Shown here piece after piece: positions 1-64,000 of a DNA stretch of 64,000 bases. The position numbers and the translations under genes are program-made. The notes below the pieces were generated by a model, which was not told the origin of the DNA, ran no database searches, and saw only the letters and a list, made by a program, of their open reading frames with translations. Source of the stretch: a bacterium (lineage in GTDB: Bacteria; UBA8248); the NCBI GenBank assembly GCA_965261085.1, contig OZ253442.1:992001-1056000 (forward strand). Direction: 5' to 3'. The stretch's first letter is position 1, and each line of letters begins with the position of its first letter.

Positions 1-129
1 CTGACGGCAGACGATGGGCCGGATACCGATGGCGGCGGCCGCTTCGATCAGGACGGTGGTGGGGTAGCAGTTCAGGTGGTTCACCCCTTCGCGCTTCAGG
101 ATTTCAGCAATAACGTCGACGACGCGCAT
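1..129 (-). CDS. Thiamine pyrophosphate-dependent enzyme (acetolactate synthase-like), N-terminus only, runs off the window
   Basis: Manual translation MRVVDVIAEILKREGVNHLNCYPTTVLIEAAAAIGIRPIVCRQ resembles the start of TPP_enzyme_N. Confidence 0.7.
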   Translation of the reverse strand, partial: MRVVDVIAEILKREGVNHLNCYPTTVLIEAAAAIGIRPIVCRQ

Positions 130-326
130 GAGTGCTCTCCTATCGGTTCGGTGAATGTGTTTCGTCCGGTGGCATGAGTTTCTCACAAGTTTCGGAATAA
201 GGAAATTTGCGCGCGCAGGAGCGCGCGTTTCGGCGGTTTTGGGTACAATGGCCGTCTTCGAACCGGCGATGATTTCACGGAGCGATAGCGCCGCTCTTGT
301 ATCTTTTCAGAAAAGGAAGCCCGGCC

Positions 327-1094
327 ATGGCGAACCGAGAAGCAACCACCTACGAAGTGAAAAACCACGTCGCGTATCTCACCCTGAACCGGCCAGAGAA
401 GAAAAACGCCATCAACTACGCCATGCGGAAAGAAGTGCAGGACGCGTACGTGGACATCAAGCACAACCCGGACATCTGGGTGGCCATCATCACGGCGGCG
501 GGCGACGTTTTCTGCTCGGGCAAGGACATCGTGGAGAAAATGCCCGAAAACGACGGGCAGGTGATGTCGAACGATGAGCTCTATCTCTATTTGCGCTATC
601 TCTACAAGCCGATTATCTGCGCCATCAACGGGCCCTGCCTGGCCCAGGGGGCGGGCTTTGCGCTGAACTCCGACATCCTGATTTTTTCAGAGCGCGGGTC
701 CATGGGCTGGCCGCAGGTGCTCCGGGGAATCTCCTCGGTGAGCGGCCCCGCCATGTGCGCGCATGCGATTCCCTGGACAAAGGCGATGAGCTACCTGATG
801 CGCGGCAAGTTCATCCCCGCCGATGAGTGCCTTCGCCTGGGCGTAGCCACCGAGGTGGTGCCGCACGAGGAGCTTCTCGCTACGGCTGTGCGCTACGCGC
901 AGGAAATTCTCGAAGCCGCGCCCATGGCTGTTTGCGCCATCAAGGAGGCGGCGCGCCGGGGCGAAGACCTGGCCTATCAGGACAGGGTCTACATGTCGCG
1001 CGACGTGGCGGACCGCATCCTGCACACGGAGGATTCGAAAGAGGGGATCCTCGCATTCCGCGAAAAGAGAAAACCCGAGTGGCGGGGTAGATAG
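327..1094 (+). CDS. Enoyl-CoA hydratase/isomerase family protein
   Basis: LTLNRPEKKNAIN, FCSGKD, KPIICAING and EGILAFREKRKPEW crotonase motifs; ATG at 327. Confidence 0.9.
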   Translation: MANREATTYEVKNHVAYLTLNRPEKKNAINYAMRKEVQDAYVDIKHNPDIWVAIITAAGDVFCSGKDIVEKMPENDGQVMSNDELYLYLRYLYKPIICAINGPCLAQGAGFALNSDILIFSERGSMGWPQVLRGISSVSGPAMCAHAIPWTKAMSYLMRGKFIPADECLRLGVATEVVPHEELLATAVRYAQEILEAAPMAVCAIKEAARRGEDLAYQDRVYMSRDVADRILHTEDSKEGILAFREKRKPEWRGR

Positions 1095-1155
1095 GCCCTG
1101 ATTATCGTATTTTCCCGGGAAGAGACAAGAACGAATGAAATGGAGATGAAAGCGA

Positions 1156-2163
1156 ATGAGCGATAAACCCGTGGTCTGGGTGGGAACCCCCTTCATACTG
1201 AATTTCGATGATCCGATGGAGATTTTTCAGCCCCTGGTGGATGAGGGTCTGGTGGTTCGCCTCGATGAGTGCCGGGGCTACATGCCCGAGGAAGACGTCA
1301 TCGCCTGCCTGCCCGACGTCACGGCCGTTATCGCAGGGGCGGAGCCGTATACGAGCGACGTGATGGAGGGCGCGCCTCGGTTAAGGATTATCGCGCGCGC
1401 GGGCGTGGGCGTGAACAACGTCGACATACCGGCGGCCACCGAGCGGGGCATACTCGTCGCGAACGCGGCGGGGCAGAATTCCCAGTCCGTGGCCGAGCAT
1501 CTCTTCGGCCTGATGCTCTGCGCGTGCAGGCGCATCGGCTGGCTGGACGTGAACATCAGAAAGGGCCTCTGGCGGGAGATTCAACCACCCGTACGTCCTT
1601 TGAACGGCATGACGCTGGGGATACTGGGGTTCGGGAACATCGGCAAGCAGGTGGCGAAAAGGGCCGTCGCCTTCGACATGAAGGTGATCGCCTACGACAT
1701 CGTGCAAGACGAGGAAACGGCGAATGAATTGGGCGTGCGCTTCGTGAGCTTAGAAGAACTGGCGAGAGAATCTGACTATCTGACCTGCCACGTGCCCTTA
1801 ACACCCGAGACGACGCACATCATCAACCGCGAAGTGTTGAGCCTCATGAAGCCCGACGCCTACGTCTTCAACACCTCGCGCGGGCCCGTATTCGATATCG
1901 ACGCGGTGGCGGACGCCCTGCAAGAGGGCGTCATCCGGGGCGCAGGCATCGACGTGTTCCCCGAGGAGCCGCCCGATTATTCGCATCCCATCTTCGGGCT
2001 GGAGAACGCCGTGCTCACCCCCCACCTCGGCGGCCGGGGCGAGGATGCGATTCGCAACACCTTGCGCCACGCGACCAAGTGCGTTCTCGCGTACTTTAAG
2101 GGCGAGAGGCCGTCCACGCTCGTGAACCCCGAAGCCTACGGGGTACGGGAGCGGGGGAGGTGA
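1156..2163 (+). CDS. D-isomer 2-hydroxyacid / phosphoglycerate dehydrogenase family
   Basis: RAGVG, GILGFGNIG, NTSRG, DVFPEEP and TPHLGG motifs. Confidence 0.9.
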   Translation: MSDKPVVWVGTPFILNFDDPMEIFQPLVDEGLVVRLDECRGYMPEEDVIACLPDVTAVIAGAEPYTSDVMEGAPRLRIIARAGVGVNNVDIPAATERGILVANAAGQNSQSVAEHLFGLMLCACRRIGWLDVNIRKGLWREIQPPVRPLNGMTLGILGFGNIGKQVAKRAVAFDMKVIAYDIVQDEETANELGVRFVSLEELARESDYLTCHVPLTPETTHIINREVLSLMKPDAYVFNTSRGPVFDIDAVADALQEGVIRGAGIDVFPEEPPDYSHPIFGLENAVLTPHLGGRGEDAIRNTLRHATKCVLAYFKGERPSTLVNPEAYGVRERGR

Positions 2164-2298
2164 ATCACAGCCTATGAAACCCCAGCGAGTTCCTGTGTAG
2201 GTCGTTCCCGACCGAAGAGAGAGGGAACGCATATGGAGTTGTTGAAAAAGCCCCCCTGGCCCCCCTTGTCAGGGGGGTAAAGGCCATGCGCCCGAAGA

Positions 2299-2839
2299 GG
2301 GGTTGTTGAATAACCCTGTTTCGGGAGCGAGCGCACTTGACGCTCCCTCATCGGTCGCGTCAAACCCTCGTCTTTCATGGCCACCGTATCGACCTCACCC
2401 TGAGTAGCCGCCGAAGGCGGCGTATCGAGGGGCGCTCCCCTTCGACGCGCTCCCGATGCGCCCCGGCTCTCCCTCGATACGGCGCGCGAGCGCGCCTACT
2501 CGGGATGAGGGAGGAGTGTCGTCGCGGGTCAAACGCGAGTGATGAGGGGCTGTTGAAAAAGACCCCTTTTTAGAGAGTAGAGGGGACACCCCTTTCGACT
2601 GGTAAAAGCAACCCCCTGTCCCCCCTTCTCAGGGGGGCTTTTCTTCCACCCCCTCGTCGGGGGGCATCGCCTTTACCCCCCTGACAAGGGGGGACAGGGG
2701 GGTTGCTCCCTTGACAAAGGGGTCTTTTTCAACAACCCCGATGAACGAGCGTTTGCAGACCGACGAGGGAGGTATTACGTGCCAGGGCGGCGAATGCGCC
2801 GCAGGCATTTTTCCCTTGAGGGGGTTTTTCAACAACCCC
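2299..2839. mobile_element. Middle nested MITE
   Basis: TIRs GGGGTTGTTGAATAACCC / GGGTTTTTCAACAACCCC; 5-bp TSD GAAGA at 2294-2298 and 2840-2844. Confidence 0.85.
2546..2739. mobile_element. Inner nested MITE (194 bp)
   Basis: TIRs GGGGCTGTTGAAAAAGACCCC / GGGGTCTTTTTCAACAACCCC; 5-bp TSD GATGA at 2541-2545 and 2740-2744. Confidence 0.9.
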
Positions 2840-3158
2840 GAAGAGGGAGAGTTTGCGAAAGCCTAGGAACGAGGAACATATCGGTTCGCAATTCCGCGCT
2901 CCTCGCTCGGAAGAATTCCTCCTTCTTCAGTCGGAATTCACCCCCCACCGGTTCGCTTGCGGTCTTACGCCCTTAGCTCACCGACGGACTTTCCCCTCGG
3001 AAAGCCCGACCCTCAAGGGGGGAGTCATTTCTTTGGGGGCTTTTTCAACAGCCCCATATATGCGTCCCGCGCCCAAGGGGGGAGCGGCGTATACCGCGCT
3101 GATTCGGGATGATTGCGCGCAGGCGAAAACCCCGGAGAAGGGTGAATATGTATGCCCG

Positions 3159-3617
3159 CTATAAAGTTCCGTTGATGGCGTAGTTGAGAATCCGCACGAC
3201 CTGTTCGGGCTCTTCGGCCACGACCATGGCGGCGGCGTCGACTTCCTTTAACGCATGGGTGTGGCCCGGGTCGTGCAAGGTGATGACGGCTTTACCCAGA
3301 GCCGCCGCGTAGCCCGCGTCGAACGCGGCGTTCCACTGCCTGTATTTCTCGCCGAAGCGAACGACCACGACGTCGGCCTTCTCGATCAGCGTGCGCGTTC
3401 TGATGGCGTTCACGCCCGCGCCCTTGTGGTCTTTCCAGAACGGTTTTTCCTCATCGCCGAGGATGGACACGCCGCAGTCGTCACTCGCGCCGTGGTCCGT
3501 GACGGGGGCGAGAAAGGTGATCGGCAGCCCCGCTTTTTCCGCGCCCTCGGTGATTCGCTCGCGCCAGTCGGTGTGCACTTCTCCTGAAAGATAGACCGTC
3601 CAACTCGTCTGAGACAT
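3159..3617 (-). CDS. ytoQ: YtoQ family protein (nucleoside deoxyribosyltransferase-like fold)
   Basis: WTVYLSGEVHTDWR and FGEKYRQWNAAFDAGYAAALGK signatures. Confidence 0.85.
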   Translation of the reverse strand: MSQTSWTVYLSGEVHTDWRERITEGAEKAGLPITFLAPVTDHGASDDCGVSILGDEEKPFWKDHKGAGVNAIRTRTLIEKADVVVVRFGEKYRQWNAAFDAGYAAALGKAVITLHDPGHTHALKEVDAAAMVVAEEPEQVVRILNYAINGTL

Positions 3618-3685
3618 GAAACGCGCTCCTTATCCCTGGAAACAGATTGTGTGAAAAGTGAAAGTTTCGCAAGTGACGCGACGTG

Positions 3686-3716
3686 AAAAACCCCGGCCCT
3701 CTCGGACCGGGGTTTC
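3686..3716 (-). terminator. Rho-independent terminator between the small ORF and ytoQ
   Basis: Minus strand AAACCCCGGTCC-GAGA-GGGCCGGGGTTTTT hairpin with U-tract. Confidence 0.8.
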
Positions 3717-3788
3717 ACATCTTTCGGTGACTGGTGGGGATTCACCTGGGCGAAGAAGAACCCAAGAATCTCCTCAGGGCTCTCTCCC

Positions 3789-3827
3789 CTAGGTTCCGGT
3801 CACCTCGTCCCTACAGTGTATTTTCAT
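3789..3827 (-). CDS. Candidate 12-aa peptide MKIHCRDEVTGT
   Basis: Preceded by perfect SD AGAAAGGAGGTGAT (3835-3848) and a sigma70-like promoter; followed by hairpins and a terminator. Confidence 0.5.
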   Translation of the reverse strand: MKIHCRDEVTGT

Positions 3828-3860
3828 ATTAGGAATCACCTCCTTTCTGACGTACTTGGG

Positions 3861-3889
3861 ATCATCGAAAAAGTGAGAGGAAAAGTCAA
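3861..3889 (-). promoter_or_regulatory. Sigma70-like promoter
   Basis: TTGACT (3889-3884), 17-bp spacer, GATGAT (3866-3861). Confidence 0.55.
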
Positions 3890-3988
3890 GGCGAAAAATG
3901 AATGACGGACTGACAGTTCAGCATTGTCCGTGATATACAAATCTCCGCATGGCCGATTCACGCATTCACGCGACGGCCCCACTCCCGC

Positions 3989-4081
3989 GGAGAGGTGTCC
4001 GAGAGGCCGAAGGAGTACGACTGGAAATCGTATGGGCGCCCAAAAGGCGCCTCGAGGGTTCGAATCCCTCCCTCTCCGCCA
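3989..4081 (+). tRNA. tRNA-Ser(GGA)
   Basis: Acceptor GGAGAGG/CCTCTCC, anticodon arm TACGA-CTGGAAA-TCGTA, long variable arm, TTCGAAT T-loop, G discriminator, encoded CCA. Confidence 0.97.
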
Positions 4082-4306
4082 ATTAGATACATCTAGCCAT
4101 CTTCATCGGCCATGAAATCATTCTATCCTGTTGATATTATGATGAGTATTTATTTTTTCGATCTTGTCCGGAACACGCCTCCCGCAGTCTGTAATCAAAA
4201 CGCAAGCGGATTCATTGTCACTCCCGCGCATCCCGGCGGGCTCCTGAGGATATGCGGGGAACCGGGGCGGCTCGCTCCATATTCTCCGGGATGGCGCCGC
4301 CTCAGA

Positions 4307-5353
4307 TTATTTCCCTGAAAGACAGGTCTTGAGAGATTTCGCCATCGCGCGCATGAGGGTGAAATACGCATCCTCCCCGGCGGGAACCTTTGCTCCCAGT
4401 GGATCCAGCACGCCTATCCTCGCGGCCGTGCCCCTGATGACGGTCTGCACCAGCTTGGGTTGAAACTGCGGCTCGGTGAACACGCAAATCGACTTCAGGC
4501 CCCTGATCTTCTTGCGAATCTCGACCAGTCGCGCCGTACCCGGCTTTTTCTCGGGAGACACGGCAATCGAGCCGATGGCGTTCAGCCCGTAGCGTTTTTC
4601 GAGATACTGATACGCATCGTGAAAGACGATGTAGGGCGCGTTTCTCACGGGGTCGAGAATCCGGTCCAGTTCCGTGTGTAAATCATAGAGCCCGGCCTTG
4701 AGATTTTTCGCGTTCGCCTCGTATTTTTTTCCGTTCCCGGGGTCCACCTCTTCGAGTTCATGGACGATGGCGGATACCCACTTACGGGCGCTCAAGGGGT
4801 CGATCCAGATGTGCGAATCAAAATGTTCATGAGTCACCGGGCCGTGTTTATCCTCTTTGCGCTTCTCCTCGTCATGATGTTTCTCGTCCTTGTTTTTGTC
4901 CATATGATGATCGCCCATGGCCTCTTTGCGCGCCTCTTCACGGTTTTCATCGCCGTGATGGCGAATTTCATGGCCTTCCCACAAGCCGCCCTCTCTGAGC
5001 TTCAGCTTCCTTACGCCCAATCCCTTCACTTCCGCCAGGGCGATGACTTCCGCCTTTTTCGGAAGAACTTCGAGGGGCCGTTCCAGCCCGGGTGAGAGAA
5101 TATCGCCCACCCAGAAAATCACGCGCGCCCGCTCGAGCTCTCTGGCGTCCGATGGTTTGAGCGAAAACGTATGCGGCGAGGCGGCGCCTTTCATCAAAAG
5201 ATATGGTTCACCGACCCCTTTCATGACGCCTGCGACCAGCGAATGGAGCGGTTTGATGGAGACCACCACGCGGGGCGCCGCAGAGGCGGAGAGCGCGGGT
5301 TGCACGCAGAGGACGATTGCGAGGGCCATGCCGACGAGTCCGTATCTCATCAC
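4307..5353 (-). CDS. znuA: Zinc ABC transporter substrate-binding protein
   Basis: VVSIKPLHSLV, ASPH, His-rich loop, SHIWIDP, FHDAYQY, signal peptide. Confidence 0.93.
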   Translation of the reverse strand: MMRYGLVGMALAIVLCVQPALSASAAPRVVVSIKPLHSLVAGVMKGVGEPYLLMKGAASPHTFSLKPSDARELERARVIFWVGDILSPGLERPLEVLPKKAEVIALAEVKGLGVRKLKLREGGLWEGHEIRHHGDENREEARKEAMGDHHMDKNKDEKHHDEEKRKEDKHGPVTHEHFDSHIWIDPLSARKWVSAIVHELEEVDPGNGKKYEANAKNLKAGLYDLHTELDRILDPVRNAPYIVFHDAYQYLEKRYGLNAIGSIAVSPEKKPGTARLVEIRKKIRGLKSICVFTEPQFQPKLVQTVIRGTAARIGVLDPLGAKVPAGEDAYFTLMRAMAKSLKTCLSGK

Positions 5354-5388
5354 TGTTTCCTTTCGGAGTAGGGGTTGAATGGAAAAAA

Positions 5389-5411
5389 GTTATGTTATAC
5401 TATAACGTTAC
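5389..5411. promoter_or_regulatory. Zur box
   Basis: 23-bp imperfect palindrome GTTATGTTATACTATAACGTTAC between divergent znuA and zur-znuCB, matching the TGTTATAnTATAACA-type consensus. Confidence 0.85.
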
Positions 5412-5435
5412 AATTTTGTTCGTCAAGGAAATTTT

Positions 5436-5921
5436 ATGACCATTAAAAAAGAACAATTCCCCGAGCATGGTCACGACCATGCGGCCTGCATCGAGGATGC
5501 CTTGAGTCAGGCGGAAGCGCTTTGCCGGACCCGAGGTGTGCGGCTCACGCCGCTCAGGCGACGGGTGCTGGCGATCGTCTGGGAGAGCCACGCGCCCCTG
5601 GGCGCCTACGACGTGCTCGAGCGCATGAACGCCGCCGGTGAGCGAAACGCCCCGCCCACGGCCTACCGGGCGCTGGATTTTCTCTTGGAACACGGCCTCA
5701 TACACCGCATCGAGAGCCTGAACGCATTCGTGGGCTGCGCCATGCCGGGGGACGCCCACAAGGCCCAGTTCTTCATCTGCCGTGATTGCGGAACCGTGGC
5801 CGAGACGCACAGCGAAGAGATCGGCGAGGCGATCGAGGCGAGCGCCACCCAGGCCGGTTTTCAGGTCGACACGCCCGTCGTGGAGATCAGCGGGCAGTGC
5901 CCGGAGTGTTTCGATGATTAG
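5436..5921 (+). CDS. zur: Zinc uptake regulator, Fur family
   Basis: RLTPLRRRVL, PPTAYRALDFL, CxxC motifs; located in the znu locus. Confidence 0.92.
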   Translation: MTIKKEQFPEHGHDHAACIEDALSQAEALCRTRGVRLTPLRRRVLAIVWESHAPLGAYDVLERMNAAGERNAPPTAYRALDFLLEHGLIHRIESLNAFVGCAMPGDAHKAQFFICRDCGTVAETHSEEIGEAIEASATQAGFQVDTPVVEISGQCPECFDD

Positions 5922-6702
5922 CGGGCGACCACCTCTCATCTCCGCGAAAAACATCCACCTGAGCTTCGGCGCGGGGCCGGTTCTCGAGAGGATAGACGCC
6001 GAAATATCGGGGGGTGAAATCCTCACCCTCGTCGGCCCCAACGGCGCGGGCAAAACCACCCTCGTCCGCGTGCTGCTCGGACTTCTCAGGCCCGACTCGG
6101 GCGAGGTTCGCCGAAAAGAGGGTCTCTCGGTCGGCTACCTGCCCCAGGTTTTCGAGGTGGACCCCTCGCTTCCCCTCACCGTGCGCAGGCTGCTCAGCCT
6201 CACGCAAAAACCATCGTGCGAGCAGATGGAGGAGCATCTCGAAGAGGTGGGCGCGAGAAACCTACTGGATCATCCCGTCCAGAACCTCTCCGGCGGAGAG
6301 CGCCAGCGCGTCCTGCTCGCCCGCGCCCTGTTGCGCAACCCCGAACTGCTCGTTCTCGACGAGCCCATCCAGAACGTGGACATCAACGGACAAACCGAAC
6401 TCTACCGCCTGATCTCGAAGATCAGGAACGACAGAGGCTGCGGCGTCATCATGATCTCGCACGACCTCCACCTCGTCATGGCGTTCACCGACCGCGTAGT
6501 GTGCCTCAACAAGCACATCTGCTGCTCGGGACATCCACAAGCCGTGAGCAATCACCCCGAATACCTGGCCCTGTTCGGAAAGCAGGCGGCGGAGACCCTG
6601 GCCGTTTACACGCATCGGCACGACCATGTTCACGGACCAGAAGGGGAGATACTCCCTATAGAGCCGGAAGAAGCCCATCACCATCCTCACGGAGACGCCT
6701 GA
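5914..6702 (+). CDS. znuC: Zinc ABC transporter ATP-binding protein
   Basis: GPNGAGKT, LSGGE, LVLDEP, ICCSGHP, His-rich tail. Confidence 0.93.
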   Translation: MISGRPPLISAKNIHLSFGAGPVLERIDAEISGGEILTLVGPNGAGKTTLVRVLLGLLRPDSGEVRRKEGLSVGYLPQVFEVDPSLPLTVRRLLSLTQKPSCEQMEEHLEEVGARNLLDHPVQNLSGGERQRVLLARALLRNPELLVLDEPIQNVDINGQTELYRLISKIRNDRGCGVIMISHDLHLVMAFTDRVVCLNKHICCSGHPQAVSNHPEYLALFGKQAAETLAVYTHRHDHVHGPEGEILPIEPEEAHHHPHGDA

Positions 6703-7496
6703 TGGAGGATTTCATGCTCAGAGGACTCCTGGGCGGGGTGGGCGTCGCCATAGTCACGGGCCCCGTCGGGTGTTTCATCGTCTGGCGCAAGATGGCCTAT
6801 TTCGGGGATTCCATGTCCCACACCGCTCTGCTCGGAGTGGCGATCGGGTTCGCCTTCGGAATCGACTTGCGGCTCGGCACACTGGCCGCCTGCATCGGCC
6901 TCGCGCTGGTCCTTCTCCTGCTCCAGAACCAAAGGAAACTGCCCACGGACACGCTGCTGGGCGTTTTGTCGCACACGGCGCTTTCCGTCGGCATCATCGC
7001 CGTCAGCCTGATGGAAACGCTCCGGGTGGACCTGATGGGCTATCTGTTCGGAGACATCCTCGCGGTCGGCCCGGTGGATTTGTGGTGGATCTACACCGGC
7101 GGCGCGGCTGCCTTGTGCGCGCTCGCGTGGATATGGCGCGGTCTTCTCGCCATCACGGTGAACGAAGAGCTTGCGCGCGCCGAGGGGGTCCCGACCTTCG
7201 CCGTGAAACTCACCTTCATGCTCCTGATCGCCTTCGTCATCGCCATCGCCATGAAGCTGATCGGGATTCTGCTGATCACCTCGATGCTCATCATACCGGC
7301 GGCGGCGGCCCGGCGATTCTCCAAAACGCCCGAGCAGATGGCGGTGTTCGCGATCCTCGCGGGCGTCATCGCCGTGGTGGGGGGGCTATGGGCCTCTCTT
7401 CAGTGGAACGCCCCCGCGGGGCCTTCCATCGTCGTGGCGGCCGCTCTGTTGTTCCTGGTCAGCGCTTTCTGGGAAATACTGGCGGGCAAAGGGTGA
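6702..7496 (+). CDS. znuB: Zinc ABC transporter permease
   Basis: WRKMAYFGDSMSH, VDLMGYLFGDIL; start overlaps the znuC stop. Confidence 0.93.
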   Translation: MEDFMLRGLLGGVGVAIVTGPVGCFIVWRKMAYFGDSMSHTALLGVAIGFAFGIDLRLGTLAACIGLALVLLLLQNQRKLPTDTLLGVLSHTALSVGIIAVSLMETLRVDLMGYLFGDILAVGPVDLWWIYTGGAAALCALAWIWRGLLAITVNEELARAEGVPTFAVKLTFMLLIAFVIAIAMKLIGILLITSMLIIPAAAARRFSKTPEQMAVFAILAGVIAVVGGLWASLQWNAPAGPSIVVAAALLFLVSAFWEILAGKG

Positions 7497-7766
7497 TCCG
7501 CGCGGCATCCTCCGGCTCGACGGCGCCCAAGCGGCATCTACCGATCTCGTTTTCCTTCCCGCCGCAGGCCGCCATATGGGCCGGCGACCCATCAACCTGG
7601 AGGAGCCGCCCCCGGCCGCACCGATAGTCTGGAGCGCGCCATGGGAATTTCAACTCGGCGCGAAGTTGGAGGTGCAAGGGAGCGGTTCGTCGAGGCGGTA
7701 GTTTGGGTGACCGCCAGCCATGCTTTCGAGGGTTCTGTAGGCGATGGCGGGACGGGCGTGCTCGGC

Positions 7767-8090
7767 TCAGCGCCTGCCACGGACGGCCAATCGCTTGGAT
7801 GTGACCCGCATCGCCCTGCGGGGCAGCCGGCCGTCGATAAACAACAGCCCCAAGCCAATTGTCGCCGCACCGGCCAGTTCGCGCACGAATATGGGTTCGG
7901 CGAGGAACAGGTTCCCGAGCAGAAGCGCCGTCACGGGCATCAGCAGCGTGACCAGCATCACGTTGCCGGCTCCGGCGCGCGTGAGGATCTCGAAGAACAC
8001 GACATACGCGATGGCCGTTCCGAACAAGGCGAGACCGCAAAGCGCCATCCAGACCTCGGTGCCGGGCATCGGCAGGTCCCCCATCTCGGT
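7767..8090 (-). pseudogene. C-terminal fragment of an EamA/DMT transporter (5' boundary approximate)
   Basis: GTAIAYVVFFEILTRAGAGNVMLVTLLMPVTALLLG; 5' part missing. Confidence 0.65.
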
Positions 8091-8124
8091 TGCACGCTCA
8101 AGGCCGTTGTCTGCCATGTCACCT

Positions 8125-8595
8125 TTACTGCTTATAGATGCCGCAACCGAAAATGTAGCCATTGTGGAGTACGACCCATGAGGATTTTGGAACGACTTTG
8201 CCAGTGAGTGGATCTTCCCATCTGTAATCCACCCATGCGCCATTTGTCGTGGCCTTGGCGAGAACGGCTTGTCCGACGTTGAGACCGTTGGGATCAATAA
8301 TGGCGACGGCGTTGGTTCCTATGAGCGAGCGGTCATGAGCGTGGGCAACGATGCGTAGTACGTTTCTATCCGCCTTATCCACGACGAACATGTATAGGTC
8401 ACCCTTTTTGAAATCGGCTCCAGGTCGGTTGTTGAAGCGATCAAATGCTGCCTTCATACCTACTTTATCGAACAGGGCGATGGCTTTTGCCACCATGGCC
8501 TGGGCCTCGGCGGGTGTGCCTCGATTTTGTTTGTCGGCGATGGCTGGTGCAGCGAGAAGCATCAGGGAAACGATGAGCGTGATTGTTTTTAACAT
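8125..8595 (-). CDS. Secreted single Cache-domain protein
   Basis: Signal peptide, RGTPAEAQAMV, DLYMFV, GAWVDYRWEDP, GCGIYK. Confidence 0.8.
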   Translation of the reverse strand: MLKTITLIVSLMLLAAPAIADKQNRGTPAEAQAMVAKAIALFDKVGMKAAFDRFNNRPGADFKKGDLYMFVVDKADRNVLRIVAHAHDRSLIGTNAVAIIDPNGLNVGQAVLAKATTNGAWVDYRWEDPLTGKVVPKSSWVVLHNGYIFGCGIYKQ

Positions 8596-8749
8596 GGCTC
8601 GGTTACTCCTTTCGCATCAGGTGGCATGGGAGACCCAGCTTGGGATATTCACCTTGATCGAGATGGGTGGATATCCCAAGTAAGCATCCCAATTCAGCGG
8701 GCGATAGAAATTGACCAGAAATATCATGTTCACAACCCCAGAGCCCGGT

Positions 8750-8851
8750 TCATTGTAAGTGTGACGGTGTAGTCTGAATCATTCCCCGCAGATTGTATCG
8801 GTAGCAGAACTCATCCACATATTTTTGCAGGTGATTACGGCTCACGCCATG
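8750..8851 (-). pseudogene. IS1595-family transposase C-terminal remnant
   Basis: HGVSRNHLQKYVDEFCYRYN signature. Confidence 0.7.
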
Positions 8852-8927
8852 CTCGGCTTCTCCACCGCCGCGCGGAAGCTCGCCCCGCGCATCGGGCGGT
8901 TGCCCGCTGGCCGATGACGGCGAGGCG

Positions 8928-9335
8928 CTATTCGTCGAAGTGGTAGTCGACCTGGTCGAAGCGGTCTCGCGCGAACGAGAACACCAGGAAGAGAGGTTCC
9001 GCGCCGGTGCAGCGCAACGTGTGCTTGGCATTGGGCGGAATATAGGCGGCGTATCCGGGCCCGACGTCGGCCGCACGGCCATCGATTTCCATGCGCCCGC
9101 GCCCCTGCACGATGTAATAGGTCTCTTCCGGCCCGTGGTGATGCAGCAAGAGCCGCTCGCCCGGCGGGATCTCCGCGATGCCGATGACGAGCCCGGCGCT
9201 CTCCGTGCGTTCGCCCGCGGTCAAGAGTTTCCAGCGGATGGCGCTGCGTGCGGCGACATCGGTATCCTCCCACCCTTCCCAAGGCAAATCCGCCTGATCG
9301 ATGATGACGGGTCGCGTCCGTGTTTTCACTATCAT
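8928..9335 (-). CDS. Cupin domain protein
   Basis: LHHHGPEETYYIVQG and YIPPNAKH cupin motifs. Confidence 0.85.
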   Translation of the reverse strand: MIVKTRTRPVIIDQADLPWEGWEDTDVAARSAIRWKLLTAGERTESAGLVIGIAEIPPGERLLLHHHGPEETYYIVQGRGRMEIDGRAADVGPGYAAYIPPNAKHTLRCTGAEPLFLVFSFARDRFDQVDYHFDE

Positions 9336-9825
9336 TCGCTCTTTCGTAAGCGTTGAGCGCAACGGCGGCTGGAAGTCTTGCTGAACTCGAAGCGGCCGCT
9401 GCGGAGGCGTCTTTCGCGCATTTACCATCCCACTGTAAGCAGCACCAGTCCCACCGAAGCAGTGCAGCCGGACAAGGTAAATGTGGGTCGAGATGAAAAA
9501 AATTGCAAACATTTTTTTTGGGGGGAAATCACCTGATTTTCCAGCCCTTTTGCGCCCGGAAAAAAGGTCGGTTTTCAGGCCGCTTTTTGCTCGGAATATC
9601 GGGGTTTCAACGGCGTTTAGCAGGCTGGTTTCTGGACGCGAAGCTGCACCGCACGAACGGTCGGGTCAAGCACCGTACTGGTCCAAAACGCTTTTCCGGG
9701 TTTTATCCCGGCCGGAACCCGGGGGTGTGAGACCCTGAGGAGCCGTTCGCTTCGAATGGCCGATGTGGTAGCGTAGCGAAACGGAATCATTGCGCCCTTA
9801 CCCGCCGGGAACGGGGATAGATGGC

Positions 9826-10668
9826 ATGCTGATGATCGACGCTCAGGTCCACGCCTATGAAAGGGATCTCCCGGGGCGGCCGTGGGCGGGCGTTCTGCCG
9901 GGACCGCCTGAGGTCACCGGCGACGGCATGGTCGCGGCCATGGATGCGGTCGGCGTCGACGCCGCCGTGTTGATCTCGCCGTTCGCCCTGTACCGCTACG
10001 ATGCCGGCTATGCGCTCGAGGTTCATGCCGCGCATCCGGGCCGGTTCGCCTTGATCAAGCCGGTCGACCCGACCGATCCCGCCGCGGCGGAAACGATCGA
10101 CGACTGGGCCACGCAGGAGGGGGCGGTGGGGGTCCGGATCATGCTGAACCCCGGCCTGCCCCTCGATCCGCACCATCCGGGCATCGACCGGGTTCTCGCC
10201 GCCGCCGCCCGCGCCTCACTGCCGGTCAATCTCATGTGCTGGGGCTTGCTGGAGCATGTCGCGCGGTATGCGCGCGAGCACCCGAGCACGATGCTGGTCA
10301 TCGATCACCTGGGCCTGCCGCAGCCTTTCGACCCGCCGGCGCCGCCTGAGCCCTTCGCCGACCTCCCCAAGCTCCTGGAGCTGGCGGCTCACGACAACGT
10401 GGCCGTGAAGATCACCGGCGCCTGCACGCTGTCCCGCGAACCCTACCCCTACGAGGATCTCTGGGACCCGCTCCGCCGGGTCTTCGACGCATTCGGTTTT
10501 GATCGGTGCCTGTGGGGCACCGACTGGACCCGCGCGGTCAATCTGCTGACCTACGAGCAGGGTGTCACGCCGTTCCGCCTCACGAACCGCCTGAGCGATG
10601 ACGAGCGCGCAGATCTCATGGGAGGCGCCTTGCAGCGGATATACAACTGGACGCCGGCGATCACCTAA
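9826..10668 (+). CDS. Amidohydrolase_2 family protein
   Basis: IDAQVH, VIDHLG, WGTDW. Confidence 0.88.
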   Translation: MLMIDAQVHAYERDLPGRPWAGVLPGPPEVTGDGMVAAMDAVGVDAAVLISPFALYRYDAGYALEVHAAHPGRFALIKPVDPTDPAAAETIDDWATQEGAVGVRIMLNPGLPLDPHHPGIDRVLAAAARASLPVNLMCWGLLEHVARYAREHPSTMLVIDHLGLPQPFDPPAPPEPFADLPKLLELAAHDNVAVKITGACTLSREPYPYEDLWDPLRRVFDAFGFDRCLWGTDWTRAVNLLTYEQGVTPFRLTNRLSDDERADLMGGALQRIYNWTPAIT

Positions 10669-10775
10669 TCGGTGGGGTCAATCCCTCATTCATCAATCGG
10701 GATTGACCCTTTGAGGGGTTTGCCGACCAAGAATGGTTTCAAGAGGGAATTATATACAATCTTACCCAAGCCGCT

Positions 10776-10919
10776 TTAGCTGGCGGACTTCTTGAGATTG
10801 TCCCATCGTTTCTTCGGCGGGCCTTGCATGATGGCGCGGGCCACGTTCTCGGGAGTGTCCGGTATCGGTGGCGGCATCTTCTTTTCGGGTGGGCGGCCTC
10901 TGAGGGGCTTCTTGTCTAT
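10776..10919 (-). CDS. Small Pro/Lys-rich ORF at the IS1595 end (ATA start after GGAGG, or ATG at 10877)
   Basis: Open frame IDKKPLRGRPPEKKMPPPIPDTPENVARAIMQGPPKKRWDNLKKSAS. Confidence 0.45.
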   Translation of the reverse strand: MDKKPLRGRPPEKKMPPPIPDTPENVARAIMQGPPKKRWDNLKKSAS

Positions 10920-10950
10920 GTCCTTCCCTCCACTTCCTTGTTATATAGTT

Positions 10951-11361
10951 TCAGTCTCCGCATACCATATCACTCCAATTGTCTTGACAGTAATTCTTGA
11001 TATTTGCTGGGGTATCTGGAGATTTTAGTAGCCCATCTCTGATTTTCTTGAGGATTTCAGATCGAACAGGTTGGTTGAGTATAACGATTTCCATTTCGAT
11101 ACATTCATCAATTTTATTGCTGTCACTAAATTTTGCATCTATATAATTTATTACAGTCTTGCGGTAAATAAAGGAATGATCCCCCTCATTAAGAATGACG
11201 GTTTCATCCGAACCAAATCTGTGAGAAGTCATGTTTACTATTACAACCTTGGGAGGATCCCCATCATCAGGGTCTGTGAGAACGATCCATAGGTGGCGGT
11301 GGGGGTCCGCTTGTTCGTGTTCGAGGGCTCTGCGAAAAGTGTCTCCGGATGATATCGGCAT
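10951..11361 (-). CDS. Putative toxin, PemK/MazF-like, partner of the Panacea antitoxin
   Basis: HLWIVLT, VVIVNMTS, DHSFI; start abuts the Panacea stop. Confidence 0.6.
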   Translation of the reverse strand: MPISSGDTFRRALEHEQADPHRHLWIVLTDPDDGDPPKVVIVNMTSHRFGSDETVILNEGDHSFIYRKTVINYIDAKFSDSNKIDECIEMEIVILNQPVRSEILKKIRDGLLKSPDTPANIKNYCQDNWSDMVCGD

Positions 11362-11919
11362 TTACGCACCAAACATACTATCGATATATCTACTTTCATC
11401 AAGCTCAACCTCGATTATGCTGGCTTCCATTTCGGTTTTCCCTCCGAACATCAAGATATCACGATATTCAATCCTGATCGCAGAACCTTTTGGATCTTGC
11501 CACTCTTCAAGATTTTTGTGGCACCAGTCCACAAGAGCCCATCTATCAAATTCTCCAAATTCATCGTAAATTTGTTCAAGGGTGTTCACCTCAGCTTCTG
11601 AGAGGCTATCCGTTGTGAAATCTTTATTTTTGATTGAAACCATGTAATTTTTGGGTTCAGCAATATGTTTTAACCAAAAAGAGTCAGCACCAGGAAGTGG
11701 ACCATCGGTTATCAAATCTTTGGTTCGACTCAAAATAGGACCTTTCGGTAAGGAATAATAATCATCAAAAGTGATGGGTCGCCCTCTCTCAAGGATTCTT
11801 TTGCGATCCGCAAGATACAAGAGCTTTATCAGCTTCATGTAACTCATGGTTCCGCCTTCTTTCTGGATCAGAATACATGCCGCCTGGGTCGCTTTGTCTT
11901 CCCGAAATTCAGGTTTCAT
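11362..11919 (-). CDS. Panacea (SocA/DUF4065) domain antitoxin
   Basis: MKLIKLLYLADR, GRPITFDDYYSLPKGP, LVDWCH, EW. Confidence 0.85.
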   Translation of the reverse strand: MKPEFREDKATQAACILIQKEGGTMSYMKLIKLLYLADRKRILERGRPITFDDYYSLPKGPILSRTKDLITDGPLPGADSFWLKHIAEPKNYMVSIKNKDFTTDSLSEAEVNTLEQIYDEFGEFDRWALVDWCHKNLEEWQDPKGSAIRIEYRDILMFGGKTEMEASIIEVELDESRYIDSMFGA

Positions 11920-12124
11920 CCTCTTGCCCCCCCAAGAGGTGTTGGGCGAACTTTCACACCGACACCGAGGCACGATATGTGCCTTCCTCTTGACACACCC
12001 TTCCCGGGTGTGCATAAATTTTTTTTGGGGTGTGAATTGCTTCTTGTTTTGTTGTTAATAAGTTCTTTAATTTTGCCATAAAAATCACAAAATGTCAAAC
12101 ACGTTAAACCCTTGGTGGTGTCTT

Positions 12125-13015
12125 CTACGCCACCAAGTCCTGATAGCGTAGCCTCTTGCCGTGCATGCCGAGAACCACGGATTCCATCTGGTTGATGGTG
12201 TCCATGGGGCGGATGTTATGGCGACCCGCGAACTCGGATACATATCGTTCAAGGTGCTTCTTGCTCATCTTGTGGAAAACGCCGTTGTGAGCGCGCTAGA
12301 GCATGGCCCAGAAGGATTCAACGCCGTTCGTATGGGCTTGCTTCTTCACGTATTCGCCGACGCTGTGCTTCACGGATTCATGGTCGAATCCTTGCATGCT
12401 TTGATATGAGGTATGGTCGTCGGTATACACCTTCGCTCCATCCTTCAGGTGGCGCTGGATGAATCCCTGCAAGGTGCTCTCGTCGGTCGATTCCACCACG
12501 CTCGCCTTGATTTTGTTCGTATCCCTATCTTTTACGCCTGCCACAATCGCCTTGTCAACGATTCCCCGGCCTTCCAGTTTCTCCCGCTTGGACTTCGGCA
12601 TGTTCTTGCGCTTGCCGCCCATGTAGGTCTCATCCACTTCTACGGGGCCGGAAAACAACCCGGCGTTGTCTCGCCACGTCTCCCGAATGCGGTGCGCCAT
12701 GTGCCACGCGCTCTTTTGCGTGATTCCAAGATCGCGGTGCAACTTCATGGATGATACGCCCTTGAGGTTCGTCGTGGAAAGGTAAATCGCAATCGCCCAC
12801 TTTTGAAGTCCGAGATTCGAGCCTTGCATGAGCGTTCCCGTCTTTACAGAAAAATCTTTGCGGCAATCGCGGCAACGGAAGGGCTGTGGCTTGTGGGTCT
12901 TTCGCTCTTGAACATTCAGGCTCCCGCATTCAGGGCAGCACACGCCAACGGGCCAGCGCGCCTTGATGAACCATGCCTCCGCCGTCTCGTCATCGGGAAA
13001 CATGCGGGTCAACTT
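12125..13015 (-). pseudogene. IS1595-family transposase with in-frame TAG (12296-12298) and N-terminus replaced by a repeat
   Basis: CPECGS/CRDC zinc finger, VEVDETY, VYTDD, HTNGVESFW; the frame continues after TAG as RAHNGVFHKMSKKHLERYVSEF to a stop at 12125. Confidence 0.9.
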
Positions 13016-13180
13016 CGACTGATGAAGGAGGAGTTGTCGCAGAAGCCGAGCGATTTGTGCGAAGGCTGATGCGTGGGGGGTGAATTCCGACTGAAGAAGG
13101 AGGAATTCTTCCAAGCGAGGAGCGAGGAATTGCGAACCGATGCTTTGCCGATCCGCGAGCAATCGCTCCTTCCTCAGTCG
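13016..13180. repeat. Dispersed palindromic repeat; 13073-13141 is an inverted copy of 2880-2948
   Basis: 69 bp with 2 mismatches; CGACTGAnGAAGGAG units occur in direct and inverted orientation. Confidence 0.85.
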
Positions 13181-13212
13181 CGATTGACAGGCAAGCTACG
13201 CGGGACGCGCGC

Positions 13213-14241
13213 TCACGAATCGATCAGAACCGGCGCTCGACCGACCACCCGGTTTTCCGAGAGGTCGGCCAGCGCCTTCTCCACCTCGGCCAGGGGGTAC
13301 GTCCCCGAAACGACCGGCTTCACCCGGCCCGACCCGACCCAGGCGGCGGCCTCGGCCAACTCCGCGCGATTCACGTAGCGCGAGCCGGTTACCGTGATCT
13401 CATCGTCCACGAAGCGGGTGGGGTCGCACGCGAAGACCGTTCCCGGCTGAAAGCCCACAACGACGAGGACGCCCGTCCTCGTCAGCGAAGCGAAGCTCTT
13501 CGGCAACGTCTGCTCCGTGCCCACGAACTCCAGCACGGCCTCGGCTCCCTTGCCGCCGGTGACCTCTCTCACGACCGCGGCGAAGTCCTCCTCCCGGCCG
13601 TTCACCGCGTGGTCTGCGCCCAGCTCCCGGGCCCGGGCGAGCTTGGCGTCGTCGATGTCCACCGCGATGACGCGCGCGCCGAAGGCCTTGGCGATCTGGA
13701 CGGCGTGAATTCCCACACCGCCGCAGGCGCCGACGACGACCACGTCATCCCCCGGGCGCACGCCCGCGCGCGTTTTGATGGCCTTGAGCGGGGTCGCCAC
13801 CGGGCTCACGATGGTCGTGGCCTCGGCGTACCCCACTCCTTCCGGAATGGCGCACAGGTTCCCCGCCGGGACCCGCACGTACTCGGCGTAGCCGCCGTCT
13901 TGATGCACCCCGAAGTAGCCCTGGAAATTCTCGCAGAGGGTCACCCGGCCGAGCAGGCAAAACCGGCACCGCCCGCAGGTGAGATAGGCGTGGACGACCG
14001 CGCGGGCGCCCTCCTCCCATCCCTCGACGCCCGGCCCCCGCGCGGCCACCTCGCCCGCGATCTCGTGCCCCATGATGAGGGGCAGCTTTCCGCCGATCCG
14101 GCCCGCGCGGATGGTCACGTCGAACTGATCCGGCGCGCAGGCGCGCACGCGCAGCACGACTTCTCCGATACCCGGCGCCGGGTCGGGCACCGTTTCGAGC
14201 GTCAGGGGACCTCCCCATTCATGCAGCACCATGGCCCGCAT
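13213..14241 (-). CDS. Zinc-binding alcohol dehydrogenase
   Basis: GHEIAG, CGRCRFC..C, GACGGVG. Confidence 0.9.
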   Translation of the reverse strand: MRAMVLHEWGGPLTLETVPDPAPGIGEVVLRVRACAPDQFDVTIRAGRIGGKLPLIMGHEIAGEVAARGPGVEGWEEGARAVVHAYLTCGRCRFCLLGRVTLCENFQGYFGVHQDGGYAEYVRVPAGNLCAIPEGVGYAEATTIVSPVATPLKAIKTRAGVRPGDDVVVVGACGGVGIHAVQIAKAFGARVIAVDIDDAKLARARELGADHAVNGREEDFAAVVREVTGGKGAEAVLEFVGTEQTLPKSFASLTRTGVLVVVGFQPGTVFACDPTRFVDDEITVTGSRYVNRAELAEAAAWVGSGRVKPVVSGTYPLAEVEKALADLSENRVVGRAPVLIDS

Positions 14242-14577
14242 CGGAGCCTCCTCTTTGGTCGGACAAAAATAACTGCGAATGGCCCGAAAAAACGACCCTT
14301 CCTCTCCTCCCGATGATTCTGGGGGGGATTTTAGGAGAATCGTACTATTTTCGCAATAATCGGATCGGGCGACCAGCCTTCGGCGGCGCCTCGCTCCGCG
14401 GCCCGTGCGGCGAGGGCCATCACGAACAGGGGATCGCGCAGGTGGAAGCGCGACAGGGAAACGGCGTCCGTGAACAGCGGCGGATCGAAACCGAGGTCAT
14501 AGGCGCTTTATGAATTTCAGATATTCGGGTGTCGGCGTGAATTCGTTCCACCTCCCTGCGCGCAGACGCTTCTTCTC

Positions 14578-14640
14578 CGCCGAATTCATGAAAATATCGA
14601 TAAATATAGATAAATTCACGATGGTTTTCGATAAATAAAT
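14578..14640. repeat. AT-rich dispersed repeat; related copy near 55416-55468
   Basis: Shared CGCCGAATT..TGAAAATATCGATAAATA..CACG..GTTTT(T)CGATAAATAAAT. Confidence 0.6.
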
Positions 14641-14764
14641 CTCTCGAATCCGCCCCCGAAGCGGGCGCACCTCCCTCCGCGTTCGATACTTTGCCGAGTA
14701 TACGGGTTCTCAAGCGAGCGCCGCACCGGCAAATGCGGGAAATTGCGGGGAAATGCGCGGGAAG

Positions 14765-15793
14765 TTATCCGAAGAACAGCTCCGCGGCGCCGAAGAAGTC
14801 CTCCCGCAGCGTGTTCACCTTGCCGAGGACTTTTTCCAGCGCCACCGGATTGATATCGCGTCCCTGCAGCGCCGCCATGACGCCCCAGGTTCCCTCGTGC
14901 GCGAGTTCGCTCGCCCGCACGCCCAGGCGCGTCGCCAGCACCCGGTCGTAGGGCACGGGCGAGCCGCCTCGCTGGATGTGCCCCAGGATGACGGCGCGCG
15001 TATCCACGTTCATCCTGTCCCCGATTTGCTGGGCGAGGTATTCGCCGACGCCGCCGAGCTGCACGTGCCCGAACTCATCGACCGCCTCGCTGCGCGTGAT
15101 GTAGTTGTCTATCCCTTCGGGCCTTGCGCCCTCGGCCACGACCACGTTGGCGAAGTTGCGCCCGCGTGCGAAGCGCGCCTTGAGAACAGAGACCACCTCA
15201 TCGATATTGAAGGGCCGCTCGGGCACGAGGATGAGGTCCGCGCCGCCGGCGATTCCCGCATAGGTGGCGAGCCAGCCCGAGTGGCGTCCCATGACTTCCA
15301 GGATGATGACGCGGTCGTGCGCCTCCGCCGTGGTGCGCAGGCGGTCGATGGCGTCGGTGATGACGCCGACGGCGGTGTGGAAGCCGAACGAGTAGTCCGT
15401 GAAGCCGATGTCGTTGTCTATCGTCTTGGGTACGCTGATGACGTTCATGCCTTCGGTGTTCAGGAAGGCGGCGACGCTCAGCGTATCATCTCCCCCGATG
15501 GCGATGAGGCCGTCGATGCGCGATGCGCGCCAGTTTTCCTTGAGTTGTTCGAGCATGGCCGGGTCTTTTGTGGGGTTCGTTCTCGAGGAGCCCAGAATGG
15601 TGCCCCCCTTGTCGAGGATGCCGGAGATCATCGGGCCCGTGATTTCGACGAAATCTCCCTCCACCAGGCCGCGCCAGCCCCGGCGGATGCCCAGCGTATG
15701 GCTCCCGCGATGAAAATTCGATGCCGTCACCGCGCGGATGACCGCGTTGAGGCCGGGGCAGTCTCCGCCCCCCGTCAATACGCCTAGCTTCAT
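14765..15793 (-). CDS. pfkA: 6-phosphofructokinase, PfkA family, PPi-type signature
   Basis: TGGGDCPGLN, GGDDT, PKTIDND, EVMGR, LGHIQRGG. Confidence 0.92.
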   Translation of the reverse strand: MKLGVLTGGGDCPGLNAVIRAVTASNFHRGSHTLGIRRGWRGLVEGDFVEITGPMISGILDKGGTILGSSRTNPTKDPAMLEQLKENWRASRIDGLIAIGGDDTLSVAAFLNTEGMNVISVPKTIDNDIGFTDYSFGFHTAVGVITDAIDRLRTTAEAHDRVIILEVMGRHSGWLATYAGIAGGADLILVPERPFNIDEVVSVLKARFARGRNFANVVVAEGARPEGIDNYITRSEAVDEFGHVQLGGVGEYLAQQIGDRMNVDTRAVILGHIQRGGSPVPYDRVLATRLGVRASELAHEGTWGVMAALQGRDINPVALEKVLGKVNTLREDFFGAAELFFG

Positions 15794-16146
15794 ATCTCGT
15801 GTTTCCTTCTGGTGAGGTGGGATTCATCTGCTTTTCGCATTCGCGGCATTTTATCACATCCGGGCTACGGTTGGGTGTTGGCCGCGTTACGATTGGGTGA
15901 ACGGCCATCTCTCGGTTTTCCTGCAAGAGGGCGATTCTACACAATATCGCTGCGTCTGAAAGGCCGCTCCCAGGCGGATCCCCAAAACGAAAATTTGGCG
16001 GCGCCCGCCTTTCATGTTAAAATCAATCCAAGTCGGAAAAGGTGAATACAAGCGCAAGATCCTGGGTGGATAGTGCGTCAGATGGGTCGTGGTCGGCCGC
16101 AGTTTCGTCTTGAGCGGCCGTTTCATCTCAACCGGAGGAGAGCATC

Positions 16147-17295
16147 ATGTCCAGCAACGAGTTTCATGAGCATCCCGAAATAATCATTCCCGAATCATCC
16201 GATCTAACGCGCAGGAGCTTCATCCAGACCCTTGGCGTCGCAGGCGCTGCGGCCATGGCGCCGATGGTGTTCACGACGCCCGAGGCAAGCGCCGCAAACT
16301 GGCCCGCGCGCCCTATCACGACCGTGGTGATGTACGCGGCGGGCGGGGGCACAGATACCGTCATCCGCACCCTGGTGGGAGAGATAGCGAAATCCACGGG
16401 CTGGGCCGTCAACGCCATCAACCGTCCCGGCTCGGTGGGAGGCGTGGCCACCCGCTACGTGCTCAACAAGGCGGCCGACGGCTACACGTGGCTGGGCGCT
16501 GCGAACTACAACAAGTTCGTCCGCCCGATGGGATACACGGATTCGGCGGCGTGGATTGACTGGCAACACTTCGCGGCGGCGACCTCGCTCGCGAGCTGGT
16601 CCGTGCGGCCCGATTCGCCCTTCAAGACCTTCAATGACGTGGTCGCCGCGGCCAAGAAGAAATCCGGCAAACTCACCATCTCGACATCGGGCGTGGGTAG
16701 CATCTGGCACGAAGTGGGCGCCATCGTCGCTGACGCCGCCGGAATCGAGTTGCGTTTCGTCCCCTATAAAGGCGGAAAACCGGCGACCGTCGCAGGTCTG
16801 CAGGGCGAGGTGGATATCGCGGGTGGCGGCGTGCACGAGCACGTCGAGTTCCTGCGGGCGGGCAAACTGCGCAACCTCATGCACACGGGTCCAAAGGATC
16901 TGGACATCCCGGACTACGGAAAGGCGTACACCATCGTCAACTACATACCCGCGCTCAAGGCCCTGACGCCCATGGGCGGAACCTACAGCATCGCAGTGAG
17001 GCGGCAGACGCCGGTCGAAGTGCTCAACAAGATAAAACCGGCGTGGATCGCGGCTTCCAAGTCCGAAGCCTTCGGGAAAATTGCGAAGCGCAAATACTTC
17101 CAGAGCGACATCCGCGTGGGCGCGGACGCGGATCGCCGGGCCGCGCAACTCGAGAGCCTGAGCGCCACTACCCTGTTGAAGTTGCAGAAGCACATTGGCA
17201 AAAAGGTGCGCGGACCCAAGGAACTCGGCCTTCCAGCTCCGAAGGATTTCGATGCCTGGTGGCCGCCCAAGGGATACAAACCCCGTATGAGCTAG
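16147..17295 (+). CDS. Tripartite tricarboxylate transporter substrate-binding protein (TctC/Bug) with Tat signal
   Basis: TRRSFI twin-arginine, WPARPIT, AAGGGTD, VPYKGG. Confidence 0.88.
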   Translation: MSSNEFHEHPEIIIPESSDLTRRSFIQTLGVAGAAAMAPMVFTTPEASAANWPARPITTVVMYAAGGGTDTVIRTLVGEIAKSTGWAVNAINRPGSVGGVATRYVLNKAADGYTWLGAANYNKFVRPMGYTDSAAWIDWQHFAAATSLASWSVRPDSPFKTFNDVVAAAKKKSGKLTISTSGVGSIWHEVGAIVADAAGIELRFVPYKGGKPATVAGLQGEVDIAGGGVHEHVEFLRAGKLRNLMHTGPKDLDIPDYGKAYTIVNYIPALKALTPMGGTYSIAVRRQTPVEVLNKIKPAWIAASKSEAFGKIAKRKYFQSDIRVGADADRRAAQLESLSATTLLKLQKHIGKKVRGPKELGLPAPKDFDAWWPPKGYKPRMS

Positions 17296-17312
17296 ACGGC
17301 TTATCGCACAGT

Positions 17313-17364
17313 GCCTGCCCCGAGCGGGGCCGCTCGAAAAGTGAGGCGGCCCGTTCGGGGAGGC
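17313..17364 (+). terminator. Intra-operon stem-loop after tctC
   Basis: GCCTGCCCCGAGCGGGGCCGC...GCGGCCCGTTCGGGGAGGC inverted repeat. Confidence 0.5.
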
Positions 17365-17402
17365 CGTATTCCTTTATTCTGTTTCTATGCCGAGAGAATT
17401 GC

Positions 17403-18020
17403 ATGGTTTCTTCGAACGACGATGACCGCAAGACCCATCCGCCTACAGAAGCCGCGGATGAGCCGGAAAGTTTCCCCGGCTCGGATGCCGCTACCCCGGG
17501 AAAGGACCTGGCGGTGGCGATCCTTGTGGGCGCCGTGGCGGTTCTCGCCATCATCCTCGGGCTGCTCATGCCCAACCCCGAGAAAAACATCTTCACCGCT
17601 CCGGGTTTCATGCCCATTCTGACGGGCTTGAGCCTGCTCGCCATGACCGTGGGGCTCGCAGTGAGCGCCCGCAAAAAGGGCGCCTGGGCGAAAATGGATT
17701 TCTCGCCCGGAGAATGGCTACGGGGCTATTTTTCCGATTATGAGAATCAATGGGCGCTCATCCTGATGGGCGTGGTGGTTTTCTATATATTTCTCATCGA
17801 TTGGGTGACGTTCGAGGTCGCGATCCCGCTGGGGATTGCGGGGTGGCGCTTCGGCTTCAGCAGCTTCGAGGCCGTAACCATACCCATGCTGGCGATCATA
17901 CTCCGCATCTTCTGGCCGAAGCCCTTTCTGCGGTGTTTCATCGTTTCTTTCGTGTCGACTATGGTTCTGGCCGCCGCGTTCCGCTACGGCTTCCGGATTC
18001 CGCTGCCGGGCTCGGGGTAG
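17403..18020 (+). CDS. TctB-like small permease
   Basis: Several TM helices, APGFMP and IPLP motifs; lies between tctC and tctA. Confidence 0.78.
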   Translation: MVSSNDDDRKTHPPTEAADEPESFPGSDAATPGKDLAVAILVGAVAVLAIILGLLMPNPEKNIFTAPGFMPILTGLSLLAMTVGLAVSARKKGAWAKMDFSPGEWLRGYFSDYENQWALILMGVVVFYIFLIDWVTFEVAIPLGIAGWRFGFSSFEAVTIPMLAIILRIFWPKPFLRCFIVSFVSTMVLAAAFRYGFRIPLPGSG

Positions 18021-18023
18021 GCT

Positions 18024-19505
18024 ATGTTTTTCATCGATCAGCTCATCCACGCCCTAAACCCGTATCTGGTGCTCATCTGCGCTCTGGGCACCATACTGGG
18101 ACTGCTCTGGGGGTCGATGCCGGGCATCTCCACGACCATGTCCATGGTGCTCCTTATCGGCCTCTCCACCCAGATGAGCCAGGACGTGGCCATCATGTTC
18201 CTGCTGGGCGTGTATACGGCAAGCGTTTTCGGTGGTTCGATCACCGCGGTGCTCATCAACATTCCCGGCACGCCCGCCGCCGTTCCCACCATGATCGAGG
18301 GGTACCCCCTGGCCCAAAGGGGGGAGGGCGGACTGGCGCTGGGCACCGCCCTGGTGGCTTCGTTTCTCGGGAACTGGGTGGGCATCCTGCTCCTGGTGGC
18401 GTTCATTCCCCTCATTCTCCTCATCGCCCTGCAGTTCCGCTCCTGGGAAATGTTCCTTCTCGCCCTGTGGGGAATCGCCATTTGCGGAACGCTCACATCG
18501 GGCGAGGCGCCCCTCAAGGGCTGGATATCCGGCTGGCTGGGGCTTCTCATCGCCTACGTCGGGCTCGACAACATATACGGCGTTCCGCGCTTCACCTTCG
18601 GGAGCGTGCTGTTAGAGGACGGCATCAGCTACATCCCGGTGATCATCGGCTTTTTCGGCTTGACCGAGGTTCTCTGGGTGCTGCCCCAGAAAGAACCATC
18701 CGCGATTCCCGAGAAGGTAGACCGGGTGGTGCCCCCCTTCTCCATGCTGTGGCGCTACGCGCGCTCATCGGTGCGCTCGGGCATCATCGGCACGGTGATA
18801 GGCGCCATCCCCGGAGCGGGCGGCAACATCGCCGCCTTCGTCGCCTACGACGTGGGCAAGCGCCGGGCCAGCCCAGAGGAGCGCGCGAAATTCGGCAAGG
18901 GGAGTTACGAGGGCATCGTGTGCGCCGAGGTGGCGAACAACGCGTGCATCGGCGGAACCATTCTCCCCACGCTGACGCTCGGCATTCCGGGCAGTCCGCC
19001 CGCCGCCGCCTTCATGGCTGCTCTCGAACTCAAGCACGTGGTGATGGGTCCCACCATCAACATCGAGAATCCCGGCCTCATCTACTTCATCTACGGGGCG
19101 CTCATCGTTGCCAACTTCCTGATGTACGTGTTCGGCCTCCTGCTGGTGAGGCCGGCGATCAAGCTCTACAGCCTGCCGCGCACCTTGTTGATGCCCATCA
19201 TCATCCCTATCTGCATCCTGGGGGCGTACGCGGTGCGCCTGAGTATGTTCGACGTCTACGTGATGCTGGCCGCAGGCTTCGTCGGTTACTTTCTGAGGAG
19301 CATCGGTCTTCCGCTGGCGCCCATGGTTCTGGCCGTTATCCTGGGATCGCTGGCTGATGAGAACCTACGCCGCGCCCTGATCACCTTTGAGAACAAGCCG
19401 TTCTGGTATTTTCTCTCAAGCCCCATCGCCACCCTTCTGATGGCCGTCTCCGTGTTCACCTTCTACGACGGTATCTTCCGCAGAGGGCGCGCGAAGAAGA
19501 CCTGA
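18024..19505 (+). CDS. TctA large permease
   Basis: GGSITAVLINIPGTP, EVANNA, PTLTLGIPG. Confidence 0.92.
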   Translation: MFFIDQLIHALNPYLVLICALGTILGLLWGSMPGISTTMSMVLLIGLSTQMSQDVAIMFLLGVYTASVFGGSITAVLINIPGTPAAVPTMIEGYPLAQRGEGGLALGTALVASFLGNWVGILLLVAFIPLILLIALQFRSWEMFLLALWGIAICGTLTSGEAPLKGWISGWLGLLIAYVGLDNIYGVPRFTFGSVLLEDGISYIPVIIGFFGLTEVLWVLPQKEPSAIPEKVDRVVPPFSMLWRYARSSVRSGIIGTVIGAIPGAGGNIAAFVAYDVGKRRASPEERAKFGKGSYEGIVCAEVANNACIGGTILPTLTLGIPGSPPAAAFMAALELKHVVMGPTINIENPGLIYFIYGALIVANFLMYVFGLLLVRPAIKLYSLPRTLLMPIIIPICILGAYAVRLSMFDVYVMLAAGFVGYFLRSIGLPLAPMVLAVILGSLADENLRRALITFENKPFWYFLSSPIATLLMAVSVFTFYDGIFRRGRAKKT

Positions 19506-19636
19506 GGGTGGTGAGCTCGGGTATGCCCGCGCGATTGACATTTTCGGGTCAAGTGATAGCATCTTCGAATATCATTCGCAAAACCATGAGCGGCGGTTTC
19601 ATCGCGCTCGCCGAGTAACGGCTTGGGAGATGAGGA

Positions 19637-19984
19637 TTGGGCGAACGCGAAGCCTGCCTGATAAGGCCGGAAACCCAGAAATACAAAGTTCTCGACGGCG
19701 GGGCGCAAGCCTGGCGGATGACTTCGCGAGAAGACCACGGCTGGAACGTCGACGCCTGGCTGACGGTTTTTCGTCCGGGCGAGACCCACGAATGGCACGA
19801 TCACGAAGAAGACGAACTCATCTACATCATCAATGGCGAAGGCCGATACGAACTCGAGGATAAGAGCATCGAGTTTCGAGGGGGAGACTGTATTTTCCTT
19901 CCCCGGAAAACCATGCACCGGAGCATGACGGGAGGAAAGAAGGATGTAAAGCTGCTAGCCATATTTCACCCGGCGAGAGAGTAA
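19637..19984 (+). CDS. Cupin domain protein
   Basis: WHDHEEDELIYIING and FLPRKTMH. Confidence 0.8.
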   Translation: MGEREACLIRPETQKYKVLDGGAQAWRMTSREDHGWNVDAWLTVFRPGETHEWHDHEEDELIYIINGEGRYELEDKSIEFRGGDCIFLPRKTMHRSMTGGKKDVKLLAIFHPARE

Positions 19985-20065
19985 AAAGGAGCTCTTGGTC
20001 GGTTTTGGTCGTTTTATCTCTGAATGACGTAGAGGCAGTGAGTTCTCAATCGTGGAGGAGAAAAA

Positions 20066-21061
20066 ATGAAAAAGTTCGGTCTGGTTTTGATTGCAACGTT
20101 TGTCGTATTGGGCATGGCCTCGAATGCGCTGGCCGCGAAAGGCGTCATTAACTTGATTCACGACAACACCTCGCATGCCGCCATCCCCTACATCGCTGAA
20201 AAGAAGGGCTTTTACAAAGCCGAGGGGGTCAACGTGAAGCGCCGGGTCACGAGCCCCCGCGCGCTGATTGACGCTCTCATCGGCGGCACCGCCGACATCA
20301 TCAGCACGCGCGGCTCCCGCGTGGGCCAAATCGCCGCCCGTGGGCTGGACGTCGTGGGCATCGCGCTCAACCGCTACGGGAACCAGAACATGGTGCTCGT
20401 GCCCATGAAGGACAAGACCACCAAGTCGATCATGGACCTCAAGGGCAAGACCGTGGGCGCGCAGATGGGTACGGGAACCTGGGCCACCTGGATGACGTAT
20501 CTCTCGCGCATCGGTTTGTCGGAAAAGGACTTCAAGATCCGCAACACGAAAACCGGTTCGCTGCCCGCCGCCTTCGAGACCGGCGCGCTGGATGCGGGGC
20601 TGACCTGGGAGCCCTGGGGTTCGATCATCGTCGACAAGGGCCTGGGCCGGATGGTCATGGGACCGAAGGAATATGACGACCTGCTGGGCTACACTTCCCC
20701 CGTCTTCCTGACGAGTTCGTGGTCCTACATCAAGAAGGAAAACCCCGACGGCGCGCAGCGTTTCATGAACGCCCACGTTCGCGCGATGCGTTTCATAAAC
20801 CGCAACAGGGATGAGTCCACGAAGATAGTGCAGGAGTTCTGGAAGAGCCAGGGCTTCGACTTCGACCTCAAGAAGGTGAAGAGCAATCTCTACAGGTTCA
20901 TGCGCTGGGATCGCGCAATGATCACGCATAGAGATATCAAGGAAGTGCAGGACGGTGTGGACGTCAGCGTGAAGAAGGGCAAGCTGCCCAAGAGCGTCGA
21001 CGTCACCGCTCACATCGACACCCAGTTGGTGGAGAACGCCTACTTTAATTTGATGAAGTAA
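20066..21061 (+). CDS. NitT/TauT family ABC substrate-binding protein
   Basis: Signal peptide, IAEKKGFYKAEG, DLKGKTVG, TWEPW. Confidence 0.88.
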   Translation: MKKFGLVLIATFVVLGMASNALAAKGVINLIHDNTSHAAIPYIAEKKGFYKAEGVNVKRRVTSPRALIDALIGGTADIISTRGSRVGQIAARGLDVVGIALNRYGNQNMVLVPMKDKTTKSIMDLKGKTVGAQMGTGTWATWMTYLSRIGLSEKDFKIRNTKTGSLPAAFETGALDAGLTWEPWGSIIVDKGLGRMVMGPKEYDDLLGYTSPVFLTSSWSYIKKENPDGAQRFMNAHVRAMRFINRNRDESTKIVQEFWKSQGFDFDLKKVKSNLYRFMRWDRAMITHRDIKEVQDGVDVSVKKGKLPKSVDVTAHIDTQLVENAYFNLMK

Positions 21062-21091
21062 GGCGAGATAACCCGAAACACTTTTCCCCCT

Positions 21092-21128
21092 GCCCCTCCG
21101 GAAGGATGATTCATCCCTCTGGAGGGGC
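21092..21128 (+). terminator. Intra-operon stem-loop after the substrate-binding gene
   Basis: GCCCCTCCGGAAGGATGA-TTC-ATCCCTCTGGAGGGGC. Confidence 0.55.
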
Positions 21129-21176
21129 GTGAGGGATTTGCACGCGTATCGAATGAGTCGAGGAGAATCAGGAATC

Positions 21177-22526
21177 ATGGATGAGCTTCAAAAGAAAGTC
21201 GTCGACGCGGTAGATGAGGAGTTCCTCGTAAAAACCACCATGGAACTCGTGGATATACCGAGCCCCACCGGATCGGAGGAGGAGGCGGCCCGCTACATGC
21301 ACGCGAAGTACGAGGAGGCCGGCTTCGAGGCGCATCTGCAAAAGGTGGCCGAGGGCCGCTACAACGCGGTCGGCATTTCGCCGGGCGCCGGCGGCGGCTA
21401 TTCCCTGATGTTCAACGGCCATCTGGATACTTCCTATTCCGGAGAGGAGCCCGAACTCACCCAGCCGGGCTACAAGAACAAGGCGATTCGCGAAGGGGAC
21501 TGGATTTTCGGAAACGGCGCGGCCAACATGAAAAGCGCCGATGTCGCCTACCTCGGCGCGGCGAAGGCCCTCGCGGACGCGGGCGTGGAACTCAAGGGTG
21601 ACATCGTCCTGGCCTCCGTCGTGGGAGAGATTGAAAAAAACCGGATCGATCAATACCAGGACGTGCTTTATGACGGCTACGGCGTCGGTACCCGCCACCT
21701 CATTTCGCACGGTTACCTGACAGATTTTTGCATTCTTGGTGAACCCACCGGCATGCAGGTGGCGCCCTGGCACGGGGGTACGATGTGGTTCAAAATCATT
21801 ACGCGGGGGCTGATGGGCCATACCTGCTATGGCGACTATACGGCCAGCGCTATTGAGCGGATGGAAAGGGTGCAGGCGGCCATCCGGAAATGGATTCCCG
21901 AATACCGGGGACGCAATGAATTTCTGGGGGAACGCCCCCACGTGAACATCGCCGCCATCGAGGGCGGATGGCCTTATCGCTGTGCGCGCTCGCCCATCGA
22001 GTGCCGTCTTTACGTGGACGTACGCTTGGTTCCGGGACAAAGGGTTCAGGACGTGGAGGTGGAATTCAAGGCGATGATCGCGCAAGTGAACGAAGAGCAG
22101 CCCGACATCGGGGCCAAGGTCGAGGTGTTCTCATCGCATCCGCCCTCGGGCATTCCCGTCGATTCGCTGCCTTCCAAGGCGATGATCCAGGCGCACGAGC
22201 AAATCATGGGGGAGAAGCCCAACATCATCGTGAAGACTTCCTATCTCGACGCCGCCCACATGAACCGCTACGGCATTCAGACCATCACTTACGGATTGGC
22301 GGGCCGAACGGCGACGGCGGGTTACGGCTGGAACGCCGATATCGGCGAGCACATCCACGTCGACGCGCTGGTGGACACGACAAAAATATTCGCCCTCGCA
22401 GCGCTGGATCTGTGCACGCGGGAGCGTAACGCCTCCGCCATCGCGCAGGACCCCTACGCGAACCTGCCCGAGCCCGGACAAATAGAAGCTCTCGGAAGCG
22501 GACGAATAACGGCTCTCGGAAGCTGA
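21177..22526 (+). CDS. M20 metallopeptidase/deacylase (ArgE/DapE-like)
   Basis: FNGHLDT, GAANMK, VGEIE, ILGEPT. Confidence 0.85.
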   Translation: MDELQKKVVDAVDEEFLVKTTMELVDIPSPTGSEEEAARYMHAKYEEAGFEAHLQKVAEGRYNAVGISPGAGGGYSLMFNGHLDTSYSGEEPELTQPGYKNKAIREGDWIFGNGAANMKSADVAYLGAAKALADAGVELKGDIVLASVVGEIEKNRIDQYQDVLYDGYGVGTRHLISHGYLTDFCILGEPTGMQVAPWHGGTMWFKIITRGLMGHTCYGDYTASAIERMERVQAAIRKWIPEYRGRNEFLGERPHVNIAAIEGGWPYRCARSPIECRLYVDVRLVPGQRVQDVEVEFKAMIAQVNEEQPDIGAKVEVFSSHPPSGIPVDSLPSKAMIQAHEQIMGEKPNIIVKTSYLDAAHMNRYGIQTITYGLAGRTATAGYGWNADIGEHIHVDALVDTTKIFALAALDLCTRERNASAIAQDPYANLPEPGQIEALGSGRITALGS

Positions 22527-22540
22527 GAAAGGAAATATTC

Positions 22541-23401
22541 GTGGCGACGGCCGATAAAGCGCAAGGGCAGCCCGGAGCAGCGCCGGGGACAGAGAGAAAA
22601 CTCGGGCCTCCGAACTGGAACGTGGTTTTCCGAAACTCCGGTAAAGCGCTCTTTCAGATGACGGCGCCTCTCATCGGGTTGCTCATCTTCTGGGAGTTGC
22701 TCGCGCATTCGGGAACGCTTCATCCCGTCCTTTTTCCACCACTGGAAGTCATCTGGTTCACGATGGTGAAGCAGGCGAAATCCGGTCTTCTCTGGCTCGA
22801 CATCTACGTTTCACTTTACCGGCTCCTGATCGGGGCGGCTCTCGCCATCGTTTCGGGAACCCTGGTCGGGTTGGTGATGGGAATGAACAAGACGGTGGAA
22901 CGGGCTCTCGCGCCGCCGATGTACTTTTTTCTGGCCGTGCCGGGTCTCGCGCTGTTTCCCATCGTCATCCTGTGGTTCGGGCTGAGTGATTTCACCCTCA
23001 TATCCGTGCTCTGGTTCGAGGGAATGATCACCGTGATGGTGAGCGCATGGACGGGGGTGAAGACCGTGGATGCGTCCCTCATCCGCGCGGGCAGGGCCAT
23101 GGGCGCGCAGGGCATGACGCTCTTCTTCCAGGTGATGGTTCCGGGCGCGATGCCGAGCCTGATCGCGGGCTACCGCATCGCGTTCAGCCGCGCCTGGCGC
23201 ATCGTCGTGACCGGCGAGATGATAGTCGCCCTCGAGGCGGGGCTTGGTTTTCGGATTTTCTCGGCCCGGGATTTCCTGGCGGCGGATATGATGTACGGAG
23301 GCGTGGTGGTCGTCGGAATCCTGGGCGTGATCGTAGAGCGTGTTTTCTTGCGGAGCATCGAGCTGGCCACGGTCCAGCGTTGGGGAACGCTGCGCGAATA
23401 A
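22541..23401 (+). CDS. NitT/TauT ABC permease
   Basis: LIRAGRAMGA loop, WRIVVTGEM, GLGF. Confidence 0.9.
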   Translation: MATADKAQGQPGAAPGTERKLGPPNWNVVFRNSGKALFQMTAPLIGLLIFWELLAHSGTLHPVLFPPLEVIWFTMVKQAKSGLLWLDIYVSLYRLLIGAALAIVSGTLVGLVMGMNKTVERALAPPMYFFLAVPGLALFPIVILWFGLSDFTLISVLWFEGMITVMVSAWTGVKTVDASLIRAGRAMGAQGMTLFFQVMVPGAMPSLIAGYRIAFSRAWRIVVTGEMIVALEAGLGFRIFSARDFLAADMMYGGVVVVGILGVIVERVFLRSIELATVQRWGTLRE

Positions 23402-23421
23402 AGCAGTGATAGGAGAGTGTC

Positions 23422-24237
23422 TTGGCGATTCAGGGCCCTGTAAAACTGCAGGTCAAGGATTTGGGAAAAATCTTCACCATCGACGAGGGATGGGGGAGGA
23501 CCACGGACATCACCGCTCTCGAAGGGGTGAACTTCGACGTCCGCGCGGGTGAGTTCGTTTCCCTGATCGGGCCGAGCGGCTGCGGCAAGAGCACGCTGCT
23601 GATGATAGTGGCGGGGCTGTATGACAAAACCTCGGGCGACGTCGTCTTGGACGATCACCACATCGACGGCACGGGTTTTGACCGCGGCGTCGTGTTCCAG
23701 GAGTTCGCCGTTTTCCCCTGGCTGACGGTCTCGGGAAACGTCCGCTTCGGCATGCGCATGAAGGGAATACCCAAAGCCGAGCGCGACCCCGTCGTCGAGC
23801 GCCTTCTGGGGCTAGTGGAGCTCCAGGGCTTCAAGAACATCTATCCCTACCGGCTCTCCGGCGGAATGAAGCAGCGGGTGGGCATCGCGCGCGCGCTGGC
23901 CTTCGACCCCGATGTGATGCTCATGGATGAGCCCTTCGGCGCTCTCGACGCCCAGACACGCTCGACCCTTCAGCAGCTTCTCGTGCAGGTATGGATGGAA
24001 ACCCACAAGACCGTGCTCTTCGTGACGCATAGCGTTCGCGAGGCGGCCTATCTCTCCGACAGGGTGCTCATGATGTCCCCTCGTCCGGGGCGGATAGCGG
24101 AGGAGATCAAGATCGACCTGCCGCGCCCGCGCGATGCGCTTTCAGTCGAATTTCTCGAATGTGAAAGAAAGGTGGCCGAGACGCTGGCCAGGCTCACGGG
24201 GCAGTCCGATGGCGGACCCGCCTGGGTAACGGATTAA
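23422..24237 (+). CDS. NitT/TauT ABC ATP-binding protein
   Basis: GPSGCGKS, LSGGMKQR, LMDEPFGALD. Confidence 0.93.
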   Translation: MAIQGPVKLQVKDLGKIFTIDEGWGRTTDITALEGVNFDVRAGEFVSLIGPSGCGKSTLLMIVAGLYDKTSGDVVLDDHHIDGTGFDRGVVFQEFAVFPWLTVSGNVRFGMRMKGIPKAERDPVVERLLGLVELQGFKNIYPYRLSGGMKQRVGIARALAFDPDVMLMDEPFGALDAQTRSTLQQLLVQVWMETHKTVLFVTHSVREAAYLSDRVLMMSPRPGRIAEEIKIDLPRPRDALSVEFLECERKVAETLARLTGQSDGGPAWVTD

Positions 24238-24264
24238 ATGAAAACCTAAAGAGGAAGCGACAAG

Positions 24265-24702
24265 ATGATCCAGAGACAGTTCATGCAGCCCGACGATATG
24301 TGGTCCCGCGTGGAAAACGGAGTGTTGCTCTACGTGCCCGTGGTGACGATTCATGGCGCGGACCACGCCCACGTCTATCTTTCCGGCCAGGTGCCCCGAA
24401 GGCCGAGCGGCGAGGTGGTAGGCGTGGGCGACATGCGCACCCAGATAAGGGTGACGTGCGAGAACATCGGCAAGGGACTGGCCCACGCGGGCGCGACGTT
24501 CAACGACATCGTCAGCTCCACAACGTATGTCACCGACATCATGGAGTACTACAAGCATTCCGATGAGCGCTTTAAATACTTCAAGGACGTCCGTCCGGCC
24601 AGCACGCTGATCGAAATCTCCCGGCTGGGCCCCCCGGATGCGATGATCGAGATTACGGTGGAGGCCATCATCGAGCCCGAGCGGCTGCGCGTCCAGCCGT
24701 AA
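24265..24702 (+). CDS. RidA/YjgF family protein
   Basis: VYLSGQ, PASTLIEISRL, MIEI. Confidence 0.85.
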   Translation: MIQRQFMQPDDMWSRVENGVLLYVPVVTIHGADHAHVYLSGQVPRRPSGEVVGVGDMRTQIRVTCENIGKGLAHAGATFNDIVSSTTYVTDIMEYYKHSDERFKYFKDVRPASTLIEISRLGPPDAMIEITVEAIIEPERLRVQP

Positions 24703-24903
24703 GCGCGACCCCTGAAAGAATGAGGGTAAGTCCTCGCTTTCGGTCAAGTCCATCAGGCCAAAAGGCACGTCATCGCTCTATCAAAAGATCACAGCTTCAA
24801 CTTCTCGGCGAGTAGGTGCTTCGATTTGCTTGGATGTTCTCGTGTCTAGAGGCGCTTTCTTGCTTTTACTTGCATCTCTCATTCAAGCGAGTAAAGCTGA
24901 CAA

Positions 24904-25347
24904 TCAACTTTCTTTCAATCCCGGGTGAATGGCTTCTATACATTCGTTGGCGATCAGGTCTCCGATTAACTCCTCATCCGGGAAATCCGGCAGCCCCAAT
25001 ATCTCGCTATGAGATGGATCGGCCTCATGATTGCCTATGGCGTTTAACGGCTTGTGTACGAAGCGAATATCAGAGAGTTGTTCTTTAAGATGTTGTTTTG
25101 TGGTGCCTACGTTTAGTTCGGCGAATCGCCCATTATTGCGTATTCCCATTCTGGACAAACGCCTTATTTCATCAAGCTGTTGTGGTTTGGCAAGGTCTTC
25201 GAAATAGTCCATCCAATGTACGGACAAACCACTCTCGTTTTGTCGTAACTGGAAAGCGGAACCATGCACGCCCTCATCTTCATCAAATTGAGATGGTTTG
25301 ACGTAGCGGACGACATGGTTCTTATTGGCTAAATCGTCACCAGTCAT
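24904..25347 (-). CDS. Hypothetical protein, possible ADP-ribosyltransferase/RES-like toxin
   Basis: VVRY, AFQLR..E..LSVHW and SHSEI pattern; ATGA overlap with the upstream gene. Confidence 0.55.
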   Translation of the reverse strand: MTGDDLANKNHVVRYVKPSQFDEDEGVHGSAFQLRQNESGLSVHWMDYFEDLAKPQQLDEIRRLSRMGIRNNGRFAELNVGTTKQHLKEQLSDIRFVHKPLNAIGNHEADPSHSEILGLPDFPDEELIGDLIANECIEAIHPGLKES

Positions 25348-26054
25348 CCATTCTCCAGCATCGTGATACCGAAAGCGCGAACCTGCTTTTTTACCCCTTC
25401 CAGCGTATCGATACCGCTCACTCTCGAAACTTTCCCGGACGCTGGTCGTCGTTTGAATATCACATACCTTGTAGACTGGTCGCCGAGAAACTGAAGACCA
25501 ATGTGTGTTTTATCGTCTCCTTTCCAGACAGCGCGAAGGTTTCCGTTGTCTAAGAGAAACACTCCCGCTTTCTTGGCCAATGGAATAGACTTAACGAACG
25601 ACCAAAAATCCGTTTCTGATGCTTCTCTTATATCGGAGCAATCATCATCATCTGCAGCAAAGCCACGAAGTTCTTTAATGCGATTCACATAAGCCAGATA
25701 GATATTTCTCTTTTTCGTTTCTCTCTCTACAAGTTCTGTGTCGTATCTGTTTAGTAGTTCACCCTCTTCAGTCCACGCCCAGTTAGACGTATAAGTGGGT
25801 TGAGATGGCCATGCCACAACGCATTGGACGAAGCGTTCATATGGCGTTACCTGTTTGTCATCAATAAAGCCGAGAGGAACTCGGGGATAAGAGAGCCTGG
25901 CATTCCATTGACGCCTCAAATGGTTCATCTGCTCTCGTTCGACATCTGCTTTTTCTTCAGGCACTAAATATATTTGATCGCCAAGCACCCTTATTTCCTG
26001 AGAGACAGATTCTGGAGAGAAACTACCTGAAAGAGATATAGCCGTCTCGGCCAT
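25344..26054 (-). CDS. Hypothetical protein, possible antitoxin
   Basis: 236-aa ORF in the middle of a tightly coupled low-GC operon. Confidence 0.6.
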   Translation of the reverse strand: MAETAISLSGSFSPESVSQEIRVLGDQIYLVPEEKADVEREQMNHLRRQWNARLSYPRVPLGFIDDKQVTPYERFVQCVVAWPSQPTYTSNWAWTEEGELLNRYDTELVERETKKRNIYLAYVNRIKELRGFAADDDDCSDIREASETDFWSFVKSIPLAKKAGVFLLDNGNLRAVWKGDDKTHIGLQFLGDQSTRYVIFKRRPASGKVSRVSGIDTLEGVKKQVRAFGITMLENG

Positions 26055-26057
26055 GCT

Positions 26058-26861
26058 TTATGACGTCTCCTCTAGCTGAATCCAGTGTTCTTTCCGAATG
26101 TCAGGACTTGTCATTTCCTCAAAACACTTGAGGATAGCATCGTGCGCAAGCTCGAACCACTCGTCTGCTCTTGATTTCGACACCCCACCAAGTTTGCCGC
26201 TAGCTTTGATGTCGAATACCAACCTATGAGTCTCTGGCTGTTGTTCCAACGTCCCTGCTCGTATGCCTAGCACTAGTTGTAAATTGGGAGTCATGTTGAA
26301 AGCGTATTGAGAGACAAATCCTGCGGACTCTCCTCCCCCCACTCCAGAGGAGAGCGTTGAAGACGCAGGAATGATTTTAGGCGTATCTTGCGGGCCTTTC
26401 CAATATACGCAAGGTCCCACGGTATTAACGTAGGTCAACTCGCATGCGTAGATGGATATATTCGGGACATTCACTTCTGTTCGAATGAACTCATCGAAAA
26501 TGCCATAGTATTTATCAAATGCAGGTTTGATATCGGCATGATAACGTGGGTATGCGTTGTCGTCTCTGCGACGCCAATTAAACATAAAGGCATTTTTTTG
26601 TATCTGGATGAGCCTTACATCATCCCCCGCAATAAACCAATAGCGAGGCATTGGGAAAAATTCCTCGGGAACAGGACCAACATCTGGTGCTATGCCCATT
26701 GGAACTTGCTGTTTTACCGTGGGGAAGTCCTCTTTTATTTTCGCCCAAAAAAGACCGATGTGCTCGTTGCGAAAATCGGTTAATGGAGGGTTGAAATATG
26801 TAGATAAGATGACCTCGTTGATCGGCGGGTTCTTGAACGCTATAGTCATTTGGTGTCTCAA
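26058..26861 (-). CDS. TIGR04255 family protein (ATG start may be 26849)
   Basis: FKNPPINEV, RYWF, LIQIQ..FMFNWR, YPRY, ELTYVN. Confidence 0.8.
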   Translation of the reverse strand: MRHQMTIAFKNPPINEVILSTYFNPPLTDFRNEHIGLFWAKIKEDFPTVKQQVPMGIAPDVGPVPEEFFPMPRYWFIAGDDVRLIQIQKNAFMFNWRRRDDNAYPRYHADIKPAFDKYYGIFDEFIRTEVNVPNISIYACELTYVNTVGPCVYWKGPQDTPKIIPASSTLSSGVGGGESAGFVSQYAFNMTPNLQLVLGIRAGTLEQQPETHRLVFDIKASGKLGGVSKSRADEWFELAHDAILKCFEEMTSPDIRKEHWIQLEETS

Positions 26862-27044
26862 ATTGTTCTGATCGTATCGGACAGAGTTGCCAACTGTGTT
26901 ACGGCAACCGCATCAAATATAAACTTTTATTAGTCTGTATGACAAGCGAGTTACCGGTTGCCAAATGACCGGCGGCGTTTACCCCGGGCGGGTGATCGTG
27001 TAAGTTTCGGTTATCTTCCATCCCAAAAATCTCGGGAGTCTCGC

Positions 27045-28430
27045 ATGGATGAGCTCAGGGTTTTATCCGTTTGTGGCAATCTCGGCTACGGGTTTCCGGA
27101 AGCCTCTCTCCAAAACGGCCTGGCGCAGGACCCGCACATTATGGGGGCGGACAACGGCTCGACCGACGCGGGGCCCTATTATCTCGGTAGCGGCGACCAA
27201 CTCACCAAGCGCGCGCAGATTCTTCGCGACCTGGGCTTTTCGCTGGCCGCCGCCAGAAAGAAGAAGATTCCCTACATCATAGGCTCCGCCGGGACGGCGG
27301 GCGGAAACCCCCACGTGGACAGCGTGCTCGACGTGATGCACGAACTGGCGCGGCGCGACGGACACCGCTTCAAGCTCGCCGTGATCCGCTCCGAAATGGA
27401 CAAGGAGTTCGTGAAGCGCGCCGTTCGGGAAAAAAGAACGCGCACCCTGGGGAAACTCCCCGAACTCACCGAAGAGATGGTGGACGAGAGTGTCCGCATC
27501 GTGGGCCAGATGGGCCTGGAACCTTTCATGACGGCCCTGGAGGGCGGTGCGGACGTCGTACTCGCAGGGCGTTCCTGCGACACGGCCATCTACACCTCTT
27601 ACGCCGCGATGCGCGGATTCGATCTCGGCCTCGCCTTCCACATGGCGAAAATTATCGAGTGCGGCGCGCAGTGCGCCATGCCCATCGGGGCGAACGACTG
27701 CATTCTGGGCACGCTGCGTGAAGATCATTTCGTGCTCGAACCGATGAACGAGGGGATGCGGGTGACGCCCAACTCCGTGGCGGCCCACATGATGTACGAA
27801 CAACCCGATCCTTATTTGTTCTACGAACCGGAAGGGATGATCGATCTCAAAAACTCAGAGTTCGAACAGATCAGCGCGCGCTGCGTGCGGGTGAGCGGCA
27901 GCCGCTTCGTGCCCGCCGAAACCCCCACAATCAAGATCGAGGGCGTGCGCCTCAGGGGATACCGCACCATCGCCGTGGCCGGAATGACGGACCCGCGCCT
28001 GCTCGCGAGCCTCGATGACGTGGAGGCGAGCGTAAAGAGCACCGTCGCGGAGATGGTTCGGGGCACATTGTCACCCGAGGACTACGAACTGCGCTTCATC
28101 TTCTATGGGCGAGACGGCGTGCTGGGCCGACCGACTCCGGCCGGCCCACGACCGGGGCCGGATGGGCCGGGCGCCCCACGGGAAGTCGGCGTGGTCATGG
28201 AGGCCATCGCGAAGGATCAGCAAACGGCGAACGCGGTGTTGTCCCTGACGCGGAGCACGTTTTTGCATTGCGGCTTCGAGGGTAGAAAAGCCACCGCGGG
28301 GAACCTCGCCTTCCCGTTTTCACCCTCAGATTTCGAGGGGGGGCCGGTGTATGAGTTTCATATCTATCATCTCGTGGAACTCGAAGACGCCGCCGCACCC
28401 TTCGAGGTCGAATTCGCGCAGGTGGGCTGA
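27045..28430 (+). CDS. Acyclic terpene utilization AtuA-like (DUF1446) protein
   Basis: GNLGYGFP, GSTDAGPYYLG, GADVVLAGRSCD, HMAKIIECG. Confidence 0.82.
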   Translation: MDELRVLSVCGNLGYGFPEASLQNGLAQDPHIMGADNGSTDAGPYYLGSGDQLTKRAQILRDLGFSLAAARKKKIPYIIGSAGTAGGNPHVDSVLDVMHELARRDGHRFKLAVIRSEMDKEFVKRAVREKRTRTLGKLPELTEEMVDESVRIVGQMGLEPFMTALEGGADVVLAGRSCDTAIYTSYAAMRGFDLGLAFHMAKIIECGAQCAMPIGANDCILGTLREDHFVLEPMNEGMRVTPNSVAAHMMYEQPDPYLFYEPEGMIDLKNSEFEQISARCVRVSGSRFVPAETPTIKIEGVRLRGYRTIAVAGMTDPRLLASLDDVEASVKSTVAEMVRGTLSPEDYELRFIFYGRDGVLGRPTPAGPRPGPDGPGAPREVGVVMEAIAKDQQTANAVLSLTRSTFLHCGFEGRKATAGNLAFPFSPSDFEGGPVYEFHIYHLVELEDAAAPFEVEFAQVG

Positions 28431-28432
28431 GA

Positions 28433-28744
28433 ATGGAGCGGCTCTACGACTTAGCCGAAGTGCTGCGAAGCAAGAACGCAGGCCCCCTGCACATTACGCT
28501 GGATCTGCTGTTCGCAGACGAGGCGACCTACAAGCGGGTCGCCGACAGTGAGGCGCTCACGCCGGGCGTCGTTTCCGAGTTGTATGAGATGGCGCCCGAG
28601 GACGTGAAGATCGTCCATTTCGATGCGGCCAACGCCATCAAGATCACCATACCGAGAAAGGGGCCGACCTCGGGCGCGCCGGGCGACCGCGACGTGTACG
28701 GAGCGCAGCAGCACGGTCCGCTGCTCGGTCTCATGATTCCCTGA
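28433..28744 (+). CDS. DUF4387 family protein
   Basis: LRSKNAGP and DVYGAQQH. Confidence 0.85.
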   Translation: MERLYDLAEVLRSKNAGPLHITLDLLFADEATYKRVADSEALTPGVVSELYEMAPEDVKIVHFDAANAIKITIPRKGPTSGAPGDRDVYGAQQHGPLLGLMIP

Positions 28745-28785
28745 AATCCCAGACTTTCCCCTGCCGGGGAGGAGGAGGTTTTCTG

Positions 28786-30171
28786 ATGGATGTCGAACGC
28801 GTCATCGCGCAAATCGAAGCGGATTTCGAATCTTCCCACATCGAGCGTCTCATGAAGTACATACGCCAGCCGAGCGTCTCCGCCCTGAACCTGGGAAACC
28901 CGGAAATGGCGCGGATGCTGGCCGATGAGATCATCGAGGTCGGCGGAGAGGCGGAGGTGGTGGAAACGGCGGAGTTTCCCGTCGTTTACGGCCTGATCGA
29001 CGAGGGAGCAGATCGCACCCTCCTTTGCCACGGCCTCTACGACGTGACGCCGGCCGAAGAACCCAACTGGATTAACCCTCCCTTCGACCCCCAGATCCAG
29101 GAACTCGAAGGCCTCGGGCCTTGCATCGTGGGCCGGGGTGCGGAGGACATGAAGACCGGCATCGCCAGCGTGATGAACACCGTCTACGCGGCGCGCGCCG
29201 CAGGCGAGAAGCTCCCGCTCAATCTGATGTTCGTGCATGAGGCGTCCGAACTCGGCAGCGGCGGCATCAAGGATTTCTTCCCCCGCTACAAGGAGAAGAT
29301 GCAAAAGGCGAACGCGGCCTACTGGATCTGTCCGATGGGGCAGACCGACGGCACGCCGATCGTCCCGCTCGGTCTCAAGGGCAACCTGATGGGCAGGCTG
29401 TTCTGCCGTCCCGGAGATTGGGGCGGGCCTGTGGGCAACGAGATTCACGCGCTCAACTGCAACTGGATAGGCAATCCGGCGGAGCACATCGTCGAGGCGA
29501 TTGCCTATCTGCAGGGAAGACTGGAGGAGATTTATCAAAACGGCGAGGGATGGACGCCGAGCGACGCCGAAGAAGATTTGTGCCGCCGGTTGTCGGAGCG
29601 CATGGACCCCGAAAGAATGAAGCAAAGCCTGGGGGTCAAGCGTTTTCGGCAGGATGATTTCCATGCCGCCGTTCATTCCCACCTGTTCAAGGCGGAATTC
29701 ACCCTCACGGGCCTTCAGGCGGGCTTCGTAGGCGAGGGGAAATCCGTGAAGGTCAGCATTCCTTCGGAAGCCCAGGCCGTGGTGAACATGCGTTTTCAGC
29801 CGGGCGAAGACCCCGATGAGCGCATAGAGAACGTCCGCAACATCCTGGCCGAGGGTGGTTACGGCGACGTCGAGTTCGTCGTGAACAACCATTACGCGGG
29901 TGGCGGAACGCCGCTCGAGCATCCTCTGATCCAGTGTTTTCTGCAGGCCCATGCGGATATGGGCGCGGACCCCGAGGTCTGGCCCGTGCACCCGGCGGGG
30001 ATGCCCGTGGCCTTGTGGACGGAAGAGTTGGGCGTACCCTGGATCGGCGGGCTGCCGTGTAACGCCATGCGAAAACATGCGGCGAATGAATACGCGCAGG
30101 TGTCGGGAATTCTCCAGTCCGAGAAATTCCTCGCGCACCTGTTCGAGGGATTCTCGAAACTCACATATTGA
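28786..30171 (+). CDS. M20/M25/M40 metallo-hydrolase
   Basis: YDVTP, PPFDP, GRGAEDMK, HAANE. Confidence 0.85.
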   Translation: MDVERVIAQIEADFESSHIERLMKYIRQPSVSALNLGNPEMARMLADEIIEVGGEAEVVETAEFPVVYGLIDEGADRTLLCHGLYDVTPAEEPNWINPPFDPQIQELEGLGPCIVGRGAEDMKTGIASVMNTVYAARAAGEKLPLNLMFVHEASELGSGGIKDFFPRYKEKMQKANAAYWICPMGQTDGTPIVPLGLKGNLMGRLFCRPGDWGGPVGNEIHALNCNWIGNPAEHIVEAIAYLQGRLEEIYQNGEGWTPSDAEEDLCRRLSERMDPERMKQSLGVKRFRQDDFHAAVHSHLFKAEFTLTGLQAGFVGEGKSVKVSIPSEAQAVVNMRFQPGEDPDERIENVRNILAEGGYGDVEFVVNNHYAGGGTPLEHPLIQCFLQAHADMGADPEVWPVHPAGMPVALWTEELGVPWIGGLPCNAMRKHAANEYAQVSGILQSEKFLAHLFEGFSKLTY

Positions 30172-30209
30172 TTCCGCCCATGTCTCCAGGCTCCGAGCCT
30201 CTTTTCGCA

Positions 30210-30489
30210 AGACACCGACAACCCCGGCGTGAACCGTGCCGCCACGGAGTGGCTTGCCCGTGCCGGGACCGTTACTTTCGGCATCGACTCCATGCGTCCG
30301 GGTCCTGAGGGCAGCGTCAACAGCGACGTGCACAAGGCCTGCGCCGAGTTGGGCATCACCCACATGGAGAGTTTGTGCAACCTGGAAGAGTTGATCGGCA
30401 AGGGCCTTTTCCGCTTCATCGGGCTTCCCCTGAAAATCAGGAACGGCTCGGGAGGGCCGATGCGAGCGGTCGCCATTCTGGATGAGTGA
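30210..30489 (+). pseudogene. Cyclase (kynurenine formamidase-like) C-terminal fragment
   Basis: PGVNRAATEWL, FGID, ESLCNL, LPLKIRNGSGGPMRAVA; the N-terminal HxGTHxD region is absent. Confidence 0.75.
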
Positions 30490-30528
30490 CGATTGTTTGT
30501 GGTTGCCTGGATTCGGAGGGGATAGTCA

Positions 30529-31470
30529 ATGAAATTGTTATCGTATGGCGCCGCCTGGGGAGGCGGGAGCATCGGCGCGCTGGTCGGGGAGGATACGGTG
30601 GCCGATCTTCCCCTCCTCTCGGCCCGGTTTCGTCCGGGGGAGCCGTTCCCCTCGACGATGATAGGCCTCATCGTCCAGTGGCAGAGGCTTCGCCCCCTTG
30701 TGGAAGAAATGCTCGCCGAAGCCCCGAAGCTCAAGGAGGAGAAAGAGAGTGGCGGGTGTTTTCTGCGCGAGGCGGAGGTGAAGTATCTCCCGCCCATCCC
30801 CTATCCGCCCAAAAACGTGAACTGCCAGGGGGTGAACTACCGTGAACACGGACAAGAAGGCCTGGGCGCGAAAACTCTGGCGCGCGATTCCGTCTACGTG
30901 GATCATCCCGTCCTGTTCTCGAAACCCCACACGACGCTGCTCCCCCATCGGGGCGGAATCATTCACCACCGCGCCACGCAGGCTTTGGATTATGAGGGAG
31001 AACTCACCGTGGTCATCGGCCGCGGTGGAATCAACATCGAAAAACAAGACGTTTATGATCATATTTTCGGCTATGCGAACGGCAACGACACGCCCACGCG
31101 CGATCGCCAGCGCATGCACAAGGGGGCGAAGGGAAAATCCATGGATACCCACTGTCCGATGGGCCCCTACATCGTGCCGAAGGAGTATTTCAGCGACCCC
31201 ATGAACGTCATGCTCCGCACCTGGGTGAACGGGGAGCTTCGCCAGGAAGCCAGCACGGCGAGCATGATCCACGATATCCCCACCCTGGTGCACGTGCTCT
31301 CGCTGGGCACGACGCTCGAGGTGGGCGACCTGCTCATGACGGGCACGCCGAGCGGGGTGGCCTACGCGCGGGAGAATCCTGAGTTCCTGAAACCGGGCGA
31401 CGTCGTGGAAATCGAGGTGGAAGGACTCGGCAGACTGCAAAACACCGTGGTGGCCGAGGACGGGGTCTGA
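30529..31470 (+). CDS. Fumarylacetoacetate hydrolase family protein
   Basis: LDYEGEL, GKSMDT, GDLLMTGTPSGV. Confidence 0.92.
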   Translation: MKLLSYGAAWGGGSIGALVGEDTVADLPLLSARFRPGEPFPSTMIGLIVQWQRLRPLVEEMLAEAPKLKEEKESGGCFLREAEVKYLPPIPYPPKNVNCQGVNYREHGQEGLGAKTLARDSVYVDHPVLFSKPHTTLLPHRGGIIHHRATQALDYEGELTVVIGRGGINIEKQDVYDHIFGYANGNDTPTRDRQRMHKGAKGKSMDTHCPMGPYIVPKEYFSDPMNVMLRTWVNGELRQEASTASMIHDIPTLVHVLSLGTTLEVGDLLMTGTPSGVAYARENPEFLKPGDVVEIEVEGLGRLQNTVVAEDGV

Positions 31471-31603
31471 CCCTATCGGGCTACGCGCCACTCTCTTTTC
31501 CATCAACTACCCATCAACTAAAATTTAACTATGAAATCAATAACTTATGGTGTTTTGGAGCGAAATTGCTCGTTTTCGATCAACTAAAACACAGGTCTAG
31601 AAT

Positions 31604-32329
31604 TCACGCATTCCCCGCAGGTGGCCAGATGCGCTCGCCCACGCTGGGAGAACTGGGAGCGTGCACCAGGGTGCTCACCGCCTGTCGCGAGCGGGGTATC
31701 TTCTCGGTAACAAAATTTTTCTCCAGGGATTCAAGAGATACCCACTCATAGAGAATCCCGTGCTTGGCCCAGCCGGAGACCGAAACGAGATTCCGCGCGC
31801 CGACGCACCCCTCCATGCTCGTCAACCGGGGCATCCGCACCTGGGAGTACCAGCATCCCAGTTCGTCCTCGTTTTCGACGGCGTTGATGTTGAAGGTTCC
31901 GAACTGGATGCCGGGTCCGGGCGCGATGCCCGGCGCGCGGGTCTTAGCCTCGGGGCCGTCGACCCGGTTGTGCTCCATGAAGACGCAAGAGCGCGCGTTC
32001 GTCCGCCGACCAAGCATTTCGCGCTCCTCACTCGTCATCTTCTCCGCCATTTGCTCGGGACTCGGGTCGAGAAACACGGTGGGTCCCAGCGCGCCATAGA
32101 GCATCAGGTACTGAACCCCCGTGGGGACGCTCGCATCATCCGTGTGGTGGACGACTCCGCGAATTCTCTCCTCACGCTCGGGCGTCACTACGTTTTTTAC
32201 GTGCGCCGCCCACAGGTAGCCCGGACGCGCGAGCGCCTGAGGTATATGGGCTTCATGAAGCCAGGAAATATATTCATCTTCACCTTCCTCGGGAAGGTCG
32301 TACCATACCGCCCAGATTCCTCGGTCCAT
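31604..32329 (-). CDS. Hypothetical protein, possible duplicated EthD/DUF4286-like barrel
   Basis: Two repeats of an E..WY/WL...H/R.P..L..PG-like pattern; directly downstream of the CxxU gene. Confidence 0.6.
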   Translation of the reverse strand: MDRGIWAVWYDLPEEGEDEYISWLHEAHIPQALARPGYLWAAHVKNVVTPEREERIRGVVHHTDDASVPTGVQYLMLYGALGPTVFLDPSPEQMAEKMTSEEREMLGRRTNARSCVFMEHNRVDGPEAKTRAPGIAPGPGIQFGTFNINAVENEDELGCWYSQVRMPRLTSMEGCVGARNLVSVSGWAKHGILYEWVSLESLEKNFVTEKIPRSRQAVSTLVHAPSSPSVGERIWPPAGNA

Positions 32330-32367
32330 TTATGGGTTCCTCTCTTTGGAGTGATTCATGGACGCCT

Positions 32368-33021
32368 TCATTCGTTAGGCTGCGGGAAGGCGTCCGGCCA
32401 GTTGTCCAAAACTTCCTGTAAGAATTTTTTAAGCTTTTCCGGGTCCGGTCGAAGACGGCCCACGTCCTCGACGATTTCCACCTCATCGTTCGGCAGCTTC
32501 AGGGAGTCGTGGTAGCGGTTTCGCATGTTGAAGTAGCTGATGACGAAGGTGAGCTCGACGAACTCGGCGTCCGTGAAATGGCTTTGCACCTCCCCGGCCA
32601 CGTCGTCCCTGAATTTGGCGGTGTTTCGCGTCACGTGCTCGGCCCACAGGACGGTCGCTTTCTCCTTAGGACCGAGGAGCGGTGAATCCATGTAGTCGTC
32701 CGAGCCGATGGCGGCGACGTGCTCATCCGTGATTCCCAGCACCCGGCCGAGAGCGGTGTTGTGGGCGAGTCAGTAGTCACACCCGTTCATCTGGCTGGTT
32801 TTGATGACGGCGATTTCTTTGATTTTCGAGGAGAGGACGGTGCCGAGCCCCTCGCGCATCAGGGTCTGAACGAGGGGATAGAAAATGCGGGCGAGAAACG
32901 GGGAGTGCGCCGTCGCCCGGGTGGAATTGACCTGCCTGCGCTGGAAGTTACCCAGGATGTCGAAAGTGCGCGCGATCTCCCCCTCGGCGCCTTCTCTGCC
33001 GAGCAACGGGACTCTGGACAT
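32368..33021 (-). CDS. AhpD/CMD family selenoprotein, CxxU (Sec84), 217 aa
   Basis: In-frame TGA 32772-32770 within KEIAVIKTSQMNGCDY-U-LAH; the frame continues into ORF 32368..32742. Confidence 0.85.
32735..32765 (-). promoter_or_regulatory. Candidate bacterial SECIS hairpin
   Basis: CCCACAACACCGCTCTCGGCCGGGTGCTGGG starts 4 nt after the TGA; CCCA/TGGG and CACC/GGTG can pair. Confidence 0.5.
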
Positions 33022-33324
33022 GAACCCACTCCTTCTTGAATGCGTGTTCCGGGGTTTTCTCTGGTGAATAGTGAATCTTCCCACATCGGACGTAATCTTT
33101 CACGCCGGTTTAAGGTTCCACCTCAAAGAGGCCTCTCGAATCAAAGGGAGAAACCCGCCTTCGAGCCTCTTCTCAGGATGACACGCACGGCGATTCTTGC
33201 TAGTCTTTTTCCATACGAAAAGTAAGATTCAAGAGTGACGACGCATCCAGGAATCAAGGCTGTGGCCTCGACGGCGGTATGAAGGAGGGCAGCGTGTATT
33301 CCACAACCGCTTAGGGGGCCGGAC

Positions 33325-33801
33325 GTGCGAAAAGCCGATGTCTACACAGCGGTCGTTTTTCTGCTCTATAGCCTCATCGGCTTTTTCTATATCATTCCCA
33401 CCCAGATTCAATACGCCATTCCGCCCGAAGAAGTTTCGAACGCCGTCTTCCTGCCGACGTTTTTTCCCACCTCGGCCGTCGTTACCTTCGGGTTGGTGAG
33501 CCTCGTGTTCCTGTTCGGAGCGCTCAGGAGAAATGAAGTGGGCGCGCAAGTGATTACGAGCAAAAGGGCGCTCTTGCAAGTCTGCGCCGTTTTCGTCCTC
33601 TGCTACGTCTACGTCGAGTCTATGGCGTATTTCGGCTTTCTGGCGAGTTCTCCCGTTTTTCTCGCGATCCTGGTCACCTTTATGGGCACGCGCGACTGGC
33701 GATACGTCGTCTCCATGTCCATTCTGTTCCCCATCGTGGTGAATTATTTCTTCTGGTTCGCCTTCAAGCTGGCGCTGCCCGAAGGCAGCCTCTTTAATTA
33801 A
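33325..33801 (+). CDS. TctB-like small permease
   Basis: Four TM helices, PTFFP, GFLAS, LALPEG. Confidence 0.82.
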   Translation: MRKADVYTAVVFLLYSLIGFFYIIPTQIQYAIPPEEVSNAVFLPTFFPTSAVVTFGLVSLVFLFGALRRNEVGAQVITSKRALLQVCAVFVLCYVYVESMAYFGFLASSPVFLAILVTFMGTRDWRYVVSMSILFPIVVNYFFWFAFKLALPEGSLFN

Positions 33802-33809
33802 GGTCGCAT

Positions 33810-35348
33810 ATGTTCGAGCAGATACTCCAGGGAATCACGATGGCGCTCACATGGCAGGGTCTGGCCATGATAGCGGTGGGCGTCTTCGTGGGCATCACGG
33901 TGGGCGCGATTCCGGGGCTCACCAGCGTGATGGCGACCGCGATCCTGGTACCCTTCTCCTTTTTCATGCCCCCCGTGCTGGGCATTCCCTTTTTGCTGGG
34001 GATTCACAAGGGAACCCTCTTCGGCGGCTCCATCCCCGCCATCCTGGTGAACACGCCGGGGACCGCGCCCGCGGCTGCGACTTGTCTGGACGGGTTTCCG
34101 CTCGCGCAAAAAGGAGAGGCGAGGAGCGCTATTCAGATGGCGCTGTTTTCCTCCACCATCGGGGATACCTTCAGCGATCTCGTCCTCATCCTGGCGGCGC
34201 TTCCGCTGGCCGCGGTGGCGCTCCTGTTCGGGCCGGCCGAGTTTTTCGGGCTCCTGCTCATGGGGATGGCCATCATCTCCAGCGTGACGGGGACCTCCGT
34301 GGTGAAGGGGGTGCTTTCCGCCCTCATCGGACTCCAACTCGGCATGGTGGGTACGGACATCGTCTCGGGAGGGGAGCGCTTCACGTTCGGCCTTCCCGGC
34401 CTGGCCGAGGGTGTGGCGGTGGTGCCCCTGCTCATCGGGCTTTTCGCCATGAGCGAGGTTTTCATCCAGGCGGAAAAGCGGGCCGTCGATTTGGCGCGTC
34501 CACCCGACGCCATGCGCCTGAGCGGGGGCAGGAAGCTGGAAATCATCGAAGTCTGGCATTCCGCGCGCACCATCCTGCGCTCGTCCATGATAGGCACATT
34601 CGTCGGCGCGATTCCGGGTACGGGAGCGGCCATCGCCACCTTCGTGAGCTACGCGGCGGCGAAACGCGCATCCAAAAAACCGGAAGAGTTCGGCCACGGC
34701 AGCTACGAGGGCGTCGCGGCTTCTGAAGCCGCCAACAGCGCGGTCGCGGGAGCGGACCTGATACCCACCCTCACGTTCGGAATCCCGGGGGATCCGAGCG
34801 CGGCAATCCTCATGGGCGCGTTCATCGCCCAGGGGCTGCGGCCGGGGCCGAGCCTTTTTCAGGAACACGCCCCCGTCATGTACGCCATCTTCACGCTTCT
34901 CTTGCTGGGCAACCCCATCATGCTGGTCCAGGGCTGGCTGCTCACGGGCATGTTCGCCAAGATCGTCACCATCCGGCAATCGATACTGGTGCCGGGCATC
35001 ATTATCTCCTGCCTCGTGGGGGCGTATGTCTATCACAGCAACCTGGGCGACCTCGTTCTGGCTCTCATCGCGGGCCTGTTCGGATACGGGTTGAGGAAAT
35101 TGAAATTTCCCATGGCCCCGCTCGTCATCGCGTTCATCTTGGCACCTCGGGCGGAGGAGGCCTTACAGCAGACGCTCATCATTTCGCGGGGCGATTTTTC
35201 CGTTTTCATCACCCGCCCCATCGCTGCTTTTTTCATCGGCATGACCATACTGATGCTGGCTTTAAGCATTTGGAGGCGTCCGTGGGCTTCGACCTTGAAG
35301 CCGCAAACGGGAGCCGATTCAACCAACTCCAAGGAGGAACCAAGATGA
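33810..35348 (+). CDS. TctA large permease
   Basis: GGSIPAILVNTPGT, EAANSA, PTLTFGIPG. Confidence 0.92.
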   Translation: MFEQILQGITMALTWQGLAMIAVGVFVGITVGAIPGLTSVMATAILVPFSFFMPPVLGIPFLLGIHKGTLFGGSIPAILVNTPGTAPAAATCLDGFPLAQKGEARSAIQMALFSSTIGDTFSDLVLILAALPLAAVALLFGPAEFFGLLLMGMAIISSVTGTSVVKGVLSALIGLQLGMVGTDIVSGGERFTFGLPGLAEGVAVVPLLIGLFAMSEVFIQAEKRAVDLARPPDAMRLSGGRKLEIIEVWHSARTILRSSMIGTFVGAIPGTGAAIATFVSYAAAKRASKKPEEFGHGSYEGVAASEAANSAVAGADLIPTLTFGIPGDPSAAILMGAFIAQGLRPGPSLFQEHAPVMYAIFTLLLLGNPIMLVQGWLLTGMFAKIVTIRQSILVPGIIISCLVGAYVYHSNLGDLVLALIAGLFGYGLRKLKFPMAPLVIAFILAPRAEEALQQTLIISRGDFSVFITRPIAAFFIGMTILMLALSIWRRPWASTLKPQTGADSTNSKEEPR

Positions 35349-36337
35349 TGCGCAAATCATGGAAGATCGCTCTGGCGGTAGTCTTGTCGCTCGGGCTCCT
35401 CGCTTTCACCGCCCTGCCCGCTGCGGCGGCGGAGAAGTATCCCTCGAAACCCATCAAGATCATCGTGCCCTTAGGCGCGGGCGGCTCGCACGACCTCCAT
35501 GCGCGCGCCGTGGCCAGCGTGCTTCACCAATACATCGGCCAGCCGGCGTTCGTGCAGCTCATGCCGGGCGGCGGCGGGAAGATAGGGATGGGAGCGCTCA
35601 AGCGGGCCAAACCCGACGGCTACACCCTCTTGATGGGGTCGAACAGCCAGCTCTACCTGTCTACCCATGTGAAGGACATGGGTATTGACCCCTTCAAGGA
35701 TTTCATCCCCGTTTTTAAGATTAACGAGCTTCCCTATCTGCTGGTCTCGTTGGGGAACAGGCCCTGGAAGAATTTCAAGGAATACATCGCCGCGGCGAAA
35801 AAGAGCAAAGGCAAGATCATGCACGGCTCTACGGGAGCGTATGGCCTCAGCCACACCATGCTACTCAAGATCGCCTACGACACGAAGACGACGCTGAACC
35901 ATGTTCCCTTCCGTGGGGGCGGCCCCGCCATGCTCGCCATGCTGGGCGGACACGTGCAAACGGCGGGAGCCAACCCGGCGACGGGCGGCGTTCTCTCCAA
36001 CTACAAGTCCGGCAAAATACGCATTCTGGCCGTCGCCGCCGCGAAGCGATACAAAACGTTTCCGGATGTCCCGACTCTCAGGGAGGAGGGAGTAGACCTT
36101 CTCCTGCATTCGAAGCGAATCGTCATGGCGCCCGCGGGAACGCCCAAGGATCGCATCGACATCCTGGAGAAGGCCCTGCTCAAGATGTCCAAGGACAAGA
36201 CCTTCAAGCGCCTTCTCAAGAAGATGGGCGTTCGCTCCCAGCCGGTTGTCGGAGAGCAGCTCTTGAAGGAGTTGAAGGCGGAGTACAATAGCAACAAGAA
36301 TATTTTCAAAAATGCCGGGGTCAAAATTAGAAACTAA
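35345..36337 (+). CDS. TctC/Bug substrate-binding protein
   Basis: YPSKPIKIIVP, PDGYTL, HVPFRGGG, PDVPT. Confidence 0.92.
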   Translation: MMRKSWKIALAVVLSLGLLAFTALPAAAAEKYPSKPIKIIVPLGAGGSHDLHARAVASVLHQYIGQPAFVQLMPGGGGKIGMGALKRAKPDGYTLLMGSNSQLYLSTHVKDMGIDPFKDFIPVFKINELPYLLVSLGNRPWKNFKEYIAAAKKSKGKIMHGSTGAYGLSHTMLLKIAYDTKTTLNHVPFRGGGPAMLAMLGGHVQTAGANPATGGVLSNYKSGKIRILAVAAAKRYKTFPDVPTLREEGVDLLLHSKRIVMAPAGTPKDRIDILEKALLKMSKDKTFKRLLKKMGVRSQPVVGEQLLKELKAEYNSNKNIFKNAGVKIRN

Positions 36338-36369
36338 AGCCCGGGCGTTCATGAGAAGCGAGTCGTTTT

Positions 36370-36397
36370 GGCGGGGGTGGTCGTTCGCGCCCCCGCC
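36370..36397 (+). terminator. Stem-loop after tctC
   Basis: GGCGGGGGTG...CGCCCCCGCC. Confidence 0.5.
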
Positions 36398-36548
36398 TGC
36401 GGCTTTTCAGGGGAAAAAGCCTTGAGTCGGCGAGAAAGACCAAAGTTTCTGTAGAGGAAAGGACGATGGGGTGAAGTGTTTTCTCGCGCTTGAATACGAC
36501 GCGGCGTTGGTTTTTCCGGCATCTTGGCTTTTAGGCGGGAAGTGAATC

Positions 36549-37412
36549 ATGCGGCGCCTGAGCGATCACCTGGTGGCGGAGACCGAATATCTCTGGGCGA
36601 ACGTGGGCGCGGGCGTCACCGAGGTCGGCGTGGTGCTCATCGACTGCCCCGTACGGCCTTCGGATTCACGGGGCTGGCAAGGACAACTAAGGGCGCTTAG
36701 CCCCAAAGGCATCCGCTACCGCATTTCGACGGATTATCACGGCGATCACACCATCGGCTCCGCGTTCATCGAGGATGCGGGGGTCATCTCCATCGCTCCG
36801 CAGCGCGTGTTCGAGGCGCTCGCCGCGAAGGATAACCCTCTCGCAGGACGCGAGGCCTTCATCAACACCTTGAACGACATCGGCGCAACAGAGGAAGCAA
36901 ACGAAATAGCGCGAGCCGTCCTGCCCCTGCCGCAGGTGTGTTTCGATGAGGGGATGACGCTCCACTTACATCCCCTGACGTTCAAGATTTACCGCCTGGG
37001 CGGCCACACGCCCGCCTGCAGTTCGGTGTACGTGCCGGAGGAGGGCGTCATCTTCACGGGCGACGTCATGATAAACGAGCCGGGCCCCGGGATGCGCGAG
37101 GCCCGCTTTCGGGAATGGATAGGGGCGCTCGCGTGGATAGAGAGCCTGCCCGTGGCGCACGTCGTACCCGGCCACGGGGAGATATGCGGAACCGGCGAAG
37201 TGCGGCGTTTCAGGAACGGTTTCGAAGAGATGTGGGGGATGATGGAAGGCCTCGTGAAAAAAGGAACCGAGAAAGAAGCCGCCGCCGCAGACGCCTCGTT
37301 CGAGAAATTCTTCTGGTCCGATACGGGGCGGGGCGAATCCTGGATTGCGCACAGGAGAAGAACGTTCCGGCGGGGGCTTGAGAACCTCTACGCGGAGGTG
37401 AGGGAGGGTTAG
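36549..37412 (+). CDS. MBL-fold metallo-hydrolase
   Basis: TDYHGDH, GGHT, FTGD, VPGHG. Confidence 0.85.
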   Translation: MRRLSDHLVAETEYLWANVGAGVTEVGVVLIDCPVRPSDSRGWQGQLRALSPKGIRYRISTDYHGDHTIGSAFIEDAGVISIAPQRVFEALAAKDNPLAGREAFINTLNDIGATEEANEIARAVLPLPQVCFDEGMTLHLHPLTFKIYRLGGHTPACSSVYVPEEGVIFTGDVMINEPGPGMREARFREWIGALAWIESLPVAHVVPGHGEICGTGEVRRFRNGFEEMWGMMEGLVKKGTEKEAAAADASFEKFFWSDTGRGESWIAHRRRTFRRGLENLYAEVREG

Positions 37413-37414
37413 GT

Positions 37415-37831
37415 ATGCGAGCGGAAGAGAAGAGGCTGGGCCGCGTCTTTCATCTGGAATTCGATGAGGACGATGATTTTTTCGAGGAATTCAATCGCTT
37501 CGTGAAGGAGAAGAACATACGGAGCGCCTCGCTCATCGTGTTCGGCGCGCTCAAGGAATCAGACGTCCGCACGGGTTTCAGGGACATCATCGGCCCCTCG
37601 GCCAGGCGTTATTTCCACGACTGGCGCGAACTCATCGCCGTGGGGAACATCTCCTGGCCCGAAAAGCCTCCCGCCGTCCGGGTGGATGAAACGTGGGATG
37701 AACCCCAGCCGTATATCCACCTCCACCTGGCACTCAGTGGCGGCCCCTACCAGCCCGGAGAAATCCTGGTCGGCCACCTGAGCGGGGGAATCGTGAAGGG
37801 CATGTTCGCCGAAGTGCACGAGTTCATCTAA
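37415..37831 (+). CDS. PPC/DUF296 domain protein
   Basis: GNIS, YIHLHLAL, VGHL. Confidence 0.75.
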   Translation: MRAEEKRLGRVFHLEFDEDDDFFEEFNRFVKEKNIRSASLIVFGALKESDVRTGFRDIIGPSARRYFHDWRELIAVGNISWPEKPPAVRVDETWDEPQPYIHLHLALSGGPYQPGEILVGHLSGGIVKGMFAEVHEFI

Positions 37832-37845
37832 GCGAGGGATATTCA

Positions 37846-38469
37846 ATGGAAGCGGACAGAAGAGCGCAGGAAAATATCGACAGGAGCGAGATAAAGGACG
37901 TTCTCTCCGTCGTGAACTATGCGCGCGACACAGGGCTTTGGGAGGAGTGGAGCGCCTGCTATCACCCGGACGCCACGCTCACGACATCGTGGTTCAGCGG
38001 AACGCGGGATGAATTCGTCGACGCCGCGAAAAAGATGAAAATCGCCCGCCACCCTGGAGAGAGCCAGAAGCACACCGTCACGAACCCCTGGGTTCGCCTG
38101 AAAGACACGCGCGCCGCGGCCGAGCACGACCTGATCCTCTACCAGAGAAGATTGATCGACGGCGTGGAGCTTGATTTCACGACCTGGAGCCGCGTCCTCG
38201 CCCTGCTGGAAAAGCGAGACGGCGCATGGCGCATCTGGAAGCGGACCAACATCTACGAAAAAGACAGGATGGACCCGTATAAGCCCGACGAACTCCCCCC
38301 TTCGTTCTACGCCTCCATCAATTTAGAAGGCTATCCCCACGCCATCCGCTACCATTGCTGGCGAAACGCGAAAATAGGCCATCCGCCCGCCACAAACATC
38401 GTCCTCCAGCACAGCGCGGAAGAACGCGCCGTCCGCGAGGAGGCGGAGGAGTGGCTGAAAGGGGCGTGA
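37846..38469 (+). CDS. SnoaL/NTF2-like protein
   Basis: YARDTG.W, YHPDA, EKRDGAWRI. Confidence 0.78.
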   Translation: MEADRRAQENIDRSEIKDVLSVVNYARDTGLWEEWSACYHPDATLTTSWFSGTRDEFVDAAKKMKIARHPGESQKHTVTNPWVRLKDTRAAAEHDLILYQRRLIDGVELDFTTWSRVLALLEKRDGAWRIWKRTNIYEKDRMDPYKPDELPPSFYASINLEGYPHAIRYHCWRNAKIGHPPATNIVLQHSAEERAVREEAEEWLKGA

Positions 38470-38512
38470 GGTAGGGGCCTGCACGGTGGGTTCTAGAGGG
38501 TCTAGTTTCGCG

Positions 38513-39202
38513 TTATTCGAACAACTCGGTTAGCCAATTTAGAAATGACTCGCTCGGTTTATTGTCCAGTGTCAAACCACCAGCGCCAATAGCCGCTCCC
38601 ATGCGTCCGGGTTCATATCTCGTTGCGAGCCATGCGAACAATTCGGCCTTTGGCATTTTGTCGCAGTTGAATTTGCGATGTTGCTTGGGGATATTTTGGA
38701 TGTATTCTTTAGAGAGTGGCCATACCGGGTCGTCATCGGGAACCATCTTTGCCGCGAAGTCTTCAAGTTCACCGGGTGACTTGTTGTTTGGCATCAGCCA
38801 GATTCCGATACGTGGTTTGCTGTCTATGATCGTTCCGTTCGGATCTGGAGCATCCGGGATTTCATCTAGGTCGAGTTGTGGATGTTTAATTTCGTCTGAC
38901 AGTTCGGAAGCTACTTGTTTTAGTTTGCAAGTTATTTGTTCCCACCGATTCGTTGGGTCGCTGTTGGCATCCACTAGTATTCCAAACACTTCTCTGCCGG
39001 AAGTTTTAATTCCCTGAGAAATTACTTTGATGAGGTTATCAAAGCCCTCTCTATCCGATATGCCAAATGAGGGCTTTGAGCCTTTATCCTTTTCCCATAG
39101 TTGTTTAACGAAATGGCGGTCATCTTGCCCTTCGACCAGCAGCAGAGAAGGATCAGTAGGCATGTTCAGTTGCAGAGAAGGAGGTGAATTAGCGGTGGGC
39201 AT
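38513..39202 (-). CDS. DUF3226 family protein (TOPRIM-like)
   Basis: LLVEGQDD, GILVDAN, GIWLMPNN..PGELEDF, KAELFAWLA. Confidence 0.8.
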   Translation of the reverse strand: MPTANSPPSLQLNMPTDPSLLLVEGQDDRHFVKQLWEKDKGSKPSFGISDREGFDNLIKVISQGIKTSGREVFGILVDANSDPTNRWEQITCKLKQVASELSDEIKHPQLDLDEIPDAPDPNGTIIDSKPRIGIWLMPNNKSPGELEDFAAKMVPDDDPVWPLSKEYIQNIPKQHRKFNCDKMPKAELFAWLATRYEPGRMGAAIGAGGLTLDNKPSESFLNWLTELFE

Positions 39203-39207
39203 ACTTT

Positions 39208-40338
39208 CTACCTGACCTCGATGCCCTGTTCGGCGGCGACCTTTAGTTCATCTTCGGAATAAAAGACTGCCCAAACGTCTTCATCGTCCCGCTCAAGGCG
39301 GAAGAGAATACCCTCGGCATCTTCGTCATCGGTTGCCGCGTATGCGAAACCCCGTACGCAGTCCCAGCTATGGGTTGTGGCAAGAACCTGCGTATTGTTC
39401 TCGCGCGCCATCCGCAGCACCATGCGCCAGAAATCCGGCTGCACTGAGTGGTGGATGCCGTTTTCCGCTTCGTCGATCAGGAGTATACCGTCCCTACTGT
39501 TCGCCAACGCCAAGGCGACGCTGAAAAGGCGTATCGCCCCGTCTCCCAGGCTTTTCAGAGGAACGGGGTGGGAATGGCCCTCCAGCTTGACGATGACGCG
39601 GCGGCCATAGTGTATATATTCTTCTGCGGTAATGGCGATACGTTCTATCTTGTTTCCAAAGATCAGTCTCAGAGCATCAACTGCTCGAGCCTCGTTGTCG
39701 GTCAGTGAAATTTTATCCCAAAACCACGCTATCTCGGAGTTGGGAAGTAGACCCGGCCCCAAAGTCCTACACTTTATATCTTCAGGCAGATTTGAGCCTG
39801 TAACGAAACTCCAACTACCTTGGGGTAAGCGGCGACCTTCGAAGTGCGTTCTAGGAATTCCAGGTAATATGCGCCCTTCACCTCGAAATTTGACTTCGAA
39901 CCATTGGAAATCAGTATAGTGATATGAAGTTGACCTAAAGCCCTGGAGTGCCTCCTTTTTGTTACTAGGGTCTTGAAGAGCGTCCTTCAGAATCTTGAGT
40001 TGGTCAGACTCTTTTGATGGGCCGATTATGATGCGCGCATTTCCAGAGGCTTCCCGCCCATAGAAGAGGGCCTCTATGTTGGTTGCCAGAAACTCTTTGC
40101 CGTCGTCGTCTAACATGTTGGATATTTCATCGTGATTTTGCAGTGGGGTCCGCAAATCCCTACCTCGTGAGGCGAAAATGCTCACCGCTTCGAGTACAGT
40201 GGTCTTTCCGACGCCGTTCTTTCCGGCGAGCAGGGTCACGCGGCCCAAACGGGGCAGGGAGAGACTTTTAATCCCGCGAAATCCCTTGATTGTCAGATCA
40301 GGAAGGTGCAGGCCGTTGTTCGGTTGATCTTCAGGCAT
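39208..40338 (-). CDS. ABC/AAA_21-type ATPase
   Basis: GKNGVGKT, LGDG, LLIDEAENGIH, ATTHS. Confidence 0.9.
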   Translation of the reverse strand: MPEDQPNNGLHLPDLTIKGFRGIKSLSLPRLGRVTLLAGKNGVGKTTVLEAVSIFASRGRDLRTPLQNHDEISNMLDDDGKEFLATNIEALFYGREASGNARIIIGPSKESDQLKILKDALQDPSNKKEALQGFRSTSYHYTDFQWFEVKFRGEGRILPGIPRTHFEGRRLPQGSWSFVTGSNLPEDIKCRTLGPGLLPNSEIAWFWDKISLTDNEARAVDALRLIFGNKIERIAITAEEYIHYGRRVIVKLEGHSHPVPLKSLGDGAIRLFSVALALANSRDGILLIDEAENGIHHSVQPDFWRMVLRMARENNTQVLATTHSWDCVRGFAYAATDDEDAEGILFRLERDDEDVWAVFYSEDELKVAAEQGIEVR

Positions 40339-40446
40339 TTCGCCTATCCCTTCGGGAGGTTTGTCAAGTTACAATATTAAAATCGCAAGTGCTATTCTCG
40401 CCACATTCGGCGCAGTGTCAACTTACTACCCATCCCAGTTCTCGCC

Positions 40447-41622
40447 TCACGGTTTCAGCTTCTCCATCAGCCAGTCCGCGATGTAGGTGACGCCGAGCGA
40501 GAGGTTGTCTCGCTGGCAGTGCTGGGAACCCCCCTCCTTGACGGTGAATATCTTGAGCGTCTTGTCCTTGGAGCCCACGGCGTTGAAAAGTTTGCGAGCG
40601 TCGCTCGTGGGCACCTGCTTGTCGTCTATGCCGTGGGTGAGCAGGAAGGGACAGCGCATCTTCTGCACCACGCCGTCCAGGCGGAAACCCTCGAGCTTTT
40701 TGAAGGTGTCCTCATAGTTTTTCGTGTTGAACACCCACATGATGTGGTGGCCGGGTACGGAGAGTTCCGTCTTCATGGAGGCGGCGACGCGCTTTTTCCA
40801 CGTCGCGTGATAATCCCAGCACGCCCCCCAGGCGACGCACGCCTTATAGCGTCTTTCCATGCTGGCGATGCGCGGGGCGTAGTATCCCCCCAGGCTGATG
40901 GCCACCACGGCGGCTTTGCCCGCGTTCACGTCCCCACGCGTTTCGAGATAATCGAGCGCGGCCGAACCCGCCACCTCGTAGTCGTGGCGCAGGTATTGCT
41001 CCCTGAAACGGATGGCCTCCCCGGTTCCCGGCCCGTCCATGACGAGACAACTCATGCCGCGCCGCACGAACTCCTCAGCACCCCGCAAGCATTGAATCTC
41101 CTTCGTGACGTCCAGACCGTCGAAGTAGACGACCACGGGCGGCTTGGCCTTTTTCGTGTTCTGCGCGTGGATGAAATAGCCCGGCAGGTTCACGCCGTTC
41201 TCAAAAGGCACCTCCACGCGCTCGATTCTGGGAGCGTCGGTGAGCTTCGTGAAGCGCAGAAAACTATCGAGCGCGAGCCTGTAGGCGTCTTTCGCCCGCT
41301 TGTCCTTGGGCGTGCGGAAGCGTTCCCCTATCTGGTAGTACATGGCGGCGCGCTTGTGGTGGTAGGCGGCGCTCAGGCGGTGGTTGTTCTCTTCCGCCGC
41401 CAGCCCCAGATCGCGCACCTTGTTCGCCATGCGAATCCATTCGCGGAACCACAGCGCGTCGTTACCGATGTCTTTTCTGAGCCGTCTGCCCACCTGATCG
41501 ACCTCGCCGATGTCGGCCCCGCCCCACGGAGCCACGGAGAGGCAGTTCACGACGCCGGAAGACCAGCGGTAATCCTCAGGAAAGTAGGTGAACCATCGGG
41601 TGTTGGCAGGTGCTTCCGGCAT
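40447..41622 (-). CDS. Alpha/beta hydrolase (FrsA / 2,6-dihydroxypseudooxynicotine hydrolase-like)
   Basis: GLDVTKE, DGPGTG, ISLGGYYA, SQHC. Confidence 0.85.
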   Translation of the reverse strand: MPEAPANTRWFTYFPEDYRWSSGVVNCLSVAPWGGADIGEVDQVGRRLRKDIGNDALWFREWIRMANKVRDLGLAAEENNHRLSAAYHHKRAAMYYQIGERFRTPKDKRAKDAYRLALDSFLRFTKLTDAPRIERVEVPFENGVNLPGYFIHAQNTKKAKPPVVVYFDGLDVTKEIQCLRGAEEFVRRGMSCLVMDGPGTGEAIRFREQYLRHDYEVAGSAALDYLETRGDVNAGKAAVVAISLGGYYAPRIASMERRYKACVAWGACWDYHATWKKRVAASMKTELSVPGHHIMWVFNTKNYEDTFKKLEGFRLDGVVQKMRCPFLLTHGIDDKQVPTSDARKLFNAVGSKDKTLKIFTVKEGGSQHCQRDNLSLGVTYIADWLMEKLKP

Positions 41623-41705
41623 GACGCGCTCCTCTTTTGGTGACGGAGTTCTCGTGGCTCCTTGTCCCGAGACCCTCTTTTAGTATGGTGGAATCAATCT
41701 AACCT

Positions 41706-43145
41706 CTATGGATTCTCCGTGGATGATATGTTCGAATTGTTTGGCTCGTGCGGCTCCTTGGATTGACTAATCACCGGCGGCGGAGAGTTGTGTCCGCTAC
41801 TTTCTTCGGTTGTTTTAGGGGCAGTGGATTCCTCGATCGGATCGCGCTTATCGATTGATGGAGGTGGGGGAGACCAACGCCGCAAACGCTGACCGATTCG
41901 GTCGTAGAATTCAGGCACTAATTCCTCCAGGTCTTTAATGAAGTTCTGTGGTTTGGAGAAGCGGCCTGCGAGGTCTTTGACCATCATAATCTCGAAGCTT
42001 GTAAGCGTTGCGCCTGAGTGTCCGACTTCAAGGCATTTAGTATTGTCTCGTACTTCCGACAAACTCGCCTTAGTCGGCGGAGTTTTCCCGGGCCAATAAG
42101 CCCGAATGATGACATCATCGCCAGCGGCGCCTCGCAATTGTCGAAGGAGCCAGTTGATTCTCGCACTAGCTTTCTTCCTGTCGCCAGGCGCATCGAGTTT
42201 CATGGAACAAGAAATTGATCTGCCCTCCAAATTTGCCGTTATTTCTATGTTGCCGGCGGCATTCGGTACGCTGAAGCTGGAACGCAGTTCATGGGAAGCG
42301 ATTAGTGAATCGCATGTTTCGCTTAACCGGAGCGCGGGATCCTTCTTATGCTTGATGGGAAGGCGGATGTCGACGTGTTTTCCTATCTCCCGGCTGAGCA
42401 ATAAGCAAACGTCTCGTTCCTCTTGATGCCAACTGGAAACAGTATTTTGGATCTCGAGAGAAGATTTGCTGAATTTATCTCCATGTATCATCCCGGCAAC
42501 GAGTGACTTCCATTCTTTGTTCATTTGCTCGAATCCCTTGACCCCGGATTTCGGATGCTTGAAATAGTGCACCATCTCTCCAAGTATGTAGGCTTGCTCA
42601 CTGCTTATTTCTTCTTTGTCTTTAAGAATCATTGATGCTTGGGTGCGTACATTAATCCAGGAAATGTGAAATAAATCGACGTGCTTATTAAGCACTTTCG
42701 AAATCGAATACGGGGTATGCGTTGGTAAAGGAGTTAGCTGATTCGACAACGTGATCACCGCGTCGATTCCATTTGCTTTTGCTATTTTTGCATACCGTTC
42801 CACCTGCTCTTCATCAATCTCGACATTGTCAATCTTGGCTTCTACGAACGCTTTCCATTGGGACTTGCCTGTCGATAGAATCAGAAGACCGTCGGGCCTG
42901 TCTTCATCTTTTCTAGTGTTGTTTTCGTCTGAAGACGGGAAGATGACTTCTGTATAGCTGAGTAATTTGGACTTTTTCCCCATCCGTACTCCACATTGCC
43001 CCAATAGCTGCTTGGCGAACGGTTGCACAACGGCCAGAGTAGCAAGCAGGATGGATACAAGCCGCTCTTCCTTGCGTACATCGGCGATTGTAGGGATGAG
43101 CCTTGCGCGATGGGCGTTCTTCAAAATGCCGTCGATGTCACTCAT
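41706..43145 (-). CDS. Hypothetical protein with N-terminal PD-(D/E)XK-like domain
   Basis: RPDGLLIL, FVEAK, EQVERY; lower GC than neighbours. Confidence 0.6.
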   Translation of the reverse strand: MSDIDGILKNAHRARLIPTIADVRKEERLVSILLATLAVVQPFAKQLLGQCGVRMGKKSKLLSYTEVIFPSSDENNTRKDEDRPDGLLILSTGKSQWKAFVEAKIDNVEIDEEQVERYAKIAKANGIDAVITLSNQLTPLPTHTPYSISKVLNKHVDLFHISWINVRTQASMILKDKEEISSEQAYILGEMVHYFKHPKSGVKGFEQMNKEWKSLVAGMIHGDKFSKSSLEIQNTVSSWHQEERDVCLLLSREIGKHVDIRLPIKHKKDPALRLSETCDSLIASHELRSSFSVPNAAGNIEITANLEGRSISCSMKLDAPGDRKKASARINWLLRQLRGAAGDDVIIRAYWPGKTPPTKASLSEVRDNTKCLEVGHSGATLTSFEIMMVKDLAGRFSKPQNFIKDLEELVPEFYDRIGQRLRRWSPPPPSIDKRDPIEESTAPKTTEESSGHNSPPPVISQSKEPHEPNNSNISSTENP

Positions 43146-43475
43146 TGTTGTTCCACTCCATGGTTAGAAAATCAGAAATTGAGTCCTCTTAGCGCACGAA
43201 AATCACGCAACATTGCAAGTGGGAACCGGCAGATTTTCGGGGTGATTAATTTTTTTGACGCTATCACGGGGTATTTTGTTTGTAAAGTTTTTGAGAGGGG
43301 TTGTGCTGAGAGGTTGCCATTGAGCGTGAATTGCCGAACATCTAAAAAAATAACCAACCCCCTGCGCCGCTTAGGCTTGTCCCCAAAACCTGCTAGAATG
43401 AGCAAACCCAAATCATGGAACAGGGAATCGCCGGAAAGCCCGGATTTCTCCTTATCATCCTATGGAGTCGCGATA

Positions 43476-43833
43476 GTGTCCGATACACACATGCCGCTCG
43501 CGCGTTTCAAGGTGCTCGATCTCACCCAAGCCCGAGGGGGCGAGCCGGCGGCCCTCGGCGGTGAAATCGCCCAACGGCTCGTATGCGGATCTCTTCGACC
43601 GCGCGCGGGGGATTCCCGCCTATGACGCGGCGAAACTGCGCTGCCCGGCGCTTTTGATCTTTGGAGATTATGACGGCTCGGCGAACGAGGCCGAAGCGTG
43701 GGATTTGTTCCAGAAGATGACGAACAGCCGGGGCAAGCGCTTCGTCGTCATCGGCGACGGCACGCATTACATGGAATTCGAAAAACGTCGCGAAGAGTTG
43801 TATCGTGAAGTGGAGAACTTTCTGGAGAGTTGA
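43476..43833 (+). pseudogene. Deletion scar: CoA-transferase III N-terminus joined to an alpha/beta hydrolase C-terminus
   Basis: MPLARFKVLDLTQARGG followed in another frame by PALLIFGDYD..GTHYMEFEK. Confidence 0.65.
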
Positions 43834-43866
43834 GCGAGCTTAAGGCTCCCCAATGAGGAGGCGGAT

Positions 43867-45261
43867 ATGAGCGTTACCGAACGGATGGCGGAATTCATCG
43901 TCGAGACGAAGTGGGCGGATTTTCCCGCGCTGGTGATCGAGCGCGCGAAAAAGGCGGTGGTCGACACCGTGGGCGTAACACTCGCTGGTGCGGGAGAGCC
44001 CGTCGGACGCATCGTGGCCGATTTCGCGCAAAAGATGGGCGGCGCGCCCGAGGCGACCATCATCGGCGTGAACGCCCGCGCCGCAGCACCTATGGCCGCT
44101 CTCGCCAACGGGGCGATGGGCCACGCGCTTGATTTCGACGATTCGAGCTATCTGCTGAACGGCCACCCGAGCGTGGGCGTGCTGCCCGCCGTGCTGGCCC
44201 AGGGAGAGGTTCAGGGAGCGTCGGGCCGTGAGGTGTTGGAGGCTTTCATCATCGGCTATGAGATATCGACCAAACTTGGCGAAGGCATGAACCCTGAACA
44301 CTATGGCGCGGGGTGGCATGCCACCTGCACGCTGGGCACCATGGGCGCAGCGGCCGCCGCCGCGCACTTGCGTGGATTCGACGTGGAAACCACGCGCCAC
44401 GCTCTCGGATGCGCGGCGTCGCATGCGTCGGGCGTTCACGCGAACTTCGGCACGATGACGAAACCGCTCCACGCTGGTCTCGCGCCCGAGGCCGGCCTTC
44501 GAGCGGCGGCGCTCGCGGCGGCGGGCCTCACGGCGAGCACGACCATCCTGGAAGCCCCGCGCGGATTCCTGGACGCCTTCGCCGGAGGCGGCTCCCCATG
44601 CGCTGAGGAGATCGTGGAGAGTCTCGGGCGGCCATACGCCCTGGCGGAGCCGGGCATGAACATGAAGCCCTATCCATGCTGCCTCTCGACCCACCCGGCG
44701 GTGGATGCGCTCTATGACCTGGTGGAGGAGTCGAACATCGCGGCGGCGGACGTGGCCCGCATCGAGGTCTCACTCGTCGAAATCGCCACGCAGGTGCTTC
44801 GCTACCACGCGCCCAAGACGGGCCTTCAGGGCAAGTTCTCCATCGAGTATTGCCTCGCGCGCATGCTGCTGGATGGTGATTTGCGCCTCGAGACCTTCAC
44901 GGATGAGGCGGTGCGCGAACCCCTGCTTCAGGAGTGGATGACGAAAGTTCACGTCACCACCGATGATATGGGCTGGCAGCCGGGCATGCGCAAGCCGAGC
45001 GACGTGCGCGTTCACCTACACGACGGCCGCGTATTGAGAAAGAAAACGGACGTCTCGCGCGGCTGCGCGCTCTGGCCGATGGAGGATGCGAAGATACGCT
45101 CCAAGTTCCGTGATTGCGCGAAATCCGCTATGCCGGAGGAAGAGTATGAGGAAGTGCTCTCGCGTCTGGAATCCTTGGAGGCGCAGCCCGAGATCGGCTC
45201 CTTGATGCAGCTTCTGGGCGGTGAGATCGCGCGGGGGCAGCCTGCGGGGCAGACGGCGTGA
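43867..45261 (+). CDS. MmgE/PrpD family protein
   Basis: ANGAMGHALDFDD, GWHAT, TKPLHAG, KPYPCC, KFS. Confidence 0.93.
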   Translation: MSVTERMAEFIVETKWADFPALVIERAKKAVVDTVGVTLAGAGEPVGRIVADFAQKMGGAPEATIIGVNARAAAPMAALANGAMGHALDFDDSSYLLNGHPSVGVLPAVLAQGEVQGASGREVLEAFIIGYEISTKLGEGMNPEHYGAGWHATCTLGTMGAAAAAAHLRGFDVETTRHALGCAASHASGVHANFGTMTKPLHAGLAPEAGLRAAALAAAGLTASTTILEAPRGFLDAFAGGGSPCAEEIVESLGRPYALAEPGMNMKPYPCCLSTHPAVDALYDLVEESNIAAADVARIEVSLVEIATQVLRYHAPKTGLQGKFSIEYCLARMLLDGDLRLETFTDEAVREPLLQEWMTKVHVTTDDMGWQPGMRKPSDVRVHLHDGRVLRKKTDVSRGCALWPMEDAKIRSKFRDCAKSAMPEEEYEEVLSRLESLEAQPEIGSLMQLLGGEIARGQPAGQTA

Positions 45262-45294
45262 AGAAATGGATGGGTGTTTCGTAACGATTCGGGC

Positions 45295-45885
45295 CTAGCG
45301 GTGCATCTTCTCGCACCGGGCAATCGCGGCGGATAGTTTCTCCTGCGGTTCCGTCCCGATATTCACCGCGAACTTGAGACCGGAAAGATTCCCGATGCAC
45401 GCCTCGTAGGGGAGGTTTCGGAAAAACACGGCGAAGCGTTCGCACCCGTCCGCGTTCCCGTCGAAGGTGTATCCGGTTATTTTCTCCGCATCGTCGGCTT
45501 CCACATTGATCGTGCAGAAATGCAGCACCGTTCTATCCACCTGTTGCGTTTCGCACACCCTCACCACTTTGCGGTGGACGGGGGCGCGGGGCCGATTCGG
45601 AGTGAAACGCTCTACGACTTTTTCGCGGCAGATGGTCTCCGGCACCGTAAAGGTGAAGGCGCTTCTGTGGTCCCAGGTATAGACTTTCCGGCCGCCGACC
45701 GTGACGTCGTTGTCCGGATACCCTATCTTCGCCACAAGACTCTCGACGGGGGCGCCCACCATGCCGGTAAGCCCATCGTGCAATATCCCGAGGGTGGGGA
45801 ACGTCTGGACCGCGCAGCCGGAGAGAAAGGCGGCGAATGCGACCCCGCTGAGGAGTTTGGATGCGTAGGAGGCATGGTGTCTCAT
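45295..45885 (-). CDS. Hypothetical lipoprotein
   Basis: Lipobox LSGC followed by several cysteines. Confidence 0.65.
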   Translation of the reverse strand: MRHHASYASKLLSGVAFAAFLSGCAVQTFPTLGILHDGLTGMVGAPVESLVAKIGYPDNDVTVGGRKVYTWDHRSAFTFTVPETICREKVVERFTPNRPRAPVHRKVVRVCETQQVDRTVLHFCTINVEADDAEKITGYTFDGNADGCERFAVFFRNLPYEACIGNLSGLKFAVNIGTEPQEKLSAAIARCEKMHR

Positions 45886-46142
45886 GGTGAAATTCCTCCA
45901 GGATTTCTTGAATAAAATGCCTGGGTCATTAAAGGGATATTACTATACCCTCCGGGTTTGTTGAATCGCCCGGGAAAAGCTCAGGCTCATCTCGTGCGAA
46001 AACCGGCGGATTCTATAGAATGGGAGAATCCGGAGTCGTCGATAAGGATTTCAGAATACCCTGGCTGTTCCTACCGGGAAGGGCCGCCCCGCGCACTCCC
46101 TGCGAAATGTGGGGAGCAAAAAACAGAAGGAGACGTATTAAA

Positions 46143-46550
46143 ATGCCGTTTTATAAAGTATCCGAGATGGCCGAATCCCACGTGGCCGCCCAGCCCATGG
46201 GCCGCTTCAAGGGGCTGGCGGGGGAGTTGATGAAGGTGGGCTTTGTCACTTATCCCAAAGGCAAGATGTCCAGACCGCATTACCACCCGAACGAGGAGCA
46301 GTTCCTCTTAATCCTGGAAGGCAGGCAGTGGATGATAGTGGGCGATGAGGAGAAGCTCATCGGCCCCGGCGACCTCGTCCACATTCCGAGGGGGGCGAAA
46401 CACGGCGGCGTCATCATCGATGAGGTGCGCATGTTCACCGTCAAGAGTCCTTCGGGCGACGGGAGCCTCGATCAGGATCATAACGACGCGGAGGACGCGG
46501 AGGAGGTGATCGAGCGGCTCGAGAGCAAACTCGATGAGCTGAGCGGGTAG
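46143..46550 (+). CDS. Cupin domain protein
   Basis: PHYHPNEEQF and HIPRGAKH; GGAG SD upstream. Confidence 0.85.
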   Translation: MPFYKVSEMAESHVAAQPMGRFKGLAGELMKVGFVTYPKGKMSRPHYHPNEEQFLLILEGRQWMIVGDEEKLIGPGDLVHIPRGAKHGGVIIDEVRMFTVKSPSGDGSLDQDHNDAEDAEEVIERLESKLDELSG

Positions 46551-46605
46551 TAGCCGCGTTTTGGGTGACGAGCCCGACTCTGAAAACAGGGGATCATATA
46601 TCCAC

Positions 46606-48357
46606 ATGAAACAACGGATAAGGACATTACAAGGCTTCATGGACTGGCTGAAGCAAGTGCAAGGACGGTTCGTTCTTTATCGCGGTCTGGCGGATGCGGA
46701 ATGGGAAGTGGAATCTTCTGCCTACCGAAGAATAGAGGATTCAGAAGGAGAAGCACCCCCGCGCGTATTTCAGAACTATATTGAGCAGTTGTTGAATCGC
46801 GCGAGCTTGCAGGGATTCAGAGAGCGGGAAGGAGGAGTAAAGCGTTCGGATATGGAGTTGCTCGCTGAACTTCAGCACAACGGTGCAGCGACGTGTCTGA
46901 TCGACTTCACCGATAACGCTTTGGTTGCGCTTTGGTTCGCATGTCGAGAGAAGCCGGAAAAAGCAGGGAAAGTGGTCGCCATGGCGACGGAAGAGACTGA
47001 GGATTTTTCCATCGTTACCTATGAGAACTTGCAGGATCCCATCAATAATTTTCTTGACAAGGATAAATTGTGGAAATGGACGCCGAGCAATCTCAGCAAC
47101 CGCATTGTCGCACAGAACTCGGTTTTCGTGTTTGGAGAGAGGAAGATAGAAAAAGAGCGCTGGCATTACGAAGAAATCAAAGTGGATGCGAGCAGTAAGG
47201 GAGAAATAAGAGAGGAACTGAAGGAAAAATTCGGCATCACAGAGGAATCCCTTTTCAGCGATTTGACCGGCTTCTCCCAATCGAACGCGCATGGTAGGCC
47301 GTATAGTGACTATACAGTGGAAGATTACTTTTCTTTGGGTTTGACTTTTCGCCAGCAAGGGAAACTTGAAAAGGCAATTGATGCTTACAAAAAAGTGCTT
47401 GAACTCGCCCCCGATCACGTGCGGGCTTACAGGAGCCGGGGGATCGCGAAACGCGCATTGGGAAACCATCAAGGTGCTATTGCCGATTTCGGTAAGGCGA
47501 TTGACCTCAATCCGCAATACGCCGCGGCATATGCTGGTCGAGGGATTGTAAAGCGCATTTTGGGAGACCATCAAGGCGCCATCGCCGACTTTGACAAAGC
47601 ACTTAGCCTCGACCCCAAGCACGTGCAGGCTTACAGACAGCGGGGGATTGCGAAGCGCGATTCAGGTGACCACCAAGGCGCTATAGCCGACTTTGATAAG
47701 GTGATTGAACTCAACCCGCAAAGCGTTCTGGCCTACAGGAATAGGGGCCTCACAAAGCGTATTTTGGGTGATCATCAAGGTGCCATTGCTGACTTCGACA
47801 AAGCGCTTGACCTCAACCCACAATATGCTCAAGCGTATGTTGGCAGGGGGATTGCGAAGCGCGCTTCACGTGACCATCAAGGTGCCATCGATGACTTCAA
47901 CAAAGCGCTTGAACTTACCCCTGAAGACATGAGGGTTTACAGGAACCGGGGAATCGCGAAGCGCGCTTCAGGGGATATTTCAGGAGCTATCGCCGACTTC
48001 GATCAAGCTATTACACTCAATCCGGAATACGGCAAGGCATACGGTGGCAGGGGGATTGCGAAGCGCCTTTCGGGTGACCACCAAAGCGCTATAGCCGACT
48101 TTGACAAGGTGATTGAACTCGATTCTGAATCTGCTTTGGCTTACAGAAATCGAGGTCTTGCCAAACGCGATTCAGGGGATATATCAGGAGCTATCACTGA
48201 CTTTGACAAGGTAATTGACCTCGACCCTAAATATGCCTTGGCCTACAAAAATCGAGGCATCGCAAAACGAGCTTCAGGCGATGAGGCGGGCGCTCAAGCG
48301 GATTTCGCCAAGGCGCAAGAACTGGACCCGAATCTGGTACCCCCCGAGCCGTCATGA
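46606..48357 (+). CDS. FRG domain protein with 10 C-terminal TPR repeats
   Basis: LYRG, QHNG..TCLIDFT, ALWFA, RIVAQNSVF, GITEESLF; ten 34-aa repeats. Confidence 0.88.
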   Translation: MKQRIRTLQGFMDWLKQVQGRFVLYRGLADAEWEVESSAYRRIEDSEGEAPPRVFQNYIEQLLNRASLQGFREREGGVKRSDMELLAELQHNGAATCLIDFTDNALVALWFACREKPEKAGKVVAMATEETEDFSIVTYENLQDPINNFLDKDKLWKWTPSNLSNRIVAQNSVFVFGERKIEKERWHYEEIKVDASSKGEIREELKEKFGITEESLFSDLTGFSQSNAHGRPYSDYTVEDYFSLGLTFRQQGKLEKAIDAYKKVLELAPDHVRAYRSRGIAKRALGNHQGAIADFGKAIDLNPQYAAAYAGRGIVKRILGDHQGAIADFDKALSLDPKHVQAYRQRGIAKRDSGDHQGAIADFDKVIELNPQSVLAYRNRGLTKRILGDHQGAIADFDKALDLNPQYAQAYVGRGIAKRASRDHQGAIDDFNKALELTPEDMRVYRNRGIAKRASGDISGAIADFDQAITLNPEYGKAYGGRGIAKRLSGDHQSAIADFDKVIELDSESALAYRNRGLAKRDSGDISGAITDFDKVIDLDPKYALAYKNRGIAKRASGDEAGAQADFAKAQELDPNLVPPEPS

Positions 48358-48455
48358 CGCCTCCCGAAAACAAAGGAATTCACCCATGAAAGCGATGCGC
48401 GTGCAGGCGTTCGATCTGGATGTCCTGCCTCCGCCGCCTCGGTGAAGCGCGCTCC

Positions 48456-50138
48456 CTAGAAAAGTCCCGTGATCTTGCCGTCTGCGGTGATGTCCATTCC
48501 CGCCGAGGCGGGCGTTTTGGCGAGGCCGGGCATCTGCATGATGCTCCCCGCGATGGCGACCACGAACCCCGCCCCTGCCGACACATTGACCTCGCGCACG
48601 TTCACCGTGAATCCCGTGGGGGCGCCGAGTTTTTTGGGATTATCAGAGAGCGAGGCTTGCGTCTTCGCGATGCAGACGGGAAGCTCGCCGTAGCCCAGCC
48701 TCGTGAGCGAGCGCAGGCTGCGCGCGGCGGCCGGCTCGAAGCGCACCCCGTCCGCGCGGTAGATGCGCTTGGCGATGGTCTCTATCTTGTCTTTTAGCGG
48801 CATATCGAGGGGATAAAGCGGCGTGTAGGGCGCATCGTTTGCCTCCGCGAGGCCGAATGCCGTCTCTGCGAGTTCGAGTCCCCCCTCGCCTCCTTTGCCG
48901 TGAAGCTCATGCGCGCAGCAGGGCGCTCCCGCCTCGACGCAAAGTTCCTTGACCCGCGCGATTTCCGCATCCGTATCCGCCGCGAAGCGGTTCACGGCCA
49001 CCAGCACGGGCGCGCCGAAGCTCTTCATGTTCTCGATGTGGGTCCTTAAGTTCGCGAAGCCCTGTGTGACGGCGTCTACGTTTTCTTCCGCCAGGGCGTC
49101 CTTATCGAAGGGAACGCCCCCGTGGAGCTTGAGCGCGCGGACGGTGGCGACGAGCACGACCGCGTCCACGCTCAAGCCCGCCGTTCGCGCGGTGATGTCG
49201 AAGAATTTTTCAGCCCCCAGATCCGAGCCGAAGCCCGCCTCCACGACCATCACGTCGGCGAGTTTGAGTGCGAGCCTGTCCGCGATGATGGAGTTCGTGC
49301 CGTGGGCGATGTTGCCGAAAGGCCCCCCGTGGACGAAGGCGGGGGAACCCTCCAAGGTTTGTACGAGGTTGGGCTTGATGGCGTCTTTTAAGAGCAGGGA
49401 CATCGCGCCTGCTGCGTTCAGATCCCCTGCGGTGATGGGCGCGCCCTTTCGCGTGTAGCCGACCACGATGCGCCCGATGCGCTCTTTCATATCGCCCGGG
49501 TCGCTCGCGAGGCACAGCACGGCCATGATCTCGGACGCCGCCGTGATCATGAAGCCCTCCTCACGGGGAACGCCGTGCGTCCTGCCGCCGAGGCCGACGA
49601 GGGTGTGGCGCAGCGCGCGGTCGTTCATGTCCATCACCCGCTTCCAGGTGACGCGGTTCACGTCTAGCCTAAGTTCGTTGCCGTGGAATACGTGCGCGTC
49701 CAAGAGAGCGGAGAGCAGGTTGTGGGCGGAGGTGACCGCGTGGATGTCGCCCGTGAAGTGGAGGTTGATGTCCTCCATCGGCAGCACCTGGGACATGCCG
49801 CCGCCCGCAGCGCCCCCCTTGATGCCGAACACGGGCCCGAGCGAGGGTTCGCGCACGCAGAGGATGCTCTTTTTGCTGAGCCGCGCCAGCGACTGGCCGA
49901 GGCCCACGGTTGTCAGGGTCTTGCCCTCGCCCAGCGGGGTGGGCGTCATGGCGGTGACGAGGATGAGTTTTCCGTCTGGATCATCCTTACGGCGTTCGAG
50001 TGCGTCCAGGCCGACCTTCGCCTTGTGCGCGCCGTAGAGTTCTATCTCATCCGCCCCGAGCCCCAGCTCTTCCGCAATCTCGACGATGGGCCGGAGCTTC
50101 GCCGCTTGCGCGATTTCCACGTCTGATGCGATGGCCAT
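48456..50138 (-). CDS. fhs: Formate--tetrahydrofolate ligase
   Basis: TPTPLGEGKT, GIKGGAAGGG, HGGPFGNIAHG, CIAKTQ. Confidence 0.97.
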   Translation of the reverse strand: MAIASDVEIAQAAKLRPIVEIAEELGLGADEIELYGAHKAKVGLDALERRKDDPDGKLILVTAMTPTPLGEGKTLTTVGLGQSLARLSKKSILCVREPSLGPVFGIKGGAAGGGMSQVLPMEDINLHFTGDIHAVTSAHNLLSALLDAHVFHGNELRLDVNRVTWKRVMDMNDRALRHTLVGLGGRTHGVPREEGFMITAASEIMAVLCLASDPGDMKERIGRIVVGYTRKGAPITAGDLNAAGAMSLLLKDAIKPNLVQTLEGSPAFVHGGPFGNIAHGTNSIIADRLALKLADVMVVEAGFGSDLGAEKFFDITARTAGLSVDAVVLVATVRALKLHGGVPFDKDALAEENVDAVTQGFANLRTHIENMKSFGAPVLVAVNRFAADTDAEIARVKELCVEAGAPCCAHELHGKGGEGGLELAETAFGLAEANDAPYTPLYPLDMPLKDKIETIAKRIYRADGVRFEPAAARSLRSLTRLGYGELPVCIAKTQASLSDNPKKLGAPTGFTVNVREVNVSAGAGFVVAIAGSIMQMPGLAKTPASAGMDITADGKITGLF

Positions 50139-50276
50139 AGCGCCCCCTTCCGGACCAGCGGCGATTCGTGCAGAAATGGATGTGTTTGAGTCCTTCCGGC
50201 AACCTAGCGAGGCGCATCATCAGTGTCAAGAAGAAAGAGAATAGAGGCCGTATGAGTGTAGCGAACAGGAGAATCT

Positions 50277-50369
50277 ATTCACGTTATATCGTTGAATTAG
50301 CGTGAATGAAGGGTGTTTTGTGGAGTCTATTCACGGGAAATTGATGTTTTGGCGTGAATGGTTTATATT
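50277..50369 (+). promoter_or_regulatory. Tandem inverted-repeat operator overlapping the Fic promoter
   Basis: Two ATTCACG-N17-CGTGAAT boxes (50277-50307, 50329-50359); TTGATG (50341), 17 bp, TATATT (50364). Confidence 0.7.
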
Positions 50370-50375
50370 AACGGC

Positions 50376-51248
50376 ATGGCTACCACGGGACCGACAAGAG
50401 ATCGCATAAAGGCTCTCAAGCGAGAGTACGACGCCTTGCGCCGGGGGAAGGAATCGCTCCTGGCGATGATCGACGAGGTGGAAGTACCCGAGAGCGTCTA
50501 CAACTCGAACGCGATAGAAAATTCCACCCTCACTCTGGATGAGACCGAAAGAATCCTGCTGGAGCAAACCCTCGCCCGCGAGGTGTCCGTGCGGGAGGTC
50601 TACGAGGCGAAGAATCTGGCCCGCGTGATGGAATACAAGCGCGCGCGGGCGGAGGACAGCCAACTGGACGAGGAGTTGATACTGCTGCTCCACCGGATGC
50701 TCATCGGCGGCATCGACGACGCCATTGCGGGCCGGTTTCGGAGGCAGGGGGAGTACGTGCGGGTGGGTATGCACATCGCGCCCGCACCCGAGCACGTGGA
50801 GCGCATGATGGAGAATATACTCATCACCTATTCGAGCGACCTCGATTCCTATTGCCTCGACAAGATCGCCCGGTTCCATCTGGACTTCGAGACCATACAT
50901 CCTTTTTGCGACGGCAACGGCCGCATCGGGAGGGTCATCATCAATTTCCAGTTTTTACAACTCGGCCTGCCGCGCCTCATCGTCCGCAACTCGGAGAAGG
51001 AGACGTACTATCGCGCGTTCGGGGATTATAGAGATCGCCGGACGACCCGGACGATGGAGAATATCCTCGCGCTCGCCCTGCTGGAATCGCTCCACAAGCG
51101 GGTGAGTTACCTGCGGGGCGAGTCGATTGTGCGTCTGTCCGATTACATCCGAAAGAGGGGCCTCTCCGCCCCCACCACCACCAACGCCGCCCGCCGCCAG
51201 ACCATCCCCGCCTTCCGCGAGAAAGGTGTGTGGAAGATCGGGGAGTAG
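50376..51248 (+). CDS. Fic family protein with internal inhibitory motif (alternative start 50358)
   Basis: HPFCDGNGRIGR; SNAIEN fits (S/T)xxxE(G/N); HTH-like C-terminus. Confidence 0.9.
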   Translation: MATTGPTRDRIKALKREYDALRRGKESLLAMIDEVEVPESVYNSNAIENSTLTLDETERILLEQTLAREVSVREVYEAKNLARVMEYKRARAEDSQLDEELILLLHRMLIGGIDDAIAGRFRRQGEYVRVGMHIAPAPEHVERMMENILITYSSDLDSYCLDKIARFHLDFETIHPFCDGNGRIGRVIINFQFLQLGLPRLIVRNSEKETYYRAFGDYRDRRTTRTMENILALALLESLHKRVSYLRGESIVRLSDYIRKRGLSAPTTTNAARRQTIPAFREKGVWKIGE

Positions 51249-51261
51249 GGGGGGGAGGTAG

Positions 51262-51858
51262 CTAGCTTTGCGCCAGATCGAGAAGAGCCTCAATAAAGCG
51301 TTTCGCATGGGAAGATGCGTTTTTGACTTTCTCAGCGTCCAGCTTCGCCAGAATCTCGAAACTGTGCGATCCCTTGTGATAGCCGCGTTTCGAGGTATCC
51401 CGGGCAGCTCTATCTAATCCATCCAAAACATCATCTTTGGTAATTTGTTCAATCCGGGGATTTTGCGGGAGCGCGTTCTGCCTATAGCCTTGACCGTAAA
51501 ATTCCTTTAGCGCATCCCCATCGGCCAGAAACCATGATTCCATGATTTGCACCATGAGGTGGCATTGCTCGTCAGTCGCGCCAGCGGGGCGAGGCCACCC
51601 GTCACGATTATTGAGATGTCGCCATGACCCGCCTTGCTCCACAGGCCTCTCGGCGTCCACGAGAAGCATGGCTTTCCCGTATTGATGAGCGACTTCGAAA
51701 TCCTTATATGCGTTCTCACGGCCGCCAGAGGGTACAATTCTGGGCATCTTTTCATTCAAACCCGCCTTCTCGATGAAAGTGCGAAAACCTTCGCGGCACT
51801 CGCTTCTTAAAGACTTAGCATCGCCTCCACCTTCCACAAAGACCTTGACACTTACCAC
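51262..51858 (-). CDS. DUF4276 family protein (TOPRIM-like)
   Basis: VFVEGGGD, LLVDAE, MVQIMESWFLAD, YHKG. Confidence 0.82.
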   Translation of the reverse strand: MVSVKVFVEGGGDAKSLRSECREGFRTFIEKAGLNEKMPRIVPSGGRENAYKDFEVAHQYGKAMLLVDAERPVEQGGSWRHLNNRDGWPRPAGATDEQCHLMVQIMESWFLADGDALKEFYGQGYRQNALPQNPRIEQITKDDVLDGLDRAARDTSKRGYHKGSHSFEILAKLDAEKVKNASSHAKRFIEALLDLAQS

Positions 51859-53051
51859 CGATTTCCTCCGATATCTCCACGTGTCCAAAGTTCTCCGAGC
51901 CGGTATCGCTCAAGCCATGGTTCGAGTTCTGTTTTGTCGAGGCGGCGAAGTTGCGTCGCTCCGTCAAACTTCTCGCAGACGACGATGGATTCGGGTGTTT
52001 CCGTGAGCGCATCTACGAGAACGTCGGAGTGCGTCGTGACGAAAATCTGGCTGCGCGACGATGCATCGACCAGGAGTTTCGCCACTTTCGGGATGATGTC
52101 AGGGTGTAGACCAATTTCCGGTTCCTCGATGCAGATGACCGGCGGCGGGTCGGGGTGGCAAAGAACGGCGAGCAGGCAGAGATAGCGCAGGCTCCCGTCC
52201 GAGAGCCGCGTGGCGGGTACGGAATGTTCCAGACCTTCTTCGTGGAAGAATACTTGAACCTCGCCAGTGGTTATGTCTGTGGTAACATCCAGTACCGATT
52301 GATAGAAGGTCCTCAAGCGCTCCAGTATCTCACGCTTTACGGGAGGGCGGTTCAACAGATCGTTCAGAACCAAAGCGAGGTTCGAGGCGTCCTCTTCAAG
52401 GCTTTTCTTTGGCAGATCGGTTCGTCCAGGACTGCGTGGCGGCTCGCCGTGCTCGAAATTCCACTCGCGATAAAAGCGGATTCGCTCGAATTGGTCAGCC
52501 AGATAAGTCAATTCCGGATAAGAGTCGGGATCCCGCCGCTGCGAGAGAATCGACTGGTCGTACTTCACGTCTTCCCGCTTAAGATGTCTTCTATGGGGGG
52601 ATTCCTCCCCAGTGAAAACGTTGAGCACCGGATGGCCGTCTTGATAGCGGTAGTAGAAAAATGGATCGTTTTTATCAGGTGTCGGTTTCTCATTCTCTAC
52701 AGCCTCGTCCCTGAGTTCGAACCGCGACCCAGTTTCCGTGAAGGACAGGCGATACCTGAGCGGCTGCTGTCCCTGTGGATATTCGACGGTTACGTCCACG
52801 GTCGCCGTGCCCAGTTGAGAACTTCCCTTCCAGAGCCAATGTTTAACGCCTCCGCCTGTTCGAATCGGCGCTTGAAGCTCTTTGGCGGGCGTTTCTGCGA
52901 GAATCGATAGTGCTTCGATGAGGTTGGACTTCCCTGAAGCGTTCGGTCCGATGAGTACGTTCAGAGGTTCCAGTGGAAACTCCTTGGACGAAGGCCCATA
53001 GGAGAGAATGTTCTCCAGGCGAATCGTTCGAATGAACCTATTGCCTTCCAT
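51852..53051 (-). CDS. ABC/AAA_21-type ATPase
   Basis: GPNASGKSN, LSDG, CIEEPEIGLHP, VTTHS. Confidence 0.9.
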   Translation of the reverse strand: MEGNRFIRTIRLENILSYGPSSKEFPLEPLNVLIGPNASGKSNLIEALSILAETPAKELQAPIRTGGGVKHWLWKGSSQLGTATVDVTVEYPQGQQPLRYRLSFTETGSRFELRDEAVENEKPTPDKNDPFFYYRYQDGHPVLNVFTGEESPHRRHLKREDVKYDQSILSQRRDPDSYPELTYLADQFERIRFYREWNFEHGEPPRSPGRTDLPKKSLEEDASNLALVLNDLLNRPPVKREILERLRTFYQSVLDVTTDITTGEVQVFFHEEGLEHSVPATRLSDGSLRYLCLLAVLCHPDPPPVICIEEPEIGLHPDIIPKVAKLLVDASSRSQIFVTTHSDVLVDALTETPESIVVCEKFDGATQLRRLDKTELEPWLERYRLGELWTRGDIGGNRW

Positions 53052-53179
53052 GGCCTACTCTCCCCAGGTTCCGCCCCGGTTGAATCACAAGCATTTTCGG
53101 GAACAGGATAGCATACGCGAATATATAACCCATGCACCGCGCGGTTCACAATCTCTTCATCGTCTCACCCAACTATCCC

Positions 53180-53600
53180 TCTATCATCGGTCGGGTTTGA
53201 CCCCATTCATTTCATCACACACCGTGGATATTTCACCTTAAGGCGGGGTTATTTTTCCTCGTCGGCAAAGTCTCTGGATGCCGGATAAAAGGGTTCCGGC
53301 ATGACGGGCGAAACCATACATCCAAGTAATCGCTCCCTCTTCGCTCGGGAAACACTCCCCCCACCAGTTCGCTTGCGGGCTTACGCCCTTACCTCACTGA
53401 CTCCCCCTCAAGGGGGGAGTGGTCCCCAAACCGCGCATCACAGAAAACAATATGTAATCCCTCCCTCTCATCGGTCGGGTTTGACCCCACTCGTTTCAGA
53501 ATACACCGTGGATATTTCACCTTAAGGTCGGGGTTGTTTTCCTCGTCGGCAAAGTCTCTGGATGCCGGATAAAAGGGTTCCGGCATGACGGGCGAAACCA
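53180..53600. repeat. About 135-bp direct repeat (approx. 53180-53316 and 53466-53600) with REP-like palindromes
   Basis: Both copies read TCATCGGTCGGGTTTGACCCC...CACCGTGGATATTTCACCTTAAGG...CTGGATGCCGGATAAAAGGGTTCCGGCATGACGGGCGAAACCA. Confidence 0.9.
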
Positions 53601-53653
53601 GACCCGCAGGCTATTCTTCGCTCCTCGGCCAGCAATCCAATCCCTCCCTTCTC

Positions 53654-55175
53654 GGGGTTGTTGAAAAACCCCTGACTCTATGCTTGGATGTATGGATATT
53701 ACGCGCCCGAGAAGGGAATATCCGCGATGTTGGGACGCAAGAACCGCGCCCAGATGGATTTGTTCATCACCGGTTCGCTGGAGAGGTTGATTCCCGAGGA
53801 TCACATATTGGCCCGCGTGAACCGCGTTCTGGACCTGAGTTGGCTGCGCGAGGAAGTGGCGGATTGTTATTGCGCGGACAACGGCCGTCCTGGGATCGAC
53901 CCCGAAGTGGCGGTTCGGTTGATGTTGGCGGGCCTTCTGCTGGGGTTCGTGCACGACCGTCGGTTGATGCGCGAGGCGCAGGTGAACATCGCGATCCGGT
54001 GGTTCATCGGTTACGGGCTGGAGGATCGGCTGCCGGATCATTCGAGCCTGACGCGGATACGGCAGCGCTGGGGGGAGGCCCGGTTCCGGGAGATATTCCG
54101 CCGCACGGTCCGTGCGTGCCTGGATGCGAAGGTGGCCAAGGCCGAAGTCGTGCACGTGGACGCCTCATTGATCCGCGCGGACGTGAGTTGGGAGAGTCTG
54201 GTGGAGCGTCACGTGGACGAGGTGATAGCGGAGAACCCCGTCGAGGAGGAGGCCGGGAAGAAGGGTGGAGGAGGCCGCCGTGGCGGGGGTTCCGGGAAGG
54301 TGAGCCGGACGGACCCGGACGCGCGGCTGGCGAGAACGGGCGGGGGATTCGAGCCGAGCTACAAGCAGCACGCTGTGGTGGACGACACGCGCGGGGTGGT
54401 GCTCGACGTATCGGTGACGGAGGGTACGGTGAACGAGCGTGAGGTGCTCGAATCGCAGGTGGAAGCGGTATGCGAGGTATCGGGGCGCGCGCCCGCGATG
54501 GTGACGGCGGACTCTGGCTACGCCTACTCGAAGGTCTACGCGGCCCTGGAGCGCCGGGGTGTGGCCGCGCTCATTCCGGCGAAGAGGGAACCCTCGCAGA
54601 GCCGTGTTCCGTTGCGCCTGTTCCGCTACGACGCGCGGCACGACATCGTGAAGTGTCCGCGCGGCAAGATACTGAGCCCCCGTCGGCCCGCAAAGGGGGG
54701 GCGTTATTATCGTTCGAAGACCCGTGATTGCGCGGGCTGCGCGCTTCGCGAGGATTGCCTGCCGAAGGCGTGGTCGAGCAAGGTGGTGTTGGTTCCGCAT
54801 GCGTATCCGGCGCTGTTGCGCGCGCGCCGGCGCCATGCGCGATGGAGGGAGGAGGAGCGGCGGATGTACCGGCGTCATATGTGGCGCTCGGAGGGCTACC
54901 ACGGCGAGGCGAAGACCTGGCACGGGCTTGCGCGCGCGGTGCGGCGCGGTCTTGAGAACATGAAGATACAGTCCTACCTGACGGCGGCGGCGATCAACCT
55001 CAAGCGGCTCTCCGCCGCACTTGCTGCAAGGTTATTCGCCCTCTGGAGGGCCTGGTCGGCCCGGGAAGAGCCTCTGTGCGTCCATCGCGGCCTCGCAAGC
55101 TGCGCGGGCTTCCTGTCCGCCGCCGCGTGACCCTCCATACCGCCCGCTCCCGAAACCGGGTTATTCAACAACCCC
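53654..55175 (+). mobile_element. Intact IS1182-like insertion sequence, 1522 bp
   Basis: TIRs GGGGTTGTTGAAAAACCC / GGGTTATTCAACAACCCC; 5-bp TSD TTCTC on both sides. Confidence 0.92.
53727..55130 (+). CDS. IS1182/IS5-like DDE transposase
   Basis: GRPGIDP, PDHSSL, VDAS, ADSGY, EAKTWHGL. Confidence 0.9.
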   Translation: MLGRKNRAQMDLFITGSLERLIPEDHILARVNRVLDLSWLREEVADCYCADNGRPGIDPEVAVRLMLAGLLLGFVHDRRLMREAQVNIAIRWFIGYGLEDRLPDHSSLTRIRQRWGEARFREIFRRTVRACLDAKVAKAEVVHVDASLIRADVSWESLVERHVDEVIAENPVEEEAGKKGGGGRRGGGSGKVSRTDPDARLARTGGGFEPSYKQHAVVDDTRGVVLDVSVTEGTVNEREVLESQVEAVCEVSGRAPAMVTADSGYAYSKVYAALERRGVAALIPAKREPSQSRVPLRLFRYDARHDIVKCPRGKILSPRRPAKGGRYYRSKTRDCAGCALREDCLPKAWSSKVVLVPHAYPALLRARRRHARWREEERRMYRRHMWRSEGYHGEAKTWHGLARAVRRGLENMKIQSYLTAAAINLKRLSAALAARLFALWRAWSAREEPLCVHRGLASCAGFLSAAA

Positions 55176-55507
55176 TTCTCGGTCGGGATTGACCCAGCAA
55201 TTGCCGTCATCGGTTTTTCGTCGGAATGGGCGAGAATCCCGCGCGCGAAAGTCAATTTCGAGCGAGGAGCGAGGAATGGCCGTTTCATCGATGAGAGGAG
55301 GGGAGAGAATGGAAAGGGCGATTCGGCTCGGGCGGGAGAAAGTGGACGTTTCGCCCCTGCGGGTGGTTCGACTTCTTTCCCGGTCGCACCGGGCCGGGCG
55401 CACCGGAAGAGCGTGCGCCGAATTGCTGAAAATATCGATAAATACACGGGGTTTTTCGATAAATAAATAAAACACTAAATAATTGATTTTAGGCGGTTTA
55501 TGATGTT

Positions 55508-56791
55508 TTAGGCCGGAATAGAGGTCATTCCGCCCATGTAGGAGCGCAGCGCTTCGGGTATTATGACGGAGCCATCCGCGCGCTGGAAGTTCTCTAAAAT
55601 CGCCACAAACGTCCGCCCCACCGCGAGGCCTGAGCCGTTCAGGGTGTGGAGGAATTCAGGCTTGGCGCCTGCTCCGGGGCGGAAGCGGATTCCGGCGCGC
55701 CTGGCCTGGAAATCCTCGAAATTGCTGCACGAGGAGATTTCCCGATAAGTGTTCTGAGACGGTACCCAGACCTCGATGTCGTACGTCTTGGCGGCGGAGA
55801 AACCCAGATCTCCCGCGCACAGCGTGACGACGCGGAAGTGGAGCCCCAGGCGCTTTAAGACCTCCTCGGCGTCGACGGTGAGGCTCTCTAATTCCTCATA
55901 ACTCGTCTCGGGGCGGCTGAATTTCACGAGTTCGACCTTGTTGAACTGGTGCTGGCGGATGAGGCCGCGCGTATCCTGGCCGTAGGAGCCGGCCTCACTC
56001 CTGAAGCAAGGGGTATAGGCCGTGTATTTTAGCGGCAAATCCTCGCCGCCCAGAATTTCCTCCCGGTGGATGTTCGTGACGGGCACCTCGGCGGTGGGGA
56101 TCAAATAGAACTTTCCGTCATCGACGCGAAAGAGGTCTTCCTCGAATTTGGGCAACTGGCCCGTGCCCGTCATGGCCTCGGGGTTCACCATGAACGGAGG
56201 AAGCCACTCGGTGTAGCCGTGTTCATTCGTATGGAGGTCGAGCATGAAGTTGATGAGGGCGCGCTCGATACGCGCCCCCGCGCCCCGGTACAGCGCAAAG
56301 CGCGAGCCGGCTATCTTGACTGCGCGCTTCATGTCCAGAATGTTCAGGGCTTCGCCCAACTCATCATGCGCTTTGGGCTCGAAATCAAACGCTGGTTTCT
56401 CGCCCCACACCCTCACGAGGGCATTGTCCTCGGCACTTTGGCCGTCGGGGGTGGTCTCATGTGGCGCGTTTGGGAGTTCGAGGAGAAAATCGTTTTGTTC
56501 TTGTACGAGTCCGGCCAGCTCTCCCTCCATGGATTTGGCCTCGGTCGTCAGGCGTTGGTTTTCGGCCAGGAACGCCTGCACCTCGTCCTCAGGCGCCTTG
56601 TTGCGCTTGAGTTCTCCGATTTTCTTGCTGCGCTTCCTCACATCGGCCACCCGGCTCTCGACCTGGTGGGTCAAATCCCGCCTGCGGGCGTCGATTTCCA
56701 GTATCCCGGAGAGGTCCCAATCGCCACCCCTTCGGGCGAGCGCGCGCGCCACCGCTTCGGGGTCGTTTCTGATGAGGCGAATGTCAAACAA
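55508..56791 (-). CDS. serS: Serine--tRNA ligase
   Basis: [30 protein letters not shown]. Confidence 0.98.
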
Positions 56792-56966
56792 TTAGTTGCT
56801 CCTCCATGATGTTTCCTTGTGGGGTAGTGAACATAAAACGAGAGGTTGCGCGCGTCAACGGAAATATCTCTTCGCATAAAACCTTCGCGCTGGATTTCGG
56901 TTTCGAAAATGGAGTATTCTAGATGAATCAGCGATATTTTCTATCTTCTGTGGGCGTTGGGGGATA

Positions 56967-57446
56967 ATGATGTTCGGCTTGTGGCGGTTGGTAATGCGTT
57001 CAGGGGGCGCCGTGGCTGTTTGTCTGGGGATGGTGGCCCTGGCGTTTTACGGTATTGCCCAGATGAGCGTCATAATAGTCGATGAGCCGGCCCGCGGCCT
57101 CAAGGTGGTGGGTGTTTTTTTCGTCCTCGCCATCGTGTTTTGCTACATGATGAAGTGGGTTTTGCGTCAGGCGATCGCGCAGGTCCTCCGGCCCATCGAC
57201 GCGGCGAAAGAGGCGACGTCGCGCCTTGTTTCTATTGGCGAAGAAGGCGGGAAAAAGGCGTTTCGCTCGCTGGGGAAAAGAACGCGCGCAGCGGGGAGCG
57301 TCGTCACGTGGGCGGTGGGCGGAGCGGCCCGAACCTTGTGGCGCGTGCGGTATGTCTGGCCTCCCTCCTGGCGGGGACGTCGCCGGGAGGAGGAGCAAAA
57401 GCCTGCAGATGTCATCCCGCTCAAGAGAAATCGGGAAGGTCGTTGA
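56967..57446 (+). CDS. Hypothetical membrane protein
   Basis: Two predicted TM segments; fills the intergenic gap. Confidence 0.5.
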   Translation: MMFGLWRLVMRSGGAVAVCLGMVALAFYGIAQMSVIIVDEPARGLKVVGVFFVLAIVFCYMMKWVLRQAIAQVLRPIDAAKEATSRLVSIGEEGGKKAFRSLGKRTRAAGSVVTWAVGGAARTLWRVRYVWPPSWRGRRREEEQKPADVIPLKRNREGR

Positions 57447-57487
57447 TTCCCGGGCATGATTGAGGGAGTGTTTTCCCGTCTTTCCAG

Positions 57488-57940
57488 CTAATCTTCCATT
57501 TGCTCGAAAATCAGATAGTGGCTTTGTGCCATGTTCATATTTTTATAAACTTCTTGCGAGGCTCTGTTTTGCGCGTCGACGTATAGCTGAAGGCCGCAGG
57601 CGCCGGCTTGTTCGGCGAGATTTTTGACGTGATGGTGCAAGGCGCTGTAAATGCCCTGCTTTCTCTCGAATGGAACGACATATACGTTCTGAATCCACCA
57701 GTAATGCGCGTTGTTCCAGTCGCTCCATTCCAGAGTTACTCGGATTTGCCCTAAAATTTCATCGCCCCGATGCGCGAGGTAATATCGTCCTATCGATGGT
57801 TCGGAGAGGGATTTTTGCACGCCTTGGTGGATTTTTTCGGGCTCAAGGCGCAGATTTTCACTCTCAAGAGCCATATCGACGTTGAACTGGACGATTTTCT
57901 CTGCGTCCGTATTAGTGGCGGGGCGTATGGCGAAATTCAT
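57488..57940 (-). CDS. GNAT N-acetyltransferase
   Basis: EWSDW, WIQNVYV...RKQGIY. Confidence 0.88.
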   Translation of the reverse strand: MNFAIRPATNTDAEKIVQFNVDMALESENLRLEPEKIHQGVQKSLSEPSIGRYYLAHRGDEILGQIRVTLEWSDWNNAHYWWIQNVYVVPFERKQGIYSALHHHVKNLAEQAGACGLQLYVDAQNRASQEVYKNMNMAQSHYLIFEQMED

Positions 57941-58243
57941 TGTTACTCCAGTATGACGAGTATCCGTCCCGATTATTTAGGCGCAGAGACCCTATCGGAT
58001 TCAATCAAACAAGTAAAACCTGTTCACATCTTAGGGATGTCAACTCTTAGAGACAGGGTATTCTGGCTCTATGTGCGGGAATCCACTCGCAAAGAAAAAT
58101 GGTGTTTTAACATTACTCTGGAAACCGATTCGTGAGAGAGATATAATTTCTCGGGTTTGCGTTTTTGGATTTTGACTGTACGGATGTTGTTCCACAAAAG
58201 TAGTCAGGAAAGGTCCTTTAGCCGCCGGATCAGGAAGTGTGAA

Positions 58244-59524
58244 ATGCGCTTAAAATTCATGGTGTTAGTCGTTTCAGTGTTCTTCCTCGCTCTCCCGGCT
58301 GTTTCCCAGAAGACATCAAAAGGCTCCTTCTTCCCCTCCATTGAAGCTGCGGAAAAAAGCGAGATTACCGGTAAATGGAAACATTGGCGGGAATTCGTAA
58401 ATGAGCACTTTAACTATCCTTTGCCTCCCATGGGTGAAGCGCCGAAATCATACAAAGGTGCTGAGCGTTCTTTGTTGCCGGAGAGTTGCGGGAGTTGCCA
58501 TTCCGATCAGTACAATCAGTGGAAAACCACACTTCACGCCAAGGCGATGAGTCCGGGCATATACGGGCAACTCGTCGATATGTGGGAAACGAATCCCGAG
58601 GAAGCACAAAGCTGTAATGAGTGCCATGCGCCTCTGGCGGAACAGCAAAAGCGCGCGAGGCTGGGCGCGGGTCCTTTTGCGAACTGGCAAAAAAACCCGG
58701 TTCACGATCGAAAGCTGGAGATGCACGGATTGGCCTGCGCCGCATGCCATGTGCGCAATTGGCGCGTGCATGGTCCACCGAAAAAGGAGACTCCCGAAGG
58801 CGTGGATGACACGACAAGAAAGGGCCCACACGCAGGTGTGGAGCGCACGCCTTTTTTTAGCCGCGCGGAATTTTGTATGGGTTGTCACCAGCATACCTAT
58901 CCCGGGCCGAACGGGAAATCGATTCAGAATACCTACAACGAGTGGAAAGACTCACTTTGGGGCAAAGAGGATGTTGCCTGCCAGAGTTGCCATATGCCCG
59001 GTCGGGCCCATCTGTGGCGAGGCATACATGACAAGGATATGACGCAGGGTGCCGTGCAGATAGACGTCATGCTCGGAGAGGATGCGGCCGGAGAAATTGT
59101 CACGGCCCAGATTAAGCTCACGAACTCAGGGGCCGGGCATTATTTTCCCACTTATATTACGCCTTCCGTGGATGTCATCTCCGAACTTGAGGATAAAAAC
59201 GGGCGAATCATGCTGGGTACAAGGCAGATCAACGTGATTGAGCGAAAACTCTCCTCTGATTTCAGCCGCGAGATCTATGACACACGCATTCCCCCTCAAA
59301 AGTCCCTCACGTTTCGATACAGGAGGGGACGAGCCGAGGGTGCCGCGAGACTCAGGGTGCGCGTTCACGTGCGGCCCGATGCTTTTTACTACGATTTCTA
59401 TGTCGAGTTTCTCAAGAATTCGAACATTTCAAGATTGTCGCGCAAGCTCATCACACAGGCGCGAGACATTGCGGCGTCATCGAACTTTTATGTTTATGAC
59501 GAGAAATTTGAACTGAAAAACTAA
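58244..59524 (+). CDS. Multiheme c-type cytochrome (5 CxxCH), secreted
   Basis: CGSCH, CNECH, CAACH, CMGCH, CQSCH; signal peptide. Confidence 0.88.
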   Translation: MRLKFMVLVVSVFFLALPAVSQKTSKGSFFPSIEAAEKSEITGKWKHWREFVNEHFNYPLPPMGEAPKSYKGAERSLLPESCGSCHSDQYNQWKTTLHAKAMSPGIYGQLVDMWETNPEEAQSCNECHAPLAEQQKRARLGAGPFANWQKNPVHDRKLEMHGLACAACHVRNWRVHGPPKKETPEGVDDTTRKGPHAGVERTPFFSRAEFCMGCHQHTYPGPNGKSIQNTYNEWKDSLWGKEDVACQSCHMPGRAHLWRGIHDKDMTQGAVQIDVMLGEDAAGEIVTAQIKLTNSGAGHYFPTYITPSVDVISELEDKNGRIMLGTRQINVIERKLSSDFSREIYDTRIPPQKSLTFRYRRGRAEGAARLRVRVHVRPDAFYYDFYVEFLKNSNISRLSRKLITQARDIAASSNFYVYDEKFELKN

Positions 59525-59529
59525 GAAGC

Positions 59530-61848
59530 TTATTTGGAAGCGCTTTGTTCGTGAACCGCACGAATGACATCCTCCGGCGCGATAGGCAGCCTGTTGAGGT
59601 TCGAGTTGGCCGGGTCCCCGATGGCGTCTGCGATCGCGTTTACAATCGCGGGCGCCGCCGGAATGAGCGGCATTTCCCCCGCTCCTTTGGCCCCAAAGGG
59701 ACCTTCCACGTCGGGAAATTCCACGATCACGCTTTCGATTTCCGAAACATCCAAACTCGTGGGATTGAGTTGACTCTCGAAATCCGCATGTACGATAACG
59801 CCCCCTACATGGTGGATCTGTTCGGCCAGAGCCCAACCCAGTCCCTGAACGATTCCGCCCTCTATCTGTCCGTTTAAGGTGAGGGGGTTCATGGCGAAAC
59901 CCACATCCTGCGCGCTGGTGATTCTCAGTACCCTGGTTTCTCCCGTTTCGGTGTCGACTTCGACCTCGGCGATTTGGGTGGCAAATTCGGGCCCGGGTCT
60001 GGATGGCTCCGGGTGGCCGCGCACATTGTCCGTACGATGGGGAGGATTCTCCCCGCGGTAAGAACCGCGACCGGTCACGGGACCGTCGCCTTTCCATACG
60101 GCCGAATACGCCACTTCGGCGAACGCGATGGCGCGCGAAGGCGCCGCGCGCATGAATATGTTTCCAGCGCCGATGTCCAGGTCCTCCGGGGAGGATTCGA
60201 GCATGCGCGCCGCTTGGCGAAGCATTTGCTCGCGAGCGTCTTCCGCCGCCATGCGCACCGCGTGCGCCATGTTGTATGTTGTTCGGCTGCCCGCAGTGAT
60301 GGCGTCGAAGGGCGTGGTTTCGGTATCAGCGATGCGGACGCTCACCTTTTGGACCTCGGCTCCGAGAACCTCCGCCGCTACCTGCGCCATCAAGGTGGCC
60401 GCGCCCGTACCCAAATCAGAACATCCGGCGAGCACAGCCAAGCCACCATCCTCGTTGACCTTCACCACGGCGCCCGACGCCCCTCCGCCGGTGGGATAGC
60501 GCGCGCAGCCGATGCCCATCCCGCGCTTGATTCTGCAGTCCTGATTTTCTTTCTTCTGTTGTCCCCAGCCCGCCTTTTCGCCCGCGCGCTCAAGCGTTTC
60601 CTTGATGCTTACGCTCTGGAGAATCGTGCCCGCGGGGTCCTCATCGTTTTCGTCCATCGCGTTGAGTAGGCGAAAGGCGAGCGGGTCCATTCCTAATTCC
60701 GAAGCGACGCGGTCGGTATGCCGCTCGCAGGCGAAAGCGACCTGGGCCACGCCCAGACCCCGGTAGGAACCGCTGGGGGGAAGGTTCGTATATACGAGTA
60801 GGCCATCGACCCTGACATTGGGAATTTTGTATGGTCCCGTACTGGTGTAGCAGGACTTTCCAAGCACCATTGGTCCCGTCATACAATAGGCGCCGTTGTT
60901 CGATGTGATTTGTACGTGGCGAGCGATGATTTTTCCTTCCCGTGTCACGCCTGTGCGATAGCGCATACGGTATGCGTGCCTCGGGTTTCCGGTGATGGTT
61001 TCCTCCTCCCGATTAAGAGTCAGTTGAACGGGCCGGTTCGACTTTCTGCTCAAAAGAACGGCCAAGGCTTCCAGCAGATGTTGGGATTTACCACCGAAAG
61101 CGCCTCCCACATGGGTGCTCACGACACGTAGTTTATTCATGGGAAGTTCGAGTATTTCCGAGGCAATGGCGCGCACCACAAAAGCCGCCTGGGTGGGTGA
61201 GTAGACTATCGTGCTGTCCTCGGGTCCGGGCTCCGCGAGCATGGCGCGGGGTTCGAGATAATTCTGGTGAACGCGCGGCGTTTCGTATTCGTCCTCGAAC
61301 ACGAAGTCGGCACGCGCGAGCGCATCTTCGATGGGATCACCCGATCGAATGAAAATGTCGGTTGCCACGTTTCCGTAGCGGACGATACCCGGAAACGATG
61401 CGTAATCATCCAGGGAGTCATGGAGGAGGGGAGCGTCGTCTCTCAGGGCGTCGTCTGTCGTGAATACGGCGGGGAGCACTTTATAGTCTACATGAATTTT
61501 CTCGAGAGCGGCTTGAGCGGCTTCAGGGGTTTCGGCGGCCACGGCGGCCACGCGCTCGCCGACGTAAAGCACTTTGTCGATGGCGAGCAGCGGTTCATCG
61601 CGCACGAGCCTGCCGTGGCGGAGGCCTGAGAAATCCTCCGCCGTGACGACGGCGTGTACTCCAGGTATTTTCAAAGCGTCGGTGGTGTCGATTTTTTTGA
61701 TTTCGGCATGAGGATGAGGACTCAAGAGCAATTTCGCGGTGAGGCAGCCAGGCCTTCTCAAGTCATCACCAAAATCGGCGAACCCGGCAACCTTCTCTGC
61801 GGAGTCAAGCCTCGGTATGGATTTGCCAAGAACTTGATAGTCAGACAT
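59530..61848 (-). CDS. Xanthine dehydrogenase family molybdopterin-binding subunit
   Basis: GGAFGGK, RH, SYRGLG, GQIEGG, GPFGAKGAGE. Confidence 0.92.
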   Translation of the reverse strand: MSDYQVLGKSIPRLDSAEKVAGFADFGDDLRRPGCLTAKLLLSPHPHAEIKKIDTTDALKIPGVHAVVTAEDFSGLRHGRLVRDEPLLAIDKVLYVGERVAAVAAETPEAAQAALEKIHVDYKVLPAVFTTDDALRDDAPLLHDSLDDYASFPGIVRYGNVATDIFIRSGDPIEDALARADFVFEDEYETPRVHQNYLEPRAMLAEPGPEDSTIVYSPTQAAFVVRAIASEILELPMNKLRVVSTHVGGAFGGKSQHLLEALAVLLSRKSNRPVQLTLNREEETITGNPRHAYRMRYRTGVTREGKIIARHVQITSNNGAYCMTGPMVLGKSCYTSTGPYKIPNVRVDGLLVYTNLPPSGSYRGLGVAQVAFACERHTDRVASELGMDPLAFRLLNAMDENDEDPAGTILQSVSIKETLERAGEKAGWGQQKKENQDCRIKRGMGIGCARYPTGGGASGAVVKVNEDGGLAVLAGCSDLGTGAATLMAQVAAEVLGAEVQKVSVRIADTETTPFDAITAGSRTTYNMAHAVRMAAEDAREQMLRQAARMLESSPEDLDIGAGNIFMRAAPSRAIAFAEVAYSAVWKGDGPVTGRGSYRGENPPHRTDNVRGHPEPSRPGPEFATQIAEVEVDTETGETRVLRITSAQDVGFAMNPLTLNGQIEGGIVQGLGWALAEQIHHVGGVIVHADFESQLNPTSLDVSEIESVIVEFPDVEGPFGAKGAGEMPLIPAAPAIVNAIADAIGDPANSNLNRLPIAPEDVIRAVHEQSASK

Positions 61849-61924
61849 TTACGTCCTCATCATGATGTTCAAGGTAGCATCATTTCATGGCGAATTCCCG
61901 ATCACGAAAGTGGAATGCCTAAGT

Positions 61925-62668
61925 TTATCTTACTTTTAGCTTTTCGAAAAAGGTGCGAATTCGCCTGGCGTTCGCGCCGATGTCACCTACGCCCATACGG
62001 GATTTCGAGCGGATGTCGAGGCGCGTCATCCCGTTATTCGACGTGATCCGGATGACGATGTCGTCGATGAAGCCGTACCAAAAAGTAGTGTCGTAGGCCT
62101 CGATGCGCCCTTCGGTGGGCTTTGATGACACTACATGCCAGCCCATGGCGCGTGCGGCGGCCAAAGCGCGTTTAAAAATTTCCTCTTTTGGATCTCGGGA
62201 AATGAGTGGCTTGATATCCGGATACATTTTTTTCTGGAGCCGAGCGATGCGTATGCCTTCATAAGAGGGCGGGTTTTTCGCCCCTTTTCTGAGCGGGAGA
62301 ACGGTTTGAAAGGCAGGCGGATTCTGGGTGTCTGTCGTGATGTCGTGAATCTTGGGCACCCGTCTCGAGATTTGCATGTGTGCGTGAAGAAAGCCCGCTA
62401 CGGTGAAGCCTAATGCGATGCCGAGGGCGGCGGCCGAAGTCTTGAACTTCGAAGCGTCGCGCAGGGCGAACAGGCCTCCCGCCATGGAGACGGCCACGGA
62501 GATCAACGCGATGATGGATGCGGCCTTGAAAATCCGAAATCCCGCGCTGAAATGCCATAAGTCCCAGCGATGACCCAGCCCTGACGCCACGGCGGCCAGC
62601 GCGCAAGCGCTCGATATGAACAAGCCCAGATAGGAGATGGATGAGAGCGCGTGAGATTTTTTATCCAC
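61925..62668 (-). CDS. DUF1499 domain membrane protein
   Basis: PKIHDITTD, GFIDDIVIR, RSKSRMGVGDIGANARRI. Confidence 0.87.
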   Translation of the reverse strand: MDKKSHALSSISYLGLFISSACALAAVASGLGHRWDLWHFSAGFRIFKAASIIALISVAVSMAGGLFALRDASKFKTSAAALGIALGFTVAGFLHAHMQISRRVPKIHDITTDTQNPPAFQTVLPLRKGAKNPPSYEGIRIARLQKKMYPDIKPLISRDPKEEIFKRALAAARAMGWHVVSSKPTEGRIEAYDTTFWYGFIDDIVIRITSNNGMTRLDIRSKSRMGVGDIGANARRIRTFFEKLKVR

Positions 62669-63260
62669 GAATTTTCTTTTTTAACCTCTGAATGGCCGCT
62701 TTCAGCTCCTTCGGGCCTTTGGGGTTTTGCTCTACGTGCCCATAGGCGTAGTTGATCGAATTAGCGAAGTTTCTGTAAGCCGCCGCCGCGATGATGTCGA
62801 CGATGTTCTCCTCGCTGAAGCCGGCGCGCCTCAGATGCTCGATATCCGTTTTTTTCATTCGATGGGGCGCATGGGTGATCTTCTCCGCATAGGCAAGCAT
62901 GGCGCGGTCCGCGGGGTCAAGGATTGCAGCGCGCTTCGGGTTGTCCAGCACCTCGGCTACTTCAACGATGGAGGCATCATCGCATGCGTCACGGAACAAC
63001 TGCCCGTGGTTCATCGCTCAACCGTATCACCCGCCGTGAGCCGCCACATAAAAGGCGAGCAACTCCGCCCGTCTCGTGCCGAGGCTCGAGCCGTCATGGA
63101 CTGCGTGTCGTAGCGTTTCGCGCCCGGCCAGAACTCCAGGCCTTCTCCCCATTTCAAGAAACATCTTGGGAATCGGTTTCTTCGTCTTGCGCAGGTCCTC
63201 GATGATTTTTTTTGTTGCTCCCTCCGCGGCATCCGGAGAAATAGGTTGAATCCAACTCAT
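62661..63260 (-). CDS. AhpD/CMD-like peroxidase-related selenoprotein with UxxU motif (Sec78, Sec81), 199 aa
   Basis: GGC GGG TGA TAC GGT TGA GCG ATG AAC CAC joins ORFs 63027..63317 and 62661..63014 in one frame; GAGGAG SD before ATG 63260. Confidence 0.82.
62990..63008 (-). promoter_or_regulatory. Candidate bacterial SECIS hairpin
   Basis: CACGG-GCAGTTGTT-CCGTG starts 9 nt after the second TGA; GU in the loop region. Confidence 0.6.
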
Positions 63261-63426
63261 GGCGTCCTCCTCTGATGATGGGGGGAAGAGGTTCTCAATC
63301 ATAGAAGAAATGCGCAAGGGAGGTGTTCCGCATTTTTATGTATCATTCCCATGAATAAGCCAATCCTCATCGGACAAACTCTGATGCGACACATGGCGCC
63401 GCATATGCCACATGGGCCATTCGGCT

Positions 63427-64000
63427 TTACGGGTCCACGCAAACGCACCGAAAACTAAAAAGGAGGTGCTTGGCCTTTGGGTCCCGGCCATGTCGAGCGG
63501 CCGCCCGCGTAATGCCCGGCTGATCGTCCCAAGAACCGCCCCCTTTCATCGTGGCTTTGGATTTAGAAAACGGGGTGGATGTCCATTCAAAGACATTGCC
63601 CGCCATGTCGAGCACGCCAAACGGACTTTTACCTTTGGGGTATGCGCCCACGGGTGTTGTAGACTGCACCTTGTAGCCATAGTTCAGGCGTTCAGGCTCG
63701 AAGGTGTTGCCCCATGGAAAATATCTGGCAACGACGCCACGGGCCGCTTTTTCCCATTCCGCCTCTGTGGGCAGCCGATACCGCGCCGGAGATTTGCCGT
63801 TCCGCCAGGCGCAGTGGGCCTGCGCGTCTGATTGGCTTATGAGCACGACGGGATGATTCGCTAGACCTTTCGGGAATGTCGGCCGACCGTCTTTGTTTTT
63901 CCCCCAAAGATAGCGACGCACGGACTCATAGGAATGAACGAGATAGCCTTGATGTTTATAATTTTCGGGCGAGATGAAAGGAGCGCGGTGGCCGCTCGCC
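63427..64000 (-). CDS. Formylglycine-generating enzyme (SUMF1) family domain protein, 5' end outside the window
   Basis: HPVV, RLPTEAEWEKAARG, DMAGNVFEW, GGSW, FRC. Confidence 0.88.
   Translation of the reverse strand, partial: ASGHRAPFISPENYKHQGYLVHSYESVRRYLWGKNKDGRPTFPKGLANHPVVLISQSDAQAHCAWRNGKSPARYRLPTEAEWEKAARGVVARYFPWGNTFEPERLNYGYKVQSTTPVGAYPKGKSPFGVLDMAGNVFEWTSTPFSKSKATMKGGGSWDDQPGITRAAARHGRDPKAKHLLFSFRCVCVDP

What the first reader, a model, noticed from the sequence alone, without database searches (positions are those of the whole stretch)
62661..63260. Hidden double-selenocysteine (UxxU) AhpD-like oxidoreductase
Seen: two ORF-track fragments form one frame broken only by TGA at 63029-63027 and 63020-63018, giving RAELLAFYVAAHGG-U-YG-U-AMNH. 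Both TGAs fall at the two Cys positions of the AhpD/CMD E..CxxC..H motif, and a hairpin with a GU-containing loop starts 9 nt after the second. Known: bacterial AhpD-like selenoproteins are typically CxxU, while UxxU diselenide motifs are rare and best known from SelL. Inference: a diselenide peroxidase-like enzyme in which one SECIS may serve two UGA codons three codons apart. Its stop overlaps the start of the DUF1499 gene, and standard gene callers would split it.
Basis: partly seen in the sequence, partly recalled or inferred. Interest (0 to 1): 0.9.

Follow-up and report, generated by a model that had tools for sequence, protein, structure and literature searches.

The report
Double-selenocysteine AhpD-like redox enzyme gene
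This is a real gene in marine Nitrospinota bacteria for a small antioxidant-type enzyme whose two active-site cysteines both appear to be replaced by selenocysteine, a rare arrangement that gene finders cut into pieces and that offers a natural test of how one RNA signal can recode two nearby stop codons.

Summary
Window 62661-63260 (-) is one 199-codon frame broken only by TGA at 63029-63027 and 63020-63018, giving HGG-U-YG-U-AMNHG.

- **Family:** the protein passes NCBIfam TIGR01926 (AhpD-like, peroxidase-related). It models confidently as an AhpD fold, and both TGAs align with the CxxC of solved relatives.
- **Sec machinery:** the genome has selA, selB, selD and one tRNA-Sec. No tRNA^ReC-like tRNA was found. 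TGA is its commonest true stop.
- **Conservation:** the double TGA is kept in 24 of 51 Nitrospinota genomes (three genera, down to 51-52% identity). It forms one clade next to a CxxU paralogue.
- **Selection:** dN/dS is about 0.13 upstream and 0.18 downstream of the TGAs.
- **SECIS:** a hairpin lies 16 nt after TGA2 and 25 nt after TGA1. Its 3' arm holds the only two codons in the gene with no synonymous variation. The CxxU paralogue uses a different hairpin 24 nt after its UGA, which the UxxU genes cannot form.

Public gene calls hold only the 117-118 aa tail. The reviews I read list this family as CxxU with one Sec. UxxU is known in other bacterial families, so this is a new variant of a known kind. 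Sec insertion, the diselenide and single-SECIS use remain inferred.

The parts
62661..63260 (-). Coding sequence of the 199-residue AhpD-like (TIGR01926) protein, stop codon included, read through two in-frame TGA codons
   Evidence: NCBIfam TIGR01926 scores 95.4 bits against a cut-off of 81.8. Full-length orthologues in 24 genomes. dN/dS 0.13 upstream and 0.18 downstream of the TGAs.
63027..63029 (-). TGA1, codon 78: proposed selenocysteine at the first position of the CxxC-type motif. The sister paralogue has Cys (TGY) here.
   Evidence: TGA in 24 of 24 orthologues. Aligned with the first Cys of CxxC in 6K40 and 3C1L and in alignment A2.
63018..63020 (-). TGA2, codon 81: proposed selenocysteine at the second position of the motif. 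This is the position that is already Sec in the CxxU paralogues.
   Evidence: TGA in 24 of 24 UxxU and 28 of 28 CxxU genes. Aligned with the second Cys of CxxC.
62990..63008 (-). Proposed SECIS apical hairpin: 7 pairs, one bulged U, loop AGUU. The loop lies 16 nt after TGA2 and 25 nt after TGA1.
   Evidence: Folds. 95% of stem cells paired against 26-50% when slid. Its 3' arm codons Phe90 TTC and Arg91 CGT are the only zero-entropy codon columns of 67. It meets the published bSECIS criteria in 19 of 24 with flanks but only 1 of 24 as a bare 19-mer.
63265..63270 (-). GGAGGA Shine-Dalgarno-like sequence, 4 nt upstream of the ATG
   Evidence: Read directly. Not tested further.
61925..62668 (-). 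Downstream DUF1499 gene (247 aa, hydrophobic N-terminal part). Its predicted GTG start overlaps the AhpD-like stop by 8 nt.
   Evidence: Pfam PF07386, 86.8 bits. The same overlapping arrangement in 20 of 24 UxxU loci and 0 of 8 CxxU loci.
63427..63999 (-). Upstream FGE-sulfatase (SUMF1-like) gene, cut by the window end, 166 nt before the AhpD-like start
   Evidence: Pfam PF03781, 108.2 bits. Found upstream in 9 of 24 UxxU loci, two of them as partial matches.

Best explanation
The locus encodes a cytoplasmic, all-helical AhpD-like thiol/selenol oxidoreductase of the TIGR01926 'peroxidase-related' subfamily. Both redox residues of the E-x11-C-x-x-C-x3-H active site are selenocysteine (E66, U78, U81, H85). 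Translation reads through both UGA codons by the normal bacterial route, in which SelB-GTP-Sec-tRNASec is recruited by an mRNA hairpin just downstream. One hairpin (63008-62990) is proposed to serve both codons in two successive SelB deliveries, with its loop 25 nt from UGA1 and 16 nt from UGA2. The form arose once within Nitrospinota, from a CxxU selenoprotein paralogue that is still present in the same genome. The change was a TGY-to-TGA substitution at the first Cys, together with remodelling of the SECIS so that its loop sits about 8 nt closer to the motif. By analogy with AhpD, U81 would be the attacking residue and U78 the resolving one, so the enzyme would cycle between a diselenol and an intramolecular diselenide while reducing a peroxide or an oxidised peroxiredoxin-type partner. 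Shown here: one conserved frame, the position of the TGAs on the CxxC, the Sec machinery, purifying selection on both sides, RNA-level constraint on the hairpin, and a single origin. Inferred: that both UGAs are read as Sec, that a single SECIS is used, the diselenide chemistry, the substrate, and the assignment of attacking and resolving roles (the last is recalled from work on M. tuberculosis AhpD, not taken from a call).
For: Frame and motif. Family: TIGR01926 at 95.4 bits against a cut-off of 81.8. PDB sequence hits 6K40 (E 2.5e-15) and 3C1L align their CxxC with U78/U81. The AF2 model has pLDDT 95.2, with U78 capping helix 79-92. The best Foldseek hit is 6K40, TM 0.76/0.81. C78, C81 and H85 are invariant in alignment A2. 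Cys/Cys occupies the two sites in 87 of 130 alignable representatives. Machinery: selB 384 bits, selA 579 bits, selD 336 bits with its own in-frame TGA, tRNA-Sec 75.9 bits. ARAGORN finds one tRNA-SeC(UCA) and one ordinary tRNA-Cys, and all 12 sub-threshold tRNA-Sec model hits are ordinary tRNAs. TGA is a real stop here: 979 of 2,182 long ORFs end in it, and 7 of the 24 UxxU genes (6 of 23, plus L060) themselves end in TGA. Conservation: two TGAs at codons 78/81 in 24 of 51 phylum genomes (19 of 23 in the window's genus, 1 of 1 and 4 of 5 in two others), down to 51-52% identity. Selection: median dN/dS 0.132 upstream and 0.177 downstream across 171 and 170 genus pairs. Met83 just after TGA2 is Val or Ile in 5 of 24, so the C-terminal part cannot be a separately started gene in those. 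Hairpin: synonymous entropy is zero only at Phe90 TTC and Arg91 CGT among 67 conserved codon columns. CGT makes up 11.8% of Arg codons genome-wide, and the other seven conserved Arg columns use 3-5 codons each. The segment differs from the rest of the gene at Mann-Whitney p=0.002. Codon 92 varies D/V/A/G but keeps its first base G, which pairs in the stem. The loop has G in its first two positions and lies 16 and 25 nt from the UGAs, inside the published 16-37 nt range. The paralogue's SECIS is a different hairpin with its loop at 24 nt (23 of 28 pass), and the UxxU genes cannot form it (0 of 24). Single origin: the UxxU clade has 100/99 support, and UxxU plus CxxU together 100/98, with a CxxC protein outside. 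RNA-library contigs from two samples of one study span both TGAs with no differences.
Against: There is no direct evidence of selenium in the protein or of full-length product. The hairpin is no more stable than shuffled sequence (z +0.91 and +0.79; 164 and 151 of 200 shuffles fold as well). The stem shows no compensatory double changes and does not beat column shuffles, so the structural support rests on frozen synonymous sites, which overlap a conserved NHG..FR peptide. As a bare 19-mer the hairpin is -6.1 to -6.7 kcal/mol in 22 of 24 genes (-10.0 in L044, -3.1 in L046), and it fails the -7.5 criterion in 23 of 24. In L046 the stem has a C-A mismatch. In E. coli the minimal SECIS sits 11 nt from the UGA (review passage). 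Other SECIS of this genome have loops 17-24 nt from their UGA, so 16 and 25 each lie 1 nt outside that small sample. The RNA contigs are low depth (3.9 and 4.7) and could derive from DNA in the library. A diselenide has a much lower redox potential than a disulfide (recalled), which makes its recycling by ordinary thiol reductants uncertain.
Confidence: 0.8

Rival explanations
1. Only UGA2 is selenocysteine. UGA1 is read as cysteine or another residue, by a SelC*-type tRNA^ReC or by near-cognate read-through, so the mature protein is effectively CxxU like its paralogue.
For: A 2026 study of UXXU [NiFeSe] hydrogenases reports tRNA^ReC enriched in UXXU genomes and warns that one or both UGAs may be read as Cys (passages read). 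UGA1 lies 25 nt from the loop, 1 nt beyond the 17-24 nt seen for this genome's other SECIS.
Against: No such tRNA was found. ARAGORN gives one tRNA-SeC and one standard 75-nt tRNA-Cys(GCA) among 52 tRNAs. Only one Rfam tRNA-Sec hit passes threshold, and the other 12 are ordinary Leu, Ser, Tyr, Trp, Arg, Gly and Asp tRNAs. The paralogue in the same genome keeps TGY for Cys. A UGA read only by leaky near-cognate decoding should be costly, yet it is invariant in 24 of 24 across three genera. The SECIS loop has moved to 25 nt from UGA1, matching the paralogue's 24 nt.
Confidence: 0.08
2. Both UGAs are Sec, but decoding does not rest on one static hairpin. The Tyr-Gly codons between the UGAs (UACGG) and the His-Gly codons (CACGG) compete for the same 3' arm (CCGUG), so two alternative conformers, or an additional element, govern the two events.
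For: RNAalifold's consensus pairs columns 7-14 (UAYGGCUG) with columns 31-33 and 39-43. L046 has a double change keeping pair 9-41 (U-A), while the same sequence has a C-A mismatch in the simple hairpin. TAC and GGC between the UGAs are nearly invariant, at 22 of 23 and 21 of 23.
Against: When UGA1 is in the A site, the next dozen or so nucleotides lie inside the ribosome (general knowledge), so this pairing cannot exist at that moment. The support is one sequence. The consensus energy is weak: -6.57 kcal/mol with a covariation term of -0.38.
Confidence: 0.1
3. The frame is not one protein. It is a decayed or split gene in which TGA1 is a true stop and the 117-residue tail is translated on its own from ATG83, as gene callers annotate it.
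For: Public gene calls list only 117-118 aa C-terminal proteins (24 clusters). An ATG follows TGA2 by one codon in the window. One related genome (G010) carries an internally deleted remnant.
Against: Both TGAs are invariant, and neither is ever TAA or TAG in 24 genes. The two codons between them are conserved and in frame. Codon 83 is GTC, GTA, GTG or ATT in 5 of 24. The N-terminal part is under equally strong purifying selection. A split would delete both catalytic residues of a family in which they are the conserved core.
Confidence: 0.02

Closest known systems
AhpD-like 1 selenoproteins (COG2128/YciW, TIGR01926), CxxU form
   Same: Same subfamily by HMM, same fold, and the same position of the C-terminal Sec. 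This family is abundant in marine metagenomes: 299 GOS sequences are listed as CxxU. The window's own genome has a 46%-identical CxxU paralogue.
   Different: The first Cys is also TGA. The SECIS is a different hairpin with its loop 16 nt rather than 24 nt after the shared UGA. The gene is coupled to a DUF1499 gene, which the paralogue is not. The review tables list the family as CxxU with one Sec.
DR1765, the AhpD-like protein of Deinococcus radiodurans (PDB 6K40)
   Same: Closest solved relative: sequence E 2.5e-15, Foldseek TM 0.76/0.81, and its CxxC aligns with U78/U81. A review reports that the deletion mutant is H2O2-sensitive and that complementation depends on the CxxC cysteines (passage read in PMC8945050).
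   Different: It is a Cys/Cys enzyme at 27% identity. No selenium is involved.
M. tuberculosis AhpD (PDB 1KNC, 1GU9)
   Same: Same superfamily fold, with a weak Foldseek match (TM about 0.5). AhpD passes electrons from a lipoyl protein to AhpC and has peroxidase activity (review passage).
   Different: Only 13-14% identity, and a different subfamily. The residue roles (Glu118, Cys130, Cys133, His137) are recalled, not tested here.
SelL (eukaryotic UxxU, diselenide-forming selenoprotein)
   Same: Same Sec-x-x-Sec spacing. A diselenide was demonstrated for SelL; I saw this paper only as a reference title, and the details are recalled.
   Different: SelL is a thioredoxin-fold, Prx-like protein of aquatic eukaryotes with a 3'-UTR SECIS. 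This protein is an all-helical AhpD fold with an in-frame bacterial SECIS. The resemblance is analogous, not homologous.
Other prokaryotic UxxU selenoproteins: Prx-like thiol:disulfide oxidoreductase, metal-binding/MerA-like NF041115, FmdB TIGR02605, Group 4 [NiFeSe] hydrogenases
   Same: Two UGAs three codons apart, replacing a CxxC. The hydrogenase paper also proposes that a single downstream SECIS decodes both, and a CxxU-to-UxxU transition.
   Different: Different protein families and chemistry (metal ligands in the hydrogenase). In that paper the SECIS core is described as conserved between the CXXU and UXXU types, whereas here it differs between the clades.

Membership tests
AhpD-like / TIGR01926 peroxidase-related subfamily (CMD superfamily) | Score above the curated family cut-off | tested here: met
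   TIGR01926 scores 95.4 bits against a cut-off of 81.8, residues 2-177 over profile positions 1-175 of 178, with U read as C.
AhpD-like / TIGR01926 peroxidase-related subfamily (CMD superfamily) | Pfam CMD domain (PF02627) above the gathering score | tested here: inconclusive
   22.8 bits against a gathering score of 23.0, E 9.5e-05. This is just below threshold.
AhpD-like / TIGR01926 peroxidase-related subfamily (CMD superfamily) | All-helical AhpD fold | tested here: met
   AF2 model with pLDDT 95.2 and ten helices. Foldseek hits 6K40, 2PRR, 2OYO and 3C1L at probability 1.00 and TM 0.66-0.81.
AhpD-like / TIGR01926 peroxidase-related subfamily (CMD superfamily) | CxxC-type redox pair at a helix N-terminus, followed by His at +4 and preceded by Glu at -12 | tested here: met
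   U78 and U81 align with the CxxC of 6K40 and 3C1L. C78, C81 and H85 are invariant in A2, and E66 lies in the conserved RREEL stretch. U78 is the N-cap of helix 79-92.
AhpD-like / TIGR01926 peroxidase-related subfamily (CMD superfamily) | Hydroperoxide or peroxiredoxin reductase activity | not testable with these tools
   This needs an enzyme assay. Most members of the subfamily are themselves uncharacterised.
Bacterial selenoprotein (SelB/SECIS-dependent UGA recoding) | In-frame UGA aligned with Cys in homologues | tested here: met
   Both positions are Cys/Cys in 87 of 130 representatives. The first is Cys in 28 of 28 paralogues.
Bacterial selenoprotein (SelB/SECIS-dependent UGA recoding) | selA, selB, selC and selD present in the genome | tested here: met
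   All four score above their curated cut-offs. The tRNA-Sec was confirmed by ARAGORN.
Bacterial selenoprotein (SelB/SECIS-dependent UGA recoding) | Downstream hairpin meeting the bSECIS consensus: loop 3-9 nt, stem 4-16 bp, G in the first two loop positions, 16-37 nt from the UGA, MFE -7.5 kcal/mol or lower | tested here: inconclusive
   The criteria come from the PMC13188914 Fig. 2A legend. Loop, stem, G and both distances (16 and 25 nt) are met. The energy criterion is met in 19 of 24 with a 27-nt window but in only 1 of 24 for the bare 19-mer. bSECISearch itself was not available.
Bacterial selenoprotein (SelB/SECIS-dependent UGA recoding) | Coding constraint continues past the UGA | tested here: met
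   Median dN/dS downstream is 0.177, or 0.165 when the 20 codons after TGA2 are excluded.
Bacterial selenoprotein (SelB/SECIS-dependent UGA recoding) | Selenium demonstrated in the polypeptide | not testable with these tools
   This needs 75Se labelling or mass spectrometry.
SelL-type UxxU diselenide proteins | Two Sec separated by two residues | tested here: met
   U78-Y-G-U81.
SelL-type UxxU diselenide proteins | Thioredoxin-fold, Prx-like domain | tested here: not met
   The fold is all-helical AhpD, so this is not a SelL family member. The shared feature is the motif only.
SelL-type UxxU diselenide proteins | Intramolecular diselenide bond | not testable with these tools
   This needs purified protein and redox or MS analysis.

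The most novel reading that the evidence does not exclude
A natural Sec-x-x-Sec (diselenide/diselenol) AhpD-type enzyme whose two UGAs, 9 nt apart, are each decoded by SelB from one and the same hairpin. The hairpin was repositioned during evolution so that the two codons straddle the organism's usual UGA-to-loop distance (16 and 25 nt against 17-24). Together with its CxxU sister gene in the same cell, which has a differently placed SECIS, it would be a ready-made natural experiment on how much spacing bacterial SelB tolerates. It would also show what a second selenium adds to a redox couple in aerobic, peroxide-exposed nitrite oxidisers.
Probability: 0.5. Interest if true: 0.7.

Novelty: new variant of a known kind. 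Interest (0 to 1): 0.58.

Why it matters
AhpD-like proteins are among the most abundant marine selenoproteins, but they are catalogued as CxxU with a single Sec. A clade with both redox residues as Sec extends the short list of bacterial UxxU proteins to a new fold.

Its value lies in the comparison with its sister gene. The same genomes carry a CxxU sister gene with a differently placed SECIS. That makes two open questions directly testable with simple reporters. Can one bacterial SECIS recode two UGAs three codons apart? And how strict is UGA-SECIS spacing outside E. coli?

There is also a practical point. In every public gene call found here the gene is annotated only as a 117-118 aa "hypothetical protein". 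Selenoproteome counts for Nitrospinota will miss it unless double read-through is allowed.

Tried and rejected
- **Rfam:** the scan of 62400-63500 at E up to 10 gave only three chance-level hits and no SECIS family match.
- **Thermodynamics:** folding energy does not single out the hairpin.
- **Covariation:** counts on the hairpin give no double changes and do not exceed column shuffles. Covariation is therefore not used as support.
- **Lower stem in the window's own sequence** (GCGAUG/CAUGC): by eye on alignment A1 it is not conserved outside a subset of the genus, so I dropped it.
- **Second 2-TGA AhpD-like hit in G025**: this is a CFYU form whose second TGA is its stop codon.
- **Genome-wide scan for other in-frame TGA pairs 0-5 codons apart:** 456 candidates. 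The top ones look like a stop followed by the next gene's start, and no second convincing double-Sec gene was seen. The scoring was crude; the AhpD-like gene itself ranked 16th.
- **Odd 89-nt tRNA (CCA anticodon)** as a possible UGA decoder: rejected on anticodon and cloverleaf.
- **The search for related loci with the mixed alignment:** it had no usable conserved stretch. The single-protein scan reaches close relatives only, and one of its six patterns spans the motif with Cys codons, so absence of UxxU outside Nitrospinota is not shown.
- **Promoter and terminator scan:** at chance level.
- **Uncovered parts of the locus in the RNA contigs:** these say nothing either way.
Full report
**Observation.** On the minus strand, window 63260-62661 is a single frame of 199 sense codons plus TAA. 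It is interrupted only by TGA at 63029-63027 (codon 78) and 63020-63018 (codon 81), giving ...RRAELLAFYVAAHGG-U-YG-U-AMNHGQLFR.... Under table 11 it falls into a 96-aa ORF and a 117-aa ORF. A GGAGGA lies 4 nt before the ATG. The hairpin CACGGGC-AGUU-GUUCCGUG (63008-62990) starts 9 nt after TGA2. The next gene, DUF1499 (61925-62668; Pfam 86.8 bits), has a predicted GTG start that overlaps the stop by 8 nt. An FGE-sulfatase gene lies 166 nt upstream and runs off the window.

**What the protein is.** With U read as C, the protein passes NCBIfam's curated cut-off for TIGR01926, "peroxidase-related enzyme" (95.4 against 81.8 bits). It just misses Pfam CMD (22.8 against 23.0). Its nearest solved relatives by sequence are the AhpD-like proteins 6K40 (E 2.5e-15), 3C1L, 2OYO, 2PRR and 2PFX. 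In the two printed alignments (6K40 and 3C1L), the two Cys of CxxC align with residues 78 and 81. An AlphaFold2 model built from a 22-row alignment has mean pLDDT 95.2 and is all-helical. Residue 78 caps helix 79-92 and residue 81 sits in its first turn. Foldseek's best match is 6K40 (TM 0.76/0.81), followed by the same structural-genomics AhpD-like entries and the debrominase Bmp8. In alignment A2, C78, C81 and H85 are invariant across UxxU, CxxU and CxxC relatives, and E66 lies in the conserved RREEL stretch. Of the 151 representatives examined (the two leftover proteins plus 149 from the 1.8-billion-protein search), 130 could be aligned across the motif. Of those, 87 are Cys/Cys at the two positions. 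The rest are mixed: S/C 9, C/G 6, C/S 5, T/C 4 and others.

**Can this organism make selenoproteins, and is TGA otherwise a stop?** The 4.27-Mb genome holds selB (384 bits), selA (579 bits; the two lie about 1 kb apart), selD (336 bits, itself with one in-frame TGA) and one tRNA-Sec (75.9 bits). All are above their curated cut-offs. ARAGORN finds 52 tRNAs, including one tRNA-SeC(UCA) with the long acceptor stem and one ordinary 75-nt tRNA-Cys(GCA). The 12 sub-threshold hits of the tRNA-Sec model are all ordinary tRNAs. I therefore found no tRNA^ReC-type UGA-to-Cys decoder, a rival raised for UXXU hydrogenases in PMC13582414 (passages read). TGA ends 979 of 2,182 long ORFs, and 7 of the 24 UxxU genes themselves end in TGA. 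TGA is therefore not reassigned genome-wide.

**Comparative evidence.**
- **Occurrence.** A six-frame search with stops read through found full-length matches with two in-frame TGAs in 24 of the 51 genomes held for the phylum. That is 19 of 23 in the window's genus, 1 of 1 in a second genus and 4 of 5 in a third, down to 51-52% identity. All 24 read HGG-U-YG-U-A[M/V/I]NHG with identical geometry.
- **Paralogue clade.** A paralogue clade has 28 genes in 27 genomes, including the window's own genome at C1:3374803-3375375. It is 44-52% identical and reads GG-C-YG-U-T.
- **Selection.** Among the 19 genus members, median dN/dS is 0.132 for codons 1-77 and 0.177 after TGA2. It is 0.165 when the 20 codons after TGA2 are left out.
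- **No separate start.** Codon 83, the ATG that gene callers use, is Val or Ile (GTC, GTA, GTG, ATT) in 5 of 24, so the tail cannot be a separately started gene there.
- **Phylogeny.** A maximum-likelihood tree of 39 rows puts the 24 UxxU genes in one clade (100/99). It groups them with the 8 CxxU rows used (100/98), with a 44%-identical CxxC protein outside. The root is at the midpoint, so the direction CxxU to UxxU is inferred, not proven. The 20 further CxxU genes fetched later were not in that tree.
- **Public annotation.** Public protein collections hold only the 117-118 aa C-terminal fragments (24 clusters; two are named "hypothetical protein [Nitrospinae bacterium]") and no full-length call.
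- **Beyond the phylum.** A pattern-based scan of one genome per species returned 53 loci. Thirteen are UxxU, all of them the same Nitrospinota or unnamed MAG records. Six are CxxU from "delta proteobacterium" MAGs, and 34 are distant non-Sec forms. This scan reaches close relatives only.

**The recoding signal.**
- **What does not support the hairpin.** Thermodynamics do not single it out (z +0.91 and +0.79). The stem shows no compensatory double changes. Its pairs are invariant or change on one side only (C to U opposite G; G to A opposite U), and the counts do not exceed column shuffles.
- **What does support it.** Of 67 codon columns with a conserved amino acid across the 31 UxxU and CxxU genes, only Phe90 (TTC) and Arg91 (CGT) have zero synonymous variation. 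CGT is a minor Arg codon here (11.8%), and the other seven conserved Arg columns each use 3-5 codons. The TGA-to-hairpin segment has lower synonymous entropy than the rest of the gene (0.59 against 1.16; Mann-Whitney p=0.002; related sequences, so indicative only). Codon 92 varies D/V/A/G but always starts with the G that closes the stem.
- **Against the published model.** I applied the bSECIS consensus (loop 3-9 nt, stem 4-16 bp, G in the first two loop positions, 16-37 nt from the UGA, MFE -7.5 or lower; PMC13188914 Fig. 2A legend) by script. The UxxU hairpin has loop AGUU in the window's genus, and GGUC or GUC in the other two genera. Its loop lies 16 nt from TGA2 and 25 nt from TGA1. It passes all criteria for both codons in 19 of 24 with a 27-nt window. 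As a bare 19-mer it is only -6.1 to -6.7 kcal/mol in 22 of 24 (-10.0 in L044, -3.1 in L046) and passes in 1 of 24, so the energy criterion is borderline.
- **The paralogues differ.** At the same position the CxxU paralogues form only a weak 5-bp stem with a 9-nt loop (0 of 28 pass). Their SECIS is a different hairpin, GCC..GCUUUC-[CGUGNU]-GAAAGC..GGC, with its loop 24 nt after the UGA (23 of 28 pass). It shows a G-C to A-U change between genera. The UxxU genes cannot form it (0 of 24).
- **Spacing in this genome.** Other SECIS here have loops 17 nt (selD), 17 nt, 21 nt (a GGUC loop) and 24 nt from their UGA. The UxxU hairpin thus places the new upstream UGA at the paralogue's distance (25 against 24) while keeping the old one at the lower limit (16).
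- **An unresolved alternative.** RNAalifold proposes that the UACGG between the two UGAs pairs with the same CCGUG arm. One sequence (L046) keeps that pair by a double change. I could not resolve whether this matters.

**Expression.** Six RNA-library runs hold part of the stretch. I laid four of them. Contigs from two samples of one study (62826-63110 and 62866-63079) span both TGAs with no differences, and contigs from two further studies cover neighbouring parts. Depths are 2-5, and DNA carry-over cannot be excluded. This is a weak hint of transcription, with no sign of polymorphism at the TGAs.

**Context.** The DUF1499 gene follows with the same 8-nt overlap in 20 of 24 UxxU loci (all 19 of the genus plus one other genus) and in 0 of 8 CxxU loci. 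An FGE-sulfatase gene lies upstream in 9 of 24, two of them partial matches. Further downstream on the same strand is a molybdenum hydroxylase large subunit. A multihaem cytochrome lies on the other strand. None of these points to a specific partner. Promoter and terminator scans were at chance level.

**Mechanism proposed.** Shown: the gene is translated through both UGAs under selection, in an organism with complete Sec machinery, with the UGAs on the two redox positions of an AhpD-type active site, and with RNA-level constraint on an adjacent hairpin. Inferred: both are Sec (about 0.8). One hairpin recruits SelB twice (about 0.6). The enzyme cycles between a diselenol and a diselenide while reducing a peroxide or an oxidised peroxiredoxin-type partner. 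The closest characterised relative, DR1765, protects against H2O2 in a CxxC-dependent way (review passage in PMC8945050).

**Novelty.** These are the papers I searched and what I saw of each.
- **PMC13188914 (2026 review):** passages and a table. [quoted passage not shown] It gives UxxU only for a Prx-like oxidoreductase, a metal-binding/MerA-like protein and an FmdB-family protein.
- **PMC9312934 (2022 review):** agrees with that listing.
- **PMC2398784 (GOS):** lists AhpD-like 1 and 2 as CxxU, and UxxU only in Prx-like 2.
- **PMC13582414 (2026):** describes UXXU in Group 4 hydrogenases and floats the single-SECIS idea.
- **PMC13326102 (BSepDB):** says it handles proteins with two or more Sec and ranks some Nitrospinota among selenoprotein-rich genomes. 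I could not see the database content or any supplements, so an existing UxxU AhpD-like entry there cannot be excluded.
- **Searches run:** "UxxU + selenoprotein" (6 papers), "AhpD-like + selenocysteine" (9), "Nitrospina + selenocysteine" (5) and "Nitrospinota + selenoprotein" (1). None describes this form in the passages I read.
- **NCBIfam release 20:** no dedicated model fired; the best hit is the generic TIGR01926.

**Verdict.** This is a real, conserved and apparently undescribed UxxU variant of a known selenoprotein family, with an informative SECIS difference from its CxxU sister gene. It is a new variant of a known kind, of moderate to good interest.

Noticed in passing
G000:C1:1155312-1155400 (minus strand; outside the window): An 89-nt tRNA with a CCA (Trp) anticodon, a long variable arm and mismatches in the acceptor and anticodon stems. 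It sits in a 42% GC patch of a 58.7% GC genome and scores 37.7 bits on the tRNA-Sec model. A normal 76-nt tRNA-Trp exists elsewhere in the genome. It could be a mobile-element or pseudo-tRNA.
   Followed up: partly
G000:C1:3459-4421 (minus strand; outside the window): selD is itself a selenoprotein gene (GG-U-GSKLG), with a hairpin whose GGA loop lies 17 nt after the UGA.
   Followed up: partly
G000:C1:3374803-3375375, 2333575-2334087, 4208344-4208862 (outside the window): Three more AhpD-family genes with one in-frame TGA at the second motif position (CYGU, CFYU, CEYU). The last has a GGUC-loop hairpin. The genome therefore has at least four AhpD-family selenoprotein genes.
   Followed up: partly
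L135 (G010:C4:126700-127500); a second copy at G010:C5:835962-836216: One genome of the same genus has no intact UxxU gene. Instead it carries an in-frame deletion remnant that joins residue ~11 to residue ~117, so the whole active site is lost. The remnant seems to be present twice.
   Followed up: partly
L049, L051, L053 (downstream of the CxxU paralogue): The CxxU paralogue is followed by an ORF with an HxHxDH-type motif (metallo-beta-lactamase-like by eye), not by DUF1499. I ran no family search on it.
   Followed up: no
window 63026-63017 pairing with 63002-63000 and 62994-62990: An alternative pairing: the UACGG(C/U)UG lying between and including the two TGAs pairs with the same CCGUG arm used by the proposed SECIS. 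One orthologue (L046) keeps a pair by a double change. Its role, if any, is unexplained.
   Followed up: partly
window 55508-56791 (-), 58157-59524 (+), 59530-61848 (-): Seryl-tRNA synthetase (the enzyme that first charges tRNA-Sec; probably a coincidence), a multihaem c-type cytochrome, and a molybdenum hydroxylase (xanthine dehydrogenase family) large subunit lie just downstream of the locus.
   Followed up: no
L074-L077, L094, L111 ('delta proteobacterium' MAG records): Distant relatives (31-34% identity) outside the phylum carry C-[HR]-[YD]-U-T, that is CxxU, at the same positions.
   Followed up: no
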